Below the pieces are notes generated by a model. It saw nothing but the letters and a program-made list of their open reading frames with translations. It was not told where the DNA came from and did no database searches. A stretch of DNA of 64,000 bases from an uncultured Chlamydiales bacterium. GTDB lineage: Bacteria; Chlamydiota; Chlamydiia; Chlamydiales; Rhabdochlamydiaceae. The stretch is taken from contig OY969554.1 of NCBI GenBank assembly GCA_963700985.1, positions 1,312,001-1,376,000 of the forward strand, read 5' to 3'. Shown here piece after piece: positions 1-64,000 of the stretch. A program made the translations under genes and the position numbers. The number at the start of each line of letters is the position of its first letter. Position 1 is the stretch's first letter.

Positions 1-134
1 ATAGCTATACTGACTTCTCTACCCGCTTCTACCTCTAGATTCAATCCCGCATTTTGCGCATCCAAAATGGCTTGTTGAACTTGATCTACAAGTTTGCCCA
101 AGAAAATTCCAACTGTTGCTACTGCTGCTGCCAT
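1..134 (-). CDS. Hypothetical protein, 5' part only (runs off window start)
   Basis: Manual translation from ATG at 134 gives MAAAVATVGIFLGKLVDQVQQAILDAQNAGLNLEVEAGREVSIA with no stop; AAGGAGG Shine-Dalgarno upstream. Confidence 0.65.
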   Translation of the reverse strand, partial: MAAAVATVGIFLGKLVDQVQQAILDAQNAGLNLEVEAGREVSIA

Positions 135-237
135 AACTACCTCCTTGTGTAGTATTAACAAAAAATTTTCTTATAATTGTTAATATTTGATCAAGAAATC
201 ATTTACGGAAGCAGGGCATCTAGATGATAGGCGGGAC

Positions 238-675
238 CTAGACAATTTCCAAAGAACCTTGAAAAGCCATAATGCCGATTTTTTCAATCAAAGAGCGAAT
301 AGTCGGAAAAAGAGGGAAAGGAATGGCATCTCCTTCAAACCACTCCCAGCCTTCACACTTGGTAGGTTCCAAAAGCTGAAGTTCTCCTTCAAATTGGTCT
401 ACAAACACAAAAATTGTGATGTAGTGTTTATCTCCTTCAATAACATTGCTTACCCATGGACCAAGTTGCACGGAAAGGGCTTTCAAGCCCGTCTCTTCTA
501 GCAATTCTCGAGTAGCGCACTCTTCTATACTTTCTCCAAATTCAAGATGCCCACCCGCTGTGGACCAATCGCCAGCTCCATGCGCGCCTTTTCTCTTTCC
601 TAGCAATACCTTGCCATTTTGTCTAACCACTACCCCTACGCCAACTTTGGGTCTTTTATCTCGATTGAATTCCAT
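238..675 (-). CDS. NUDIX hydrolase (NUDT15/MutT-like)
   Basis: Nudix box GHLEFGESIEECATRELLEETGL; EPTKCEGWEWF C-terminal motif typical of NUDT15-like enzymes. Confidence 0.9.
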   Translation of the reverse strand: MEFNRDKRPKVGVGVVVRQNGKVLLGKRKGAHGAGDWSTAGGHLEFGESIEECATRELLEETGLKALSVQLGPWVSNVIEGDKHYITIFVFVDQFEGELQLLEPTKCEGWEWFEGDAIPFPLFPTIRSLIEKIGIMAFQGSLEIV

Positions 676-909
676 AATCCCTCAGCTTAAAAATGCGCAT
701 TTTTGTGGATTGATATTGAAAGTATATTTTGCCCACACTTTTCCATGATGGCAATTGGATTTTCAACTGTACGATTTTCTCGTATAGTTGCCCCAGCATT
801 TTTTAGTGGCCTGTGTAGAAAAATAAGCGGGGCCTAGAAAGCTGTTATTGATGAATATTTAATCCCTATTTATTCTCGATCTCTAAAAATTTCTTACTTG
901 GAGTTCTAA

Positions 910-1272
910 ATGAAAAATTCCAGATTCAAAACCTTATCTAAAGCTGCCCGAAACGCTGGAATACAAAACAAGATGTTCGGGATCATCCGTGACGCCGGAT
1001 ATAAGGGATTATATGGTGGATTGGAAGTGGATGCGATCAAGGCTAGAAAAGGTATCCATCCCAAAGAGCAGCTCAGGGATAGAATGGGCGCGATTGAGCT
1101 TGCGGCCAGTCAATTTCGCATGACCCAAACCCGCGACAAGCTTACACAAGAAAACATCCGTAATCAAAAAGCTATAAATAAAACTCAAGAATCAGTAGGA
1201 AAAAAGGTCCGTGCAGCCATCATTAAGATTGGAGGCACCTTACCCGAAAATATCCCACCGGATGAGGCGTAA
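910..1272 (+). pseudogene. dinD: C-terminal fragment of DNA damage-inducible protein D
   Basis: GYKGLYGGL, DRMGAIELAASQFRMTQT and VGKKVR..IGGTLPE match the DinD C-terminal half; the N-terminal BRO-like half is absent. Confidence 0.7.
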
Positions 1273-1293
1273 TTCAGCCTAAGGAAAAAGGTA

Positions 1294-1647
1294 CTATGAG
1301 TCGCTTTTTGCTTTTTGAAGTAGCGTCTTGAGCTGCTTTTGTAAAGATGGTAAATTTTTTTTCGTCGTATGCCAAAGAATTTTTGTATCAACGCCAAAAT
1401 ATTCATGGATCAATACATCACGCATTCCCTTCATCTCTTTCCAAGGAATATCGGAATAAGAACGTTGAACAGATGGAGGAATGCTTTTGCTTGCTTCCCC
1501 AATAATCTCGAAATTTCTTACTACCGCATCGATCACAAGCTCATTTTGTTTGAATTTGGCTAAGGTCAAGTCGTCTACATAACGTTCGATTTTCTCAATC
1601 GCTTTGAGAATATCTTGAACTCGAAATATCCACTGTCTAGAAGACAT
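1294..1647 (-). CDS. HepT-like HEPN ribonuclease toxin (DUF86)
   Basis: DAVVRNFEIIGEA and RX4HXY motif RDVLIHEY; overlaps the upstream MNT gene. Confidence 0.9.
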   Translation of the reverse strand: MSSRQWIFRVQDILKAIEKIERYVDDLTLAKFKQNELVIDAVVRNFEIIGEASKSIPPSVQRSYSDIPWKEMKGMRDVLIHEYFGVDTKILWHTTKKNLPSLQKQLKTLLQKAKSDS

Positions 1648-1927
1648 TTTTTGCCTCAAGCAAGATTTTCTTTCTGAGGGCCGGATGCAGAGCGCTTTTG
1701 GTTACTAAATCAACATCTCGACGAAGAAGTTTTTCGAGATAGTTTTTAAGATCCATGAAACCAAAAAGTCCTTTTTTTGCATCAAAATCAACTAATATAT
1801 CGATATCGCTTCTGGCTGATGCCTTATTTCTGGCTACTGAGCCAAAAAGAGAAAGGGCGCGAACTCCCAAGCCTAGAAGATCTTTCTTATGAGCACTTAA
1901 GATCTTTTTTGCCTCTTTCAATAACAT
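1637..1927 (-). CDS. MntA-like minimal nucleotidyltransferase antitoxin
   Basis: GSX10DXD motif (FGSVARNKASARSDID), about 96 aa from ATG 1927, directly upstream of the HEPN gene. Confidence 0.9.
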   Translation of the reverse strand: MLLKEAKKILSAHKKDLLGLGVRALSLFGSVARNKASARSDIDILVDFDAKKGLFGFMDLKNYLEKLLRRDVDLVTKSALHPALRKKILLEAKNVF

Positions 1928-2125
1928 GTGAAGTTCCTTTTCCTTCCTTTTATCAACAAAGCTAATTTTATGTGCATAAGTAATAGTAAGTATAGCAGCG
2001 GTATGAAACTCTTGCAACCCTCCCACTTCGACTACCCCTCTCCGGTTCGCTATCCGCTCACCTGCTCCTCACTGCAAAGGCCCACCGGGCCTTCTTCGTG
2101 TATCCGCAGCCAAACTTTTGGCTTG

Positions 2126-2180
2126 CTTTCGAGCAAAAAAAAACACCAGGCTAGGCCTGGTGCTTTTATTTGCTCGAAGG
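2126..2180 (-). terminator. Intrinsic terminator hairpin after tRNA-Leu(TAA), extended to pair with the tRNA 3' end
   Basis: Minus strand GCACCAGGC-CTA-GCCTGGTG followed by a T run; the inverted repeat extends through TTCGAGCA/TGCTCGAA. Confidence 0.7.
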
Positions 2181-2253
2181 GGGAGTCGAACCCCCACGGG
2201 ATTGCTCCCAGGAGATTTTAAGTCTCCAGTGTCTACCATTCCACCATCCGAGC
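2171..2253 (-). tRNA. tRNA-Leu (anticodon TAA), CCA not encoded
   Basis: GCTCGGA acceptor stem, TGGTGGAATGGTAGACAC D arm, GGAGA-CTTAAAA-TCTCC anticodon arm, long variable arm, GGTTCGACTCC T arm. Confidence 0.95.
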
Positions 2254-2321
2254 AAAAAACTCCCGCGTATTGCAGCGAGAGTTTACCTTTGAGGCAGAAA
2301 AAGTTTCAAGGAAAGATGCGC

Positions 2322-3176
2322 TTAAAAATCTCCACCGAAGGATGGAGGCGTAAAAGCGGTGAATGAAGTCTCGCCAAAGGATGCCGTTGAGCTTGTCGTA
2401 ACAACACGGCTCAATTGATTTCCTTCACCACCAGACGTGTTATCATCATCTTCGTCATCATGTTTCTTCTCTGTTGGCTTTTCTTCTTCATCTACCGGCT
2501 TGGGAAGAACACCTCTTTCAGAAAGCTCGAGATCTTTTTCTTTATAACGACTAATGGTTTCTGAGATGAGCGTGGAAGGGGGGGGAAATAGAGTAGTGAA
2601 CATCGATGAAGAAACTTGCGTTTCTTCACTGGTACCACCTCCTTCAACCGCTGCCTCCGGCTGGGTTGCTTCCCTTGGTTCTCCCTCATTCTGGCCTCTT
2701 TCAGCTCCTTCTCCGCCTTCAGGACGTTCGCCACGGCGACGACGACGACGGTGTCGATCGCGACGTCTCTCGGGTTGGCGCGGCTGTCCGCTACCTGATT
2801 GGGCTTCTTCTTCGCTTGCTTCCCCTTCTTGAGCGACAGGTGCAGCTTCTGCTCTTTCTGCAGCATGTTCGCGTGCTGAAGAACGCATTGGGCCTTCTCT
2901 TCCACCGCCAATCTTAATCGCGCGCTCAACACTTGCATTCTTCAAAGCGACGCGTACTTCTTTGACTTCCACGATCTCGTAATCGCTTACAGGAACTAAG
3001 AAAGACTTAGGTTTCTCAAGCGAGCGGAAAAAAAATGAGTGTCCAAAAGAGACAACTTCAACGGAGTCTACGTGATACTCTTCTTGGCCTCCGCCTTTAC
3101 TGTTTCGGACAAGGAGTTTGAACCCCTCCTTAGGGGTGATAATAGTTTCTGTGATAGGTTCTCTTGTAAAATTCAC
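2322..3176 (-). CDS. grgA: Chlamydial transcription factor GrgA (CT504-like)
   Basis: N-terminus MNFTREPITETIITPKEGFKLLVRNSK...KSFLVPVSDYEIVEV resembles CT504; FPPPSTLISE motif; adjacent to gapA as in Chlamydia. Confidence 0.85.
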   Translation of the reverse strand: MNFTREPITETIITPKEGFKLLVRNSKGGGQEEYHVDSVEVVSFGHSFFFRSLEKPKSFLVPVSDYEIVEVKEVRVALKNASVERAIKIGGGREGPMRSSAREHAAERAEAAPVAQEGEASEEEAQSGSGQPRQPERRRDRHRRRRRRGERPEGGEGAERGQNEGEPREATQPEAAVEGGGTSEETQVSSSMFTTLFPPPSTLISETISRYKEKDLELSERGVLPKPVDEEEKPTEKKHDDEDDDNTSGGEGNQLSRVVTTSSTASFGETSFTAFTPPSFGGDF

Positions 3177-3263
3177 TGATCATTCCAGGGTTGAAACGTT
3201 TATTTTTAGAGCAGAGCTCTTTCTTAAGCGTGACTACAAGGGGATAAAACCGGTTGCAAAGGA

Positions 3264-4301
<1,038 letters not shown>

Positions 4302-4369
4302 CTAGAGAGACATGATGATAAACGAGATTTTGGAGAAAGTAAAGGCTGAAAAGAGAGGGCTTAAAACGA

Positions 4370-4401
4370 TTCAGAGGGCGGGTTTAAAAACGCCCTCTGA
4401 A
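4370..4401 (-). terminator. Terminator hairpin at end of ribosomal/alpha operon
   Basis: TTCAGAGGGCG / CGCCCTCTGAA perfect 11-bp inverted repeat just downstream of the rplQ stop. Confidence 0.65.
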
Positions 4402-4413
4402 AAATAGAAAAAA

Positions 4414-4842
4414 TTACTGTTCTAGATACTCGATCAAACAAGTAGGAGCGTTATCTCCCACACGATGCGCTTTTTTAATGATGCGTGTAAAGCCACCATT
4501 TCTTGTTGCAAAGCGGGTCGAAAGGTCACCAAATAGTTTTTGGATCACTTGACGATCGTTGTTGTAAGAAGAAAGATCCCCTTTTTTAACCTCTTTCGCT
4601 TCTTTTGGCGTCAGAGTATTAAAAGTGATCATCAGATCAGCAATCGCTTGACGACGGCTTGCCAAAGTATTCTTTTTAGCAAGTGTGATCAGACGATCTG
4701 CGTGTCTTTTGAGTTCTTTAGCTTTAGTTACCGTTGTCTCAATGCGCTCGTGTTCTACAAGCGACTTGAGCATATTGGCTAACATGCAGCGTCTGTGAGA
4801 AGAAGTCTTCCCAATTTTAAAGGTATGTTTTGCGTGTCTCAT
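4414..4842 (-). CDS. rplQ: 50S ribosomal protein L17
   Basis: MRH...[26 protein letters not shown]. Confidence 0.97.
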
Positions 4843-5927
4843 GCTTCTGTCTCCACCTTGGAGTTGAGATAGTCGGTAATGTACTGTTTCACGTTATCGC
4901 GTGTGATCCCAAATCTTGAAAGATCCATGCCTAAAGCAAGGCCCATCTCTTCCAGCTTAGATTTGATCTCGTTGAGAGACTTCTTACCAAAGTTTCTAAA
5001 CTTTAGCATTTCAGATTCTGGCATGATTACCAGCTCAGCGATCGTTTCAATGTTTGCGCCTGCAAGGCAGTTAGTCGAACGCACTGAAAGCTCAATTTCA
5101 TTGATCTTCAGAGCTAGTTTAGCCAAGAGCGAGTCACGATCTGTATCAGACTCTTCTCTTGTTTGCTCAAAAGTAATTGGATGCTTTTGCAGTTGTTCGA
5201 AAACCAGGAAGTGCATGATGCCGATCTGCGTAGCAAACGAGAGGGCTTCAAGCGGGGTAATTCTTCCGTCAGTTGTGACTTCGATAATTAGGCGATCGAA
5301 ATCTGTATGTTGTCCTACGCGTGTATTCTCGACAAAGTAGTTAACTAATCTGACAGGAGAAAACGCTGTATCGATCACGATTTCATCGACATTCTTTTCT
5401 AAAGCATGTCTTTCAGATGAAATATAACCACGTCCCATGCCGATTTTGATTTCAACTTTGCGTGTCATCGGCTTTGTTACGTTGAAAATGACCAACTCTG
5501 GGTTCACGACTTCGAATTCGCTACCGCCTAAGAGATCTTTCAGCGTTACAGAGTACTGCCCACGATTCTTGTCGAGCATGTCACCGTTAATGTCGATGAG
5601 CTTAGTAACCACTTTATAATCTGCAGAACGTGGTTCATCATCCATCGGAAGCTTTCTAAGAAGAGCTTCTTTTAGATTGAGCACGATGTGCGTCATATCT
5701 TCAATTATGCCATCAACTGCCATGTACTCATGTGGGACCCCTTCGATCCGCACAGACACAATTGCAGGAGACTCCATTGATGTTAAAAGGATACGTCTTA
5801 GCGCATTACCAACGGTATGCCCATAGCCGCGTTCAAAAGGTTCTGCAACGAAGCGTGCAAAATTTCCTTTTTCTTCTTCGACTTTAATCTTGGTTGGCAA
5901 TTCGAATTTGCCATACTTCACTGCCAT
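4839..5927 (-). CDS. rpoA: RNA polymerase alpha subunit
   Basis: [20 protein letters not shown]; alpha-[23 protein letters not shown]. Confidence 0.98.
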
Positions 5928-5956
5928 GATACTTACTCTCCCGTAGAATTTTGAAA

Positions 5957-6376
5957 TTAGACTCGGCGTCTTTTTCGTGCACGACAGCCATTATGCGGCA
6001 CAGGGGTCGTATCGCGAATCACGGTGATGATCAGCCCTGAGCTCTGCAGACCTCTAACAGCAGACTCTCTGCCTGCTCCTGGTCCGTTAAGATTCACTTC
6101 TACCTCTTTCATGCCTACAGCCATTGCGTTTTTAGCAGCATCTTGTGCTGCAACAGTAGCTGCATATGCAGAAGACTTGCGCGAGCCAGAAAAATTGACT
6201 TTTCCCGCGGATGCCCAAGAGACGACATTGCCAGCAAGGTCGGTGATGGACACAATGGTGTTGTTAAATGTGGACTTAACGAAAACAATGCCGCTAGGCA
6301 CGTTTCTAGCCACTTTCTTTTTCGGTTTTACCGCAGCTTTTTTAACGACTGCCTTTTCAACTTCTTGCTTAGCCAA
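5957..6376 (-). CDS. rpsK: 30S ribosomal protein S11
   Basis: [29 protein letters not shown]. Confidence 0.97.
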
Positions 6377-6401
6377 GGCTATCTCCTTTGAGTTCTAGAA
6401 A

Positions 6402-6770
6402 TTATTTTTTCTTACCAGCGACTGTCTTTCTCTTACCTTTACGCGTACGTGAGTTAGAACGCGTTCTCTGGCCGCGCACTGGCAGGCCTAAACGATGGCG
6501 CATTCCACGATAAGCGTGGATTGAGATGAGTCGCTTGATATTATTTTGTACTTGGCGTCTTAGATCCCCTTCTACAGCATACTCAGACTGCAAAGTGGCG
6601 TTAAGGCGCGCAATATCATCCTCAGTAAGCTGATTAGCTTTCATATTTGGATTGAGTTTGAGTTTTTCCAGAATCTCTAATGAGAGACGGCGACCCACCC
6701 CATATATGTATGTCAAGCTAACTTCGAGGCGTTTATTGTCAGGGATATCGATTCCAATGACGCGAGGCAT
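6402..6770 (-). CDS. rpsM: 30S ribosomal protein S13
   Basis: [32 protein letters not shown]. Confidence 0.97.
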
Positions 6771-6838
6771 GAACAAATTCCTTATTTATGTGAGCGTTTA
6801 TGCGTTAAAAATTCACAGTTTGTTGAAGAAATGTAGCG

Positions 6839-6867
6839 ACTTTACCATATGTTTTGAAATATGACAA
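6839..6867 (-). promoter_or_regulatory. Putative sigma66 (sigma70-type) promoter of the rpsM-rpsK-rpoA-rplQ operon
   Basis: Minus strand TTGTCA-N17-TAAAGT with TG upstream of the -10. Confidence 0.5.
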
Positions 6868-6893
6868 GCCCCCATTCTTATACTTTCGTCCTA

Positions 6894-8264
6894 TCAAGCA
6901 AAATTTTTCCTTCCACGCTTCATAAAACCTTCATAGCGTTTCATGAGCATGTGCGATTCTATCTGTTTCGATGTATCTAAAACTACCCCTACTAAAATCA
7001 GCAAGGACGTGCCCCCAAAAAAATAGGAGATATTGGCGTCTACACCGATAAACTTCCCTATAAGGGTCGGTAATATCGCGATAAAGGCCAAAAACACAGC
7101 ACCGGCTAATGTAATGCGGTTCATCGTTTCTTCAAGAAAATCTTGCGTAGGTTTCCCCTGTCTAATTCCAGGGATAAATGCACCATTCTTCTTCATATCT
7201 GACGCGATCTGCTCAGGGTGAAATTGAGTGGCTGTCCAGAAATATGTGAAAAAAAGAATTAATAAGACGTAAACTACAGTATACACCCAGTTTCCCGGAG
7301 AGAGCCAATTTGCAATCTGCCCAAACCAGGAACCTTTGCCCACAAATTGACCCAGTGTTGCTGGGAACATGAGCAGTGATGAGGCAAAAATCACAGGAAT
7401 CACACCTGCGTAATTAATTTTTAAAGGGATAAAAGCATTGCTGCCTTGAACTTCATTGCGACCAACCACGCGTCTTGCATATTGAAGAGGTATCTTGCGC
7501 TGGCCTTGAATGATCAGAATTGTCCCTACGATAATGAAGACAAAAACAGCAGCTAACATGACCAACGAAGAAAAGGTGAGCTGTCCGGGTTCTTGTGAAT
7601 CTAGATTAAGCTGTTTAATAATTGAGCCTAGAGTGGTTGGTAGCGAAGAAAGAATGCCAATAGTGATAATTAAGCTAATGCCATTACCAATACCTTTTTC
7701 GGTGATCTGTTCACCAATCCACATCAGGAGCATCGTACCAGCGGTCATGGTAGCCATTACAAGCAGATAAAAAAGCCATGGAATACCAAAAGCTTGAACG
7801 TCTGCTAATTCACTAACAATAATGCCCGGAGTCTGAGAATTGAGTTGAAATGCATACTTACCGAACAGACCTGCTTGGAAAAATGCTAGAAAAACTGTAA
7901 CAACGCGAATCCACTTTCCAAGCTTTCTACGTCCTGCATCAGGATTTTCCTTCATCTCTCTTCCTAAAGAAGGGAGAAGCGCAACAAGCAGCTGCATAAT
8001 GATAGATGCTGAGATATATGGCATAACGCCAAGCGCGATAATGGTCATATGCGCAAAAGCGCCGCCAGAAAAGACATCCATTAATTGGAAAAGATTCTGC
8101 CCGCCGCCAGTCGCGTTGCGGAAAAGATCCACAGCGGCTTCGCCGTTTATGCCAGGCACAGGAATATGTGCGCCAATACGGCAGATAACAAGCATGAGAA
8201 GAGTGAAAATAATTTTGGCTCGGAGTTCTGAGACAGAAAGAATCCGTTTTATACCCTCAATCAT
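6894..8264 (-). CDS. secY: Preprotein translocase subunit SecY
   Basis: About 10 TM segments; [37 protein letters not shown]. Confidence 0.98.
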
Positions 8265-8337
8265 GTGTCTTCATTCTCACGTTTTTTTAAAAAATAAGAA
8301 GTCCACCTTTGAGAATTCTCTCAGGCGGACTCGTGCT

Positions 8338-8811
8338 CTATTCGGCAGCTTTTCCGAAAGTAAGAACTTTGTATGAGATCGATTTTTTTTCAAGTTTCTC
8401 GATCGCAGCTTTAGTGAAGTGGTGTGCTTCGATAGAGCATTTTTTCTTAACATCACCGGTTGATAGCACTCTAATTCCACCAGGTAAACGGCGAGGAATG
8501 AGTCCTTTTGCACGGAGTGTTTCGTAGTTTACAACTTCACCATCTTGAAAGTGCTCATTGATCAAATCAAAATCTAACTCAAACACTTTTGACTGAAAGC
8601 GTGTATTTGGAAAACCACGGCAAGGAAGAATTCGATACAGAGGTCTAGCTCCGCCTTCTCTTCCATAGTTACGTTCATAACCGCGACGTGCTTTATCCCC
8701 TTTATGGCCTCGGCAGGAGGTTTTACCCCGTTTACTACCCATGCCTCTTCCAACTCGCTGGACTTTTTTTCGTGGCCGATCAGTATCGACTAGTGTGGAT
8801 AGGGTAATCAT
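8338..8811 (-). CDS. rplO: 50S ribosomal protein L15
   Basis: RVGRGMGSKRGKTSCRGHKG, EGGARPLYR; ATG 8811 overlaps the rpsE stop. Confidence 0.95.
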   Translation of the reverse strand: MITLSTLVDTDRPRKKVQRVGRGMGSKRGKTSCRGHKGDKARRGYERNYGREGGARPLYRILPCRGFPNTRFQSKVFELDFDLINEHFQDGEVVNYETLRAKGLIPRRLPGGIRVLSTGDVKKKCSIEAHHFTKAAIEKLEKKSISYKVLTFGKAAE

Positions 8812-9311
8812 GCAAGGCCTCGTATTGCTAAGCACTCATGGCGGTTCTTTAAACTGGAAAGAGCTTTAAGAGTAGCTCTCACTTGGTTTAGCGGGTTATT
8901 AGAGCCGTAACTTTTAGCTACGATATCTTTTAATCCCCCAAGTTCCAAAACTGATCTAACTTTTGAACCGGCAATAACTCCGGTACCCTCACGGGCTGGC
9001 TTAAGTAGAATTCTAGAACCATCCCATTCAACTTCAATCTCGTGGGGAATAGTTCTTCCTTCCATTTCAAAAGTCATAACATTTTTACGTGCAGCTTCAG
9101 TGCCTTTACGGATGGCATCTGAAACTTCGTTGGCTTTGGCAAATCCAAATCCGATATGCCCTTGTCCATCTCCGATGATAACTAGAGCTGAAAAGCTAAA
9201 CTTTCGTCCGCCTTTTACAACTTTCGAACATCTATTGATATAAAGGACTTTCTCTTCAAATTCTGAACCAAAGTCCTCTGCATGCTGAAATCGATATCTC
9301 TCGCCCGACAT
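8808..9311 (-). CDS. rpsE: 30S ribosomal protein S5
   Basis: KVVKGGRKFSFSALV, GTGVIAG. Confidence 0.97.
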   Translation of the reverse strand: MSGERYRFQHAEDFGSEFEEKVLYINRCSKVVKGGRKFSFSALVIIGDGQGHIGFGFAKANEVSDAIRKGTEAARKNVMTFEMEGRTIPHEIEVEWDGSRILLKPAREGTGVIAGSKVRSVLELGGLKDIVAKSYGSNNPLNQVRATLKALSSLKNRHECLAIRGLA

Positions 9312-9326
9312 CTCATTTTCCTATAG

Positions 9327-9701
9327 CTAAAATTGAAGTCCTGCTTCGCGTGCTGCATTTGCTAGCTCTGCGATAAGGCCATGAAATTTAAATCTTCCTC
9401 GATCGAAAATCACACGCTCGATATTTTTTTCTTTAGCGAGCTTAGCAATTTTTGATCCCACTTCTTTTGCTGAGTCTTTGGATTTTTTCAGTCCTTTGCC
9501 TTTTGAGCGAAGATCCTTACTCATTGTTCCAATACCAGCCAGAGTAATTCCCGTCTCATCATCGATAATTTGTGCAGCAATATGCTGATTGCTCTTATAA
9601 ACGGAAAGGCGTGGCACAAGAGAGCTACCTCGCAGGTGCTTTCTCACGCGCAGAAGTCTCTTTTTACGTTTGTGATTGCGCTGTAATAAATTACTTTCCA
9701 T
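9327..9701 (-). CDS. rplR: 50S ribosomal protein L18
   Basis: PRLSVYKSN.HI.AQIIDD, VIFDRG.FKFHG, AREAGLQF. Confidence 0.97.
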   Translation of the reverse strand: MESNLLQRNHKRKKRLLRVRKHLRGSSLVPRLSVYKSNQHIAAQIIDDETGITLAGIGTMSKDLRSKGKGLKKSKDSAKEVGSKIAKLAKEKNIERVIFDRGRFKFHGLIAELANAAREAGLQF

Positions 9702-9718
9702 AATTCCTCTTCTAACTC

Positions 9719-10273
9719 TTATGCTGCGGCGGCTTTGCCTTTAGCGGCTTTTCCTGCCTTCTTACGCACATGTTCATTCTCGTAACGGATGCCTTTACCT
9801 TTGTAAGGTTCTGGCGGTTTCATTGCGCGTACTGCAGCAGCAAACTGCCCAACCGCGTGCTTATCAATACCAGTTATTGTAATCGCGACGCTCTTGTCGA
9901 TTACCACTTGGACATTTGAAGGAATACGAATCTTAGTCGGGTGTGAAAATCCGAGCTGTAAATCCAGCGTATGGCCAGACATTGCAGCACGATATCCTAC
10001 TCCAATCAGAGAGAGTTTTTTCTCAAATCCCTGACTAACTCCAATAACCATGTTATTGATTGTTGCGCGCATCAATCCGTGTATAGTCCTTGGCATTTCA
10101 ACACTTTCGTCTCTTAAAACAAAGGCTTTTCCATCTTCAACTTTGACTGTGATGCCTTTATCTAAAGAACAGGAAGTAGAGCCTTTTGGCCCTTTAACAT
10201 TAACTTTGCCACCGTCCATTTTGAGTTCTACACCCTTTGGAAGCGCGATTGGTGATTTGCCGAGTCTTGACAT
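9719..10273 (-). CDS. rplF: 50S ribosomal protein L6
   Basis: MSRLGK.PI, GVGYRA, PPEPYKGKGIRY. Confidence 0.97.
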   Translation of the reverse strand: MSRLGKSPIALPKGVELKMDGGKVNVKGPKGSTSCSLDKGITVKVEDGKAFVLRDESVEMPRTIHGLMRATINNMVIGVSQGFEKKLSLIGVGYRAAMSGHTLDLQLGFSHPTKIRIPSNVQVVIDKSVAITITGIDKHAVGQFAAAVRAMKPPEPYKGKGIRYENEHVRKKAGKAAKGKAAAA

Positions 10274-10304
10274 GATTAAATTACCTCATTACCCCAATAA
10301 TATA

Positions 10305-10697
10305 TTACCAAACCAGACAGAGCAGTTCGCCGCCCACTTTCTGTTCACGAGCTTTTTGCCCGTCTACAATTCCTTTCGGTGTAGAAAGAATAGCAATTCC
10401 TAAGCCACCAAAAATTCTCGGGATCTCGCGATACCCTACATAACGTCTTAGACCAGGAGAAGAAACTCTTTTCAGACCTTGAATAACTGGTTCTCTTCCA
10501 CGTGCATACTTTAAAAAGGCACGCACTCTTCCACCATCTTCATCAACGAGGAAATTCTCGATAAATCCTTGTTCATGCAGGATTTTTACAATGTTTACTT
10601 TCTCGCGGCTGTGTGGAAAATCCACAAAGCGGTTACGAGCCAGTGAGGCATTACGAATTCTTGTTAAAAGATCAGCTATTGGGTCATTCATTGACAT
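10305..10697 (-). CDS. rpsH: 30S ribosomal protein S8
   Basis: DPIADLLTRIRNA, SSPGLRRY, GIAILSTPKG. Confidence 0.97.
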   Translation of the reverse strand: MSMNDPIADLLTRIRNASLARNRFVDFPHSREKVNIVKILHEQGFIENFLVDEDGGRVRAFLKYARGREPVIQGLKRVSSPGLRRYVGYREIPRIFGGLGIAILSTPKGIVDGQKAREQKVGGELLCLVW

Positions 10698-10707
10698 GGT
10701 TCTTTAC

Positions 10708-11250
10708 CTATTCTTCCTTTATAAATGGGAAGCCGAGCATTTTTAAAAGCTCCAGGCATTCCGCATCGCTTTTTGCTGTGGTCACAAATGTTATGTTCAT
10801 CCCTTGCGTACGCTTAACGTCATCTAAGTTAATCTCTGGGAAGATGATCTGCTCTTCAATACCGATTGAGTAGTTACCCTGCCCGTCGCATTTAACTGGA
10901 AATCCACGAAAGTCGCGAATACGCGGAGAAACGATATTACAGAACCGATCAAAAAAATCATACATGCGCTTTTTGCGCAGTGTGACTTTAAGGCCAATTG
11001 CTTGATCTTCTCTAAGCTTAAAGTTAGCGATAGATTTCTTAGCTTTTGTAGTTATAGGCTTCTGTCCGGAAAGAAGAGTGATCTCTTTAATACAATCCTG
11101 GACAGCATTTTTATCTTTTGTAGCCTCAGCAATACCCATGCTGATCACAACCTTTTTCAGCTCAGGTACGAGCATAGTATTGGCGTATTCGAACTTTGTT
11201 TTAAGTTCCTTGCGCACTTCGTCTCTATATTTTTTCAGTATTCTAGCCAT
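10708..11250 (-). CDS. rplE: 50S ribosomal protein L5
   Basis: [26 protein letters not shown]. Confidence 0.97.
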
Positions 11251-11588
11251 TATTTACGCTCAGCTCCCCGAATTTCTCTGAAAACGACTTCTTTTCCACC
11301 GTCTTCATAAATCAGCTCTTTTTTGCCTTTAGTAGACTCTCTTACTTTTAGCTTAAGAGCTTTCCCATCATCACTGCAAAGCTGGACGTTTGAGATGTGC
11401 ATAGACATTTCAATTTCCATAACTTCTGGAGTCGGCACTTTGGATTTGCGTTTGACATGCTTCTTGCGAATATTCAAGCCTTGCACGACAACTCTCTCGC
11501 CTTTGCGAGAAAGCACTTTTCCAACTCTGCCTCTTTCGTTTCCAGTAATGACGACTACTTTATCGTCTTTCTTTATCCATTTTTTCAT
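11250..11588 (-). CDS. rplX: 50S ribosomal protein L24
   Basis: [15 protein letters not shown] motif, HISNV. Confidence 0.95.
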
Positions 11589-11602
11589 CTTATAACTCTT
11601 TC

Positions 11603-11971
11603 TTAGATAACTTCTGGAGCAAGTGAGGTAATCTTAACAAAACCACTCTCTCTCACTTCTCTGGCAACTGGGCCGAAAATTCGTGTCCCACGTGGATTAT
11701 CTTTATCGTCGATAATCACACAACTGTTGTCATAAAAGCGTAAAAAGGAGCCATCAGGGCGACGGATATAATTTTTTGTTCTTACAATTACTGCTCGTAC
11801 AACTTCGCCTTTCTTTACGGTGCCTGTTGGATCGGCCTCTTTAACTGCGCAAACAATAATATCGCCTACAGAGGCATATCTTCTACGTGAGCCACCAAGT
11901 ACTTTAAAGCACCGTACTTTCTTGGCTCCGGTATTATCTGCAACCCACAGATTGGTTTCTTGCTGAATCAT
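11603..11971 (-). CDS. rplN: 50S ribosomal protein L14
   Basis: MIQQET...[26 protein letters not shown]. Confidence 0.97.
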
Positions 11972-11993
11972 GATTCATTCACTCGACTTGTAT

Positions 11994-12269
11994 TTATGAT
12001 ATTACGCTCAGGACACGCCATCTTTTCAGTTTAGAAAGAGGTCTTGTTTCCACTATGCGCACTTTTTGGCCAACTTCAATTTTCTGGTCTTCGACGTGGG
12101 CATAATATTTCTTGCCGCGAGTAATTACTTTGTTAAAAGTGGGGTGTCGAATTGTGCGAACCACTTGAACAGTAACTGTCTTGGCCATTTTATTGGAAAC
12201 GACAACGCCTTCGCGAATTTTCTGTTTAATTGCTTCTGATTTAACTTTTTCAGTCTTAACTTTTGCCAT
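11994..12269 (-). CDS. rpsQ: 30S ribosomal protein S17
   Basis: [25 protein letters not shown]. Confidence 0.96.
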
Positions 12270-12481
12270 TAGGATCTCCTGCCCTCTGAAGCTCTTTTCT
12301 CATGAAGAATGGTTAAGAGACGCGCACGGTCACGACGTTTTTCACGTACTTGGTGCGGCTTATCCAATTTTCTAGAAATGCTTAGTTCACAGTACATCTG
12401 ATACATCTCGCGAGAGAGGTCGTCGACCTGTGTTTGTAATTCTTTTTCGCTTTTTTCGCGCAATTCTTTTGCTTGCAACAT
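12269..12481 (-). CDS. rpmC: 50S ribosomal protein L29
   Basis: [20 protein letters not shown]; position between rplP and rpsQ. Confidence 0.93.
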
Positions 12482-12489
12482 ATGTCCTC

Positions 12490-12912
12490 TTAAACTCTCT
12501 CTACACGTTCAACAAAACGTGTGCGGATCGCAATTTTCGCAGCTGCTCTTCTCAGAGCATTTTGAGCCATTTCTTTTGGTACACCAGCTACTTCAAATAG
12601 GATGCGCCCTGGGCGAATAACGGCAGCCCAATGGTCAGGAGCACCTTTTCCTTTTCCCATACGTGTTTCAGCTGGTTTTTTAGATACCGACTTATCAGGA
12701 AAAACGCGGATCCAAACTTTACCACGACGGTTGAAGTAACGGTTAATCGCAACACGACACGCTTCGATCTGATGGTTAGTCAGACGGCCACGGTCTAGTG
12801 CTTGCATTCCAAATTCACCGAAATCGACAAAATTCGCAGCTTTACTTAGGCCAGTATGTTGGCCTTTTTGCATCTTTCGAAATTTTGTGCGTTTAGGCAT
12901 TAGTTGTGACAT
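12490..12912 (-). CDS. rplP: 50S ribosomal protein L16
   Basis: [21 protein letters not shown]. Confidence 0.97.
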
Positions 12913-12915
12913 AAA

Positions 12916-13563
12916 TTATCCTCCTGCAGCCTTCGCAGCGGTCTCTTCGCCTTTATTAATCCAAACTTTTACGCCGATTGAACCATAAGTAGTTTCGGCT
13001 CTTCCCATAGCGTAGTCGATTTCGGCTCTGAGTGTATGAAGAGGAACACGTCCCTCTTTGTATTGCTCAGTACGTGCAATCTCTGCGCCACCAATTCGTC
13101 CTGAAACTTGAACTTTTACACCAGCTGCACCAGCGTCAATGGCAGCTTGAATAGCTTTTTTCATGATGCGGCGGAAAGGCACGCGTCTTTCTAATTGCTT
13201 AGCAATACCATCAGCTACAAGCTTGGCGTCTAAATCAGGTCTCTTAATTTCTTCAACTTCAATCCAGATCTCTTTTCCTGTGAGGCGTTTCAGCTCTTGC
13301 TTCAGGATGTCGATATCAGCGCCTTTTTTTCCAATTACAAGGCCAGGACGAGCTGTATGAATAGTCACTTCAATTTTTCCGCTCATTCTCTTAATGGTGA
13401 ACTCAGAAGCGCCAGCACAGCACGCTTTGCCAATGAGAATTTTGCGTATCTTGATGTCTTCACCTAAAAGATTTCCGAAATCATGTTTTCCAGCGAACCA
13501 GACAGATTTCCACTTTTTATTGAGAATTAATCTAAAGCCAATCGGCGATGTCTTTTGTCCCAT
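12916..13563 (-). CDS. rpsC: 30S ribosomal protein S3
   Basis: [30 protein letters not shown]. Confidence 0.97.
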
Positions 13564-13907
13564 TATTTTTCCTCTCCAGCTGCAACGACGACAGTAAAAT
13601 GGCTTGTGCGCTTCATTACTGGCACTTGTCCGCCGCGACTCTTAGATTTGCTGCGTTTTAGAACAGGCCCCGCGTCCACTCTTACTTCTTGGACAAACAG
13701 GTCTCCTCTTTGCAAATTGAGCTGTGTTTCGGCATTAGCAACTGCGCTGTCTAATGTCTTTTTCAGTATTTTCCCTGCTTTCATCGGGGAAAGCATGAGC
13801 TGAATTGTCGCATCTTCAACTTTCATTCCTCGAATTACGTCAGCCATAAGCCGCGCTTTTCTTGGAGGGATTCTCACATATCTGGTGTGCGCTCGCGCCA
13901 TCTGCAT
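13563..13907 (-). CDS. rplV: 50S ribosomal protein L22
   Basis: [26 protein letters not shown]. Confidence 0.96.
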
Positions 13908-13918
13908 AATCTATTTCC

Positions 13919-14239
13919 TTAAGCTTTTGCGGCCGGTGCGTTAGCAGCTGCTGATTCTCCAGCGCCTGCTTCAGCAATTTTCTTGGATCCGTGGCCTTTA
14001 AAAATACGTGTTGGCGAAAACTCGCCAAGTCGGTGACCGACCATGTTCTCTGTTACGAAAACATTAATAAACTTGCGCCCATTGTGAACTTCAAACGTGT
14101 GCCCGATCATATCGGGAATGATCATCGACCTGCGGGACCAGGTTTTAATCGGTTTTTTTACTCCAGCACTGTTCTGCTTGATGACCTTTTCTAGAAGATG
14201 GTGGTCAACAAAAGGACCTTTTCTTAACGATCTACCCAT
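13919..14239 (-). CDS. rpsS: 30S ribosomal protein S19
   Basis: [28 protein letters not shown]; Ala-rich tail. Confidence 0.97.
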
Positions 14240-14247
14240 ACTGTCCT

Positions 14248-15084
14248 CTATTTCCTTCGATCTTTAACGATCCACTTGTTCGACTTACGCTTAGAACGTG
14301 TACGAAAACCTTTTGTGTACATCGCCCATGGAGTTTGCGGGAGGTAACCATTGTGCTTACCTTCACCACCACCGTGAGGGTGATCTACTGGGTTCATCGC
14401 AGTACCGCGTACTGTTGGGCGAATACCCATCCAGCGTTTACGGCCAGCTTTACCTTCAGAACGAAGATTTCTCTCAGCATTTGAAATGGATCCAAATGTT
14501 GCTCGGCAATCTTCATTAATCAGGCGAATTTCTCCTGAAGGCATCTTCAGAGTAACATAGCCACCACTACGAGCCATCAGCTGAGCTGACAAACCGGCAG
14601 AACGTACTAGTTTACCGCCACGACCAGGATATAACTCAATATTGTGAATTACAGAACCGAGGGGCATTGCTTTCATACGCATGCAGCATCCTACTTCGAA
14701 AGGCGCTTCATCGCTAGTAGAGACTTTGTCTCCCTGCTTTAAACCTTGCGGTGCAATGATGTAACGTTTTTCGCCATCTGCATAATGTAGAAGCGCAATG
14801 TGTGCGCTGCGGTTCGGATCGTATTCAATTGAAGCCACTTTAGCGTGGATGTTCTCTTTATCTCTTGTAAAATCGATGAGACGAATAAACTTTTTATGTG
14901 CAGCACTACCTTTGTGTCGGCAAGTGATGTGACCATGGTGGTTACGACCAGATGTGCGCGTTGTGCGCTTCATCAGAGATTTCTCTGGCTTCACCGTGGC
15001 TCTTCCCACACGCGTTAGCTCATGGTTGCTTGTTAGCACCAGGTGTCGCTGCGAGGGTGTAGTTGGACGAAACTTCTTTGTCAT
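14248..15084 (-). CDS. rplB: 50S ribosomal protein L2
   Basis: [29 protein letters not shown]. Confidence 0.98.
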
Positions 15085-15105
15085 AGAACTTCTTCTCTTG
15101 TCCGT

Positions 15106-15444
15106 TTAAACTTTTTCTTCCAGTGAGTTACCCGGCTGAAGGGTCACAACTGCTTTTTTGTAACCAGCTTTAAAGCCAATGCGTCCACGAATGCGGCGCG
15201 GCTTTTGCTTCATAGTAACCGTGTTAACCTTAGCAACCCGGATCTTCTTCTCTGCATAGATTTCTTCGACAGCGTCAGCAATTTCTTGCTTATTGGCTTT
15301 TTTGTCGACGAGAAAAACATACTTCGGCGCGTCGCACTTTGCAACACTAGCATTGCTCTTGTTGAACTGGAGCTGCTCGAGTACTTTTGCTTTTTCAGTC
15401 ACATAACGCGACTTAACGATATCGAAAGGACTTCTCTTAGACAT
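15106..15444 (-). CDS. rplW: 50S ribosomal protein L23
   Basis: VTEKA, YVFLVD..ANK.EI..AVE, YKKAVVTL. Confidence 0.95.
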   Translation of the reverse strand: MSKRSPFDIVKSRYVTEKAKVLEQLQFNKSNASVAKCDAPKYVFLVDKKANKQEIADAVEEIYAEKKIRVAKVNTVTMKQKPRRIRGRIGFKAGYKKAVVTLQPGNSLEEKV

Positions 15445-16126
15445 CGCTGCCTCCCAAAATAACCATCAGTTCATCCATTGCAGGCTCTAAGATGACGAGC
15501 TCGTGATTCACGGCAATGTCATACCCGCTGATATTTGGAAAAAGCATCATATTCACTTTAGGAATATTGCGCAGACTTTTCATGAGTGTTCCATATTTCT
15601 CGGAAGGAACAACTGTCTTTCCATCTTGTGGAGCTGCATCAAAATATCCTTCAGTGAGGAATAAAACGCGCTTTCCTTCTAGCTTGCATGCTTCTAAAAA
15701 GCGTGTGACTGCTTTTGTCTTTGGCTCATTGAGCGTCTCGAATTGCAAGACGTGCAACTTGTTGCCTTGAATTTTTTCTGCAATCAGATGACGAACTGCT
15801 GCTCTGCGTTCTTTTTGATTGATACGTACGTGCTGATCAAATTTTGCTCTTGGAGCATGCACGCGTCCGCCGCCTTTGTATTGAGGAGCTCCAAGATAAC
15901 CTTGGCGCGCTTTACCAGTGCCTTTTTGAGGGTGAGGCTTTTTTCCGCTATGATTGACTTCAGATCTTGTCTTCGTGTGCGCAGACCATTGTCTGGCATT
16001 ATTGCGAATGGCCACGAGGTAATCTTTAATCATCTGCGAATTAGCAGAAATCTCGAGCAGAGAGTCTTGAATCTCCACTTTTCCGATCTCGGCTCCGGCC
16101 AAATTATATTTTTTTAGAATCGCCAC
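15437..16126 (-). CDS. rplD: 50S ribosomal protein L4
   Basis: TKTRSEV..SGKKP..QKGTGKARQG; GTG start at 16126 with AAGGAG upstream. Confidence 0.96.
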   Translation of the reverse strand: MAILKKYNLAGAEIGKVEIQDSLLEISANSQMIKDYLVAIRNNARQWSAHTKTRSEVNHSGKKPHPQKGTGKARQGYLGAPQYKGGGRVHAPRAKFDQHVRINQKERRAAVRHLIAEKIQGNKLHVLQFETLNEPKTKAVTRFLEACKLEGKRVLFLTEGYFDAAPQDGKTVVPSEKYGTLMKSLRNIPKVNMMLFPNISGYDIAVNHELVILEPAMDELMVILGGSDV

Positions 16127-16148
16127 TGTCTTACTCCTTGCACAGTCT

Positions 16149-16787
16149 CTACTTCGTAATCTTTTTAGCTTTCCAGATGTAAACCAAGCCGCCGCGTGAA
16201 CCAGGAATCGCACCTTTTATGAGGAGCACCTGTTTCTCAGCATCGACTCTGACAACTTCTAGATTTTGTATGGTGACGGTCTCGTCGCCCATATGTCCTG
16301 ATTTTTTCTGCCCAGGAAGACAACGTCCAGGAGAAGTACGCATACCGGTAGAACCGCCATGACGATGAAATCCAGATCCGTGAGAAGCAGGACCGCCAGC
16401 AAAATGGTGTCGTTTAATTACACCCTGGTGACCCTTTCCTTTCGAAACACCGCGCACATCGACGAAACGCACTTCAGCGAAGTGTGTAACATCGATTTCT
16501 TGTCCTACAGCATACTGATCTACATTTTCAACGCGCGTCTCAGTTAGATGTCTGCGTGGCTCTGTACCTGCTTTCGCAAAGTGACCCTGCTGAGGTTTCG
16601 ACACGTTCTGTTTTTTCGGCTGCTTGATTGCGGCGAGCTGAACAGCTGTATAGCCGTCAGTCTCTTTACGCTTAACCTGTGTAATTACATTGGGTTCAGC
16701 AGAAATTACGCTGCACACGACCAGATTACCTTCTTTATCGAAGATTCTCGTCATCCCAATTTTCTTTCCCATCAATTTCAATGTCAT
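16149..16787 (-). CDS. rplC: 50S ribosomal protein L3
   Basis: GKKIGMTRIF, DGYTAVQL, SKGKGHQGVIKRH, KGAIPG. Confidence 0.97.
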   Translation of the reverse strand: MTLKLMGKKIGMTRIFDKEGNLVVCSVISAEPNVITQVKRKETDGYTAVQLAAIKQPKKQNVSKPQQGHFAKAGTEPRRHLTETRVENVDQYAVGQEIDVTHFAEVRFVDVRGVSKGKGHQGVIKRHHFAGGPASHGSGFHRHGGSTGMRTSPGRCLPGQKKSGHMGDETVTIQNLEVVRVDAEKQVLLIKGAIPGSRGGLVYIWKAKKITK

Positions 16788-17025
16788 AAAAATTCCCGAG
16801 GCTATTCAGCGCCTTATTCAGAAAAAATTTCAGCTACTAGTCCCTGCAATCTCTTCACTGCTCTCTTCGAGCGCTTTGCAGGCTTAAGGAGCTTGCCAGC
16901 ATAATTTGAAGACAGTCTTCTGGACTGAAGCGAAGAGGCTAGCAAAATTCTTGATTTTCACACAATCAAAAATTCTGCTGAGTTTTACTTCAGGGCTGAT
17001 TTCACTGCTAATATTAGAGGAGAGA

Positions 17026-17442
17026 TTACGGAGATGGAGCCATTTCACTCAAGATTTTTCTGCTTTTGGCTTTTTTTATATTAGCTTCCTTGTGAGGAAT
17101 CACAAGAGTCTGGGAGGTCAAAAGGACTTTTCGAAAGGGAATTTCTTTACGATTCGCCTCTTTTAGCAAGCTGGTCGCCTTTAAAACCTCACGCACAGTC
17201 ACTCCAGGAGCAAAGGTATAGCTCCCTGGATGGCTGACAGCTCCTTCGAGCACAATCTCTATGGTAGGCTGCTTTGCGCGCTCTACCCGGTAGCCAGCAA
17301 CCTCATTTTCCAGGTTGAGCTGCGGAAGCCAAGAGACGATTGCCAAAAGAATAACTAGCCCTCCTACAAGAGCGATAGCGATCCATTCGCGAAATAAAAT
17401 TTGAGAATCAAGTTGCGAGCGCGGGTTCTGGCTGGGGGACAT
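17026..17442 (-). CDS. Membrane-anchored SLBB-domain protein (ComEA N-terminal-like, no HhH)
   Basis: One N-terminal TM helix then IEIVLEGAVSHPGSYTFAPGVTVREVLKA (SLBB pattern). Confidence 0.65.
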   Translation of the reverse strand: MSPSQNPRSQLDSQILFREWIAIALVGGLVILLAIVSWLPQLNLENEVAGYRVERAKQPTIEIVLEGAVSHPGSYTFAPGVTVREVLKATSLLKEANRKEIPFRKVLLTSQTLVIPHKEANIKKAKSRKILSEMAPSP

Positions 17443-18094
17443 GTACTACCCTCTCTTGACGAGCGAGGTGTATACGATAGCCGATATTTCCCAAAAAGAA
17501 AAGAAAACTAGACAGAAAGAGGAGCGAGGTAATTCCAGGAATCAGAGGCATGCCCGCCATGTAAGAGGCGATTCCAAGCACCGACCAGGCAAGCGCACAA
17601 ACTCGACTGCCGAGGCTGAGCATGATTAAAGCCATCTGTTGCATATCACTTGTAGCACAAAGATCCTGCAAACACTCAACGACCCCGAATAAAGCGATAA
17701 TAGAGGTGGAGCCATAACCCAAAGCTTTGGCTAGCTCTGCGCCTGGTCCAATTGAGATTAAACCGACAAAATCGGCCCAATGTAGAGAATTAGCAACCGT
17801 CCCTCCAAAAACCGTCAAATCTATGACACTTCTTCTCTCCAAACTTTCTTGAGCCGGAGCCTCAGCGTACGCCCAACAGCTAGAAATAAGTTTAAAAAAC
17901 GAATCTAAGATCAAAAAAACCCAGGCGCCACCAAATATGCATACCAATGGATCTTCCCATGGCGATAATAAAGCCGCGCGGCCTTGCAAAGGGGAAGTTA
18001 AACTTGGCCGAAAGGGAGCTATGGGAGACATAGCATCCGAAACGGAGGCTGTATACACAGATTGAGGTAGATAATACGCTGGTATAGCTGTCAT
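17408..18094 (-). CDS. Hydrophobic membrane protein, candidate inclusion-membrane/Cap1-locus paralog
   Basis: Ser/Pro-rich N-terminus, several hydrophobic segments with a bilobed C-terminal pair; overlaps both neighbours. Confidence 0.55.
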   Translation of the reverse strand: MTAIPAYYLPQSVYTASVSDAMSPIAPFRPSLTSPLQGRAALLSPWEDPLVCIFGGAWVFLILDSFFKLISSCWAYAEAPAQESLERRSVIDLTVFGGTVANSLHWADFVGLISIGPGAELAKALGYGSTSIIALFGVVECLQDLCATSDMQQMALIMLSLGSRVCALAWSVLGIASYMAGMPLIPGITSLLFLSSFLFFLGNIGYRIHLARQERVVHVPQPEPALAT

Positions 18095-18951
18095 GCGAAT
18101 CCTAAAGCACGTCTCTGAGCTCTCAATGGAGACTCTTCAAGCAATCTTTCGTAAAAATAGCCATAAATTTTTGTGATAAGAAAAATAGTTGCAAGCGTGA
18201 GCAAAATAGGAGGCAAAATGACTATTGATTCGACAACTATTTCAAAAATTAATGTGGTAAGCACAATGATCGAGAGAAGAAGTGATGCGACGTCTTTTAC
18301 CAGCTTAACCAGACACAACCACGCTTGGGCATCGAGATCTGCAATCTCTTCAACCTGCGTAGCCTGCGCCCTTTTGAGCTGAATCTCATGAATCGCAGTT
18401 GACTGATCGTAAAGATCAAACCCATCCATGATCAGCGCCGAAACATTGTTTATACCACTGATCCATCTGGGAGCGTCTGAGCCTAAGTCCACCCATTTTT
18501 TAGCTTGAAAAAGCGAAAGGGCTTTTGTAGACGAGTAGGTCACAAAAGAGCCTTGCAGCAAAACTTTTTTAGCAAGTTCCGGTATCTCTTGAGTTTTTGG
18601 ATTATCGGATGGCAGCTGCATAAGCGTGATCAGCTCGCCAGTTTTGGCACACAACTCCACTCCTCCTCCAATTGCATCGGCTAACCCCAGAAACTGCCAG
18701 GCTTCTCCTGCAGAACTCTGAATGTTCGCTAATGCACGCTGATGATGATCAGAAAGAGGTAGGTTCTGAATATGTTGCGCGGCTGTCTGGACGACGTCCA
18801 AGAGGTCCGTAGCCCCTTCAGCTGAAGAAAGGTAGCGACTCAAATGCCCACTCAATCCAAGAGATACCGGGGGATCTTTCTGATCTTCCCCGGTATCCAC
18901 TTGACCGAGCGTAGCACCTACGGCACCTGTTGCGCCTACTGAGGCTGGCAT
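18091..18951 (-). CDS. Hydrophobic membrane protein, candidate inclusion-membrane/Cap1-locus paralog
   Basis: 286 aa with a long C-terminal bilobed hydrophobic region; GGAG SD; fmt-rplC interval occupied by Cap1 (CT529) in Chlamydia. Confidence 0.55.
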   Translation of the reverse strand: MPASVGATGAVGATLGQVDTGEDQKDPPVSLGLSGHLSRYLSSAEGATDLLDVVQTAAQHIQNLPLSDHHQRALANIQSSAGEAWQFLGLADAIGGGVELCAKTGELITLMQLPSDNPKTQEIPELAKKVLLQGSFVTYSSTKALSLFQAKKWVDLGSDAPRWISGINNVSALIMDGFDLYDQSTAIHEIQLKRAQATQVEEIADLDAQAWLCLVKLVKDVASLLLSIIVLTTLIFEIVVESIVILPPILLTLATIFLITKIYGYFYERLLEESPLRAQRRALGFA

Positions 18952-18969
18952 GATCTCTCCAAAAGTGCT

Positions 18970-19863
18970 TTATGCTAAACGCAAGCTAAGCGGGCGGGCG
19001 CCAAGAACAATGGCAGCTGCATGACCTCCTGGAATAGCAGCCAATGGATTGTAGGCTCTATTTGCAAACTCTTGGAAGAGTGTGAAGAAGAGAGCGCTTG
19101 TCGAAGCGACGAGAATCCAAAGACCTGCCTGAGGGACAGCAGTAAAGAAAGCCCCGATTAAAATCAGAGTAGCCATAGCGATATAAGAAACAGCTTTTGC
19201 GAGTTCGAGCATTTTAAGCCCAAGAATCATCCAAGCGTCACTGACTCTTTCTTGATGATTAAGAGCAGTTTCAGCAGGAGTTATTACGACTCCAGTAATT
19301 GCGTCCACAACAGCAGGATTTGGCCCAGATGTGCCGATGTAAATTGCTTTGCCAATGTTATATATATCTCGAATGGCCAGATCGATCATTGAGGTAAAAA
19401 GAGCGCCAGCATTGAGCTGTGCCAAGAATCCCATTGTCTCAGAAGATATATGCGTGATCTTTTGTGCATTCAAGAATTCAGCAGCATCAACTACAGGGTT
19501 GATCACGCCAACTGAATCGAACGCTGCATCGTGAATAGAGTTCCAGTTGAAATTGGTAACTAATCCACCGACGGAAGAGAGTGCTTTGTTAACTTTTCCA
19601 GGCACTTCTGTCATTCCAATGAAGTTTTTTACGTCTCTGAAAGCATCACCAGCTACACGCACTGTATGCGCATGTGGCATCTCAGGATCGATCATTAGCG
19701 CCCATTTGGCGACATGATTACCCACTTTGGCAAAGGTATTTTTAACGTCGAATGCTGTTTTAGGATTCAGCAATGAATCTCCAATCTGAGAAAAAGGAAA
19801 TGATCCGCATTCTTGCTGTGCGATTGTACGAGCTAAACTGATATTTGGAATTGATGTAGCCAT
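18970..19863 (-). CDS. Hydrophobic membrane protein, close paralog of 20070-20783
   Basis: Shares NISLARTIAQQECG.FPF, KNFIGMTE.P and STSALFFTL with the neighbouring ORF; likely start ATG 19863. Confidence 0.6.
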   Translation of the reverse strand: MATSIPNISLARTIAQQECGSFPFSQIGDSLLNPKTAFDVKNTFAKVGNHVAKWALMIDPEMPHAHTVRVAGDAFRDVKNFIGMTEVPGKVNKALSSVGGLVTNFNWNSIHDAAFDSVGVINPVVDAAEFLNAQKITHISSETMGFLAQLNAGALFTSMIDLAIRDIYNIGKAIYIGTSGPNPAVVDAITGVVITPAETALNHQERVSDAWMILGLKMLELAKAVSYIAMATLILIGAFFTAVPQAGLWILVASTSALFFTLFQEFANRAYNPLAAIPGGHAAAIVLGARPLSLRLA

Positions 19864-20069
19864 ATGCCCCCGGTTTGTTTTTGTTAAGTTTGTGCAAAGA
19901 GCATACAAGAAGAGTGCAATTAGGTAAAGCGAGTTACATTTTTACTACACGCCAAAAAAAATTTTGTTTTTACAAAAAAAACAAAATTAAATTCTTTCAA
20001 ATAAAAATATATTAAGAAGGATTTATTTAAGAAAAAGCGACCGCCTAAATAAATTTAAACTAGATTGTT

Positions 20070-20783
20070 TTAAGCTCTTTTTGCAAATTCGCTCAGCAAC
20101 GTAAAGAAAAGAGCGCTAGTCGAAGTTGCCAGCACCCATGTACTCGTATGAGGAACTGCCACAAAGAATGCTGCGATTATTATGAAAGTTGCCATAGCGA
20201 TGTAAGAAATGGCTTTAGCCAAATCCAGCATGTGAATTGTAAGATTCCACATGTTGCCAGCAGCGATATTCTGACCAATTTCTATCAAATCTTTGACAAT
20301 GAGATCTACCATCGAAACGAAAAGAGCAAGCGCATTGAGGTTCGAAAGGGCTGTCATTGTCTCGGGTGCGAGCCGAATTACGCCGGTATCATTTAAGAAC
20401 TCAGTTGCATCGACGGTTGGAGAAATTATCCCAATGGTCGAGATCGCCGCTTTATGCACATTGGCAGCCGACGGGGCCACAAAAGAGCTGTAAATGCCAC
20501 TAACTGTTTTATTGATTTGACCCGGGATTTCGGTCATGCCAATAAAATTTTTCACATTATTAAACGCATCGCCTGCCAAGCGCACTTGATTCGCATTTTG
20601 CATCTCTGGGTTTAAGTGCAAAGCCCACTTACAAACAGTCTTTCCGGTTTTAGCAAAGGTATTTTTGATGTCAAAAGCTGTTCTTGGATTCAGCAGTGAA
20701 TCACCCAATTGAGCAAAAGGAAAAGCTCCGCACTCTTGTTGAGCAATTGTGCGAGCTAAACTAATATTTGATATTGCTACCAT
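20070..20783 (-). CDS. Hydrophobic membrane protein, close paralog of 18970-19863
   Basis: Tandem duplicate with C-terminal bilobed hydrophobic region; GGAG SD. Confidence 0.6.
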   Translation of the reverse strand: MVAISNISLARTIAQQECGAFPFAQLGDSLLNPRTAFDIKNTFAKTGKTVCKWALHLNPEMQNANQVRLAGDAFNNVKNFIGMTEIPGQINKTVSGIYSSFVAPSAANVHKAAISTIGIISPTVDATEFLNDTGVIRLAPETMTALSNLNALALFVSMVDLIVKDLIEIGQNIAAGNMWNLTIHMLDLAKAISYIAMATFIIIAAFFVAVPHTSTWVLATSTSALFFTLLSEFAKRA

Positions 20784-20855
20784 TTTACTCCGCTCTTATT
20801 TTGTTTAATTAGATCGCGATCATACAATAAAACAGAAATAAATAAAAGACTGTAG

Positions 20856-21800
20856 TTATATTTTAAATATAAGAGATTCTTGAAGACCGCGCAAAAACAC
20901 ATCTGCGGGTAGACTTTTTTTGCCTTCGAGCTGCACTTCCAGCAAGCGCAGCGCTTGCTCTCCGCATGCGACAATTAGCCCTTCTTTTTTATCAGACAGC
21001 AAAAGCTCGCCGGGCTCCCCCGCGCGATCTGTTACGACTCGACTGCGTTTAATTTTTAAACGTTTTTTTTGACCTGCTACTAAAACCGCGCACCAAGCTC
21101 CCGGCGCGGGCGAAAGGGCGCGGATCTGGTTGTGAATCTGCTTGGCAGGTTTTTCCCAATGAATCTCTTCTTCTTGGGCTGTGATTTTTGGAGCAAAAGT
21201 TACTTGCGCTGGATCTTGAGGTGTCTTTTTTACTTGGCCGCACTCAAATGCACCAATAACTTTCAACACTGCCGGGCATGCAAGCTCACAGAGTTTTTTT
21301 GAAAGCTCGCCACAGGTCATCTCTTCAGGAATAGGCAGTTTGACCATTTCAATACTATCGCCTGCATCCATGGCGAGCACCATCTCCATAATGGTAACGC
21401 CCGTTTCTGTGCACCCATCCATCAGACAGCGCTGCATGGGGGCAGCCCCACGGTATTTGGGAAGAAGACTAGTGTGGATATTGATGGCGCCAAATTTGGG
21501 CAGATCGAGGATATTCTGCTTAAGAATCTCTCCATATGCCACGACTACAAAAAGATCCGCGGCAAAGGATTTTAATATTTCTGCAAATCCTGGAGTGGAA
21601 GCTTTCTCAGGCTGTAAAAGCTCAACGGTGGAATTAAGTTTTTCAAATGCGGCTTTAACTGGCGGCGGTTCTATGCGCTGCGATCTGCCAAAAGGACGAT
21701 CAGGCCGTGTTACCACGGCCACGATATCGACTTGTTGCTGGAATAGGTATTCTAGAATATTGGCTGCAAAAGAGCTGGTTCCAAAGAAAACAATCCGCAT
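20856..21800 (-). CDS. fmt: Methionyl-tRNA formyltransferase
   Basis: MRIVFFGT, VVTRPDRP.GR, INIHTSLLPKYRGAAP. Confidence 0.97.
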   Translation of the reverse strand: MRIVFFGTSSFAANILEYLFQQQVDIVAVVTRPDRPFGRSQRIEPPPVKAAFEKLNSTVELLQPEKASTPGFAEILKSFAADLFVVVAYGEILKQNILDLPKFGAINIHTSLLPKYRGAAPMQRCLMDGCTETGVTIMEMVLAMDAGDSIEMVKLPIPEEMTCGELSKKLCELACPAVLKVIGAFECGQVKKTPQDPAQVTFAPKITAQEEEIHWEKPAKQIHNQIRALSPAPGAWCAVLVAGQKKRLKIKRSRVVTDRAGEPGELLLSDKKEGLIVACGEQALRLLEVQLEGKKSLPADVFLRGLQESLIFKI

Positions 21801-21824
21801 GGAACTCCCTCTTCGCTTACCGAA

Positions 21825-22679
21825 TTATACGTGCGCCTCTTCTTCTTGCTCTTCCTCTTCTAGAAGCTCTTCGTAAGAGTCAAAGTCATCCTGTCCTGTG
21901 CCTTGGAGACCGATCAGTCCGCGCTTAGAAGAGCGGCAGAAATCGATCCAATGACGTACATGAGGATTCATATCGACTTCGTCTTCGATAATCTCAAGCG
22001 CTGCGGAAATACGCAGCCCAGAACGATAGGTGAGCTTAAAGGCCTTGGTAAGGCCACGTCTTACATCGATGGGGAATCCATGGCGTTTGAGACCGATGAG
22101 ATTCAATCCGCCGAGCTTGTAAGGGGCTCCAGCACCCAAGGTATAGGGCGGTACATCATGGGTAATGCGGCTAAAACCACCGACCATCGAATAGCAGCCG
22201 ATACGTGAAAATTGGTGCACAGGAGTCATGCCGCCAATGATCGCATAATCTTCTACTACGACGTGACCCGCTAGCATGGCATTATTGGCCATGATGACTC
22301 GGTTGCCTAGTTCGCAATTGTGCGCCACATGGCAATAAGCCATGATCAAGCAGCCATCGCCGATTTTAACAACGGAGTTTTCGTTGCAAGAAGAGTTGAT
22401 GGTGGCAAATTCACGAATTTCGCAATTCTTTCCGATGACCACATACGTTTTTTCGCCACGAAACTTGAGATCTTGTGTTTTAGTTCCAATACTCGCAGAG
22501 GGCCAGATCACTGTTCCCTCGCCAATGGTTGTGTTTCCATCGATGTAGGCGTGAGATTTGATCACAACACCATCTTTGAGTGTCACAGTGCTTTTAACTA
22601 CGGCGTAGGCTTCTACGGTGACGTTCTCTCCGATTACAGCACCTGGCTCAATAATTGCACTTGGATGAATGTTTGACAT
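21825..22679 (-). CDS. lpxA: UDP-N-acetylglucosamine acyltransferase
   Basis: Hexapeptide repeats, QDLKF.GE.T, HVAHNC, VHQF.RIG. Confidence 0.96.
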
Positions 22680-22712
22680 GAGAATCCAATCTTGGTTAAG
22701 TTTTAAGACAGC

Positions 22713-23180
22713 TTAAAGCTGACTTTTATCAATAAGGGCAAATCCTATTTCTGCTTCTACAGCTAGCTGATCATTGACTAATGCCTTCGCCATGATCCTG
22801 CCACCTTTATTACTTACATGTAGTGCTTGGGCATGCAAAATAAGCACGTCGCCTGGCACTACGGGCCGGCGAAATTTGGCATTATTAACACTTAATAAAA
22901 CAGCGATCTTTTCGCTTTGTCCTTTTTGATGCACGAGGATTCCACCAGTTTGGGCAAGCGCTTCGAGCACGAGCACACCTGGCATGATCGGCACACCGGG
23001 AAAGTGTCCTTGGAAGAACTGTTCATTGTAAGTGACATTTTTTTGTCCAACAATCACGTTCTCCTCGAGGTTGAGCGAAAGGATCCTATCCACGAGTAAA
23101 AAGGGATAGCGATGCGGAAGAATGCGGACTATCTCCTTCACGTCGAAAATAGCGGGTCGAGGTGAAGTATGGGCAGTCAT
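22713..23180 (-). CDS. fabZ: 3-hydroxyacyl-ACP dehydratase
   Basis: [30 protein letters not shown]. Confidence 0.97.
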
Positions 23181-24082
23181 CAGGAATTCTCCATCTTAAT
23201 ATGTTTTGCTAACTCTTTTGCGAAAGCGATGTTTGTGGTGTGTCCCGAACGAATAGCGATAATATGTACCGGGAAATAAACGGCATTTAATGAAAGATCA
23301 CCTATGAGATCCAGCACCTTATGTCGCACCAATTCATTACGGAAACGTAACCCCTCAGGATTCGCAACCGCATTGTCTTTAATTAAAACGCCTGTATTGA
23401 GGTTTCCTCCTTTGAGGAGGCCTTTTTCAATTAGAGGCGCGATATCTTCATAGAGAGAAAAAGTACGTGAAGGAGCAATCTCTTGTTTGAAGCCTTCTTC
23501 ATCCACTACAAACGAGTAGTATTGAGATCCGATAAAATCCGAGTGGGGATAGTGCAAAGTATAACTTACGCGATATTCATCCGAAGGAAGTGCAACGAGA
23601 TGCGTATCATTCTGCGACCAAGAGACAGGCATTTGCAGTCGACCGCGCAATCTCTCTTCAGTCAAGGTAGCGACTCCCGCTTTCTCAATCATCTCTACAA
23701 AACCGATCGCACTTCCATCCAAAATAGGCACTTCGGGGCCATCGATTTCGATTAGAACGTTGTCGATTTGATAAGCTTTTAATGCAGAGAGCAGATGCTC
23801 AACAGTTTGAATCAGCACACCCTGAATTCCAATCATGGTGCATCGCGGAGTCCCCTGCACATGATCTAATGTGGCTGGAAGAAAAGGTTTATGAGGAAGG
23901 TCCATTCTCTGGAAAATAATCCCAGTATCAGCCTCAGCTGGGCAGAGTCGAAGGGTCGCTTTCTCTCCAGTAAAAAGCCCTAAGCCTGTAACAGAGGTAG
24001 AGCGCTGCAGCGTACGCTGTTTAGGACGTACGTAGGCTCGCGAAGAATTTTGAACTTCAGGTAGGGTGCAAGGAAAAGACAA
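23180..24082 (-). CDS. lpxC: UDP-3-O-acyl-GlcNAc deacetylase
   Basis: QRTL, TVEHLLSAL, EVPILDGSA, HKVLDLIGDL. Confidence 0.96.
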   Translation of the reverse strand: MSFPCTLPEVQNSSRAYVRPKQRTLQRSTSVTGLGLFTGEKATLRLCPAEADTGIIFQRMDLPHKPFLPATLDHVQGTPRCTMIGIQGVLIQTVEHLLSALKAYQIDNVLIEIDGPEVPILDGSAIGFVEMIEKAGVATLTEERLRGRLQMPVSWSQNDTHLVALPSDEYRVSYTLHYPHSDFIGSQYYSFVVDEEGFKQEIAPSRTFSLYEDIAPLIEKGLLKGGNLNTGVLIKDNAVANPEGLRFRNELVRHKVLDLIGDLSLNAVYFPVHIIAIRSGHTTNIAFAKELAKHIKMENS

Positions 24083-24169
24083 AACAAACCTCGAAAATAC
24101 TCATAATAAAAGGGCCATATGATGGTCGACAAAACCTTATCTGAGCTTAATTATTTTGGGCAAGCTGAA

Positions 24170-25858
24170 TTACCAATGGCGGCTCTTTCTTAACCGCAGA
24201 AAGGTACCAAATAAAATTAGAGAGAGGCCAACCATGCCTCCATCCCCCCAATATGTATAAAGAGTTTTATAATGGTAAATTGGAAGAGTTGCTACGAGCG
24301 GACCTGCTAAACACTGCTTATTGCTATCGAGTTCGGCCATTTGGCAGAGAGGACGGCCAAGACTATCGATGGCTGCACTTATGCCGGTATTGCAAGAACG
24401 AAATAGCGGAGAGCCATTTTCAATGGCGCGCAGCCGGCCTAAGTCAAAGTGCTGCTGAGGAAGCCTTGAAGAAGGATACCAGTTATCATTGGTCACGTTT
24501 ACAAGGATTTCAGCCCCTTTAAGGCGCCCTTCGCGAATAAGATCAGGAAAAGTTTCCTCGTAACAGATCGAGATAGCTAATGGAACAGTCCCTTTAAAAA
24601 CTTTAGTTTCCTCGCCTTTTGTAAAAAAATCTTTAATTCCATATTTTTCGACAAAGGGAAGAAAACTATTGCAGGGAAGATATTCAGCCATGGGCAAAAG
24701 AACCTGTTTTTCAGAGCGGCGGATTGTTAGACATTCCGGCATAAAGTGAAAAGCTGCGTTATAACTTTTTTTAGACTCCCGCTCTTCATGCTCTAAACCA
24801 ATGACTACTTCTGCATGGAAATAGTTAGAAATGGCTTGCGTCCAAAAGCTGTTAGAAACCATCCACTTCATGTCCTTCCCTACGCGCTTTTGTTCTGCGA
24901 ACGGCAGCTGCAATGGAGGAAGAGTCTTTTTTACATTCGCGCCTAATTCCTTAGTCAGCATTTGTACGACAGTCTCATATGGATAGATAGTTTTATCATA
25001 ATGGAATGGCACCGCCACTTCTGGGAATACGATAAGATCTAGCGGCGCGCTTTCTGTAGACTTCAGAAAGATCAGAATGCGCCTCCATTGATCCCAAGGT
25101 GAAATAAAATGATTCAGGCGTTCCGGAAGGACGAGCTTCTCCGGAGGCAAAAGACCGGTTTGGATTAACGCAACAGTCAGACTTCGCGCTGGCGGGTTTG
25201 TCGCAGCCTGGTGCTCGTGATAAGAGACATGTCCTAGGCCAAAGAGATAAGGCAGCGCAGCCAAAGTTGCCAGAAGAGCCGCGGTTTTAATAGTTGGAAG
25301 GCGCTTGTTAAAGAGCGCATCTAAGAAATTATAGCTGCAGCCATTAACCAACATTACCCAGAAGGACAAGCCGAGCACTCCGCCGATACTTGCCAGCTGC
25401 AGCGAAGCGATGCAAGAAGTAAGCGCCAATCCAGACGGACTCCAAGAAAAGCCGCATAAAAAGAAGAAGCGTGACCATTCAAAAAGAGTCCACAAAGAGG
25501 CAATGGCTAAAAGACGCGGTAGTTTTATTGGACCCTCAACCGGAATCAGTAAAGAGAGCAGACCAAATTGGAATCCAAGCCAAGAAGCAAGCCAAAGATA
25601 GGCAATGAGAATATAAACGCCCTGAAATTCAATGGAAGTCATCCATGAGAGTTGAATCAACTGCACGCAGGTAAACCAGAACGACGCGAGCCAAAAGCGG
25701 GAGAATCTGGTTTTAAAGTCTATGAGCGATCTCCAGAAAAGTGCATAGCCGGCAATCGCAGCAAGAGGCGCTAGCCACGCCTGCCAGCTGGGCTGTCCGA
25801 AGCCGACAATGGCAAAGCTGAGCACAAATAAAAAGGCAGCAATACTTCTACTTTTCAC
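24170..25858 (-). CDS. lnt: Apolipoprotein N-acyltransferase
   Basis: N-terminal TM bundle plus nitrilase triad: FPE, KQVLLPMAEYLP, ICYEETF. Confidence 0.93.
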   Translation of the reverse strand: MKSRSIAAFLFVLSFAIVGFGQPSWQAWLAPLAAIAGYALFWRSLIDFKTRFSRFWLASFWFTCVQLIQLSWMTSIEFQGVYILIAYLWLASWLGFQFGLLSLLIPVEGPIKLPRLLAIASLWTLFEWSRFFFLCGFSWSPSGLALTSCIASLQLASIGGVLGLSFWVMLVNGCSYNFLDALFNKRLPTIKTAALLATLAALPYLFGLGHVSYHEHQAATNPPARSLTVALIQTGLLPPEKLVLPERLNHFISPWDQWRRILIFLKSTESAPLDLIVFPEVAVPFHYDKTIYPYETVVQMLTKELGANVKKTLPPLQLPFAEQKRVGKDMKWMVSNSFWTQAISNYFHAEVVIGLEHEERESKKSYNAAFHFMPECLTIRRSEKQVLLPMAEYLPCNSFLPFVEKYGIKDFFTKGEETKVFKGTVPLAISICYEETFPDLIREGRLKGAEILVNVTNDNWYPSSRLPQQHFDLGRLRAIENGSPLFRSCNTGISAAIDSLGRPLCQMAELDSNKQCLAGPLVATLPIYHYKTLYTYWGDGGMVGLSLILFGTFLRLRKSRHW

Positions 25859-26315
25859 TGTTTTTCGCCTGTTTTTTTGAAGAGGAACTATCTTTACCCA
25901 TTGCTAAGACATACAAAAGGCCACCAAAAATACTCAAATTCTTTAGAAACATCGCTACCTGAAATTGACGGTCGGGCCCATCTAGATACCAGAAATGGTG
26001 GCAAATCACAGTGGCAGAAATAAGAAAAAAGGCGAGCAAAAAAGCTCCAAAACGCACCTGTATTCCCAAAAAGAGAAGAGCGCCGCCTAGTAATTCGATA
26101 ATTGTACCTCCTAAAAGGAGCTGAGGCGTGCAAGGAAGGGCTAATTGCAGGAGATCTTGCGCTTGCATCATCCCTTGGGTGTAGTTCAATAAGTCGCAAA
26201 GTCCATTGATTAGAGCGGCTTCCGCCCCCTGCCAATCAAATATTTTATTCACCCCAGCAAGAATGAAAACACTGCTTAAACACATGCGCCCTAGAAGAGC
26301 AAAAAAACTTTTCAT
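25848..26315 (-). CDS. DoxX family membrane protein
   Basis: LLGR..LS.VF...G..K, ELLGG..L, FLKNLSI.GGLL. Confidence 0.85.
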   Translation of the reverse strand: MKSFFALLGRMCLSSVFILAGVNKIFDWQGAEAALINGLCDLLNYTQGMMQAQDLLQLALPCTPQLLLGGTIIELLGGALLFLGIQVRFGAFLLAFFLISATVICHHFWYLDGPDRQFQVAMFLKNLSIFGGLLYVLAMGKDSSSSKKQAKNSEK

Positions 26316-26453
26316 CTTCCAATTACCTCTTAAAATCTAAGATCTCACAAAAAAAATTTTTGTACAAACGAGACTATCCCAATTCTAAATTTAGGCTCAT
26401 AAAACGAATTTTAGAAAAAACTAAAGATTTTTCCTCTGAATGCTGGTATATTT

Positions 26454-27593
26454 ATGGCACAAATGACCAATACTTTTCAAAAGCGCCATCTTTTTGACAT
26501 TCTGGATAGCTTCGATGAGCTAGGCATGCCTCTCGATGTTTTCCTATCCGGATACTTTCGCGCGCATAAATCGGTGGGCGCCAACGACCGTCGTGTGATC
26601 TGTGAAGCGATTTACGGCATGATCCGCTGGAGAGGCCTGCTCGATCACTTCTTACCTAAGCCTCCAACTTGGGAAAGTCGTCTTTCGCTTTTCTCATCTT
26701 TCGAACCTTTAGATTACGCCTCCAAGCAAGAGCTGCCTTCTCATATCCGCGCTAGTTTTCCAAAGCCCCTTTTTCAACTTTTTGCAGATGCTTACGGGGA
26801 AGAGAAAGCTTTAGAGCTCTGTCTAATCAGCAATACACAGGCTCCCACTACACTACGGGTCAACGAATTGAAAATTTCCAGAGAGGAACTTTTTGAACGC
26901 TGGAAAAAACTCTACCCTATATCGCTCTGTGCAACCTCGCCATGGGGAATTATCTTTCACAAAAAGATCAATTTCTTCTCTATGGAAGAGTTCAAAGCTG
27001 GCCTTTTCGAAGTTCAAGATGAAGGCAGCCAACTTATCGCTCGTTTAGTAGAGATAAAACCTGGCGATCATTTTCTTGATTACTGTTCGGGTTCTGGGGG
27101 GAAAACTCTCGCAATAGCAGCACGCAGCAATGGGAAAGGACAGCTCTATCTGCACGATATCCGCCCACGTGCACTAGTCGAAGCCAAAAAGCGACTCAAG
27201 AGAGCTGGTATCCAAAACGCGCAAGTTTTATCTCCTGATGATCGGCACAAAAAATCTTTAAAAGGACATATGGACTGGGTGCTGCTCGATGTGCCATGCA
27301 GTGGCACAGGCACACTACGCCGCAATCCGGATATGAAATGGAAATTCGACCCTTCCATAGTCGAACGCATCACCCAAGAACAAAGAGAAATTTTTGCCGA
27401 GGGGCTCGAATTTATCACGCCAAAAGGCAAAATCGTTTATGCAACCTGCAGTATTCTTCCTCAAGAAAACGAACAGCAGATCGCTTTCTTTGAAAAGAAT
27501 TTTCCAGTTGAGCTTGAAAGACCACCTTTTTCTGTTCTTCCTCAAAAAGGCGGCATGGATGGTTTTTTTGGAGCTGTTTTTAGAAAAAAATAA
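26454..27593 (+). CDS. RsmB/NOP2-type RNA m5C methyltransferase
   Basis: EVQDEGSQL, DYCSGSGGKTL, DVPCSGTG, YATCSI. Confidence 0.92.
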   Translation: MAQMTNTFQKRHLFDILDSFDELGMPLDVFLSGYFRAHKSVGANDRRVICEAIYGMIRWRGLLDHFLPKPPTWESRLSLFSSFEPLDYASKQELPSHIRASFPKPLFQLFADAYGEEKALELCLISNTQAPTTLRVNELKISREELFERWKKLYPISLCATSPWGIIFHKKINFFSMEEFKAGLFEVQDEGSQLIARLVEIKPGDHFLDYCSGSGGKTLAIAARSNGKGQLYLHDIRPRALVEAKKRLKRAGIQNAQVLSPDDRHKKSLKGHMDWVLLDVPCSGTGTLRRNPDMKWKFDPSIVERITQEQREIFAEGLEFITPKGKIVYATCSILPQENEQQIAFFEKNFPVELERPPFSVLPQKGGMDGFFGAVFRKK

Positions 27594-27633
27594 GAATAAT
27601 GATTCAAAACCTTGTTTTTGCTACATTTGGACC

Positions 27634-28686
27634 ATGCTAAAATTATTTGTTTCGACTCTGTTTTTATTAGTGCCGCTCTTGACAATCGCCGCTGAGCCTG
27701 GACCGATGTCTTTTAATGAGCCAGAGCACCTCATCGTTAATAATCGCATCTTGGCAAAAGTGAATGGTAAAACCATCTCTGTTGTCGATGTCATGAAAAA
27801 GATGGATGTCTTTTTAAACCGCGCCTATCCCCAATATGCTGATTCGAAAAGTGCACGTTACCAATTTTATACCGCTCAATGGCGCAATACTCTCACGCAG
27901 ATGATCGATAATGAGCTCATGCTAGCAGATGCCGATTCTATTGAACTTAAGGTTAATGACAGTGATGTACGAGAGAAACTACAGGAGCGCTTTGGCCCCA
28001 ACGTGATGGCTAATTTAGAAAAAATTGGCATCACCTACGAAGAAGCGCGCGAGATGATCCACAGTGAAATCGTCGTTCAGCGTATGCAATGGTTTAGAGT
28101 TAACTCAAAAGCCCTTCTAAGTGTGAACCCCCAAGACATCAAAATCGCTTACAAAGACTTTTGTGAAAAAAACCCTTCTCAGGATGAGTGGAAATATCAA
28201 GTTCTTGCAATCCGCGGCACTGAACCAACCTCGGTCACACCGCTTACAGAAAGAATACAATCTCTGCTAAATACAGCTGAAGCTTCACTTCTGGCCGTTT
28301 ACGAGAAGGTCTCGAATGAAGAGAACCGTGATCCTTCGGTTACACTTACTCTTTCTCCTCTTTATGAAGTTAATGACAAAAACCTCTCGGCTAGCCATAG
28401 ACAAACGCTCTCCTCTTTGACCCCAGGTAGCCTTAGCCAGCCTATTGCCCAACCCAGCAAAGACGGCAGCATTGTTTCTCGCATTTTCTACCTCATCGAT
28501 CACGTCAAAAAGCAGCCTCCTCCTTTTGAAAAGATCTCCGATCGACTATTTGAAGAATTAGCCGAAAAGGCATCAGAAAAAGAGGCCTCTCTTTATGTAA
28601 CAAGGCTGCGCCAAAAATTTAGTTTTGAAGAGAAGCATTTCCAAGAGACTCTGCCGCCTGACTTTCAGCCTTTTGCGCTGAAATAG
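27634..28686 (+). CDS. SurA N-terminal-domain periplasmic chaperone
   Basis: Signal peptide MLKLFVSTLFLLVPLLTIAA; NRILAKVNGK.I; LTQMIDNELMLADA; degenerate parvulin region; upstream of rsmA. Confidence 0.7.
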   Translation: MLKLFVSTLFLLVPLLTIAAEPGPMSFNEPEHLIVNNRILAKVNGKTISVVDVMKKMDVFLNRAYPQYADSKSARYQFYTAQWRNTLTQMIDNELMLADADSIELKVNDSDVREKLQERFGPNVMANLEKIGITYEEAREMIHSEIVVQRMQWFRVNSKALLSVNPQDIKIAYKDFCEKNPSQDEWKYQVLAIRGTEPTSVTPLTERIQSLLNTAEASLLAVYEKVSNEENRDPSVTLTLSPLYEVNDKNLSASHRQTLSSLTPGSLSQPIAQPSKDGSIVSRIFYLIDHVKKQPPPFEKISDRLFEELAEKASEKEASLYVTRLRQKFSFEEKHFQETLPPDFQPFALK

Positions 28687-28691
28687 ATCGC

Positions 28692-29540
28692 ATGACTCTA
28701 TCTCGTCCTTCCTATCTGATGCATTTTCTCCAAGAATTGGGAGTTCGCCCACAAAAAAAGTGGTCTCAGAACTTTCTCATCGATGGCAATATCATTCGCA
28801 ATATTATTCGATCGGCTGGTCTTGAAAAGGGCGACCTGATACTCGAAATTGGGCCTGGGCCAGGCGCATTGACCGAAGCCCTTCTTGCCCATGGATGCCA
28901 AGTTGTTGCGGTTGAAAAAGATCCAACCTTTGCAGAAGCGCTTAAGCGCCTTGAAAAAGAGCCCGGCAGCCTTACTGTTTATGAAGATGATATCCTAAAA
29001 TTCCCCATAGAAGAGTTCTTGAAGGAGAAGTGTAAGCAGGGCAGAAAAGTTAAGGTTGTATCCAACCTTCCCTATCACATCACTACCCCAATTGCAGTGC
29101 GGCTATTGCCACTACATGCTTATTTAACATCCATAACGATCATGGTGCAAAAAGAGGTCGGCTTGCGGATCTGCGCGCATACAGGCTCGGAAGATTATGG
29201 CAGCCTTTCGCTCTTTACGCAATTTTATGCCAATCCATCCTATTGTTTTACCGTGCCGCCTACCTGCTTTTTTCCTAAGCCAAAAGTCCACTCGTCTATT
29301 GTGCTACTCACTTTAAGAGAACCTCCACTAGCTTCAGAAGATGAGCCTGCTTTCTTCCAGCTGACTCGCACAGCATTTCAGCAGCGCAGAAAAATGTTAC
29401 GCACCTCTGTAAAAGAGCTCTACGACCGCGAGCTTATGGCAAAAAGCATGCAAGAGACTGGCATCTCTTTAGAAGTGAGACCAGAAGAGCTTTCGCTAGG
29501 TCAATTCCTCGCGCTTTTTCATAGACTTGCGCAAAAATAA
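28692..29540 (+). CDS. rsmA: 16S rRNA adenine dimethyltransferase
   Basis: SQNFLID, LEIGPGPGALT, SNLPY.I, MVQKEV, FQQRRKML. Confidence 0.96.
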   Translation: MTLSRPSYLMHFLQELGVRPQKKWSQNFLIDGNIIRNIIRSAGLEKGDLILEIGPGPGALTEALLAHGCQVVAVEKDPTFAEALKRLEKEPGSLTVYEDDILKFPIEEFLKEKCKQGRKVKVVSNLPYHITTPIAVRLLPLHAYLTSITIMVQKEVGLRICAHTGSEDYGSLSLFTQFYANPSYCFTVPPTCFFPKPKVHSSIVLLTLREPPLASEDEPAFFQLTRTAFQQRRKMLRTSVKELYDRELMAKSMQETGISLEVRPEELSLGQFLALFHRLAQK

Positions 29541-30800
29541 CCAAAGAGCACCGCTAAAGAATAGGGCCACTAAGAATAAGAGGGCAATCTTATGGCTCAA
29601 CACGACCTTAACTTGGTGCAGCACGCCTAACATCTGATGAAAGGTTGTCTCTTTCAGATCTTCAGTTGCGCAAACTGACGCGCGTTTCAGCACTTTTCCA
29701 AGTTCTTGATCGATCAGCTGAATCTCACCTACCGTTTGGCCTTTAACAATTGGCAATTTTAAATCATGCCATTTTAATACTGCCTTAAAATTGGGCTCTT
29801 CAGAGGGAAAGTATTCAAACACAAAATTTTCAGGCAGTGTGGCTTGCAATGGTTCACTCGCCCCATTGACTTTAGCCGTAAAAAGTTCAAAGCCTTTAGC
29901 AAAGACCGTGCGACTTACCTTCTTTTCATTGAATGCGGCTTCAAAAAGTGACACGGCATCTTTAAAGCGCTGATGAAAGTCACTGCAGCCCAGCACAACG
30001 GCAATCAAATAACGGTTTCCATCGGATGCAGCTGCTACCACATTCTTTCCGGCACTCAGGGTATACCCTGTTTTGACTCCTAAAGCCTTGGCGTAAAAGT
30101 GTGGGCTGGATTTATTCACGAGAGCATTACCTTGTACAAAGACAGTTTCCGGCTGTTTATTTGTGGCTGCCTTGACATGGCGGGAGGTCCCGACTATTTC
30201 TTTAAAAGTGGGGATTTTCATCGCCAATTGGGTCATTTTAGCGAGATCATAGGCAGTTGTTTTGTGCTCATCTGTCTGAAGGCCATGTGGATTATAAAAA
30301 GAGGTTTCAAGGCAACCTTTCTCCTTCAAAAAGGCGCTTAGCTCTTCCATAAAAGCCGGAACGCTACCTGAGACATGCTCTGCGATCACATTGGCAGCAT
30401 CATTGCCTGAAATAAGCATCAATCCATAGAGAAGGTCCCGAAATGAAATCTGCTCGCCTACTTTAAGACCCATATGGGTTCCGCCATATTCCAGCCGATA
30501 AGATGGGTGTTTGCTACGGCGCGCTTGCACTGAGACACACCCAATTGCTTCCTGCGAAGCGGTGACCATTGCGTTTAGATCATTCGGTTTTTTAGAAAGA
30601 GCATAAAATGCCGTGGCAACTTTAGTTGTGCTGGCTGGAAAAAGGGGCAGATGCACATTTTTCCCATAAAGAATCCGCCCCGTTTCGCCATCGATCAAAA
30701 TCGCCGCATTGGCAGAAACATCGAGTTTAAGTGGCTCAGCAAAAATAAGATAAGGTTGAAGAAGAAGAAAACTAACTGAAAGAAGAGAGCGGAGATTCAT
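29496..30800 (-). CDS. D-alanyl-D-alanine carboxypeptidase (peptidase S11)
   Basis: PASTTK (SxxK), SGNDAA, KTGYT; signal peptide and C-terminal anchor. Confidence 0.93.
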   Translation of the reverse strand: MNLRSLLSVSFLLLQPYLIFAEPLKLDVSANAAILIDGETGRILYGKNVHLPLFPASTTKVATAFYALSKKPNDLNAMVTASQEAIGCVSVQARRSKHPSYRLEYGGTHMGLKVGEQISFRDLLYGLMLISGNDAANVIAEHVSGSVPAFMEELSAFLKEKGCLETSFYNPHGLQTDEHKTTAYDLAKMTQLAMKIPTFKEIVGTSRHVKAATNKQPETVFVQGNALVNKSSPHFYAKALGVKTGYTLSAGKNVVAAASDGNRYLIAVVLGCSDFHQRFKDAVSLFEAAFNEKKVSRTVFAKGFELFTAKVNGASEPLQATLPENFVFEYFPSEEPNFKAVLKWHDLKLPIVKGQTVGEIQLIDQELGKVLKRASVCATEDLKETTFHQMLGVLHQVKVVLSHKIALLFLVALFFSGALWLFLRKSMKKREELT

Positions 30801-30918
30801 ATATGTATATTAACTTTTTGATACTCAGTATTTTAGACTGAGTTATTAGGAAAATTGCTTGTCTTATGAAAAATAGCGGATTTTTCAAAAAGAGGCAATA
30901 AGTCTAATTAGTTAACCC

Positions 30919-30947
30919 TTGACAAGGAGATTTTTGAAAGATAAACT
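30919..30947 (+). promoter_or_regulatory. Putative sigma66 promoter for 30996-31427
   Basis: TTGACA-N17-TAAACT. Confidence 0.55.
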
Positions 30948-30995
30948 AAAAAAACCGGGAGATCAGAAAATCCTTCCGTTGGCAAGGGGCGCACT

Positions 30996-31427
30996 ATGAT
31001 TAATCCTTTAAAGCTAGAAGAGTCATTTCACGAGTTTTCCCAGAATTTACAAAAGTGGATGCCCGATGGCATTATCTCCGTAAATCTAGGGGTACTGAAT
31101 GAGCTGGGATTGCTCGATAATACGCATTTGGAACAGGCGACGCCAGAAAACTTAAGCCACTTCTTCCATGTCGTTGAAACACCGGATAAAATTACGCTCT
31201 TCAATGAGCAGTTTGCAATTTGGATCGTGCCAAAGTCCGAAGAGACGGCACCCTCAACTTTGACCTTTATCGCGCTGCTAACAGCAGAAAAGCCCCATCT
31301 GGAAATAGTTTTTTCTACTTCTGGGGTCTACAACTCTCCGAAATATATTTTAAAAGTGCTGCAACACTTTCTTTCCGATGTTATCGATACGGAAGCGACG
31401 ATTGCAGCAATAGGCAAGAAGCAATAG
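30996..31427 (+). CDS. Conserved chlamydial hypothetical protein (CT550-like by position)
   Basis: Clean 143-aa ORF with promoter, divergent from the dac gene and near rsbW as in Chlamydia. Confidence 0.6.
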   Translation: MINPLKLEESFHEFSQNLQKWMPDGIISVNLGVLNELGLLDNTHLEQATPENLSHFFHVVETPDKITLFNEQFAIWIVPKSEETAPSTLTFIALLTAEKPHLEIVFSTSGVYNSPKYILKVLQHFLSDVIDTEATIAAIGKKQ

Positions 31428-31441
31428 AGATTAACTAAGCT

Positions 31442-33049
31442 CTAAGGCGTAAATCTTCTCTTTTTTGCAAAACCAAAGCGAGAGTCTTTGCGCGGCTCTC
31501 GACTTGGACCTGAGCGTTGATCTTGATAGGGGCCTGATCGTTCACGACTAGGACCAGAACGTTGATCTTGGAAGGAACCTGCTCTCTCACGGCCAGGGCC
31601 ATACCCGGAACCCGATCTTTGGCCTTGGAATGAGCCTGGTCTTTCTCGACTAGGACCTGAGCGCTGATCTTGGAAAGAACCAGATCTCTCGCGGCTAGGA
31701 CCCGATCTTTGGCCTTGGAATGAGCTTGGTCTTTCTCGACTTGGGCCTGAGCGTTGATCTTGAAAAGAACCTGAAAAGGAACCCGATCTCTCACGGCCAG
31801 AGCCTGAGCGTTGATCACGGCTCGGACCTCTGCTGCGGAATCTACCGCCACCGCCGCCTCTTCTTTCAGACTCAGAATCACGAGATGGAGAATAACCTCC
31901 AGAGGATCTAGCGCGTGCTTCCATACCAGGAACCACGTGTAGGCGTATCTTCTGTCCTGTAAATTGCTCAATGCGTCTCACAAGAGACTGTTCATTATAC
32001 TTAGCGAATGAAAACGCGGTTCCAGTGGCTCCAGCTCTACCAGTTCTACCGATACGGTGCACATAATCTTCCACACTCATCGGCAGATCAAAGTTAAACA
32101 CATGGCTAATAGCCGGGACGTCAATTCCCCTTGCTGCCACATCTGTGGCTACCAAGACCCGCACATCATTCTGTCTAAGCTTCATAATCATGCTCGTACG
32201 TTGACGTTGGCGCATGCCCCCGTGCAACACACCGACAGCCTCACCGCTTTTCCCTAGCTTCTCTGCTAACTGGTCAGCTTGGTGCTTTGTAGAAGTAAAT
32301 ACGATTGCCTGATGGACTGCTGGATCTTCGAGTAGGCTCTCTAAAAGACGGTATTTATGCGATATATCATCCACATTGACCAGAACTTGGTCGATGTTCT
32401 CATGTTTCTCTTCTTGACCTGCAACGCTGATTTCAACAGGATTTTTGAGCAGGCGTCTCGAAAGATTCATCACGCTGCCTTTGAGAGTAGCAGAAAACAA
32501 GAGCGTTTGGCGTGTTGGAGGAAGTGCAGCTGCAATCAGCTCTACGGGTTCGATGAATCCCATATCGAGCATTCGGTCGGCTTCATCCAAGATAAAGACT
32601 TCAACGCGCGAAAAATCAACTCGTTTCTGTTCGAGAAGGTCGATTAAGCGACCTGGTGTCGCAACCAGAATCTCAAAAGGACGAGCGAGCTCTTTGTATT
32701 GAGGAGGGTATGGAGTGCCGCCGTAGATACAAACAGTTTTAGCACGTAGAACATATTTGCAAAATTTTCTAGCTTCAGCTGCCACCTGAACGGCAAGCTC
32801 ACGAGTAGGAACTAGGATTAATGCACGAGGGCCTCTGCCAGGCAGCGTTGATGGTGTCATAAGGCGCATGAGGACAGGCAGAATAAAAGCCGCTGTCTTT
32901 CCTGTACCTGTCTGTGCAGATCCACGGATATCAGAACCCTTCGCTATCTCTGGAATAGCCTGGGCTTGAATAGGTGTAGGCTCTGTGTATCCGAGTTCTT
33001 CAAGTGCTTTGAGAATCTCAGGAAAAGGAATTAGATCTTGAAATGTCAT
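31442..33049 (-). CDS. DEAD-box RNA helicase (RhlE-like) with repetitive C-terminal tail
   Basis: AQTGTGKT, PTRELA, TPGRL, DEAD, SAT, HRIGRTGRAG. Confidence 0.95.
   Translation of the reverse strand: MTFQDLIPFPEILKALEELGYTEPTPIQAQAIPEIAKGSDIRGSAQTGTGKTAAFILPVLMRLMTPSTLPGRGPRALILVPTRELAVQVAAEARKFCKYVLRAKTVCIYGGTPYPPQYKELARPFEILVATPGRLIDLLEQKRVDFSRVEVFILDEADRMLDMGFIEPVELIAAALPPTRQTLLFSATLKGSVMNLSRRLLKNPVEISVAGQEEKHENIDQVLVNVDDISHKYRLLESLLEDPAVHQAIVFTSTKHQADQLAEKLGKSGEAVGVLHGGMRQRQRTSMIMKLRQNDVRVLVATDVAARGIDVPAISHVFNFDLPMSVEDYVHRIGRTGRAGATGTAFSFAKYNEQSLVRRIEQFTGQKIRLHVVPGMEARARSSGGYSPSRDSESERRGGGGGRFRSRGPSRDQRSGSGRERSGSFSGSFQDQRSGPSRERPSSFQGQRSGPSRERSGSFQDQRSGPSRERPGSFQGQRSGSGYGPGRERAGSFQDQRSGPSRERSGPYQDQRSGPSREPRKDSRFGFAKKRRFTP
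31495..31830 (-). repeat. Coding tandem repeat, about 45-nt unit (QDQRSGPSRERxGSF), about 7 imperfect copies
   Basis: Visible in translation and DNA, with an alternating 90-nt higher-order unit. Confidence 0.85.
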
Positions 33050-33181
33050 TTTATCTTCTTTGTGTGTCTTGGTATAATGAACAATTTGCTGAATTTAACA
33101 TATGTGCTCTATTAAAGGCAGCTTTTTTATTAATTTTTTGAGCCCTCTAACAAAATCAATTTATTTTCGTTGGTTCAAATG

Positions 33182-33211
33182 AAAAAAGCGGTGATAAATC
33201 ACCGCTTTTTT
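33182..33211. terminator. Symmetric intrinsic terminator
   Basis: AAAAAAGCGGTGAT-AA-ATCACCGCTTTTTT. Confidence 0.8.
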
Positions 33212-33241
33212 AGACTATTAGCTTCTAATAGTAATAAAAGA

Positions 33242-33925
33242 TTATTTAGGAGGGAAAATCACGGATTTACTCTCATCTTGTGCAAGAATAATTTGATAGC
33301 CGTTGGCTAAGATCTTCCAGCCTCGAGCGAGAAGGAAATTAATGACAAACTTGCCTTTTCCTCCGTGAGGCATCCCACAATCATCAATCATCACGATACT
33401 ACTTTTCGTGAGGTGCGGATAAGCATTCATGATCTCTTTTAAATGGTGCTGCTGAGATGGAATTGGATCATTCACATCAAAGTCATAGCTATCCAAATAG
33501 AGAAAGTCGATGGGCTCTTTGAAGTGATGCAAAAACGAGATCGCTTCTTCATTCACCAGACGCACATAGTGTCTGGATTCTCCCAAAGCACTGGCCGCAT
33601 TCGAAAGGGCGGCCATATTTAGATCTACAGAATAAAAGGTTCCACCGTTGTCACGTACGTAATCGCCTGCCAGAATAGTAAAGCCGCCATCTCCTTCAAA
33701 ACCCGAAGCTCCAAAACGGGAAGTGCCCGTCTCAACGATGTTTACTGGGTTTCTTTCTTTCATGAGTTGAAGAGCATAAAGAAGCGTTGCATATCGCTTA
33801 TCATTCTTATCAATTCGTCCTTCGAGATAGTGTTCAACCGGAATACGGCCATCTTGATCAGCAACAGCTTGATTAAAAGTCAGAGAAGACACGAGAACAA
33901 AGAGGGTCAAAAGAAAGCGTTTCAT
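33242..33925 (-). CDS. Class I SAM-dependent methyltransferase (Methyltransf_24-like) with predicted signal peptide
   Basis: IVETGT, YSVD, IDFLYLDS, IVMIDD motifs; MKRFLLTLFVLVSSLTFNQAVA leader; GGAG SD before ATG 33925. Confidence 0.75.
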   Translation of the reverse strand: MKRFLLTLFVLVSSLTFNQAVADQDGRIPVEHYLEGRIDKNDKRYATLLYALQLMKERNPVNIVETGTSRFGASGFEGDGGFTILAGDYVRDNGGTFYSVDLNMAALSNAASALGESRHYVRLVNEEAISFLHHFKEPIDFLYLDSYDFDVNDPIPSQQHHLKEIMNAYPHLTKSSIVMIDDCGMPHGGKGKFVINFLLARGWKILANGYQIILAQDESKSVIFPPK

Positions 33926-34050
33926 AAGGTTCTCCATTTTTGGGAATTGAAATTCTAAGCGATTCTCCAATTTGTGGATAGATCCGTTGACAAATTGTTA
34001 AAGAGATGCAATACGGAAGATAATTCGATAACTCTAACCTGAGATATTAT

Positions 34051-34374
34051 ATGTTGCTTTGGATTCTTTCACGTTTCGCATTGCGAAGACCCAAAAGAAA
34101 AGCTTGGGATCTTTTAACATCTTTCGTCGTTCTATGCGCTTTAGGTGGATTATTTGTCCTCACTGCATGCGGAGACGGCAGATACTACCATGACGGCTAC
34201 TATGATGGTGGTTATTACGATGACGGCTATTATAATCGACGTGGCTATCGCGACGGGCATTACCACAATGGTGGACATAATGGCGGCGGCGAGTGGCAAG
34301 GCGGTCATGGCGGTCACGGTGGCGAAGGTGGAGCTGGCGGTGGTCATAGCGGCGGTGGCGGCGGACATCACTGA
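34051..34374 (+). CDS. Gly/Tyr/His-rich putative lipoprotein
   Basis: Hydrophobic stretch and LTAC lipobox, followed by DGYY repeats and a GGH tail; followed by a terminator. Confidence 0.6.
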   Translation: MLLWILSRFALRRPKRKAWDLLTSFVVLCALGGLFVLTACGDGRYYHDGYYDGGYYDDGYYNRRGYRDGHYHNGGHNGGGEWQGGHGGHGGEGGAGGGHSGGGGGHH

Positions 34375-34405
34375 TTAAGACAGCGTTCTTCTTAGTACAG
34401 ACATA

Positions 34406-34440
34406 AGCTGAAGCTCTCTTACGAGGGCTTCAGCTGTTTT
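34406..34440. terminator. Terminator between convergent genes
   Basis: AGCTGAAGCTCTC-TTAC-GAGGGCTTCAGCT then GTTTT. Confidence 0.7.
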
Positions 34441-34866
34441 CTATAGCTTCTTAGTTAAGAAAAGGACGTTAAAAGGTCCATCGCGCTGATAATCGATTAA
34501 ATCCATCAGGTTCTGTGTAAACAGAATTCCAAGACCACCTTCTTCTCTTTCTTCCAATTCTGCAAGAGGGTCTGTGCGAGGCTTTTGAAGGATCGGATTG
34601 AAGGGTATTCCGCGATCTTTAACGATAAACATGAGTCGATCGCCAGGATAGAGTTCACAGGTTAGATGGACTTCGCCCTTATGCTCGGGATAAGCGTAGC
34701 GCACCACATTCACTAGAACCTCTTCTAAGGCGAGCTCTGCTCTCCTCGTCTCCTTTCCTTCCAGGTACGCTTCTTTGCAACATTGACGAATCCATTCAAA
34801 AACGGCAGGCAGTTTATCAAATTCGGCTAGAAAAGTAATTTCCTGAATTCTTGGTGTAGATGACAT
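34441..34866 (-). CDS. rsbW: Anti-sigma factor Ser/Thr kinase
   Basis: LALEEVLVNVVRYAY, KDRGIPFNP, EGGLGI (HATPase_c_2); chlamydial synteny. Confidence 0.9.
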   Translation of the reverse strand: MSSTPRIQEITFLAEFDKLPAVFEWIRQCCKEAYLEGKETRRAELALEEVLVNVVRYAYPEHKGEVHLTCELYPGDRLMFIVKDRGIPFNPILQKPRTDPLAELEEREEGGLGILFTQNLMDLIDYQRDGPFNVLFLTKKL

Positions 34867-35459
34867 TAGAGACTCATTTTTAAGCCTTCGACGATTTTCT
34901 GGGATAGATGGCGATAAAGAGGTGTTGAAGAATCATCTTGAGCCCCTTCGATGGAGTCTAGCTGGCCAAGAGAAAGAGCGATGGTGCGCTGAGGAGGACG
35001 TCCATCTTCAAAAAAAAGCAGGTCGCGAACGGAATAGGGATCGATGTAATCGTATTCGGTGTGCGCAACCACTTTGGTTGGCTCGAGCAGAATTGTATCA
35101 GTGCGGCTGTCGATCAAGGAGATCTCCACAATCAGCTCACGGCGATTTTCTATGCCTACTAGCCTGTGCCTTCGCTTGCCTTCTTTTCCATGCCGATCAT
35201 AACGATAGCCTATGCGATCTACGTTATCGGATACGATCACCGCATTCAAAAGTAGTTCGCCCCCACTTTTCACACATTCAAAACTCCCAGATGCGGAGAG
35301 TTGATGAAGAAGCTCACTTGTGAGCTTACCTTCTGCATCGCCCTTCACATATGGAACAGTGATGGTGTGTACAGTAGACGCTACTTCTTCTGCTTCATAA
35401 CGATATCCGCAAGCAGAAAGAAGGAGCAACACCCAAAGAAAATAGGTCTTTTTGATCAT
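34866..35459 (-). CDS. LptE-like outer membrane lipoprotein
   Basis: LSACGY lipobox, TITVPYV, LptE-like size and layout; between bamD and rsbW. Confidence 0.7.
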   Translation of the reverse strand: MIKKTYFLWVLLLLSACGYRYEAEEVASTVHTITVPYVKGDAEGKLTSELLHQLSASGSFECVKSGGELLLNAVIVSDNVDRIGYRYDRHGKEGKRRHRLVGIENRRELIVEISLIDSRTDTILLEPTKVVAHTEYDYIDPYSVRDLLFFEDGRPPQRTIALSLGQLDSIEGAQDDSSTPLYRHLSQKIVEGLKMSL

Positions 35460-35460
35460 T

Positions 35461-36453
35461 TTACTCTGAAACAACAACCGGAGCAGACTCGACTGGCTCT
35501 TCAGCTGTTTTTGGCTGTATCTTATCTAAGCGTCTTTGAGAAAGGGCCGCACATTTGGTATTGGGATAGTTGGTAACAACTTTTGTGTAGTAGATGATCG
35601 ATGCATGAGGTTTTTTTGTACGCTCAAAAAACTGCGCGGTTTCATATAAATTAGTGGCGTAGATCTCTTGCATTTGCATATGCATAGCTTCGGCTTGCTG
35701 CACCTGTTCATCTTGTGGGAAATCTAGCTTGAATTTACGTAGATTAATCTCTGCTAGATCTAAGAAATCAGGGTCGGGATACTGATTTTGGCACTGGCTT
35801 AAATAGACTTCACCAATTCCGAGATAACTCTGTGCAGAGAGCGCATTTTTCGGAAAACGGCGGATAAGCATCTGATAGGTTTCTATGCAGGTCTTATAAT
35901 CTTCATCTTTTAAAAGAAGGCGCGCTTTACCATATAGCGCCTTTGCGCCGAGTTCATGGTGTGGCAAGGCAGTGATTACTTCATCGTAGATACCTAGAGC
36001 CTCTTCGCGAGCAGGAGCCCATTTAGGCATGCTCTTCCAACCCATGAGATGTCTTCTAGCACCTTTCTGAAACATTTCAGCGATAGAAAACTTATACTGA
36101 ATCGCTTCTTCAAAGTGTTTAGGCGTCGTCTGTTTTTTCAAATAAATTGTAAACTGCTCGTTGGCTAAATCAAATTCTTTTTGGTTAAAATACCCAACAC
36201 CAAGGTAGAAAAGAGCTTCTTGAGCGAACGGGGTATCGGGAAAGCTTTTTGTAACGATGATTGCTTGTTGGACTAGGGTATCCCACTTTTTCTTCTGAAA
36301 GGCCTCCATAGCCGCGCTATAATGCTCTTGGACAGACTTAGTCGCCACTTCCTCTTGGGGAACGAGCCGTCCATCTTTTAGAAGGTAGGCAGCATGCGCA
36401 ACAAAAGGTGAAAGTACTAACGAAGAAAGAACTAAACTAAACAGTGTTTTCAT
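35461..36453 (-). CDS. bamD: TPR outer membrane assembly protein BamD-like
   Basis: Signal peptide, TPR helices with FP.T.FA.EA.F.LG and ..RFP motifs. Confidence 0.75.
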   Translation of the reverse strand: MKTLFSLVLSSLVLSPFVAHAAYLLKDGRLVPQEEVATKSVQEHYSAAMEAFQKKKWDTLVQQAIIVTKSFPDTPFAQEALFYLGVGYFNQKEFDLANEQFTIYLKKQTTPKHFEEAIQYKFSIAEMFQKGARRHLMGWKSMPKWAPAREEALGIYDEVITALPHHELGAKALYGKARLLLKDEDYKTCIETYQMLIRRFPKNALSAQSYLGIGEVYLSQCQNQYPDPDFLDLAEINLRKFKLDFPQDEQVQQAEAMHMQMQEIYATNLYETAQFFERTKKPHASIIYYTKVVTNYPNTKCAALSQRRLDKIQPKTAEEPVESAPVVVSE

Positions 36454-36474
36454 AATATAATGAAATTAATCTCT

Positions 36475-39400
36475 CTATGAAAAGATGTCAACAACAGATG
36501 AAATGCGTTTTAGCTCAGCTTCAAGCTTAGTGCTGTGCTCTATCCCCCAAGAACTATCGATCTCAATGTTGCCTAAGATGCCGTCCTGATTGAAAAATTC
36601 TAATTTAACTGCAGTAGATCCAGAATGTGAGCGGAAAATTTTTTTCAGCTCTAGAACATGACTCAGGCGGACGATTTCTGCATCGAGACGTAGGCGTAAC
36701 ATTTTTGGGGCCTCTTTTTTGGGGGCCGCGGGGGCCTTTTCTTGCATCCGCTGGCGAGATTCTGCCATTTTAACATGAATTTTTGCTTTATCATAAGCCG
36801 TATCGCACTCACGGATCATTTCATCACTGGCTTGCGTAAGATCACCCAGCCATTTACACTGCAAGCGGATCGTCTCTTCATCTTCACGATCTACGACCAA
36901 AACAGCGTAGAGCAACTGATTTTCAACCAGCAGATGCTGCTTCTCTTCGTAGAGATCTGACCAGATCGGCAATTCAAAACGCTCTATGCCATCACTGATG
37001 GTTAGAATTGCAAATTTCCGTTGATTTTTCTGTCCAATCTTCACATTGATAATTTCGATGATAAAAGCAGAGCGCACCACGGCGCCTTTATCCAATGTGG
37101 AAAAATGATTTAGCGGCACACAAGATAGCCGCTGCATGATTGTACGGTACTCATCCATCGGGTGACCAGTAAGGTAGAAGCCTAAAAGCTCTTTTTCGCG
37201 CTTTAAGATCTTCTGTTTATCTTCTTTCTCTTCGATTTCAGGAGGCAGATCGCTCGGCTTTTCTTCGACCAAAGAGAAAAGACTGAGTACGCCGCGCTCG
37301 GCTTCTTTTTGATCGCGCGATGAGGTTGCAAAAAGAGGATCGACGCTGACAAGAAGCGCCTGTCGCGACCATCCAGTAAAGTCGAAGCAACCCGCCTCGA
37401 TTAGATGCTCGGCAGCTTTTTTTCCAACTTTTTTCGTATCGGTGCGCTTTAAAAAATCAGCAAGGGATTTGAACCAACCACCGCGTTTGCGCTCCTCGAT
37501 GATCGCTTCAACTACGCCTTCGCCAATGCCTTTAATCGCTGTAATTGCAAAGCGGATGCCCTGTTCAGTTGAAACAAATTCCTTACCCGACTCGTTGACG
37601 TCAGGCGGAAGGATCGCAAGGTTCATGGCTCGACACTCGCCAATCACCTTAGCTACTTTGGAAAGGTCATCGCGATCAGAGGTCATGAGGGCTGCCATCC
37701 ACTCACCTGGATAATTCGCCTTTAAATAGCTAGTGACATAGGTCAAATATCCATAAGCTGCAGCATGTGACTTATTGAATCCATATGACGCAAACTTCTC
37801 TACTTTATCAAAGATGCGCATGGAAGTCTGTTCGTCGATGCCATTTTTAAGTGCACCCATGCGGAACTTCTGCCGCTGACCCATCATCTCTTCTCGATCC
37901 TTTTTACCCATCGCACGTCTTAAGACGTCGCCTTCTCCTAAGGTATAGCCTCCGAGATGGCTGGCGATTTGCATTACCTGCTCTTGATAGACCATAATTC
38001 CATAGGTCTCTGACAAGATATCTTTCATGAGCGGATGGTCGATCTCGAGCTCTTCTTTACCGTGCTTACGTTGGATGAAGGAGGGAATCATCTCCATGGG
38101 GCCAGGTCGATAGAGCGCGCCTACCGCGATAATCTCTTCAAAACAGTCGATATGCAGCTGCTTAGCAAGTTCTTGCATTCCAGCAGACTCTACTTGGAAA
38201 ATCCCTAGAGTTTTAGCTTGATTAAGCAGCGAGAAGGTCTTTTTATCTTCAAGAGGCAGGTTCACCCAATCGAGTGCAACGCCATGGTTAGCCTTCACGG
38301 CATCGACGGCTAGCTGAATTGATGTGAGTGTTTTCAAACCCAAGAAGTCGATCTTCAACATCCCCACGGTTTCAACGGGCTTCATGGAAAACTGGGTGAC
38401 TACTATGTCTGTATCTTTGGCTACGCAAACAGGAATGCGATCCATGATCGGATCGGCAGAAATAATTAACCCGGCGGCATGAATGCCTGTATTACGTACG
38501 GATCCTTCTAAAATTCTAGCTAGATCGATACAGCGATGCACCTCATCATCCGTCTCATATTGCTGTCGCAGCATGGGATCGAGCTCAAATGCTTTATCGA
38601 GCGTCATGTTAGGATCTTCGGGCACAAGCTTAGCAATCGCGTTGACCTTGGCTAATGGAATGCTGAGTACTCGACCGACGTCTTTGATCGCCATCTTGGC
38701 TTTCATCGTGCCAAAAGTGATAATCTGAGCGACTTTATCTTTGCCATATTTGCGAATCGTATAATCGATCACCTCACCACGTCGATCCATGCAGATATCG
38801 ACGTCGATATCGGGATAGGATAAGCGTTCAGGGTTGATAAAGCGCTCGAAAAAGAGGCTAAATCTAAGCGGTTCAATATCGGTGATCTGAATGAGATAAA
38901 GGACGATCGATCCGGCTCCAGAACCTCGCCCTGGGCCCATCGGAATGCCACTGCTTTTAGCCCAAGCGATAAAATCCCACACGATCAGCAGATAATCACC
39001 CATCCCTTTAGAAATGATGATTTCCAACTCATAGCTGAGTCGATCGCGCACAACTTGCAGAGGGTCTTTTCCGGGATATTTTTCTTGGACTTTAAGCAGT
39101 CTCTCAGGGGTATAGCGCTTTGCAATTCCCTCTTCACAAAGCTTTCTTAAAAAGGCTTCGGCGGCTTTTTCGCGTTCTTCCTTTGTAAAACTCTTTCCTT
39201 CTAAATGCGGCGGCACGAATACAGGATAATACTTTGTCTTAAAATCCATCTCGAACTGGCAGCGACTTACAATTGTCTGCGTTGCGGCAATAGCTTCTGG
39301 AAAGTCAGCAAAAAGCGTGCACATCTCATCTGGAGATTTAAAATTGTGCGCATGAGAAGCAATCGTCTGGCGCTTAGGATTTAGAATGCGATTTTTAGGA

Positions 39401-40188
39401 TTTCCTTGCGAATCTCTCTCCCAGATTTCACACGGCTCGCCCGATTGGATATTCATCATGACTTCGTGCGCTTTCCAGTCGGCCCGTTCAAGATAATGGG
39501 TTTCACCTGTTGCAACGCAAGGAATTCCATACTCTTTAGAAAGCTCACGGAAGCGACTGATTACTAGCTCTTCTTGAGCCACCCAATCTTGATAATTTTG
39601 ATAAGCCCAACCCTCATCGCGCATGCCATCCGCATTAATCTCTTCTTCGCTCATCGGATGGCGCTGGACTTCGAGAAAATAGTCTTCTCCAAAAAGCTCT
39701 TTGTACCACTTTAATTCAGCCGCCAGTTCTTCCTCATTTTTCTGAAGAACAAGTTGAGAGATATGGCTTTGTAATGGCCCAGAAAGGCAGATCAACCCTT
39801 CGTGATGTTTGCTGAGCAGCTCTTTATCGATGCGTGGAACGTAATAAAAGCCTTCAAGATGTGCCAGCGAAGAGAGCTTGCATAGGTTTTCATAACCCTG
39901 CTTGTTCTTTGCCAGTAGCACAATTGGAAAACCAACAGGCTGTTTTCCCTGACGTTTTTTCTCATGGCGCGAACCTGGTGCGACTGCAAGCTCACAGCCT
40001 AAAATAGATTTGACTCCCGCCTCTTTACATGCTTTGAAAAATTCAACCGCGCCGTAAAGATTGCCAGAATCCGTAAGTGCAACGGCAGACATGCCAGAAG
40101 CTTTGGCTTTAGCCGCAAGCTTCTGGATAGAAATTGTCGAATCTAAAATTGAATATTGAGAGTGAACATGCAGAGCCGTCCAGGACAT
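36475..40188 (-). CDS. dnaE: DNA polymerase III alpha subunit
   Basis: PHP LHVHSQYSILD, GPGRGSGAGS, PDIDVD, FASYGFNKSHAAAY. Confidence 0.98.
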   Translation of the reverse strand: MSWTALHVHSQYSILDSTISIQKLAAKAKASGMSAVALTDSGNLYGAVEFFKACKEAGVKSILGCELAVAPGSRHEKKRQGKQPVGFPIVLLAKNKQGYENLCKLSSLAHLEGFYYVPRIDKELLSKHHEGLICLSGPLQSHISQLVLQKNEEELAAELKWYKELFGEDYFLEVQRHPMSEEEINADGMRDEGWAYQNYQDWVAQEELVISRFRELSKEYGIPCVATGETHYLERADWKAHEVMMNIQSGEPCEIWERDSQGNPKNRILNPKRQTIASHAHNFKSPDEMCTLFADFPEAIAATQTIVSRCQFEMDFKTKYYPVFVPPHLEGKSFTKEEREKAAEAFLRKLCEEGIAKRYTPERLLKVQEKYPGKDPLQVVRDRLSYELEIIISKGMGDYLLIVWDFIAWAKSSGIPMGPGRGSGAGSIVLYLIQITDIEPLRFSLFFERFINPERLSYPDIDVDICMDRRGEVIDYTIRKYGKDKVAQIITFGTMKAKMAIKDVGRVLSIPLAKVNAIAKLVPEDPNMTLDKAFELDPMLRQQYETDDEVHRCIDLARILEGSVRNTGIHAAGLIISADPIMDRIPVCVAKDTDIVVTQFSMKPVETVGMLKIDFLGLKTLTSIQLAVDAVKANHGVALDWVNLPLEDKKTFSLLNQAKTLGIFQVESAGMQELAKQLHIDCFEEIIAVGALYRPGPMEMIPSFIQRKHGKEELEIDHPLMKDILSETYGIMVYQEQVMQIASHLGGYTLGEGDVLRRAMGKKDREEMMGQRQKFRMGALKNGIDEQTSMRIFDKVEKFASYGFNKSHAAAYGYLTYVTSYLKANYPGEWMAALMTSDRDDLSKVAKVIGECRAMNLAILPPDVNESGKEFVSTEQGIRFAITAIKGIGEGVVEAIIEERKRGGWFKSLADFLKRTDTKKVGKKAAEHLIEAGCFDFTGWSRQALLVSVDPLFATSSRDQKEAERGVLSLFSLVEEKPSDLPPEIEEKEDKQKILKREKELLGFYLTGHPMDEYRTIMQRLSCVPLNHFSTLDKGAVVRSAFIIEIINVKIGQKNQRKFAILTISDGIERFELPIWSDLYEEKQHLLVENQLLYAVLVVDREDEETIRLQCKWLGDLTQASDEMIRECDTAYDKAKIHVKMAESRQRMQEKAPAAPKKEAPKMLRLRLDAEIVRLSHVLELKKIFRSHSGSTAVKLEFFNQDGILGNIEIDSSWGIEHSTKLEAELKRISSVVDIFS

Positions 40189-40197
40189 GGTGTGTGA

Positions 40198-41622
40198 TTA
40201 ACCCTCTTCAGGAGGTGCATTTTCGATAGCAGATGGTGTCTTCTTATTTTTATCATCTGTATCCGCCAGAAAACGCGGATTGCTCTTAACAGCCCACATG
40301 GGAAGCAAGAGCGCCACAGAGATAGCGCCACAAACAGCTAAGCAGGCAAAAAACCCAAACCAGCCGAACTCTTGTGTCATTTTTCCTAAAGGATAGCCTG
40401 CGGTAGCTGCACCCAGGTAGGCGATCCATCCCACAAATCCTGTGGCTGAACCCGCAGCTTTTTTATGCGAAAGTTCGGCAGCTGCCATTCCAATGAGCAT
40501 CTGCGGCCCAAAGATTAAAAAGCCGATTACGAACATGATGGCAAAATCTAAAAGAGGCACGCCAGGAGGCGAAAGCCAGAGAGCGCCCACTGCGAAGATC
40601 ACCGCAAAGCTAAAGAGCACGTTAATCGGTCCACGCCTTCCTTTAAAAATGCGATCGGAGGCAAGGCCGGCAACTAAACTACCAAAGACCCCACCGATTT
40701 CAAACCAGAACACGCAAGCTCCAGCTGTGAGAAGAGAATAACCCTTGGTTTCAACCAGATAGAGCACGCTCCAATCGTTAATTCCAGTGCGGATAATGTA
40801 GACGAAGAAGTAGGAGATGGCCAGAAGCCAGATGTATTTATTCGTTAGAACATATTTGAAGAGGATCTCCTTCATGGGGAGTTCCTTTTCCTGTTCATGT
40901 TTAGCTGTGGGATAGTCGTCTCTAAATTTTTCAATTGGGGGCAGGCCAAGCGATTGAGGAGTGTCGCGCAAGCGGTTAATGACAAACAATCCTACACCGA
41001 TACAGAGCACACCAGGAATATACATGGCATAGCGCCAACCCCAATATTCTGCGCAAAATGCGGCCAAGAGTGGAATGAGCGCTCCACCTACGCTATGAGA
41101 AGAGTTCCAGAATCCCCACCAGGTTCCACGCTCTTTTTGTGAATACCAGTGAGTAAGAAGACGCGCACAAGGCGGCCAACCCCATCCTTGAAACCAGCCA
41201 TTTAGGCCCCAGAAAATCGCAAAAAAGACGAGCGAAGAGGTGAACCCAAAAAGAATATTGAGAACACCCGTTAGAATTAGACCCGCTGCCATGAAGTAGC
41301 GAGGATTAGATCTATCGGCCAAAATGCCACTTAGAAACTTACTCATTCCGTAAGTGATTGAGAGAATACTGCCTAGAATTCCAAGATCGGACTTATCAAA
41401 GCCCAGATCCTGAATAAGCGCAGGCATCGCAAACGTAAAGCTTTTGCGCGAGAAGTAGTAGAAAATGTAGCCGATATACATCCCTGAAAAGATGCGCAGC
41501 CGCCAATACTTATACTTTTTTTTAACAACTTCCGGATCAGCGATCTCTTCTTTATAGGGCGCGGGCTTAAACAGATCTAAGATGCTCACGCAAGCCGTCC
41601 TTTGTATATTTTGTGCCGACAC
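40198..41622 (-). CDS. uhpC: Hexose-phosphate MFS transporter (start may be GTG 41589)
   Basis: YKYWRLRIF, YFSRKSF, NGWFQGWGWPPC, WYSQKERG; sits between dnaE and hisS as in Chlamydia. Confidence 0.9.
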   Translation of the reverse strand: MSAQNIQRTACVSILDLFKPAPYKEEIADPEVVKKKYKYWRLRIFSGMYIGYIFYYFSRKSFTFAMPALIQDLGFDKSDLGILGSILSITYGMSKFLSGILADRSNPRYFMAAGLILTGVLNILFGFTSSLVFFAIFWGLNGWFQGWGWPPCARLLTHWYSQKERGTWWGFWNSSHSVGGALIPLLAAFCAEYWGWRYAMYIPGVLCIGVGLFVINRLRDTPQSLGLPPIEKFRDDYPTAKHEQEKELPMKEILFKYVLTNKYIWLLAISYFFVYIIRTGINDWSVLYLVETKGYSLLTAGACVFWFEIGGVFGSLVAGLASDRIFKGRRGPINVLFSFAVIFAVGALWLSPPGVPLLDFAIMFVIGFLIFGPQMLIGMAAAELSHKKAAGSATGFVGWIAYLGAATAGYPLGKMTQEFGWFGFFACLAVCGAISVALLLPMWAVKSNPRFLADTDDKNKKTPSAIENAPPEEG

Positions 41623-41795
41623 CCATTATGCAAAATTTGGGCCATTTCAAAAAGAGAAGAAAATTAAAAAGATTTATACCAGATGTCAATCATTTTTTAT
41701 TTTTACCATAGCCTCTTGCAATTGAAGACAATAGCGTAACGATGTTATGTCTTGTCACATATGCATATAAAAAAATTTAATGCGAGCGTTGCCTG

Positions 41796-42440
41796 ATGAG
41801 CTATGATAAACGCGTGGAAAGATTTGAGAATGACAAGAGCAAAGAGTGGTCCCTTCCACCCGTTCAACGCATTGAGCGAGATAAAAAATCAGAAAAAGAT
41901 CTCCCTCCAGGCGAGAAAAAAGAACGCGCAGATCAAGCACTGCTCTTTGCGGCGCTGGCAGTTTACGCCAAAAAATTTTTAAACCTGTTCTCCTCGAAGG
42001 AAAATCTGCAGGCAGCTTTGGTGGATCGAAAACAGATTCTAGAAGATTTACGCAGCTTTAAAAAGCTACTTGAACAGCTGATCCGCGAAGACTTAAGTCG
42101 GGTGTCTCTTTTCACGCGCCAGTTTTCGGACCTCTGGTATCGGCTTATTGAAGATCTAAAAAGAATTGAGGAATATGAAAAAGGCAAGCCCGTGCTTGGA
42201 TCTGAACTCAAACGAATGCTCGAAACAGTCGGCAACTTTCCGCCAGCTTCCGATCATCCTTTGGGCTATTATCTGACAAAACACGTAGGAGAAGAGTGGC
42301 TACCCTTTCCTTTTATGGATATTCTTTCACTTCTTCATAAAGAACATATACAGAATCAAAAACGCAGCGTACTTAGTGCTTGGCTTGCACTTATTCAAAA
42401 TGTCCAGACCGCAATCGAGAATAATCCCAATCAACTTTAG
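41796..42440 (+). CDS. Hypothetical protein
   Basis: 214-aa helical ORF filling the uhpC-msrB gap; no recognised motif. Confidence 0.6.
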   Translation: MSYDKRVERFENDKSKEWSLPPVQRIERDKKSEKDLPPGEKKERADQALLFAALAVYAKKFLNLFSSKENLQAALVDRKQILEDLRSFKKLLEQLIREDLSRVSLFTRQFSDLWYRLIEDLKRIEEYEKGKPVLGSELKRMLETVGNFPPASDHPLGYYLTKHVGEEWLPFPFMDILSLLHKEHIQNQKRSVLSAWLALIQNVQTAIENNPNQL

Positions 42441-42464
42441 CTACGCTTAGTTTTTGATTACAAA

Positions 42465-42878
42465 TTACTTAGGCAAAAAGAGTAGTGCGGTTGAATTCAT
42501 GCAATAGCGCTTACCACTCGGAGGAGGTCCATCGTCAAAGACATGGCCGAGATGGCCATCACAACGCGCGCAAAGAACTTCCGTGCGTTTGCTGAAAAGC
42601 GCAAAATCGTCGTGATAAGTTACGTTTTCTGGGCAAATAGGCTGTGTAAAGCTAGGCCAACCCGTGCCTGAGTCATACTTCGCTTCAGAGCTAAAAAGAG
42701 GCAGGTCGCACCCTGCACACACATAGAGGCCTTTTTCTTTCCAGCTGGCAAACTTGTTACCAAAGGCAGGCTCAGTCCCTTTTTTGCGTAAAACTTTAAA
42801 CTGCTCGGGCAAAAGTCGTTCTTTCCACGCATTTTCGGATAAAAGGAGCTTCTTTCCGTCAAAACGATAGTCAGGCAT
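42465..42878 (-). CDS. msrB: Methionine-R-sulfoxide reductase
   Basis: GTEPAF, CxxC, SGTGWPSF, HLGHVF.DGP, RYCMNS. Confidence 0.96.
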   Translation of the reverse strand: MPDYRFDGKKLLLSENAWKERLLPEQFKVLRKKGTEPAFGNKFASWKEKGLYVCAGCDLPLFSSEAKYDSGTGWPSFTQPICPENVTYHDDFALFSKRTEVLCARCDGHLGHVFDDGPPPSGKRYCMNSTALLFLPK

Positions 42879-42958
42879 CTATCCTCCACGAGCTATTAGC
42901 TCTAAGCAACAACGCTCTTTACTGTATATATATGAGGTCCTATAATTTTTTCTCTATG

Positions 42959-43120
42959 AACCTATCCGAATAAAGGCTCTGGATGAGATTTTGGAATGGT
43001 TTGAGGTGGATTTTGAAGCGCCGACTGAAGACAATATTGAGAATAATATGGCTGAAGAAGGGGCTTCAAAAGGCACCCAAAGCAGCCAAAAGGTCTCCAG
43101 AGAGCTTATTAGGATAGGTT
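42959..43120. mobile_element. Palindromic MITE/RPE-like element upstream of hisS
   Basis: 25-bp imperfect terminal inverted repeats AACCTATCCGAATAAAGGCTCTGGA / TCCAGAGAGCTTATTAGGATAGGTT plus nested internal pairing (TTTTGAAGC/GCTTCAAAA, GGTG/CACC, TTTTGG/CCAAAA). Confidence 0.65.
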
Positions 43121-43122
43121 AA

Positions 43123-44424
43123 ATGGATTATACAATTCCGAAAGGTCTCTATGACATTTTGCCAGAAGAGACTGACCCTGAAGCTGTTTGGCGCACCTCA
43201 GATAAGTGGCATTACGTCGAAAAAGTAATGCGCGAAACGGCACTTCTCTATGGCTTTAAAGAGATGCGCACGCCTATGTTTGAGCGCACTGAGCTCTTTG
43301 TGCGGGGTGTAGGCGAATCTTCCGATATCGTCTCAAAGGAAATGTATACTTTTCTCGATAAGGGCGAGCGCTCCATGACTTTGCGTCCTGAAGGGACTGC
43401 GGCAGTTTTGCGCGCCTTTGTTGAAAATAAACTCTCCGAGCTCCCTTCACTACATAAATTCTTCTACATTGGCCCGATGTTCCGTTATGAACGGCCGCAA
43501 GCAGGCAGATATCGCCAGCACTATCAATTTGGTGCGGAAGCTATCGGCATTTCAAAGCCTGAACAAGATGTAGAAATGATCGATTTTCTCTGCGAGATCT
43601 ACCGCAAGCTTGGCCTTAAAAACCTGCTGGTTATGATCAATAGCGTTGGAGATGAGCAATCAAGAGAAGAGTATCGAAAAAAACTCACCGAATATTTAAC
43701 TCCACATTTTGCCGAGCTTTCCGCTGATAGTCAGGTGCGCTTTACTAAAAACATCCTGCGCATTCTCGATTCGAAAGATCTCAAAGATCAGAAACTGCTA
43801 GAGGGCGCCCCATCTATTCTCGACATGTTGAGCCAAGAAAGCCGCGAACACTTTGAACAGGTGCAAGTGCTACTCAGAAAATTAGGCATTCCTTTTGTGG
43901 TAAACCACAAACTGGTGCGTGGCTTAGATTATTACAACAAAACTGTATTTGAAATTCTCTCTTCTGAATTGGGCGCGCATAACACGATCGGTGCCGGCGG
44001 AAGATATGACGGTCTCATCGCAGATCTCGGTGGGCCTAACCTTCCATCAGTCGGCTTTGCCACAGGTATTGAACGCATCCTTCAAACCATGACCCGTCAA
44101 ACCGCCCCTTTTCCTGCTCCTCCGCATCCTCTAGTATTTATCATCAGTTTGGGCCAGGCAGCTTATAATTACTGCTTTGAACTACTGACCTCTCTGCGCC
44201 ATGCAGGCATAGCAGCCGAAATAGACTTATCTGGGAAAAAGCTGCAACACGGGCTTCAGCTTGCAAACGCAACGCGCGCCAGATATGCTCTTGTGATCGG
44301 AGATAGTGAGCTTGCTGCACAAGAAGCCAGCCTGAAAGATATGGCTACACGTGAAAATAGCAGCATAAAGCTAAGCGAGCTGCGTAGCAGACTGATGGAG
44401 TTAAATCAGGTTGAAAATGTTTGA
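43123..44424 (+). CDS. hisS: Histidyl-tRNA synthetase
   Basis: LRPEGTA, FRYERPQAGRYRQ, LVRGLDYY, GGRYDGL. Confidence 0.98.
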   Translation: MDYTIPKGLYDILPEETDPEAVWRTSDKWHYVEKVMRETALLYGFKEMRTPMFERTELFVRGVGESSDIVSKEMYTFLDKGERSMTLRPEGTAAVLRAFVENKLSELPSLHKFFYIGPMFRYERPQAGRYRQHYQFGAEAIGISKPEQDVEMIDFLCEIYRKLGLKNLLVMINSVGDEQSREEYRKKLTEYLTPHFAELSADSQVRFTKNILRILDSKDLKDQKLLEGAPSILDMLSQESREHFEQVQVLLRKLGIPFVVNHKLVRGLDYYNKTVFEILSSELGAHNTIGAGGRYDGLIADLGGPNLPSVGFATGIERILQTMTRQTAPFPAPPHPLVFIISLGQAAYNYCFELLTSLRHAGIAAEIDLSGKKLQHGLQLANATRARYALVIGDSELAAQEASLKDMATRENSSIKLSELRSRLMELNQVENV

Positions 44425-46201
44425 TTATCGCCGAACCCATACATGCGGAGAGCTCACCGAAGCGCAGAGCGGAAAAGAAGTTACCCTTTCTGGTTGGGTA
44501 AATCGTCGGCGCGATCATGGAAATCTCATTTTCATCGACTTGCGCGACCGATTCGGAATCACGCAGTTAGTCTTCGATCCAACCAAAGATCAAAATCTAC
44601 ATGAAAAAGCTTCCAAGCTTCGATCTGAGTGGGTGCTTTCGATTAAAGGGATCGTCTCTCCTCGTGCTACGAGCATGATCAATTCACGTCTTCACACGGG
44701 CATGATCGAAATTCTAGCCAAAGAGATGGAAATCCTCTCTTCGGCTAAAACTCCACCTTTTTCGATTTGTGATGAAGAGATCAACGTCAATGAAGAGCTG
44801 CGCCTCAAATATCGTTACCTAGATATTCGACGAGGCCATATCGCTAAAAACCTCGCTCTGCGCCATAAAGCCATGCTAGTCACGCGTAATTATCTAGATA
44901 AAAATGGCTTCATGGAAATCACCACGCCTATATTAGCAAAATCCACTCCGGAAGGCGCGCGCGACTATCTCGTGCCCTCGCGTATCTATCCTGGAAATTT
45001 CTTTGCTCTTCCTCAATCACCACAGATCTTTAAGCAGCTTTTCATGGTGTCTGGAATGGATCGCTATTTCCAAATCGCTCAATGTTTTCGCGATGAAGAT
45101 TTAAGAGCTGATCGGCAGCCTGAATTTACCCAGATCGACTTAGAGATGAGCTTCGGAAAGCCAGAAGATCTAATGCACCTTTTGGAAGGGTTAGTTAAAA
45201 GTCTCTTCAAAGAATGTGTCGGCATAGACGTCTCTTCTCCATTTCTTAAAATGTCTCATAAAGAATGCGTCGAGCGTTATGGCAGTGACAGACCAGATTT
45301 GCGGTTTGCTATGCCATTATTTAGATTAGATGATATTGCACAGCGCTCCTCTTTTGCAGTTTTCAAGCAGGTTCTTTCCGAAGGGGGCATCATCAAAGCT
45401 CTATGCGTTAAAGGCGGCGCGGAGATTTCGCGCAAAGAGATCGACGGTTACACTGACTTTGTCACGCCTTTGGGAGTAGGCGGGCTTGCCTGGTTGAAAA
45501 AGCAGCCCGAAGGTTTGACTTCAAATATTGCCAAATTTTTTAGCGACGAGCTCCTGAAAGAACTCGAAAAACGCGCTGATGCCGAAACAGGCGATCTTAT
45601 CTTCATTGTAGCAGGCCCCGAAGATAGAGCTAACGTCGCTCTCGATCACTTGAGGCGACGCATTGCAAAAGATCGCAATCTGATTAAGCCAGATGACTTA
45701 AAATTTTTGTGGGTGACCGAGTTCCCGCTCTTCCGTTGGGATGCAGATGAAAGAAAAATCGATAGCGAGCACAATCCATTTACCTCACCGCATTTCGATG
45801 ATTTGGAGCTTTTAGATAAGGAACCTCTCAAAGTGCGCTCACTCGCTTACGACTTAGTTTTAAATGGCTATGAAATCGGCGGAGGTGCTCAACGTATCCA
45901 CAATGGTGAACTGCAAGAAAAAATCTTCAAAATTTTGAGCCTGACTCCTGAAGAGATTCATGGCAAATTCGGCTTCTTCGTCGAAGCGCTTAAATATGGC
46001 ACGCCGCCTCATTTAGGGTTGGCATTCGGCCTAGACCGCATCGTGATGCTTCTGGCTAAAACTGACAATATCCGAGATGTGATCGCTTTTCCAAAGACAC
46101 AAAAAGCCAGTGACCTCATGATGCAATGTCCCTCTCAAGTAACCGAGAAACAATTAAAAGAGCTTAACATTCAAACTAAACCAGTGGAGATTACCTGGTA
46201 A
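44417..46201 (+). CDS. aspS: Aspartyl-tRNA synthetase
   Basis: RTHTCGEL, STPEGARDYLVP, FRDEDLRADRQPEFTQ, GTPPH.G.AFGLDR. Confidence 0.98.
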   Translation: MFDYRRTHTCGELTEAQSGKEVTLSGWVNRRRDHGNLIFIDLRDRFGITQLVFDPTKDQNLHEKASKLRSEWVLSIKGIVSPRATSMINSRLHTGMIEILAKEMEILSSAKTPPFSICDEEINVNEELRLKYRYLDIRRGHIAKNLALRHKAMLVTRNYLDKNGFMEITTPILAKSTPEGARDYLVPSRIYPGNFFALPQSPQIFKQLFMVSGMDRYFQIAQCFRDEDLRADRQPEFTQIDLEMSFGKPEDLMHLLEGLVKSLFKECVGIDVSSPFLKMSHKECVERYGSDRPDLRFAMPLFRLDDIAQRSSFAVFKQVLSEGGIIKALCVKGGAEISRKEIDGYTDFVTPLGVGGLAWLKKQPEGLTSNIAKFFSDELLKELEKRADAETGDLIFIVAGPEDRANVALDHLRRRIAKDRNLIKPDDLKFLWVTEFPLFRWDADERKIDSEHNPFTSPHFDDLELLDKEPLKVRSLAYDLVLNGYEIGGGAQRIHNGELQEKIFKILSLTPEEIHGKFGFFVEALKYGTPPHLGLAFGLDRIVMLLAKTDNIRDVIAFPKTQKASDLMMQCPSQVTEKQLKELNIQTKPVEITW

Positions 46202-47025
46202 TGAAAAATTTACACTTCGCACTATTTCTTTCCCCTTTACTCTGCTTTGCAGATGCAAACCCAGAGGTAGATCCTCTTGACGAGGAGTCCGTCCTAGCTC
46301 TTGAAGCTGCTATGGCTTCCGAAAAAAAAGCTGTAGTAACTGAAGAGAAATCTCAGGTAGACATCATAAAAATTTCTGAGGCTTTTGGCCATCTAATCGG
46401 CAAAAACATGGAAACTCTCGGCGTAAACTTTGACGTCGAACGCGTTGCCAAAGGAATTAAAGACTCTGCCGCTGGCAAAGAGTCTCCAATGTCAGAAGAA
46501 GAGTGCGTGCATGCACTCACGACTGTTCAGGAGCTTCTCTTCAAAAAGCAGTCTCAAGAAAACTTGAAAACTGCGGTTAATTTCCTCGATCAAAATGCTA
46601 AAGATAAAAGCGTGGTTGTCTTGCACGAAGGCAAGCTCCAATATAAAATTGAGAAAAATGGCATCGGTGCTGCGCTTGAAGCACATGCAGCTCCACTTAT
46701 TCGCTATGTAGGTAAATATCTAGACGGATCAGTATTTGGCGCTTCAAAAGAAGAAGAATCCCTCTCTCTTGATGAGACGATTGCGGGGATCCAAGAAGGC
46801 TTAATCGGCATGAAAGAGGGCGAAAAGCGCGTGCTATATATCCATCCAGATTTGGCCTATGGCACAAGCGGTCTTTTACCGCCTAACTCTCTGCTAACTT
46901 TCGAAGTTGAACTCGTGAAAGCCAATGCTGTTAACCCGGAAAATGCTCCATCTATTTCTCCTGTTAACGAGCTTGAGAACTTGCAAGAGATCGCAACCCC
47001 TGAAAAACGAGAAGCCATCCGCTAA
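46201..47025 (+). CDS. mip: FKBP-type peptidyl-prolyl isomerase Mip
   Basis: ISEAFGHLIG, YVGKYLDGSVF, IHPDLAYG, PPNSLLTFEVEL. Confidence 0.9.
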   Translation: MKNLHFALFLSPLLCFADANPEVDPLDEESVLALEAAMASEKKAVVTEEKSQVDIIKISEAFGHLIGKNMETLGVNFDVERVAKGIKDSAAGKESPMSEEECVHALTTVQELLFKKQSQENLKTAVNFLDQNAKDKSVVVLHEGKLQYKIEKNGIGAALEAHAAPLIRYVGKYLDGSVFGASKEEESLSLDETIAGIQEGLIGMKEGEKRVLYIHPDLAYGTSGLLPPNSLLTFEVELVKANAVNPENAPSISPVNELENLQEIATPEKREAIR

Positions 47026-47029
47026 CACT

Positions 47030-47476
47030 GTGGAGATTATTCTATTTCAGCCCCAGATCCCACAAAACACCGGCAATATTGTCCGAACATGCGCTGTCAC
47101 TGGCAGCGCACTCACTCTGGTGCGCCCGCTAGGATTTAGCACATCTGCACGCATGCTAAAGCGCGCTGGGTTGGATTATTGGGAAAATGTCACTGTAAAC
47201 CTCATCGATAATCTGGTCGATTATCTTGAGAACACCTCTAAAGCGTTCTACTTTTTTTCTAGCCACGCTAAGCAGCCTTATACCGAAGCCAGCTACTCTT
47301 CTGACGATTTATTAATTTTTGGCTCGGAAACCGCTGGTCTTCCCGCACTGTTTCGTGAGCGCTGGCCAGAGTGTTTTCGTACAATTCCCATGCGCAAAAA
47401 TAACCGTTGCCTCAATCTTTCTAATGCCGTCTCTGTCGTAATATACGAGGCATGGCGCCAACAACAATTTGTATAG
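47030..47476 (+). CDS. trmL: tRNA (cytidine/uridine-34-2'-O)-methyltransferase
   Basis: PQIPQNTGNIVRTC, KRAGLDYW, FGSETAGLP, LNLSNAV; GTG start. Confidence 0.93.
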   Translation: MEIILFQPQIPQNTGNIVRTCAVTGSALTLVRPLGFSTSARMLKRAGLDYWENVTVNLIDNLVDYLENTSKAFYFFSSHAKQPYTEASYSSDDLLIFGSETAGLPALFRERWPECFRTIPMRKNNRCLNLSNAVSVVIYEAWRQQQFV

Positions 47477-47488
47477 TCGGATAGATTC

Positions 47489-49621
47489 ATGACCTTCTCT
47501 CTTCCCCTTCAAATGCTCTTTGCCTCTCTACTTGGAATTGGAGTGGGTATTTTCTTTGGTGAGTCTTGTGAAGTCTTTGCCCGTTGGGGTAATGCCTACA
47601 TCATGCTCATGAAAATCACCATTCTCCCTTACTTAATTTGCGCCATCATTCATGGAGTGGGAAGATTTCAAGCAGCTCAAGCCAAAACAATTCTCAAAAA
47701 AGGGATTTTATTTATTGCGATCGCATGGGTAATTAACATCGCCATGATCTACTTAACAGTTTATGCGTTTCCTCAACCCAGTGGCGAGCAGCTCGGCAGT
47801 TTTATTAGTGAAAAGCCCCCTGCTATCGATCTAGCTAAAATGTTGATTCCCGAAAATATCTTCTTTGCTCTGAGCCACAATATTGTACCGGCCATCGTCA
47901 TCTTCTCGCTTCTCATCGGCATTGCGCTGATCAATCTCCCAGAAAAGCAAGCGATGATGGATTTTTTAGGCGTTTTTGTAGCCGCCCTCACGCGTATTAC
48001 CATATGGATTGCTAAGATCACACCCATAGGAACATTCCTCATCATTGCCTATCAGGTGGGCACAACCGATCTTGCCACCGTTAAACAGGTAGGAAGCTAT
48101 CTCTTTCTCTACCTGCTGACGTTAGGATTCATCATCTTTTGGATTTTCCCGAGACTGACTAGTTCACTGACCACGCTTAGCTCCTATGCATGGATTAAAG
48201 ACCTCTTTCCGATTCTATTACTGGCTTATACAGCGAACACCGTGATCGTCTGCCTGCCATATATTATTCAATTATTAGAAAGAGAAACGAGCTTTTCCAA
48301 AGAAGCTCAGAGCCAAAATCAGGGCATTGTTTCAATTGTTTTTAACTTGCCTTTTGCCTCTCTTTTTATGACTGTTTTTGTCTTTTTCACCGCAGTGCTT
48401 TATCGTTCGCCACTTTCTTTGCTCGGACAGTTAGAGCTCTTTTTGACCACCTTCCTCACCAGCTTAGGCGCCATCGGTATTGGCTCATGGCTGAATAGTT
48501 TAACTTTCTTGCTAGATACACTCGGGTTGCCGCTCGATGCGCTAGATCTTTATCTCGTTACAATGCCCTTTACATCTGGGGTGCAGTCGATGCTGGCTGC
48601 AGTTGAGATTGCCTCCATCTCGCTTCTGATCACCCTTTCCTGTCAAAATCGCCTGCAGTTTAACTGGTCTAAGATCTTCAAAAGCGCGTTTATCACAGCT
48701 CTACCTGTTCTGCTCGTCTTCGCTGCAATTAAAAGCTCGCATCTTCTGCCCAAATTGGAAACAGAAGGCCAGACAATCTGTGATATGGCGATGCGCGAAG
48801 ATGTGCAGGTGAGGTTTTCGGGCGAGCTGCAAGCTGCGCGTCATTCCAAGGAAGATCCATTTGACCGTATTTTACGCACCAAGGTGCTACGCGTTGGCTA
48901 CAATCCTTCAACCATCCCTTTTTGTTTTTTTAATTCGCAAGGAAATCCAGTTGGATATGACATGGCCTTTGCTTTCGAGCTCGCCCATGATCTCGGATGC
49001 ACACTCGAGCTTGTGCCTATGGATTACAGCGAAGTCGCTAAGGAAGCGAATGAAGATCTCTTTGATGTAGGCATGTCTTCAATCTCGATCACTGAAGAAA
49101 GGTTAAAAGAAGGCGCTTTCACAACACCTTACATGCATGCAAAACTTGTTTTTGTGATCAATGATCGCCACAGAAAAGAGTTTTCCTCACTTGAATCTAT
49201 CCAAAAGAATCCGCATGTCAGAATTGCTGTGCTCAAGAACACCTCTTTTGTTTCTCTGGCTGAACGCCTCTTTCCAGGGAAAAAAATTGTGCAACTTGAG
49301 ACCGAAGATATGTTCACCGACCAGTCTGCAGATGTGCTTTTTTGGGGCGAGCAGGAAGCTATCTCTTGGGTGATTCGCCACCCTCATTATACGGTAATTT
49401 TTCCCACACCCTCACTGGGAGTAGATTCTTTTGGTTACCTTGTGCGCGGCAATGCTCCGCGCCTGCTCAATTTTCTCAATCAGTGGTTGGAACTTAAAAA
49501 GAACGAAGGCTTTACACAGCTGCAGTATGATCGTTGGATTCTGGGCAAAAAAGAAAGACCAGCTGATGCAGAGCATCGCTGGTCTCTAATGCAAGATGTC
49601 CTTCACTGGAAAAAGGATTAG
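47489..49621 (+). CDS. Dicarboxylate/amino acid:cation symporter fused to a periplasmic substrate-binding domain
   Basis: N-terminal SDF-like TM region (IPENIF.AL, TPIG.F) plus C-terminal SBP family 3 (LRVGY...PF.F, GYD..FA.ELA.DLG, ITEER). Confidence 0.85.
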   Translation: MTFSLPLQMLFASLLGIGVGIFFGESCEVFARWGNAYIMLMKITILPYLICAIIHGVGRFQAAQAKTILKKGILFIAIAWVINIAMIYLTVYAFPQPSGEQLGSFISEKPPAIDLAKMLIPENIFFALSHNIVPAIVIFSLLIGIALINLPEKQAMMDFLGVFVAALTRITIWIAKITPIGTFLIIAYQVGTTDLATVKQVGSYLFLYLLTLGFIIFWIFPRLTSSLTTLSSYAWIKDLFPILLLAYTANTVIVCLPYIIQLLERETSFSKEAQSQNQGIVSIVFNLPFASLFMTVFVFFTAVLYRSPLSLLGQLELFLTTFLTSLGAIGIGSWLNSLTFLLDTLGLPLDALDLYLVTMPFTSGVQSMLAAVEIASISLLITLSCQNRLQFNWSKIFKSAFITALPVLLVFAAIKSSHLLPKLETEGQTICDMAMREDVQVRFSGELQAARHSKEDPFDRILRTKVLRVGYNPSTIPFCFFNSQGNPVGYDMAFAFELAHDLGCTLELVPMDYSEVAKEANEDLFDVGMSSISITEERLKEGAFTTPYMHAKLVFVINDRHRKEFSSLESIQKNPHVRIAVLKNTSFVSLAERLFPGKKIVQLETEDMFTDQSADVLFWGEQEAISWVIRHPHYTVIFPTPSLGVDSFGYLVRGNAPRLLNFLNQWLELKKNEGFTQLQYDRWILGKKERPADAEHRWSLMQDVLHWKKD

Positions 49622-49947
49622 GTTTTTCCGCCTGAGAGGATAAACTGTTTAATGGTTTCAGCATCTCTGACACCCACGATGCGACCCGCTTCTTTGCCAT
49701 TATTCAACAGAATCAATGTTGGAATGGAGGTGACCTGATAAGTAGAGGCAATCCGTTGCGCTGCATCCACATCGATTTTGGCAATCCGCGCCTGACCTTT
49801 AACTTCTTGCGCCACTTTTTCAAGCACTGGGGTGAGCATACGGCATGGGCCGCACCAGTCTGCGTAGAAATCCACCAGCACTAAACCAGATTGTACGTCT
49901 TTTTCAAAGGTAGCTTCTGTAATTTTCTCTATGCCTTCGCCTGCCAT
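49618..49947 (-). CDS. trxA: Thioredoxin
   Basis: DFYADWCGPC, SIPTL; GGAGGA SD before ATG 49947. Confidence 0.97.
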   Translation of the reverse strand: MAGEGIEKITEATFEKDVQSGLVLVDFYADWCGPCRMLTPVLEKVAQEVKGQARIAKIDVDAAQRIASTYQVTSIPTLILLNNGKEAGRIVGVRDAETIKQFILSGGKT

Positions 49948-50053
49948 GAGTTCCTCCATTATTTATTTACAATATAAGGGATAAATCCGTTTTTCTTCTA
50001 GAGACAAATACGCTCCAAATGGTATTTTTTGTTCCCTATCTCAGTGTATTTCT

Positions 50054-50137
50054 GCGGCCATGGCGGAATTGGTAGACGCGCTAGATTCAGGTTCTAGTCA
50101 GGGCAACCTGGTGGATGTTCGAGTCATCTTGGCCGCA
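50054..50137 (+). tRNA. tRNA-Leu (anticodon CAG), CCA not encoded
   Basis: GCGGCCA/TGGCCGC acceptor stem, GGCGGAATTGGTAGACGC D arm, CTAGA-TTCAGGT-TCTAG anticodon arm, long variable arm, TTCGAGT T loop. Confidence 0.95.
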
Positions 50138-50195
50138 ATCCCCTCAAAGATCCAACATAAGCCTCCCATCCCTATATCTCCTCGAATATCTGAAC

Positions 50196-50368
50196 AAAAA
50201 GTAAAAACAGGATCCGCTGCGCTAGCAGGATCGACGCTGACGTGTCGGCAGGATGCGCAAGATAGAAAGGAAAAATTATTTCTTATCTTATCCTGATTTA
50301 CCCTGCCGCCGCCTCTTGTTGCAATTTGGCGGCGATCCTGCTAGCGCAGCGGATCCTGTTTTACTTTT
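50196..50368. repeat. Long inverted repeat (MITE/REP-like) downstream of tRNA-Leu(CAG)
   Basis: AAAAGTAAAA(A)CAGGATCCGCTGCGCTAGCAGGATCG at 50196-50233 and its reverse complement at 50333-50368. Confidence 0.8.
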
Positions 50369-50469
50369 CTTTGAGAAGATCGGATGCGTGACTATGCCCG
50401 ACTTTCGGTGATTTTCCTTTAAGTGAGTTTGAGGTTTAATGAAAATTAACCCCAACACTCGGAATTTGC

Positions 50470-51099
50470 ATGACCCCGTTTTCGATTGCGCTGGTTGCAA
50501 ATGGAAAGATCTCAAAATCTAAATTACTTCTCGAAAAAATCAAGGCTTATCCCTACCTCATCGCCGTAGACGGCGGGCTCAATCACTGCCATAAACTTGG
50601 GCTTAAACCCAACCTGATTATCGGAGATTTAGACTCAGCCCAAAAGAAGATCTTGTCTTCATTCGAAGATGTCTTAAAGCAGGTTTTTCCCGTTGATAAG
50701 GACAAAACCGATCTAGAACTCGCTATTGAACATGCGCTTAAATTAGGCGCTAAGCGCTTAACTGTTTTTGCAGCTCTCGGCGGAAGGGTCGATCACACAC
50801 TCGTCAATATCCATCTCCTCTCTCGCTACCCTGGAAAACTTTTTTTTGAAACCGAAAATGAGCTGCTCTTTGTGATTGATAAAAGCGTCGAGCTAGCTTG
50901 CATGCCAGGACAGACTATCTCTCTTTTGCCCTTAAATGGCCCTGCCACAAGCGTGACTACCCAGGGTTTAAAATGGGAACTCTCGGAAGCCACACTCGAC
51001 AAGCACTTCATGGGAATTTCTAATATCGCCCTTCAAAACAAGGTGCGTATCCAAGTCGCTCATGGCAACCTTCTATGTATACTTCTTAGCACTCCTTGA
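50470..51099 (+). CDS. thiN: Thiamine pyrophosphokinase
   Basis: IAVDGG, IIGDLDS, KDKTDLELAI, GGRVDH, GLKWEL, GISN. Confidence 0.93.
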   Translation: MTPFSIALVANGKISKSKLLLEKIKAYPYLIAVDGGLNHCHKLGLKPNLIIGDLDSAQKKILSSFEDVLKQVFPVDKDKTDLELAIEHALKLGAKRLTVFAALGGRVDHTLVNIHLLSRYPGKLFFETENELLFVIDKSVELACMPGQTISLLPLNGPATSVTTQGLKWELSEATLDKHFMGISNIALQNKVRIQVAHGNLLCILLSTP

Positions 51100-51221
51100 A
51101 ATTAACTCAGCTTTAATTATATAATAAAATTTATAATAACAAATTTAAAGAAAATATATTAGTTTAGATTTATTATATTACCAGAGATAATATCGCCCGT
51201 TTATAACAAAAAGGATAATAA

Positions 51222-52175
51222 ATGAGTGCTGTTTCGAAAGCGATTTTAAGTAGATATACTTCGTTTTTTCCTTCTAAGTCAGAATGGGAAAGAGAAGCTG
51301 CAATCTATAGAGCAATTGAAGTGATCTGCAAGAAAATTGACCTCGTGGCAACTAGCCTATTTAAAGCCCGAGAGCTTCTCGAAAATCCGGCTAATTTGGT
51401 GATCTTTAAAAGCGTGACGCACTTGGATTTATCCAACTGTGGCCTCGAGCTTCTTCCTGATGAGCTGTTCAATTTAAGAGGCCTAAAAACCTTGAATCTC
51501 GCTCAGAACAAACTTGGAGATCTTTCTCCAGGAATTCGCGACCTCGCTGATTTAGAAGTGCTCCAATTAGAACGCAATCCTCTAGAATCATCCCAAATTC
51601 ACGAAATTGCGTGCATTTTGCTTGAACTTCCCAGCTTGAAACAGTTCTCTTCTGATTGCCAATCACTCATCGATATGTATCATGAGGAACGTATTCAAAG
51701 CCGAGCTATTTGTAGAGCTTGGGAGCAAATTCGACCAGAACTTGTTTCTTGCCGTGATCTTGTATACATAATCCGCAAAGTTCCTCAATTAGAATACCTC
51801 TTTAAGCTCGCCACTCCCCATTCTCGCGAGATAAGCAGAACACTTAATCTCTGTAAGCTGTACTTTCACCTTTCTTTTGATAGGATACGTAAACTTTCAC
51901 TTGAAAGATTGAATCTACAATTTTTCCCGCCTGCCCTTTGCTGCCTAAGAGAACTTCGAGAGCTAGATCTTTCACACAATCTTTTTGATAAAGTTCCTCG
52001 AGAAATAGAGGCTTTTGGAAAATTGGAGACTTTAAGCTTAGTGGATAACCCCCTTCCTACAAGACAACTTGGAAGTATCGAGAAAAAACTGAAAGCAGCC
52101 ATGCCAAGTTTAAAAGAGGTCTCTTTACCCACTGTAAGAGATCAAACTAGATCTTCGGCCTGCATCATCATGTAA
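51222..52175 (+). CDS. Leucine-rich-repeat protein with C-terminal CaaX (CIIM)
   Basis: LxxLxLxxNxL repeats in two blocks; ends SACIIM*. Confidence 0.85.
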   Translation: MSAVSKAILSRYTSFFPSKSEWEREAAIYRAIEVICKKIDLVATSLFKARELLENPANLVIFKSVTHLDLSNCGLELLPDELFNLRGLKTLNLAQNKLGDLSPGIRDLADLEVLQLERNPLESSQIHEIACILLELPSLKQFSSDCQSLIDMYHEERIQSRAICRAWEQIRPELVSCRDLVYIIRKVPQLEYLFKLATPHSREISRTLNLCKLYFHLSFDRIRKLSLERLNLQFFPPALCCLRELRELDLSHNLFDKVPREIEAFGKLETLSLVDNPLPTRQLGSIEKKLKAAMPSLKEVSLPTVRDQTRSSACIIM

Positions 52176-52215
52176 GTGGAAATCCGGTTTAAATTTAACA
52201 ACTAATAGGCAACAA

Positions 52216-53190
52216 ATGGCAGCAATCTCTGATGCAGTGTACTGGATAGACGCAGGTTACATCGTTGCTATGACCGAAGATGAGAAAGAGGATGCGCGCC
52301 ATCGGGCTATCCTCAAGATCTGGGAAAATATCCAGTCGCAGTTCGAATTTCCAATAGTTGTAAAAGATACAAAGCTGGCATTAGCCCTTCTAAAAGAAGA
52401 AAGAAATTTCCCGACTTTTACGTCCGTTACGCAACTGAATTTATTTGGCGCGGGGCTCCCGTTTCTTCCTAATGAGACATTCAACTTATGCTCTCTTAAA
52501 AGCCTAAATCTCGCTGGTAATGCGCTCCTCGATCTGCCACCTCGTATCACTAGGCTTCAACAACTGGAAGTGCTTAAGTTGGAGGGTAACCCCTTAAAGG
52601 CTCCTCAATATCAAAAAATTGCACGCATTTTATGTGAATTTCCTAACTTGCACACCTTCACGCATCATAGCCAATTACTCATGGACACATACGATGCAGA
52701 AAAGGCTCAAAGCTTAGCTATTTGTAGAGCTTGGGAACAAATTCGCCTCGAACCCGATCAATCTGATGATCTCGATTGTAAATCATTCGATCTTCAATTA
52801 GATAAGCTCTTCAATGGAGCCACACCCACTCCTAGCCAGATACGCGAAGCACTAGAGATGTGTCGGAAACAGTTTCCCAGCGCACTTACTAGCATACGCG
52901 AGCTTTCCCTTAGGGCATTGAGATTACAAACATTTCCTCCTGAGCTACGTTGCTTAAAGATGCTTCAAGAGTTAGATCTTTCGCGGAATCTATTTTCGGA
53001 AGTTCCAAAAGAAGTATACGAATTTAAAGAGCTAAAAACTTTGAAATTAGCGCAGAATCCCATTCCTGCAAGCCGGCATAAAGGCATCGTGAAAGAACTT
53101 AAATCTGCTCTACTAAAGATTGAAGAGGTACATCTGCCAGTAGTGCCAAAAAGAGATCAAACTAAATCCACTGTTTGCGTCATTATGTAA
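52216..53190 (+). CDS. Leucine-rich-repeat protein with C-terminal CaaX (CVIM)
   Basis: Paralog of the previous gene; ends TVCVIM*. Confidence 0.85.
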   Translation: MAAISDAVYWIDAGYIVAMTEDEKEDARHRAILKIWENIQSQFEFPIVVKDTKLALALLKEERNFPTFTSVTQLNLFGAGLPFLPNETFNLCSLKSLNLAGNALLDLPPRITRLQQLEVLKLEGNPLKAPQYQKIARILCEFPNLHTFTHHSQLLMDTYDAEKAQSLAICRAWEQIRLEPDQSDDLDCKSFDLQLDKLFNGATPTPSQIREALEMCRKQFPSALTSIRELSLRALRLQTFPPELRCLKMLQELDLSRNLFSEVPKEVYEFKELKTLKLAQNPIPASRHKGIVKELKSALLKIEEVHLPVVPKRDQTKSTVCVIM

Positions 53191-53217
53191 TCCGATTTCT
53201 TAAAGAATGGAGGCAAA

Positions 53218-54273
53218 ATGGCAGCAATTTCAGGCAAAGAGAGACGGATAACTACATTTGAGGTGGAACCATCTGCACTTTTGCGTTCGCAAAGAGAATT
53301 TGAACTGAAAGAAAGGTTGCGTTTTCAAGCTATTGCCGCAATCTGGAAAAAGCTCGAGTTTGAATACCCAATCGTGGTAAAAAAAGGCGCGAGACAGATG
53401 CTAAGCCTCATTGGAAACCCAGAAAACTTTCCAACTTTTAAGCACATCACAGCATTGAATCTATCCAACTTAACGCTACCTCTCATCCCAGATGAGCTAT
53501 TCGTTGGGCTAAAAAATCTTAAAACCTTAAATCTCGCAGGAAATGCGCTTCACGATCTTCCCGAAACCATCACCTATCTCACTGAATTGGAAACGCTCCA
53601 ACTTGAGAATAGTCCCCTTACTCAGCTTCAAAACGTCATTCGTCTTCTATGTGCACTGCCTAAATTGCAAAAACTTACACATCACAGCGAAATATTCGCC
53701 GCCGCTTTCAAAGCTGAACAAAATCTCCGTGCAGCCAAAAAAATTGAAGGTCTAGCTATTTGTAATGCGTGGGAACAGATTAGACGCACCCTTTTAGGCT
53801 ACCCTCCACTTAAGAAAACCATTGCCAGTAACCCCGCATTAAAAGCCATGTTAGAGGGTCCGTTTGAAGCTGATCCCGTTAATGCTTATGATTCATTAAA
53901 AAAATGCCAGCAATATCCTTCTAATCCGCTTGATTGCGTGCGTGAGCTCTCTCTCAAAGGACAGGAATTACTGACCTTCCCCCCAGAACTTTGCTGCCTT
54001 CGCGAACTTCGCGCGTTAGATCTTTCACGTAATAAATTTCCTAGAATTCCTACTGGAATACTCCTCTTCAGGAATTTAGAGACTCTGATTTTAGACTATA
54101 ACCCCCTGACTTCGAGCGAATATGAAAGCGCCCGTAAAATGCTGATCGAAGCTCTACCTAGTTTAAAAAATGTGCGCTTTCTCGGGATTTTAGCGAGGAT
54201 TTCAGAGAAGGATGAACACAAAGAAGATCAAACTCCTGACGCTGCAGTCGAAGCTAAAGAACATAAAACTTAA
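53218..54273 (+). CDS. Leucine-rich-repeat protein lacking CaaX
   Basis: Same two-block architecture; charged tail ending EAKEHKT*; GGAGG SD. Confidence 0.85.
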   Translation: MAAISGKERRITTFEVEPSALLRSQREFELKERLRFQAIAAIWKKLEFEYPIVVKKGARQMLSLIGNPENFPTFKHITALNLSNLTLPLIPDELFVGLKNLKTLNLAGNALHDLPETITYLTELETLQLENSPLTQLQNVIRLLCALPKLQKLTHHSEIFAAAFKAEQNLRAAKKIEGLAICNAWEQIRRTLLGYPPLKKTIASNPALKAMLEGPFEADPVNAYDSLKKCQQYPSNPLDCVRELSLKGQELLTFPPELCCLRELRALDLSRNKFPRIPTGILLFRNLETLILDYNPLTSSEYESARKMLIEALPSLKNVRFLGILARISEKDEHKEDQTPDAAVEAKEHKT

Positions 54274-54308
54274 TAGAACCTGTAAATTAAAAAATAACGG
54301 AGAAAATT

Positions 54309-55466
54309 ATGGCTCACGTATCAGACGCTGCTGTTAGAGGGCATTCACTCCTCAATCGAAGGGCCTCAACAGCCTATGCTGAATTTGCGGCTCCCGCCCC
54401 AAGAAGTGGCTCACACAAAGACGACCATAAAGTGGATGGACCCTCGGAAGCTGATCGAGAAAGATCTATTAAATTTATCTGGGAAAAATTCGAATCTCAC
54501 ATCAACCCTCCAATCCCCGTAAAAGATGGTAGCGAAATGCTCGCAGCGCTCAGAAACCCTGAAAATTTGGCAGCGTTTGCAAAAGTAACTGAGTTAGACC
54601 TTTCAAGTTTTGCTGCTTTCAATTTGAATTTCCGATGTCTCCCGATAGAACTATTTGAGCTCCCTCTCGCTTCTTTAAAGTTAATCGGCCCTGAGGCACT
54701 GGTCATTCCTGATGAACTCTGTAAGCTCGACAAGCTTAAAGTGCTTATTGCTCGCGGCCTTAGTCTTCAAGCTCTCCCCAAAGGAATCGCCCTGCTTCCT
54801 AGACTAGAACATCTAGATCTAAGATTTAATTTGCTCACCAAAAAAGCTTGCAAAGCCGTGGCACGAGCGTTAACTGACATCCCAAGCTTAAAATCCGTCT
54901 TATTCGATACTGAGCGTGGGGAAAAAGATGTTGCTTTTGCTAATGAAAGAGCAAAATCTAATGCTTTGGTGAGAGTGTGGAAGGAACTAGGCGATTTTAT
55001 CGGTGGAAATGAGGCTTGGCAAAAGGCGGTCGAGAGCAATTCTTTGCTAAGAGAAATCTATAGCAATCCTCAGCCGCGCCCTTCACAACTTCGTTCATTT
55101 TTTAATACATGCTTTAAAGAAAGGATCTATTGTTTTGATTCCATTCTCAAGCTAGACCTTAACGGTCTGGACTTAACGACGATCCCGGCTGAATTACGCT
55201 GTCTTCGTAAGGTGCAAGTAATTACTCTTTCTAACAATCGAGTTTCTGATGAAACCATCCCTCTAGATCCCCAAGAAATCCTAGCCCAATTTCAAGAATT
55301 AGTTGTACTCGATCTACGGGGTAATGATATCCCAGCAGAAGAAAATGCTGAAATCCGTAAAAAATTGCTTACGATATGTAAAAAACTTAAAACCATCCAT
55401 TTCCCAAAGGATGACCCGGTACCACAGAGAAATCAATCTCGCTCTATTGCCTGCATAGTCATGTGA
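54309..55466 (+). CDS. Leucine-rich-repeat protein with C-terminal CaaX (CIVM)
   Basis: More divergent paralog; ends IACIVM*; GGAG SD. Confidence 0.85.
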   Translation: MAHVSDAAVRGHSLLNRRASTAYAEFAAPAPRSGSHKDDHKVDGPSEADRERSIKFIWEKFESHINPPIPVKDGSEMLAALRNPENLAAFAKVTELDLSSFAAFNLNFRCLPIELFELPLASLKLIGPEALVIPDELCKLDKLKVLIARGLSLQALPKGIALLPRLEHLDLRFNLLTKKACKAVARALTDIPSLKSVLFDTERGEKDVAFANERAKSNALVRVWKELGDFIGGNEAWQKAVESNSLLREIYSNPQPRPSQLRSFFNTCFKERIYCFDSILKLDLNGLDLTTIPAELRCLRKVQVITLSNNRVSDETIPLDPQEILAQFQELVVLDLRGNDIPAEENAEIRKKLLTICKKLKTIHFPKDDPVPQRNQSRSIACIVM

Positions 55467-55529
55467 GTTTGGATTATATAGCCCTCTATGTTAGGTTTAT
55501 TATTGTCGTCTAAAAATAGGAGACGTTTT

Positions 55530-55682
55530 ATGAAAGGAAAATTTCTTTTAGCTCTACTAGCAGGACTTTTTGCAACAAGCTTCATTACCCCTAGCAATGA
55601 CTGTGGAAGTTGCGGCGGCAAAGGAAATCATTCAGAATCTCTTCTGGATGGAAGCTGCGATAGATGCAAAAAAGGTCGCTAG
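55530..55682 (+). CDS. Small exported Cys-rich peptide (two CxxC)
   Basis: AGGAG SD, signal-like MKGKFLLALLAGLFATS, CGSC and CDRC. Confidence 0.55.
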   Translation: MKGKFLLALLAGLFATSFITPSNDCGSCGGKGNHSESLLDGSCDRCKKGR

Positions 55683-55695
55683 AAAATAGAGGCTT

Positions 55696-56364
55696 TTAAG
55701 GCGGGGTGCCTTGTGCCCCCGCTTCATACCATTGACGCAATGCTGTTAAAGAACTTGCAATCTGCTGAGAAAAGGCCTCTTGAGCCTCTTTCTTTGCCAG
55801 ATGTGCGAATGCATCGTAACGAATTGGCGAACCAAAAACGCTAGCCGTTCTACCTGAGAATCTGGGAAATTTCTGGAAGCGACTCCAAATCTTAAAAGTT
55901 CCGTGAATATATAGCGGTTGAATGAACGCTCCGGTGCGCGAGATGAGTAACGACATGCCCGGCTTGATCTCTTCTAATTGATCGCTGCTTTCACGCGTAC
56001 CTTCTGGAAACAAGAGGACTTTCTTGCCTTCTTTCAACAATTGGCAGATGAGTTTAAAAACTGCCACATCGCCCGTGTCTCCACGTACGGGATGGGCGTT
56101 GAGCGCGCGAATTAGGTTACCGAAAAGGGGAAATCTAAAAAGCGAGTCGCGCGCGAGAAAATGCACCTCTTCGGGAGAGGAGATAGCTCCGATGGGAGGA
56201 TCGTAAAACGAGGCATGATTGGCCGCAATGATCGCTCCACCGGGCGCGAAATTCTCAATTCCATAGACTTGATGTCGATAGAAAAGCTTAAAATACCCCT
56301 TGGCCATTGCCAAAATGGTGCGATAAAGCAGGTTCCCTTTGCTGAATTCACTCTCTTCTTGCAT
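55696..56364 (-). CDS. plsC: 1-acyl-sn-glycerol-3-phosphate acyltransferase
   Basis: NHASFYDP, FPEGTR. Confidence 0.93.
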   Translation of the reverse strand: MQEESEFSKGNLLYRTILAMAKGYFKLFYRHQVYGIENFAPGGAIIAANHASFYDPPIGAISSPEEVHFLARDSLFRFPLFGNLIRALNAHPVRGDTGDVAVFKLICQLLKEGKKVLLFPEGTRESSDQLEEIKPGMSLLISRTGAFIQPLYIHGTFKIWSRFQKFPRFSGRTASVFGSPIRYDAFAHLAKKEAQEAFSQQIASSLTALRQWYEAGAQGTPP

Positions 56365-57034
56365 GGCCTTTCTTCTCCGCATATTCCAGAATCAAAGTTA
56401 CTACTTGATCGATTGAAAGATTAGAAGTATCAACTCGAAAAGCGTCTTTAGGACAGATCAATGGCGCATGTTCACGGGTTGAATCGATCTCATCACGCTT
56501 TATGATCTCTTCTAACATCTTCTGATGATCAAGCGTTTGTGCGAGCTCAGGATTCTTAGCGATTAATTCTTCAAGCCGCCTTTTGGCACGCACTTCAGGC
56601 GCTGCGGTTAAAAAAATCTTAAGTTCAGCATTCGGAAAAATGACGCTTCCCATATCTCTGCCTTCAAAGACGGAGTTTCCATGAGCCGCGAAGGTGCGTT
56701 GGATTTTGCCAAGAGCGTTACGTATTGGTAGCAAAGCCGCGACTTCAGAAACACGCGCGGTGATTTCGCGCGAGCGAATGACCTCTGTTACTTCATCTTT
56801 GCCCACAAAATAGCGTTTATTTTTGTTCTCTTCTGTGATGCGAAATGAAAAATTCTCTAGGAGCTTTTCAATTGCAGGAAGATCTTTTAGATCGGTTCCA
56901 CTTTGCAGAATCAGCCAGGTAACTGCACGATACATAGCGCCGGTATCGAAGTAAGCAAAATGTAAGCGCCCAGCCACAGTTTTTGCCACCGTGGTTTTAC
57001 CCGTCCCTGCTGGTCCATCGATGGTGATGATCAT
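56348..57034 (-). CDS. cmk: Cytidylate kinase
   Basis: IDGPAGTGKTT, DTGAMYRA, EGRDMGS. Confidence 0.97.
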   Translation of the reverse strand: MIITIDGPAGTGKTTVAKTVAGRLHFAYFDTGAMYRAVTWLILQSGTDLKDLPAIEKLLENFSFRITEENKNKRYFVGKDEVTEVIRSREITARVSEVAALLPIRNALGKIQRTFAAHGNSVFEGRDMGSVIFPNAELKIFLTAAPEVRAKRRLEELIAKNPELAQTLDHQKMLEEIIKRDEIDSTREHAPLICPKDAFRVDTSNLSIDQVVTLILEYAEKKGHARRE

Positions 57035-57048
57035 GATTATCTCAAAGT

Positions 57049-57921
57049 TTAATGCATCCGAAGGAACAGATAGACAATGGGAGCGGTAAATAATAGCGAA
57101 TCTAACAAGTCAAGGACCCCTCCAATGCCTGGTAGATTGTTGCTGTCTTTTACTAGAGCATCACGTTTAAGCAAAGATTCAGCCAAATCACCTACTTGCC
57201 CGACAATGCCTATCAGCATTCCCATCCAGATCGAATCTGCAAGCGAAAGGTCGAACATTCCATTAGAGAAATTCTTGCCCAAAAGGTAGAGCAGAATACT
57301 AGCGCCAACGGCGGCAAAAAATCCTGCTACGGCGCCCTCAACGGTTTTTTTAGGGCTCAAAACAGGGGCGAGTTTATGATTGCCCCAGAGCCTTCCAACA
57401 AAATAAGCCCCAATATCTGAGATCTTGGTCACAATGACCAGATATCCTAGCCACCATCTGCCATCTTGAGGAATCAGATGTGAAGAGATTGGATAGAGAA
57501 TACCTAACATGAAGCAGAGCGGAAGCGCTACGTAACAAACCCCAAAAAACTCTACCGCAATGTGCTCAAGTGCATTATGCGACTCTTTAAAATGGAAAAT
57601 AAAAAAAGTCACGACTCCAATGATCAAAATAGCCAGAGGAAGAAGTGAGGAATATTGTAATTTTTGCGCGAAAAAAAAGGCCAAGACTTCGCAAAAGGCT
57701 AGCCCCATCATCAGATTAGACGCGGGCTTTAATCCTTTCGCATGTGCCAGCTTTATATACTCCCAAACGCCCATTACCGCTGCGCCCGCTACGCTCAGCA
57801 CTAGGAGAACTCCAACCCATTTTACTTGAGAAAAGGTGATCAGAAAGCCGACAAAGGCCACAACAAATACTGAAACCAAGAGCCGCTTGTTGAGGTCGGC
57901 CAATCTTTTCATCTTAAACAT
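57049..57921 (-). CDS. cdsA: Phosphatidate cytidylyltransferase
   Basis: SDIGAYFVG, SPKKTVEG, GDLAESLLKR, GGVLD. Confidence 0.96.
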   Translation of the reverse strand: MFKMKRLADLNKRLLVSVFVVAFVGFLITFSQVKWVGVLLVLSVAGAAVMGVWEYIKLAHAKGLKPASNLMMGLAFCEVLAFFFAQKLQYSSLLPLAILIIGVVTFFIFHFKESHNALEHIAVEFFGVCYVALPLCFMLGILYPISSHLIPQDGRWWLGYLVIVTKISDIGAYFVGRLWGNHKLAPVLSPKKTVEGAVAGFFAAVGASILLYLLGKNFSNGMFDLSLADSIWMGMLIGIVGQVGDLAESLLKRDALVKDSNNLPGIGGVLDLLDSLLFTAPIVYLFLRMH

Positions 57922-57923
57922 CT

Positions 57924-58697
57924 TTATCCTCCTAACCTACGATCGCGCTTTTGATAATCTACTATTGCTTCAATCAGATCTTTTTCTGAAAAATCAGGCC
58001 ATAGGGTCTTTGTAATATATATTTCAGTGTAGGAGATCTGCCAAAGTAAAAAATTACTTAATCTGGCCTCGCCGCTTGTGCGGATCATGAGGTCGGGGTC
58101 TTTCCATTGTGCTGTATCCAAGTAAGCTGCAAAGCTCTTTTCGGTAAAAGTCTCTTTTGAGAGTTTGCCTTGCGCGATGTCATCTGCGGCGGCCAGTACG
58201 GCGCGCCTAATCTCATCACGGCTGCCATAATTTAAAGCGAGCACGAGCTCGATTTTTTCACAATGGGCTGTAGCCTGTTTGGTTGCAGCTAAAACTGCTT
58301 TAACTTCTTCGGGAAAGGGAGAGAGGTCTCCGATTGTATTTAGCCGCACTCCTTCTTGAATCATATGCTCTTTTTCTCTACGCAAAAAAGTGCATAGAAG
58401 ATTCATGAGTACGCTGATCTCTTCTGATGAGCGATTCCAGTTCTCGGTAGAAAATGAATAGAGAGTCAGAACTTTGATGCCTATGGAAGAAGCCACATCG
58501 ATGATTTTTAAAAGGGTCTCCGCACCTTTCCAATGACCAGCAGCGGCTGGAAGGAAACGACTCTTAGCCCAACGACGATTTCCATCCATGACAATCGCCA
58601 CATGGTGAGGAATGCGCTTTGGGTCGAGTAACGGGGGAGACTTCAGGCATAAATTCGCCTTTACAGACTTAGTCGAATGAGCGGCCGTCATAGTCAT
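57924..58697 (-). CDS. uppS: Undecaprenyl diphosphate synthase
   Basis: HVAIVMDGNRRWA, FSTENW.R, IRTSGEARLSNFLLWQ. Confidence 0.97.
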   Translation of the reverse strand: MTMTAAHSTKSVKANLCLKSPPLLDPKRIPHHVAIVMDGNRRWAKSRFLPAAAGHWKGAETLLKIIDVASSIGIKVLTLYSFSTENWNRSSEEISVLMNLLCTFLRREKEHMIQEGVRLNTIGDLSPFPEEVKAVLAATKQATAHCEKIELVLALNYGSRDEIRRAVLAAADDIAQGKLSKETFTEKSFAAYLDTAQWKDPDLMIRTSGEARLSNFLLWQISYTEIYITKTLWPDFSEKDLIEAIVDYQKRDRRLGG

Positions 58698-60007
58698 ATG
58701 TTAGAAGTAAAGGCATCGGCTAGATCGCCTAGTATAAGGGTTTGATGACGTTCTGGACCGGTGGAAATAAAGCTGATTGGAGCCTCGCATAACTCTTCGA
58801 TACGCGCTAGATAGCTTCTTGCCAATTTAGGAAGATCTTCCAGCGTTTTGGCCTCATGCGTCGGCATGAGCCAACCTTTATGCGTTTCGTAAATCGGCTC
58901 AACTCTTCCTAGCACCTCAGAGGAGGCCGGAAAGTAAGACAGTTCGTTGCCATCCAGCTTGTATCCGGTGCAAATTTTTATCTCTGAAAGTTTATCTAAT
59001 ACGTCGAGTTTTGTGACGGCCATTGAGTCAACTCCATTGAGCTGCACAGAACGCCTCACAAGTGGCGCATCAAACCAAGCTAATCTGCGTTTTCGTCCAG
59101 TTGTGGTTCCTACTTCTCGAGCTTGCTGATGATCTAAAAATTTACTCTCTTCTTCGGGAGTTAAAGCTGTTGGAAGTGGGCCATTTCCCACGCGAGTAGT
59201 ATAAGCTTTTACCACCCCGAGCGTATGATCGATACTCGTAGGTCCAATACCGGCACCTGCGCAAATACCAGCAGATAGAGTGCTTGATGAAGTTACAAAA
59301 GGATATGTGCCAAAAGTAATATCTAAAAAGGTGCCGTGTGCGCCTTCAAAAAGCATCGTCTCATCATTTTGCAGCGCTTTTGCGAGCTCCTGTTCGACAT
59401 CGGTCACAAAAGGCAAGAGTTTGGCACCAAAAGCCGCATATTGTTCATAAAGACGGTCAAAATCTAAAGCAGGTTCTTGATAGAGCTGCTGTAGTTCTGC
59501 ATTCTTCAACTGTAAAACGGGTTTGAGAACACTTCTTAAAATTGCAGGGTCAACTAAGTCGCAAACGCGAATGCCGATGCGTGCTGTTTTATCTGTGTAG
59601 CAAGGTCCGATGCCTCTACCAGTTGTGCCAATTGCATTGGCGCCTTTTTTCTTCTCTTGAAGGCGATCTATTTCACGATGATAGGAAAATACAACATGTG
59701 CATAAGGTGATAAAAATAGGCGCCCTTTAACCTTCACGCCTTTTGATTCTAAGCCAGCAACTTCTTGAAGAAAGCTCTCTGGATCTAAGACTACGCCGCC
59801 ACCAATAAAACAAAGAGTATGCGGATAGAGAATTCCAGAAGGAATCAGGTGAAAACGGTACTCTTCTCCACGCACGGAAATTGTATGACCAGCGTTATTT
59901 CCTCCTTGAGAGCGCACTACGTATTTAGCTTGCTCGGAAAGAATATCGATCATCTTTCCTTTCCCTTCATCACCCCATTGAGTACCCACGACGATTACTG
60001 CTGGCAT
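58694..60007 (-). CDS. purA: Adenylosuccinate synthetase
   Basis: GTQWGDEGKGK, GGNNAGHT, GTYPFVTSS, GTTTGR.RR, TKLDVL. Confidence 0.97.
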   Translation of the reverse strand: MPAVIVVGTQWGDEGKGKMIDILSEQAKYVVRSQGGNNAGHTISVRGEEYRFHLIPSGILYPHTLCFIGGGVVLDPESFLQEVAGLESKGVKVKGRLFLSPYAHVVFSYHREIDRLQEKKKGANAIGTTGRGIGPCYTDKTARIGIRVCDLVDPAILRSVLKPVLQLKNAELQQLYQEPALDFDRLYEQYAAFGAKLLPFVTDVEQELAKALQNDETMLFEGAHGTFLDITFGTYPFVTSSSTLSAGICAGAGIGPTSIDHTLGVVKAYTTRVGNGPLPTALTPEEESKFLDHQQAREVGTTTGRKRRLAWFDAPLVRRSVQLNGVDSMAVTKLDVLDKLSEIKICTGYKLDGNELSYFPASSEVLGRVEPIYETHKGWLMPTHEAKTLEDLPKLARSYLARIEELCEAPISFISTGPERHQTLILGDLADAFTSNI

Positions 60008-60311
60008 TTTTTATGACCTAGAATATTAAAAGTAAAAAAACACAAGATATCAGCTTAGCCTAAAAAGCTCTCTTAAAACTAGATCTTTCAGAATTAGGAG
60101 GAAATTTTTGAAGAGGAAAAAGGAAGAGAGTCTATTTCTTTTTTGATGGACGCAGTGGACGTTGTGGATCAAAGATTGGACGAAGTGGACAGATACATGT
60201 ACAAACCTTCTTTGGTGCATTGCCCAACCCCTCTTCAAAGATTTTTTTTAAACTAGACAGAATCCGCACTCCATAAGTATTGTTCTAAGGTTTCTAACTA
60301 TTTAATTAGGG

Positions 60312-63300
60312 ATGACCATGGAAAAACAAAAGCGTTGGCAGCGCATTCTAATTGTCGCTGTTTTAATCCTCACAGTTTACAACATTCTCCCTACCCTTTT
60401 CTTCTATTCAAAATCGCTGCATAAGCCAATTGATGAGAAACGCGCGGGCCAAATCGCAAAATCAATTGCTCAGCGTGTAAATTCACTGGAAGAAGACTCT
60501 CTTGATTGGCTGCATTCTTATTGCCGCCAACTCGGCATTAAGCCCCAATCCTTAAACTTTGACGCTAAAACGCCTCAATTCATCTCTTTGACTTTCAAAA
60601 ACACTGATGAAGCACAAAAATTCCGCCGTTTCTTTCCTCGCGCCGGCACGCTTATTCCTTTTGTACCAGCACAGCTGTCACTCAATCAGTTTTCAGATAG
60701 TGATGAAGCGCGCAAAACAGTGCTTGTTCAGAGAAAAATCCCCGTGCATTTCGCATCGGATCAGCTCTCTTCTTTTTTTCAGTTCTCTACTAAAGTAGAT
60801 GCAGAAGGCAAAATAACTCCCCTTTATCATGCCCTCGTAAGCGATCGCGTATTAGAAATGGGTCTAGCGCTCGGCGGTCCCAGCCAAAATGCACAGTTTT
60901 TACAAGCGACTCTCGGCAACTCAAAAGATCCTCAAATCCAAGATCTCATCTTGCTGCTTTCTCAAGATATCCTCTCGTTTGTGAAAACTTTTGGCGAAGA
61001 CTCGACGATTGCTGCACGCTATTTTGCCAATTTCACACAAATCGAAGGCGAGAATGCTTCTCTAGCTGTTCAACGTTTTACTGCTGCTACCGAAAGCCTG
61101 AAAGACCAGATAAAGCTTGAGAAAATTGCGCTCCAAACCGAAAGAGATCAGAAAAAGGCTCAAGGTGCTTTTTTAGAAACCGCTAAACAACAGAGACTCG
61201 AACAACTCGCTTCTCGTGAAAAGACCCTTAGCTCTGCTATTGATGTTCTCAAAAGAAAAAGCTCGCTGTTTGCTGCAGGAAAAAAACCTTTAACTTACGC
61301 TACATTAGGAGCAGCTCTCGATGAGAGCGCCCGAAAGATCGATCCAGCAAGCAAAGTTCAAACCATATCTTTAGAAGGTCGCAACCCATTTATCGAGAAA
61401 CTCTCGATCGATTGGTCAAATGAGAAAATTACTTTATTTCTCTTTCCTGATCTTCTCAGCTTTAAAAACGATTTAGGAAAAAAAGGCGATAAAAGAGCGG
61501 AAGGTGCAGAACAGTTTATCTATAACGAAATCGCTCTAATTTCGCGCCAAACTTCTGAAGAAATCGCCCCCCTTCAAGATCAGTTCGAAGTTACGCTTAA
61601 CCAGCTTACTAATAGCAACAGCTTTTTAGCTTTACGCTTGGCTAGCATTGCACAAGCCGAAGCTTCACAGCTCAAACAACTTCTACAAAGCGGCTGGATT
61701 CCTAACCACCCAGACTTAAAACGCGATGTGTTTCCAATTTGGGATTATGAAACCTATCTCACTCTCCCAGCTGATCAGAAAAAGCTCGGTTTAGTTGTCT
61801 ATTCTCCAGCTCAATATAATAAGATGGCGCCTAAAGGCTTTAGGATGAATTCTGTCTATATCCTGGCAAAAGGTATAGATAAGATTCTGCAGAAAGCCCA
61901 AGCCGCTCCTGATTCTGAAGAAGCTCGTCAATTCCTCTCAGATTTTAAAGCTTTACGTGAAGTCCTCCAGAGCAATGGCTTTTTTGGTTATAACGGCTCC
62001 TCTCAGCTCATGGGCGTAGAATTTGCTCAAGACTTCATCTTTGAAAAAGAAAACTATTATCAAACCCTGCTCAAAGCCACACGTGAAGACTTCACTGTGC
62101 ATGGCACAAAGCGTTTTGCCGCTCTCGAGTTTACTGACGTTGAACAACGCATCTTAACCGAAAATAAGATCGATACGCGCATTCACGAAGATCTACAGAA
62201 GTGGAAAGATGACTACAATGCAGCCCAATTAGGCATTAAAGGCATCTCTCCGCTCGATGTTCCAAAGCCAACAAAGAACGTCTTTTTCGATAACTTCCGC
62301 TTGAGTTTGATTAAATACTTTCGTGGAGACGATCGAAAAATTCTGCATTGGGGCCTCGATCTCTCCGGTGGAAAGACTGTTCAAATTGAACTTCGCGATG
62401 CCAGCGGCCGCGTGGTGACTAATGAAGTCGACATCAAACAAGGCATTAACGAGTTATATAAACGCGTTAATAAGATGGGCGTTTCAGAGGTCAGCATTCG
62501 TCAAGAAGGCAACTCGATTACCCTCGACTTCCCTGGCTCGCAAGGCCTCTCAGCCCAAGAGCTGGTGAAAGCCTCTTCTATGTATTTTCATGTAGTTAAC
62601 GAGAAATTCTCATCTAACAGTTCTCCTTTAGTGGAAGAGACTGCAAGGTTCTTACAAGAAGTTTGGAATGAGGCAGTTGTTACAAATCGAAAAGATCCCG
62701 AAGAGATCAATCAGATCGCTTGGCAACATCTTCATGGGGATTCTCACGATCCTGAGATCGTGCAACCAAGAAGCGAAGCCGCGCGTACGCTCTACCAAAA
62801 TGGCCTGCGTCTAGCTCTTCCCCAAGACCCTGCAGCTGGCGACAATTTTAATGATACGATCTCTAAGATCGCCGTTTTAAGAGGAGAAGATTTCACTGAT
62901 TGGCAAGGGCAAACGAACCCCTTACTTATTGTTTTCCGTAACTATGCACTGGAAGGGTCTAACCTGGAAAATGTGCACGCCTCTTACGATCCATCAAAAG
63001 GCAACTTCTTAGGCTTTGGCGTAAAGGGGTCTCAAGCTGCTAAAGATGGCATTAAGTTCAATCCTCGCGACGACCTCTATGCCTGGACTTCACGTTTCTC
63101 GAAAGAGAAGATCGTAGGTACACCTCTCGAAACTTATTCGAAAGGAAGAGGCTGGCGCATGGCAGTGATCTTAAACGGATCGATTATCAGCTCTCCTACG
63201 CTCAACTCTGCTCTGCGTGACAGCGCCATGATCACCGGAAGTTTCACTCAACGCGAAGTCAATCAATTAGAAGCTGATTTAAAAGCTGGATCTCTTAGCT

Positions 63301-64000
63301 TTACTCCACGCATTCTTTCTGAAAAGAACGTAAGCCCAGAACTTGGAGCGCAGGAGCGCACATTGGGAATATGGGCTATGTTCATCGCACTACTTCTGGT
63401 CATGCTAGTCATGGTAAGCTATTACCGCTTCGCTGGGGTAGTCGCTTCGGTAGCTGTGATCTTTAACCTATTGATCATGTGGGCCACCCTTCAAAACCTT
63501 TCGGCCACGCTCACCTTGGCGACCATCTCTGGTCTGGTCTTAGCCCTTGCTATGGCGGTGGATGCGAACGTGCTCGTTTTTGAAAGGATTCGTGAAGAAT
63601 TTGCCGTAACTGGCCGCATCTCTCATGCTTTGCATGCCGGCTATCGCAAAGCTTTTTCTGCGATTCTCGATTCAAACGTAACGACCGTAATTGCGGTTCT
63701 TATTCTTCTGAATTTTGACTCGGGACCCATTAAAGGATTTGCTGTAACCCTGATTATCGGCATTTTTTCGTCGATGTTTACGGCGCTTTTCATGACCCGC
63801 TTTTTCTTTGCTGGCTGGGTACAAAATCCACAGCACAAGACTTTGAATATGGCCAATTGGATTAAAGCCACACGCTTCGACTTTTTGAAGTTTACCAAAC
63901 CCACGTTAATCGTCTCTTGTGTGATCATTGCGGTAGGAGCACTCCTATTTTCTTCTCAGCGCAATACGATCTTAGGGATGGACTTTACCGGTGGTTATGC
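60312..64000 (+). CDS. secDF: Fused protein translocase SecD/SecF with long chlamydial N-terminal extension (runs off window end)
   Basis: Spot manual translation: MEKQKRWQRILIVAVLILTVYNILPTLFFYS start, WGLDLSGG, DLKAGSL, MAVDANVLVFERIREE, GPIKGFAVTL, then SecF-type LGMDFTGG at the window end. Confidence 0.93.
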   Translation, partial: MTMEKQKRWQRILIVAVLILTVYNILPTLFFYSKSLHKPIDEKRAGQIAKSIAQRVNSLEEDSLDWLHSYCRQLGIKPQSLNFDAKTPQFISLTFKNTDEAQKFRRFFPRAGTLIPFVPAQLSLNQFSDSDEARKTVLVQRKIPVHFASDQLSSFFQFSTKVDAEGKITPLYHALVSDRVLEMGLALGGPSQNAQFLQATLGNSKDPQIQDLILLLSQDILSFVKTFGEDSTIAARYFANFTQIEGENASLAVQRFTAATESLKDQIKLEKIALQTERDQKKAQGAFLETAKQQRLEQLASREKTLSSAIDVLKRKSSLFAAGKKPLTYATLGAALDESARKIDPASKVQTISLEGRNPFIEKLSIDWSNEKITLFLFPDLLSFKNDLGKKGDKRAEGAEQFIYNEIALISRQTSEEIAPLQDQFEVTLNQLTNSNSFLALRLASIAQAEASQLKQLLQSGWIPNHPDLKRDVFPIWDYETYLTLPADQKKLGLVVYSPAQYNKMAPKGFRMNSVYILAKGIDKILQKAQAAPDSEEARQFLSDFKALREVLQSNGFFGYNGSSQLMGVEFAQDFIFEKENYYQTLLKATREDFTVHGTKRFAALEFTDVEQRILTENKIDTRIHEDLQKWKDDYNAAQLGIKGISPLDVPKPTKNVFFDNFRLSLIKYFRGDDRKILHWGLDLSGGKTVQIELRDASGRVVTNEVDIKQGINELYKRVNKMGVSEVSIRQEGNSITLDFPGSQGLSAQELVKASSMYFHVVNEKFSSNSSPLVEETARFLQEVWNEAVVTNRKDPEEINQIAWQHLHGDSHDPEIVQPRSEAARTLYQNGLRLALPQDPAAGDNFNDTISKIAVLRGEDFTDWQGQTNPLLIVFRNYALEGSNLENVHASYDPSKGNFLGFGVKGSQAAKDGIKFNPRDDLYAWTSRFSKEKIVGTPLETYSKGRGWRMAVILNGSIISSPTLNSALRDSAMITGSFTQREVNQLEADLKAGSLSFTPRILSEKNVSPELGAQERTLGIWAMFIALLLVMLVMVSYYRFAGVVASVAVIFNLLIMWATLQNLSATLTLATISGLVLALAMAVDANVLVFERIREEFAVTGRISHALHAGYRKAFSAILDSNVTTVIAVLILLNFDSGPIKGFAVTLIIGIFSSMFTALFMTRFFFAGWVQNPQHKTLNMANWIKATRFDFLKFTKPTLIVSCVIIAVGALLFSSQRNTILGMDFTGGY

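What the first reader, a model, noticed from the sequence alone, without database searches (positions are those of the whole stretch)
51222..55466. Tandem array of LRR proteins carrying Ras-type CaaX farnesylation motifs: candidate host-prenylated effector family
Seen: four co-oriented paralogous LRR genes inserted between housekeeping thiN and plsC after an AT-rich spacer. Three end in R[DN]Q[TS][RK]Sxx-CaaM immediately before the stop (RDQTRSSACIIM, RDQTKSTVCVIM, RNQSRSIACIVM), although the protein bodies are strongly diverged. Established: CVIM and CIIM are the C-termini of K-Ras4B and K-Ras4A, X=Met directs eukaryotic farnesyltransferase, bacteria are not known to carry CaaX prenyltransferases, and Legionella AnkB and Salmonella SifA exploit host prenylation. 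Inference: these are secreted proteins that the host farnesylates to anchor an LRR interaction surface on host or inclusion membranes, possibly near Ras-family GTPases. I know of no characterised LRR-CaaX effector array in chlamydiae, but I cannot check the literature here.
Basis: partly seen in the sequence, partly recalled or inferred. Interest (0 to 1): 0.85.

Follow-up and report, generated by a model that had tools for sequence, protein, structure and literature searches.

The report
Chlamydial LRR proteins with prenylation tails
An uncultured soil chlamydia carries a row of four leucine-rich-repeat genes, three ending in the same four-residue tag that eukaryotic cells use to fasten Ras proteins to membranes, and they belong to a genome-wide set of about 14 such proteins that the bacterium most likely injects into its host to be lipid-anchored there.

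Summary
Four co-oriented LRR paralogues lie between thiN and plsC. Three end exactly in CIIM, CVIM and CIVM; the third gene has lost the tag.

It is far from chance. Of 1792 ORFs in the 2.07 Mb genome, 13 end in a canonical CaaX against 1.1 expected, or 14 counting CVIV. CVIL is the commonest C-terminal tetrapeptide. The tags sit on at least five unrelated families: LRR, MORN, GNAT and two unknown.

The tag is kept where the tail before it diverges. Both syntenic genes of a congener and one metagenomic relative end in CIVM. The modelled tail is disordered. No prenyltransferase alpha-subunit repeat or ICMT was found in the genome, and a type III export-gate gene is present. CIIM, CVIM and CVIL are proven substrates of human prenyltransferases (PMC11152559).

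Best reading (about 0.7): injected effectors lipidated by the host, as with Legionella AnkB and Salmonella SifA. Secretion and prenylation are untested, and nothing supports a Ras link. No report of chlamydial CaaX effectors turned up in my searches.

The parts
50053..50138 (+). tRNA-Leu(CAG), upstream neighbour of thiN (context)
   Evidence: ARAGORN
50470..51099 (+). Thiamine pyrophosphokinase (thiN), conserved left flank
   Evidence: Pfam TPK_catalytic 1.8e-27 and TPK_B1_binding. Syntenic in 12 chlamydial loci.
51100..51221 (+). AT-rich spacer (17% G+C) holding the best promoter-like site (51096-51125, 11 of 12 matches)
   Evidence: The number of promoter-like sites in the region is not above shuffles, so this is weak.
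51222..52175 (+). LRR paralogue 1, 317 aa, ends CIIM (codons 52161-52172)
52216..53190 (+). LRR paralogue 2, 324 aa, ends CVIM (codons 53176-53187). Modelled as two three-repeat LRR blocks joined by helices, with residues 1-16 and 312-324 disordered.
   Evidence: Contigs of run X1 cover 53112-53407 without a difference.
53218..54273 (+). LRR paralogue 3, 351 aa, CaaX lost. The tail reads EDQTPDAAVEAKEHKT: the Cys position is replaced and the frame runs four residues further.
54309..55466 (+). LRR paralogue 4, 385 aa, ends CIVM (codons 55452-55463). It is the orthologue of the two congener genes and of P0092.
55696..56382 (-). PlsC-type acyltransferase, conserved right flank
   Evidence: Pfam Acyltransferase 9e-21; synteny

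Best explanation
The three CaaX-ending LRR proteins are effectors. So are about ten further CaaX-ending proteins elsewhere in the genome.

Inferred mechanism: the chlamydia exports them, most likely through its type III system, into the cytosol of its eukaryotic host. There the host's own farnesyltransferase (tails CIIM, CVIM, CIVM) or geranylgeranyltransferase I (tails CVIL, CAIL) attaches an isoprenoid to the Cys. Host Rce1 and ICMT then finish the tail, and the lipid pins the small two-block LRR binding surface to a host or inclusion membrane.

Shown: the motif is real, strongly enriched, positioned exactly at the terminus, recurs on unrelated families, is conserved across species, and sits on a disordered tail. 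No prenyltransferase alpha-subunit repeat or ICMT was found in the genome.

Inferred: export, prenylation and the target membrane.

The farnesyl-type LRR tails have no upstream Cys and only 1 to 3 basic residues. By the recalled two-signal rule for Ras proteins, that predicts endomembranes rather than the plasma membrane.
For: (1) Enrichment. 13 of 1792 ORFs end in C[AVILM][AVILM][MSQACLF] against 1.10 expected (P 2e-10). CVIL is the commonest C-terminal tetrapeptide (8, the next has 4), and 8 of its 10 occurrences anywhere are terminal. Cys is found 45 times at -4 against 18 to 31 at the other last-12 positions. The shift control gives 0 to 2 against 14.

(2) Independent families. The tags sit on six LRR, four MORN, one GNAT, a pair of unknown family and one orphan.

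(3) Conservation. Of 7 distinct members of the window's family, 6 end in C[IV][IV]M: genes 1, 2 and 4, two syntenic genes in congener G003, and P0092. This holds despite branch lengths of 0.46 to 1.03 changes per column and unalignable linkers. The 40 nt that encode the tail are among the best-kept DNA between the paralogues, at 80% and 73%. The MORN orthologue pair L011/L112 (72% identical) ends CAIL/CVIL. The LRR pair L006/L103 (38% identical) both end CVIL. Of 5 congener genes matched by L009, 4 end in CaaX: CAIL, CVIL, CVIL and CVVQ.

(4) Tail context. In the AlphaFold model (pLDDT 81.8, pTM 0.77) residues 312-324 have pLDDT below 50.

(5) Second signals. 6 of 14 have another Cys at -10 to -5, against 132 of 1792 overall (Fisher 2.6e-4). 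All six are in the X = L class.

(6) Not membrane or Sec proteins. 13 of 14 have no 19-residue hydrophobic stretch above 1.6, against 36% of the proteome.

(7) Enzymes. No PPTA repeat and no ICMT in a genome that is 99% complete. One FHIPEP export-gate gene is present at 747 bits.

(8) Substrates. [quoted passage not shown] CVIL was completely geranylgeranylated by human GGTase-I. CVVM was farnesylated (PMC11152559, passages).

(9) Accessory character. The array is an insert in a conserved thiN-plsC junction. CaaX genes average 43.0% G+C against 45.2% for the rest (P 0.004), and their N-termini are richer in Ser+Thr (0.205 against 0.143, P 0.017).
Against: No experiment and no RNA data exist for this organism. 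Export and lipidation are wholly inferred, and no T3SS-signal predictor was available.

The tag is not universal. Gene 3 lacks it. A database protein 99% identical to gene 2 (P0001, 314 aa) stops at PKID without it. One of 5 congener genes matched by L009 lacks it. None of the 3 distant homologues of the unknown-family protein L004 has it.

CIVM and CAIL were not among the sequences I found tested in PMC11152559.

The search for the prenyltransferase beta subunit (PF00432) rang in no control genome, so it shows nothing.

Paralogues are not independent, so the Poisson figures overstate. About five independent families is the fair count.

The N-terminal composition signal is weak.
Confidence: 0.7

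Rival explanations
1. The genes, or their tails, came from a eukaryote by horizontal transfer, and the CaaX is an inherited relic. The proteins stay in the bacterium or are exported, but the tag does nothing.
For: LRR and MORN are eukaryote-rich repeat types. [quoted passage not shown] The tag is lost in gene 3, in P0001 and in some homologues. CaaX genes have slightly lower G+C.
Against: A relic would decay. Instead the four residues are kept while the adjacent linker diverges beyond alignment, and the tag recurs on five unrelated families in one genome. No close eukaryotic homologue was found: the best eukaryotic hit is 25% identical and generic LRR, and the atlas neighbours are generic LRR clusters from bacteria and eukaryotes alike.
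Confidence: 0.1
2. The C-terminal Cys motif serves the bacterium itself. It could be a recognition site for the genome's own Rce1-like (CPBP) membrane proteases, or a terminal Cys for disulfide cross-linking in the chlamydial envelope.
For: G000 has six Rce1-like genes. So does G003, the congener with the next-largest CaaX set. Most relatives have 1 to 3. Recalled, not tested: chlamydial envelopes are rich in disulfide-linked Cys-rich proteins.
Against: CPBP genes are in 40 of 41 genomes of the order searched, whether or not those genomes show CaaX enrichment, and G008 also has six. Eukaryotic Rce1 acts only after prenylation (recalled), and no PPTA repeat or ICMT was found here. Disulfide chemistry does not explain why the three residues after the Cys match prenyltransferase rules so exactly. 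The proteins have no signal peptide-like or membrane segment that would take them to the envelope.
Confidence: 0.07
3. The bacterium prenylates these proteins itself with an unrecognised enzyme.
For: Prenyltransferase-domain proteins are reported in another chlamydia (10.1101/2024.11.28.625222, passages). The beta-subunit search here was uninformative.
Against: No PPTA repeat among 52 scored candidates in a 99% complete genome, and no ICMT.
Confidence: 0.03
4. Chance coincidence of C-terminal residues.
For: None beyond the small size of a four-residue motif.
Against: 13 observed against 1.1 expected. The shift control gives 0 to 2. The tag is conserved in orthologues.
Confidence: 0.01

Closest known systems
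Legionella pneumophila CaaX effectors (AnkB, the Pel proteins, LseA)
   Same: Bacterial proteins with eukaryote-like domains that end in a CaaX box. Host enzymes farnesylate or geranylgeranylate them, which anchors them to host or vacuolar membranes. The tag is strain-variable: AnkB of strain Paris lacks it. There are several per genome: two analyses of four isolates each found 11 (PMC3417404, passages; PMC7542358, passages; PMC4951486, passages).
   Different: Different phylum and secretion system: Dot/Icm type IV there, presumably type III here. There is no sequence relation. The domains here are LRR and MORN rather than F-box/ankyrin, SNARE-like and the like. The density is higher here, at 13 to 14 in 1792 ORFs. 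Nothing here has been tested.
Salmonella SifA and GtgE
   Same: Type III effectors with a C-terminal CaaX of the geranylgeranyl type. GtgE ends CTIL. SifA also has an S-acylated Cys next to it, like the upstream Cys in six of the CVIL/CAIL proteins here (PMC4951486; PMC13423502; passages of each).
   Different: Single effectors with unrelated folds and known enzymatic or adaptor functions, not a paralogous LRR array. They have been shown experimentally.
K-Ras4A, K-Ras4B and N-Ras C-termini
   Same: The tetrapeptides are identical: CIIM for K-Ras4A, CVIM for K-Ras4B, and CVVM for N-Ras (CVVM is also seen in congeners G001 and G004). They sit on a flexible tail (PMC11152559, passages).
   Different: No GTPase domain, no polybasic stretch (1 to 3 basic residues in the ten before the Cys) and no palmitoylatable Cys in the farnesyl-type tails. 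The resemblance is to the address label only.
Entamoeba histolytica BspA-like LRR proteins with a CAAX box
   Same: LRR proteins that end in CAAX, in an amoebozoan (PMC2843621, passage citing earlier work).
   Different: They are eukaryotic proteins of the TpLRR/BspA repeat type. The window proteins match the canonical LRR_8, LRR_4 and LRR_1 models. No homology was shown.
Chlamydial Inc proteins
   Same: Both are ways for a chlamydia to place proteins on the cytosolic face of the inclusion membrane (recalled for Inc proteins).
   Different: Inc proteins use a bilobed hydrophobic domain (recalled). 13 of the 14 CaaX proteins, all three of the window among them, have no hydrophobic stretch above the threshold.

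Membership tests
Host-prenylated bacterial CaaX effectors (functional class) | Cys-aliphatic-aliphatic-X as the last four residues, followed directly by the stop codon | tested here: met
   CIIM, CVIM and CIVM in 3 of the 4 window genes. The DNA 15-mers were confirmed.
Host-prenylated bacterial CaaX effectors (functional class) | The tetrapeptide is accepted by eukaryotic FTase or GGTase-I | tested here: inconclusive
   From the literature only. CIIM, CVIM, CVIL and CVVM were modified in a humanised yeast reporter (PMC11152559, passages). I found no test of CIVM or CAIL there. PrePS-type predictors were not available.
Host-prenylated bacterial CaaX effectors (functional class) | Flexible, accessible linker before the Cys | tested here: met
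   Residues 312-324 of gene 2 have pLDDT below 50 in a model with mean pLDDT 81.8. The linkers are polar and rich in Ser and Thr.
Host-prenylated bacterial CaaX effectors (functional class) | Delivered into the host cytosol by a secretion system | not testable with these tools
   One FHIPEP export-gate gene is present. Residues 1-16 are disordered. Ser+Thr at the N-terminus is mildly raised. 13 of 14, including all three window proteins, have no hydrophobic stretch above the threshold. There is no direct evidence.
Host-prenylated bacterial CaaX effectors (functional class) | Isoprenoid attached in host cells, and Cys-dependent membrane localisation | not testable with these tools
   This needs a cell-biological or biochemical assay.
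Host-prenylated bacterial CaaX effectors (functional class) | The bacterium lacks its own CaaX prenylation machinery | tested here: inconclusive
   No PPTA repeat and no ICMT. The beta-subunit model rang in no control genome. Six Rce1-like CPBP genes are present.
Leucine-rich repeat proteins (Pfam LRR_8, LRR_4, LRR_1) | Significant match to LRR profile models, and a solenoid of beta-strand/helix repeats | tested here: met
   The model shows two blocks of three repeats each. The two halves are 31% identical, E 1e-9.
NEL/IpaH-SspH or XopL-type LRR type III effectors | LRR domain fused to an E3 ligase domain (NEL or XL-box) | tested here: not met
   Only LRR families appear among the Pfam hits, apart from one 0.088 sub-threshold hit. 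XopL LRR appears only as a generic fold match at TM 0.20.
SHOC2-like Ras-scaffold LRR proteins | A long continuous LRR solenoid that binds M-Ras and PP1C | tested here: not met
   TM-score to SHOC2 chains is 0.21-0.26, with rmsd above 10 A. There are only 2 x 3 repeats here.
Chlamydial Inc proteins | Bilobed hydrophobic membrane domain | tested here: not met
   The maximum 19-residue Kyte-Doolittle mean is 1.05-1.43 for the three window CaaX proteins.

The most novel reading that the evidence does not exclude
One genus of soil Rhabdochlamydiaceae has built a two-class lipid address system for its effectors. The first class is farnesyl-type CxxM tails without a second signal, carried by four LRR proteins (three in the window array, plus L009). 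The second is geranylgeranyl-type CVIL/CAIL tails, two thirds of them with an extra palmitoylatable Cys, on LRR, MORN, GNAT and unknown proteins.

The tags make up about 0.75% of the proteome, close to the 1-2% quoted for eukaryotes. That would be the densest CaaX repertoire I found reported for a bacterium. It would also be an Inc-independent route by which a chlamydia decorates inclusion or host membranes.

The tandem array would then be a diversifying set of membrane-tethered binding modules. Gene 3 would be a soluble or decaying copy.
Probability: 0.5. Interest if true: 0.75.

Novelty: new member of a known kind. Interest (0 to 1): 0.64.

Why it matters
Host-mediated prenylation of bacterial effectors is established for Legionella and Salmonella. 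I found no report of it for Chlamydiota, whose known way of anchoring proteins to the inclusion membrane is the Inc hydrophobic domain.

A chlamydia with 13 to 14 CaaX-tagged proteins of two prenyl classes would show that this mimicry evolved independently in a third lineage of intracellular bacteria, and at a density near that of eukaryotic proteomes.

It would also give a simple sequence rule, enrichment of C-terminal tetrapeptides, for finding effectors in the many uncultured chlamydial genomes where predicting effectors is hard.

The tails themselves are directly testable in any eukaryotic cell, without culturing the organism.

Tried and rejected
Word-indexed homologue search with gene 2. 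It found only the protein's own cluster and four generic LRR hits. The paralogues were not returned, so it says little.

The search for related loci with the family alignment. 72 pattern matches, none confirmed.

Profile search of 1.84 billion representatives. 110,845 hits at E of 0.001 or better, nearly all generic LRR. Of the best 150, only 6 are single-stretch near-full-length matches: five from G000 or G003, plus P0092.

Foldseek against the PDB and the ESM Atlas gave generic LRR matches only, with no functional lead.

CVIL-stop DNA pattern over 151 genomes of the order. G000 (10 hits, control 1) and G004 (13, control 1) stood out. The G004 excess proved to be an intergenic repeat that happens to contain TGCGTAATTCTTTGA, not gene ends, so that signal was rejected.

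CxxM-stop pattern over 61 genomes of the family. G000 has 6, the others 0 to 3. Of 16 loci fetched from other genera, only 1 (L143 in G013, 322 aa, ends GGGGGGCIIM) is a real ORF end.

L002 orphan. No homologue in five congeners. The tool notes that an empty answer shows nothing.

RNA evidence. No RNA holder is listed. Only soil and wood-decay DNA contigs were found, and laying them confirmed the sequence but cannot show expression.

Prenyltransferase beta-subunit search. It rang in no control genome, so it is uninformative.

The search of earlier findings was not open. The Al-Quadan 2011 screen is not held.

PMC3486916 mentions CAAX only for a protease, so it is not relevant.

Full report
**1. 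The observation**

One search finds four co-oriented ORFs at 51222-52175, 52216-53190, 53218-54273 and 54309-55466. They are 317, 324, 351 and 385 aa long.

- Genes 1, 2 and 4 end in RDQTRSSACIIM, RDQTKSTVCVIM and RNQSRSIACIVM, with the stop codon directly after.
- Gene 3 ends in EDQTPDAAVEAKEHKT.
- All four match Pfam LRR models. They are paralogues, 46, 39 and 32% identical to gene 1.
- The flanks are thiamine pyrophosphokinase and a PlsC-type acyltransferase.
- A 122-nt spacer with 17% G+C precedes gene 1. The gaps between the genes are 40, 27 and 35 nt.
- That spacer holds the best promoter-like site, and no terminator-like site lies between the genes. This consensus scan is weak evidence, though, because the number of sites does not exceed shuffles.
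- A DNA alignment of the four 3' ends shows that gene 3 lost the tag by substitution: the Cys position is replaced and the frame runs on four residues.

**2. Organism and locus**

- The window lies in a single-contig genome of 2,067,302 bp with 44.8% G+C, rated 99% complete.
- The nearest thiN loci in public genomes carry record titles that name Rhabdochlamydiaceae, Rhabdochlamydia or Chlamydiales.
- The only sequencing runs that hold the array are soil DNA, plus a small share in wood-decay DNA.
- I examined 12 chlamydial thiN loci. Only L042, from congener G003, has genes between thiN and the cmk-plsC gene.
- In L043-L049 thiN is followed by plsC or cmk-plsC with no ORF of 150 aa or more between them. 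L051 has one unrelated ORF there. L050, L052 and L058 have other neighbours.
- None of the 11 has an LRR-motif or CaaX-ending ORF.

The array is therefore a lineage-specific insertion into a conserved junction. It has two genes in G003 and four here.

**3. Is the CaaX more than chance?**

I called ORFs of 100 aa or more over the whole genome and removed those mostly overlapped by longer ones. This left 1792 ORFs covering 91% of the genome.

- Cys occurs 45 times at position -4, but only 18 to 31 times at each of the other last twelve positions.
- CVIL is the commonest C-terminal tetrapeptide (8; the next has 4). Of the 10 CVIL anywhere in the proteome, 8 are terminal.
- A canonical CaaX ends 13 ORFs against 1.10 expected from its internal frequency. 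With X = M or L only, it is 13 against 0.36. Counting CVIV, it is 14 against 1.27.
- Sliding the same pattern 1 to 8 residues inward gives 0 to 2 hits.
- Paralogues are not independent, so the honest unit is the family. BLAST and Pfam group the 14 into five families:
  - six LRR proteins: three in the window, a tandem pair L009/L010, and L006;
  - four MORN-repeat proteins;
  - one GNAT;
  - one pair of unknown family;
  - one orphan.
- One further LRR paralogue (gene 3) and one MORN paralogue lack the tag.

Five unrelated families carrying the same terminal signal in one small genome is the strongest single argument that the signal is selected.

**4. Conservation**

- A profile of the four window proteins was searched over 41 related genomes. 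It found full-length relatives only in G000 and G003.
- The two G003 genes sit in the same slot, and both end in CIVM.
- A profile search of 1.84 billion representative proteins added one more member, P0092 (335 aa), which also ends in CIVM.
- In a maximum-likelihood tree, gene 4 groups with P0092 and the G003 pair (support 100/98). Genes 1 to 3 form their own clade (97/97). So the array grew by duplication in this lineage.
- Six of the seven distinct members keep C[IV][IV]M. Terminal branches are 0.46 to 1.03 changes per column, and the linker before the Cys cannot be aligned between the clades.
- Within the window, the 40 nt that encode the tail are among the best-conserved DNA between paralogues.
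- Other families behave alike. L011 and its G003 orthologue (72% identical) end CAIL and CVIL. L006 and its orthologue (38% identical) both end CVIL. Four of five congener genes matched by L009 end in CAIL, CVIL, CVIL and CVVQ.

Against this:

- Gene 3 has lost the tag.
- A database protein 99% identical to gene 2 stops ten residues early, at PKID. Short-read contigs of run X1 agree with the window at that place.
- One L009 homologue lacks the tag, and so do all three distant homologues of L004.

The tag is thus an add-on that can be gained and lost. The same is described for Legionella AnkB (PMC7542358, passages).

**5. Structure and context of the tail**

- An AlphaFold model of gene 2, built from the six-member alignment, has mean pLDDT 81.8 and pTM 0.77.
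- It shows two blocks of three LRRs, each followed by a capping helix, joined by a helical linker.
- Residues 1-16, 183-190 and 312-324 are disordered.
- The two halves are internal duplicates, 31% identical with E 1e-9.
- Foldseek finds only generic LRR proteins with TM-scores of 0.19 to 0.28: Leptospira LRR proteins, SHOC2, internalins and LRRC8. The fold therefore gives no clue to the partner and no support for a Ras link.
- Thirteen of the 14 CaaX proteins lack any hydrophobic stretch typical of membrane or Sec-exported proteins.
- The four CxxM tails have no further Cys, and 1 to 3 basic residues in the ten before the motif.
- Six of the ten X = L/V proteins have a second Cys at -10 to -5. 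Overall that is 6 of 14 against 132 of 1792 in the proteome, Fisher 2.6e-4.
- From recalled knowledge of Ras and Rho proteins, such a Cys is the usual palmitoylation 'second signal'. A farnesylated tail without one stays on endomembranes.

**6. Who would do the chemistry?**

- The genome has no PPTA (prenyltransferase alpha-subunit) repeat and no ICMT.
- The beta-subunit search was uninformative.
- The genome does have one FHIPEP export-gate gene of the type III family.
- It also has six Rce1-like CPBP proteases. That family is in 40 of 41 genomes of the order searched, so its presence is not specific.
- In a humanised yeast reporter, CIIM (K-Ras4A) and CVIM (K-Ras4B) were fully modified by human FTase and also by GGTase-I. 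CVVM (N-Ras) was farnesylated. CVIL was completely geranylgeranylated by human GGTase-I (PMC11152559, passages).
- I found no test of CIVM or CAIL there.

**7. Distribution**

- The CVIL-stop DNA pattern over 151 genomes of the order singled out G000 and G004.
- The G004 signal is an intergenic repeat, not gene ends.
- Within the genus, the pattern hits that are real ORF ends of 80 aa or more number six in G003, three in G004, one each in G001 and G005, and none in G002.
- Those that Pfam recognises are again LRR or MORN.
- The CxxM-stop pattern over 61 genomes of the family gives 6 in G000 and 0 to 3 elsewhere. Only 1 of 16 loci fetched from other genera is a real ORF end.
- Among the genomes searched, the repertoire is concentrated in this genus and is largest in this genome.

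**8. Comparison with what is known**

- Host prenylation of CaaX-ending effectors is established for Legionella AnkB, the Pel proteins and LseA, and for Salmonella SifA and GtgE (PMC4951486, PMC3417404, PMC7542358 and PMC13423502; passages only).
- Two analyses of four Legionella isolates each found 11 such proteins. A screen of 17 pathogens found 54 proteins in 14 species (PMC3417404, passages). The screen itself is not held, so I could not see whether it lists chlamydiae.
- I ran these searches:
  - CaaX with chlamydia, prenylation and effector: 30 papers, 20 listed.
  - CaaX with Waddlia: 4 papers.
  - CaaX motif with four environmental chlamydial genera: none of the 15 listed holds the motif term.
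  - Rhabdochlamydia with prenylation terms: none of the 15 listed holds the genus name.
  - CaaX with chlamydia, leucine-rich repeat and secreted: 9 papers.
- None gave a title or passage describing chlamydial CaaX effectors.
- The nearest item is a preprint reporting prenyltransferase-domain proteins in another chlamydia (10.1101/2024.11.28.625222, passages). That is the converse situation.
- LRR proteins with a CAAX box are noted in Entamoeba (PMC2843621, passage).
- Prenylated proteins are put at 1-2% of yeast and human proteomes (PMC10541624, start of abstract in the listing). Here the share is 13 to 14 of 1792, about 0.75%.

**9. Verdict**

- The mechanism it points to is a known kind, here in a new phylum and on new protein families. 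I therefore rate it a new member of a known kind.
- The inference rests on sequence statistics, conservation and a structural model. Export, lipidation, target membrane and binding partner are all untested, and the organism is uncultured.
- Confidence that the tails work as host prenylation signals on exported proteins is about 0.7.

Noticed in passing
G000:C1, outside the window: L001-L011 (119360-119791, 363237-363743, 393470-394279, 417154-417882, 418270-419007, 529146-530003, 711723-712508, 716691-717461, 1254401-1255585, 1255636-1256904, 1896443-1897423): Eleven further CaaX-ending ORFs: three LRR, four MORN, one GNAT and three without a Pfam match. Eight end in CVIL, and one each in CAIL, CVIM and CVIV. 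Six have a second Cys just upstream.
   Followed up: partly
G000:C1:660838-661122, 894446-894709, 1275509-1275820, 1707560-1707847, 1754346-1754684, 1919315-1919599: Six Rce1-like (CPBP, PF02517) genes in a 2.07 Mb genome. G003 and G008 also have six, and most of the 41 relatives searched have 1 to 3. Whether this relates to the CaaX set is unknown.
   Followed up: partly
G004 loci L090, L095, L100, L109, L111, L117: An intergenic repeat of the form TGCGTAATTCTTTGA followed by two short GC-rich hairpins (GCGCGAAGCGC..., GGCGCTTTGCGCC) recurs downstream of unrelated genes. It mimics a CVIL-stop signal in DNA pattern scans.
   Followed up: partly
window 55488-55682 (+): A 64-aa ORF lies between the array and plsC. 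It has a hydrophobic N-terminal stretch and a Cys-rich tail (CGSCGG...CDRCKKGR). It has no Pfam match and was not examined further.
   Followed up: no
P0001 (database protein, 314 aa): A variant 99% identical to gene 2 ends at PKID, ten residues short and without the CaaX. A variant of gene 1 (P0010) keeps CIIM. This could be strain variation or an assembly frameshift; I could not tell which.
   Followed up: partly
L143 (G013:C40), ORF 926-1894: In another genus of the family, a 322-aa protein without a Pfam match ends in six glycines followed by CIIM. It looks like an independent CaaX tail.
   Followed up: no
L042/L013 (G003), L049, L051: In these relatives cmk and plsC are one fused ORF of 441-449 aa. 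In the window they are separate ORFs that overlap by 35 nt (56348-57034 and 55696-56382).
   Followed up: no
G000:C1:1623951-1624310: An LRR match with one in-frame TGA, possibly a decaying LRR paralogue.
   Followed up: no
window 50053-50138: A tRNA-Leu(CAG) lies just upstream of thiN. In several relatives the long ORF call for thiN begins inside the same tRNA (MAELVDALDSGS...), which is an ORF-calling artefact.
   Followed up: no
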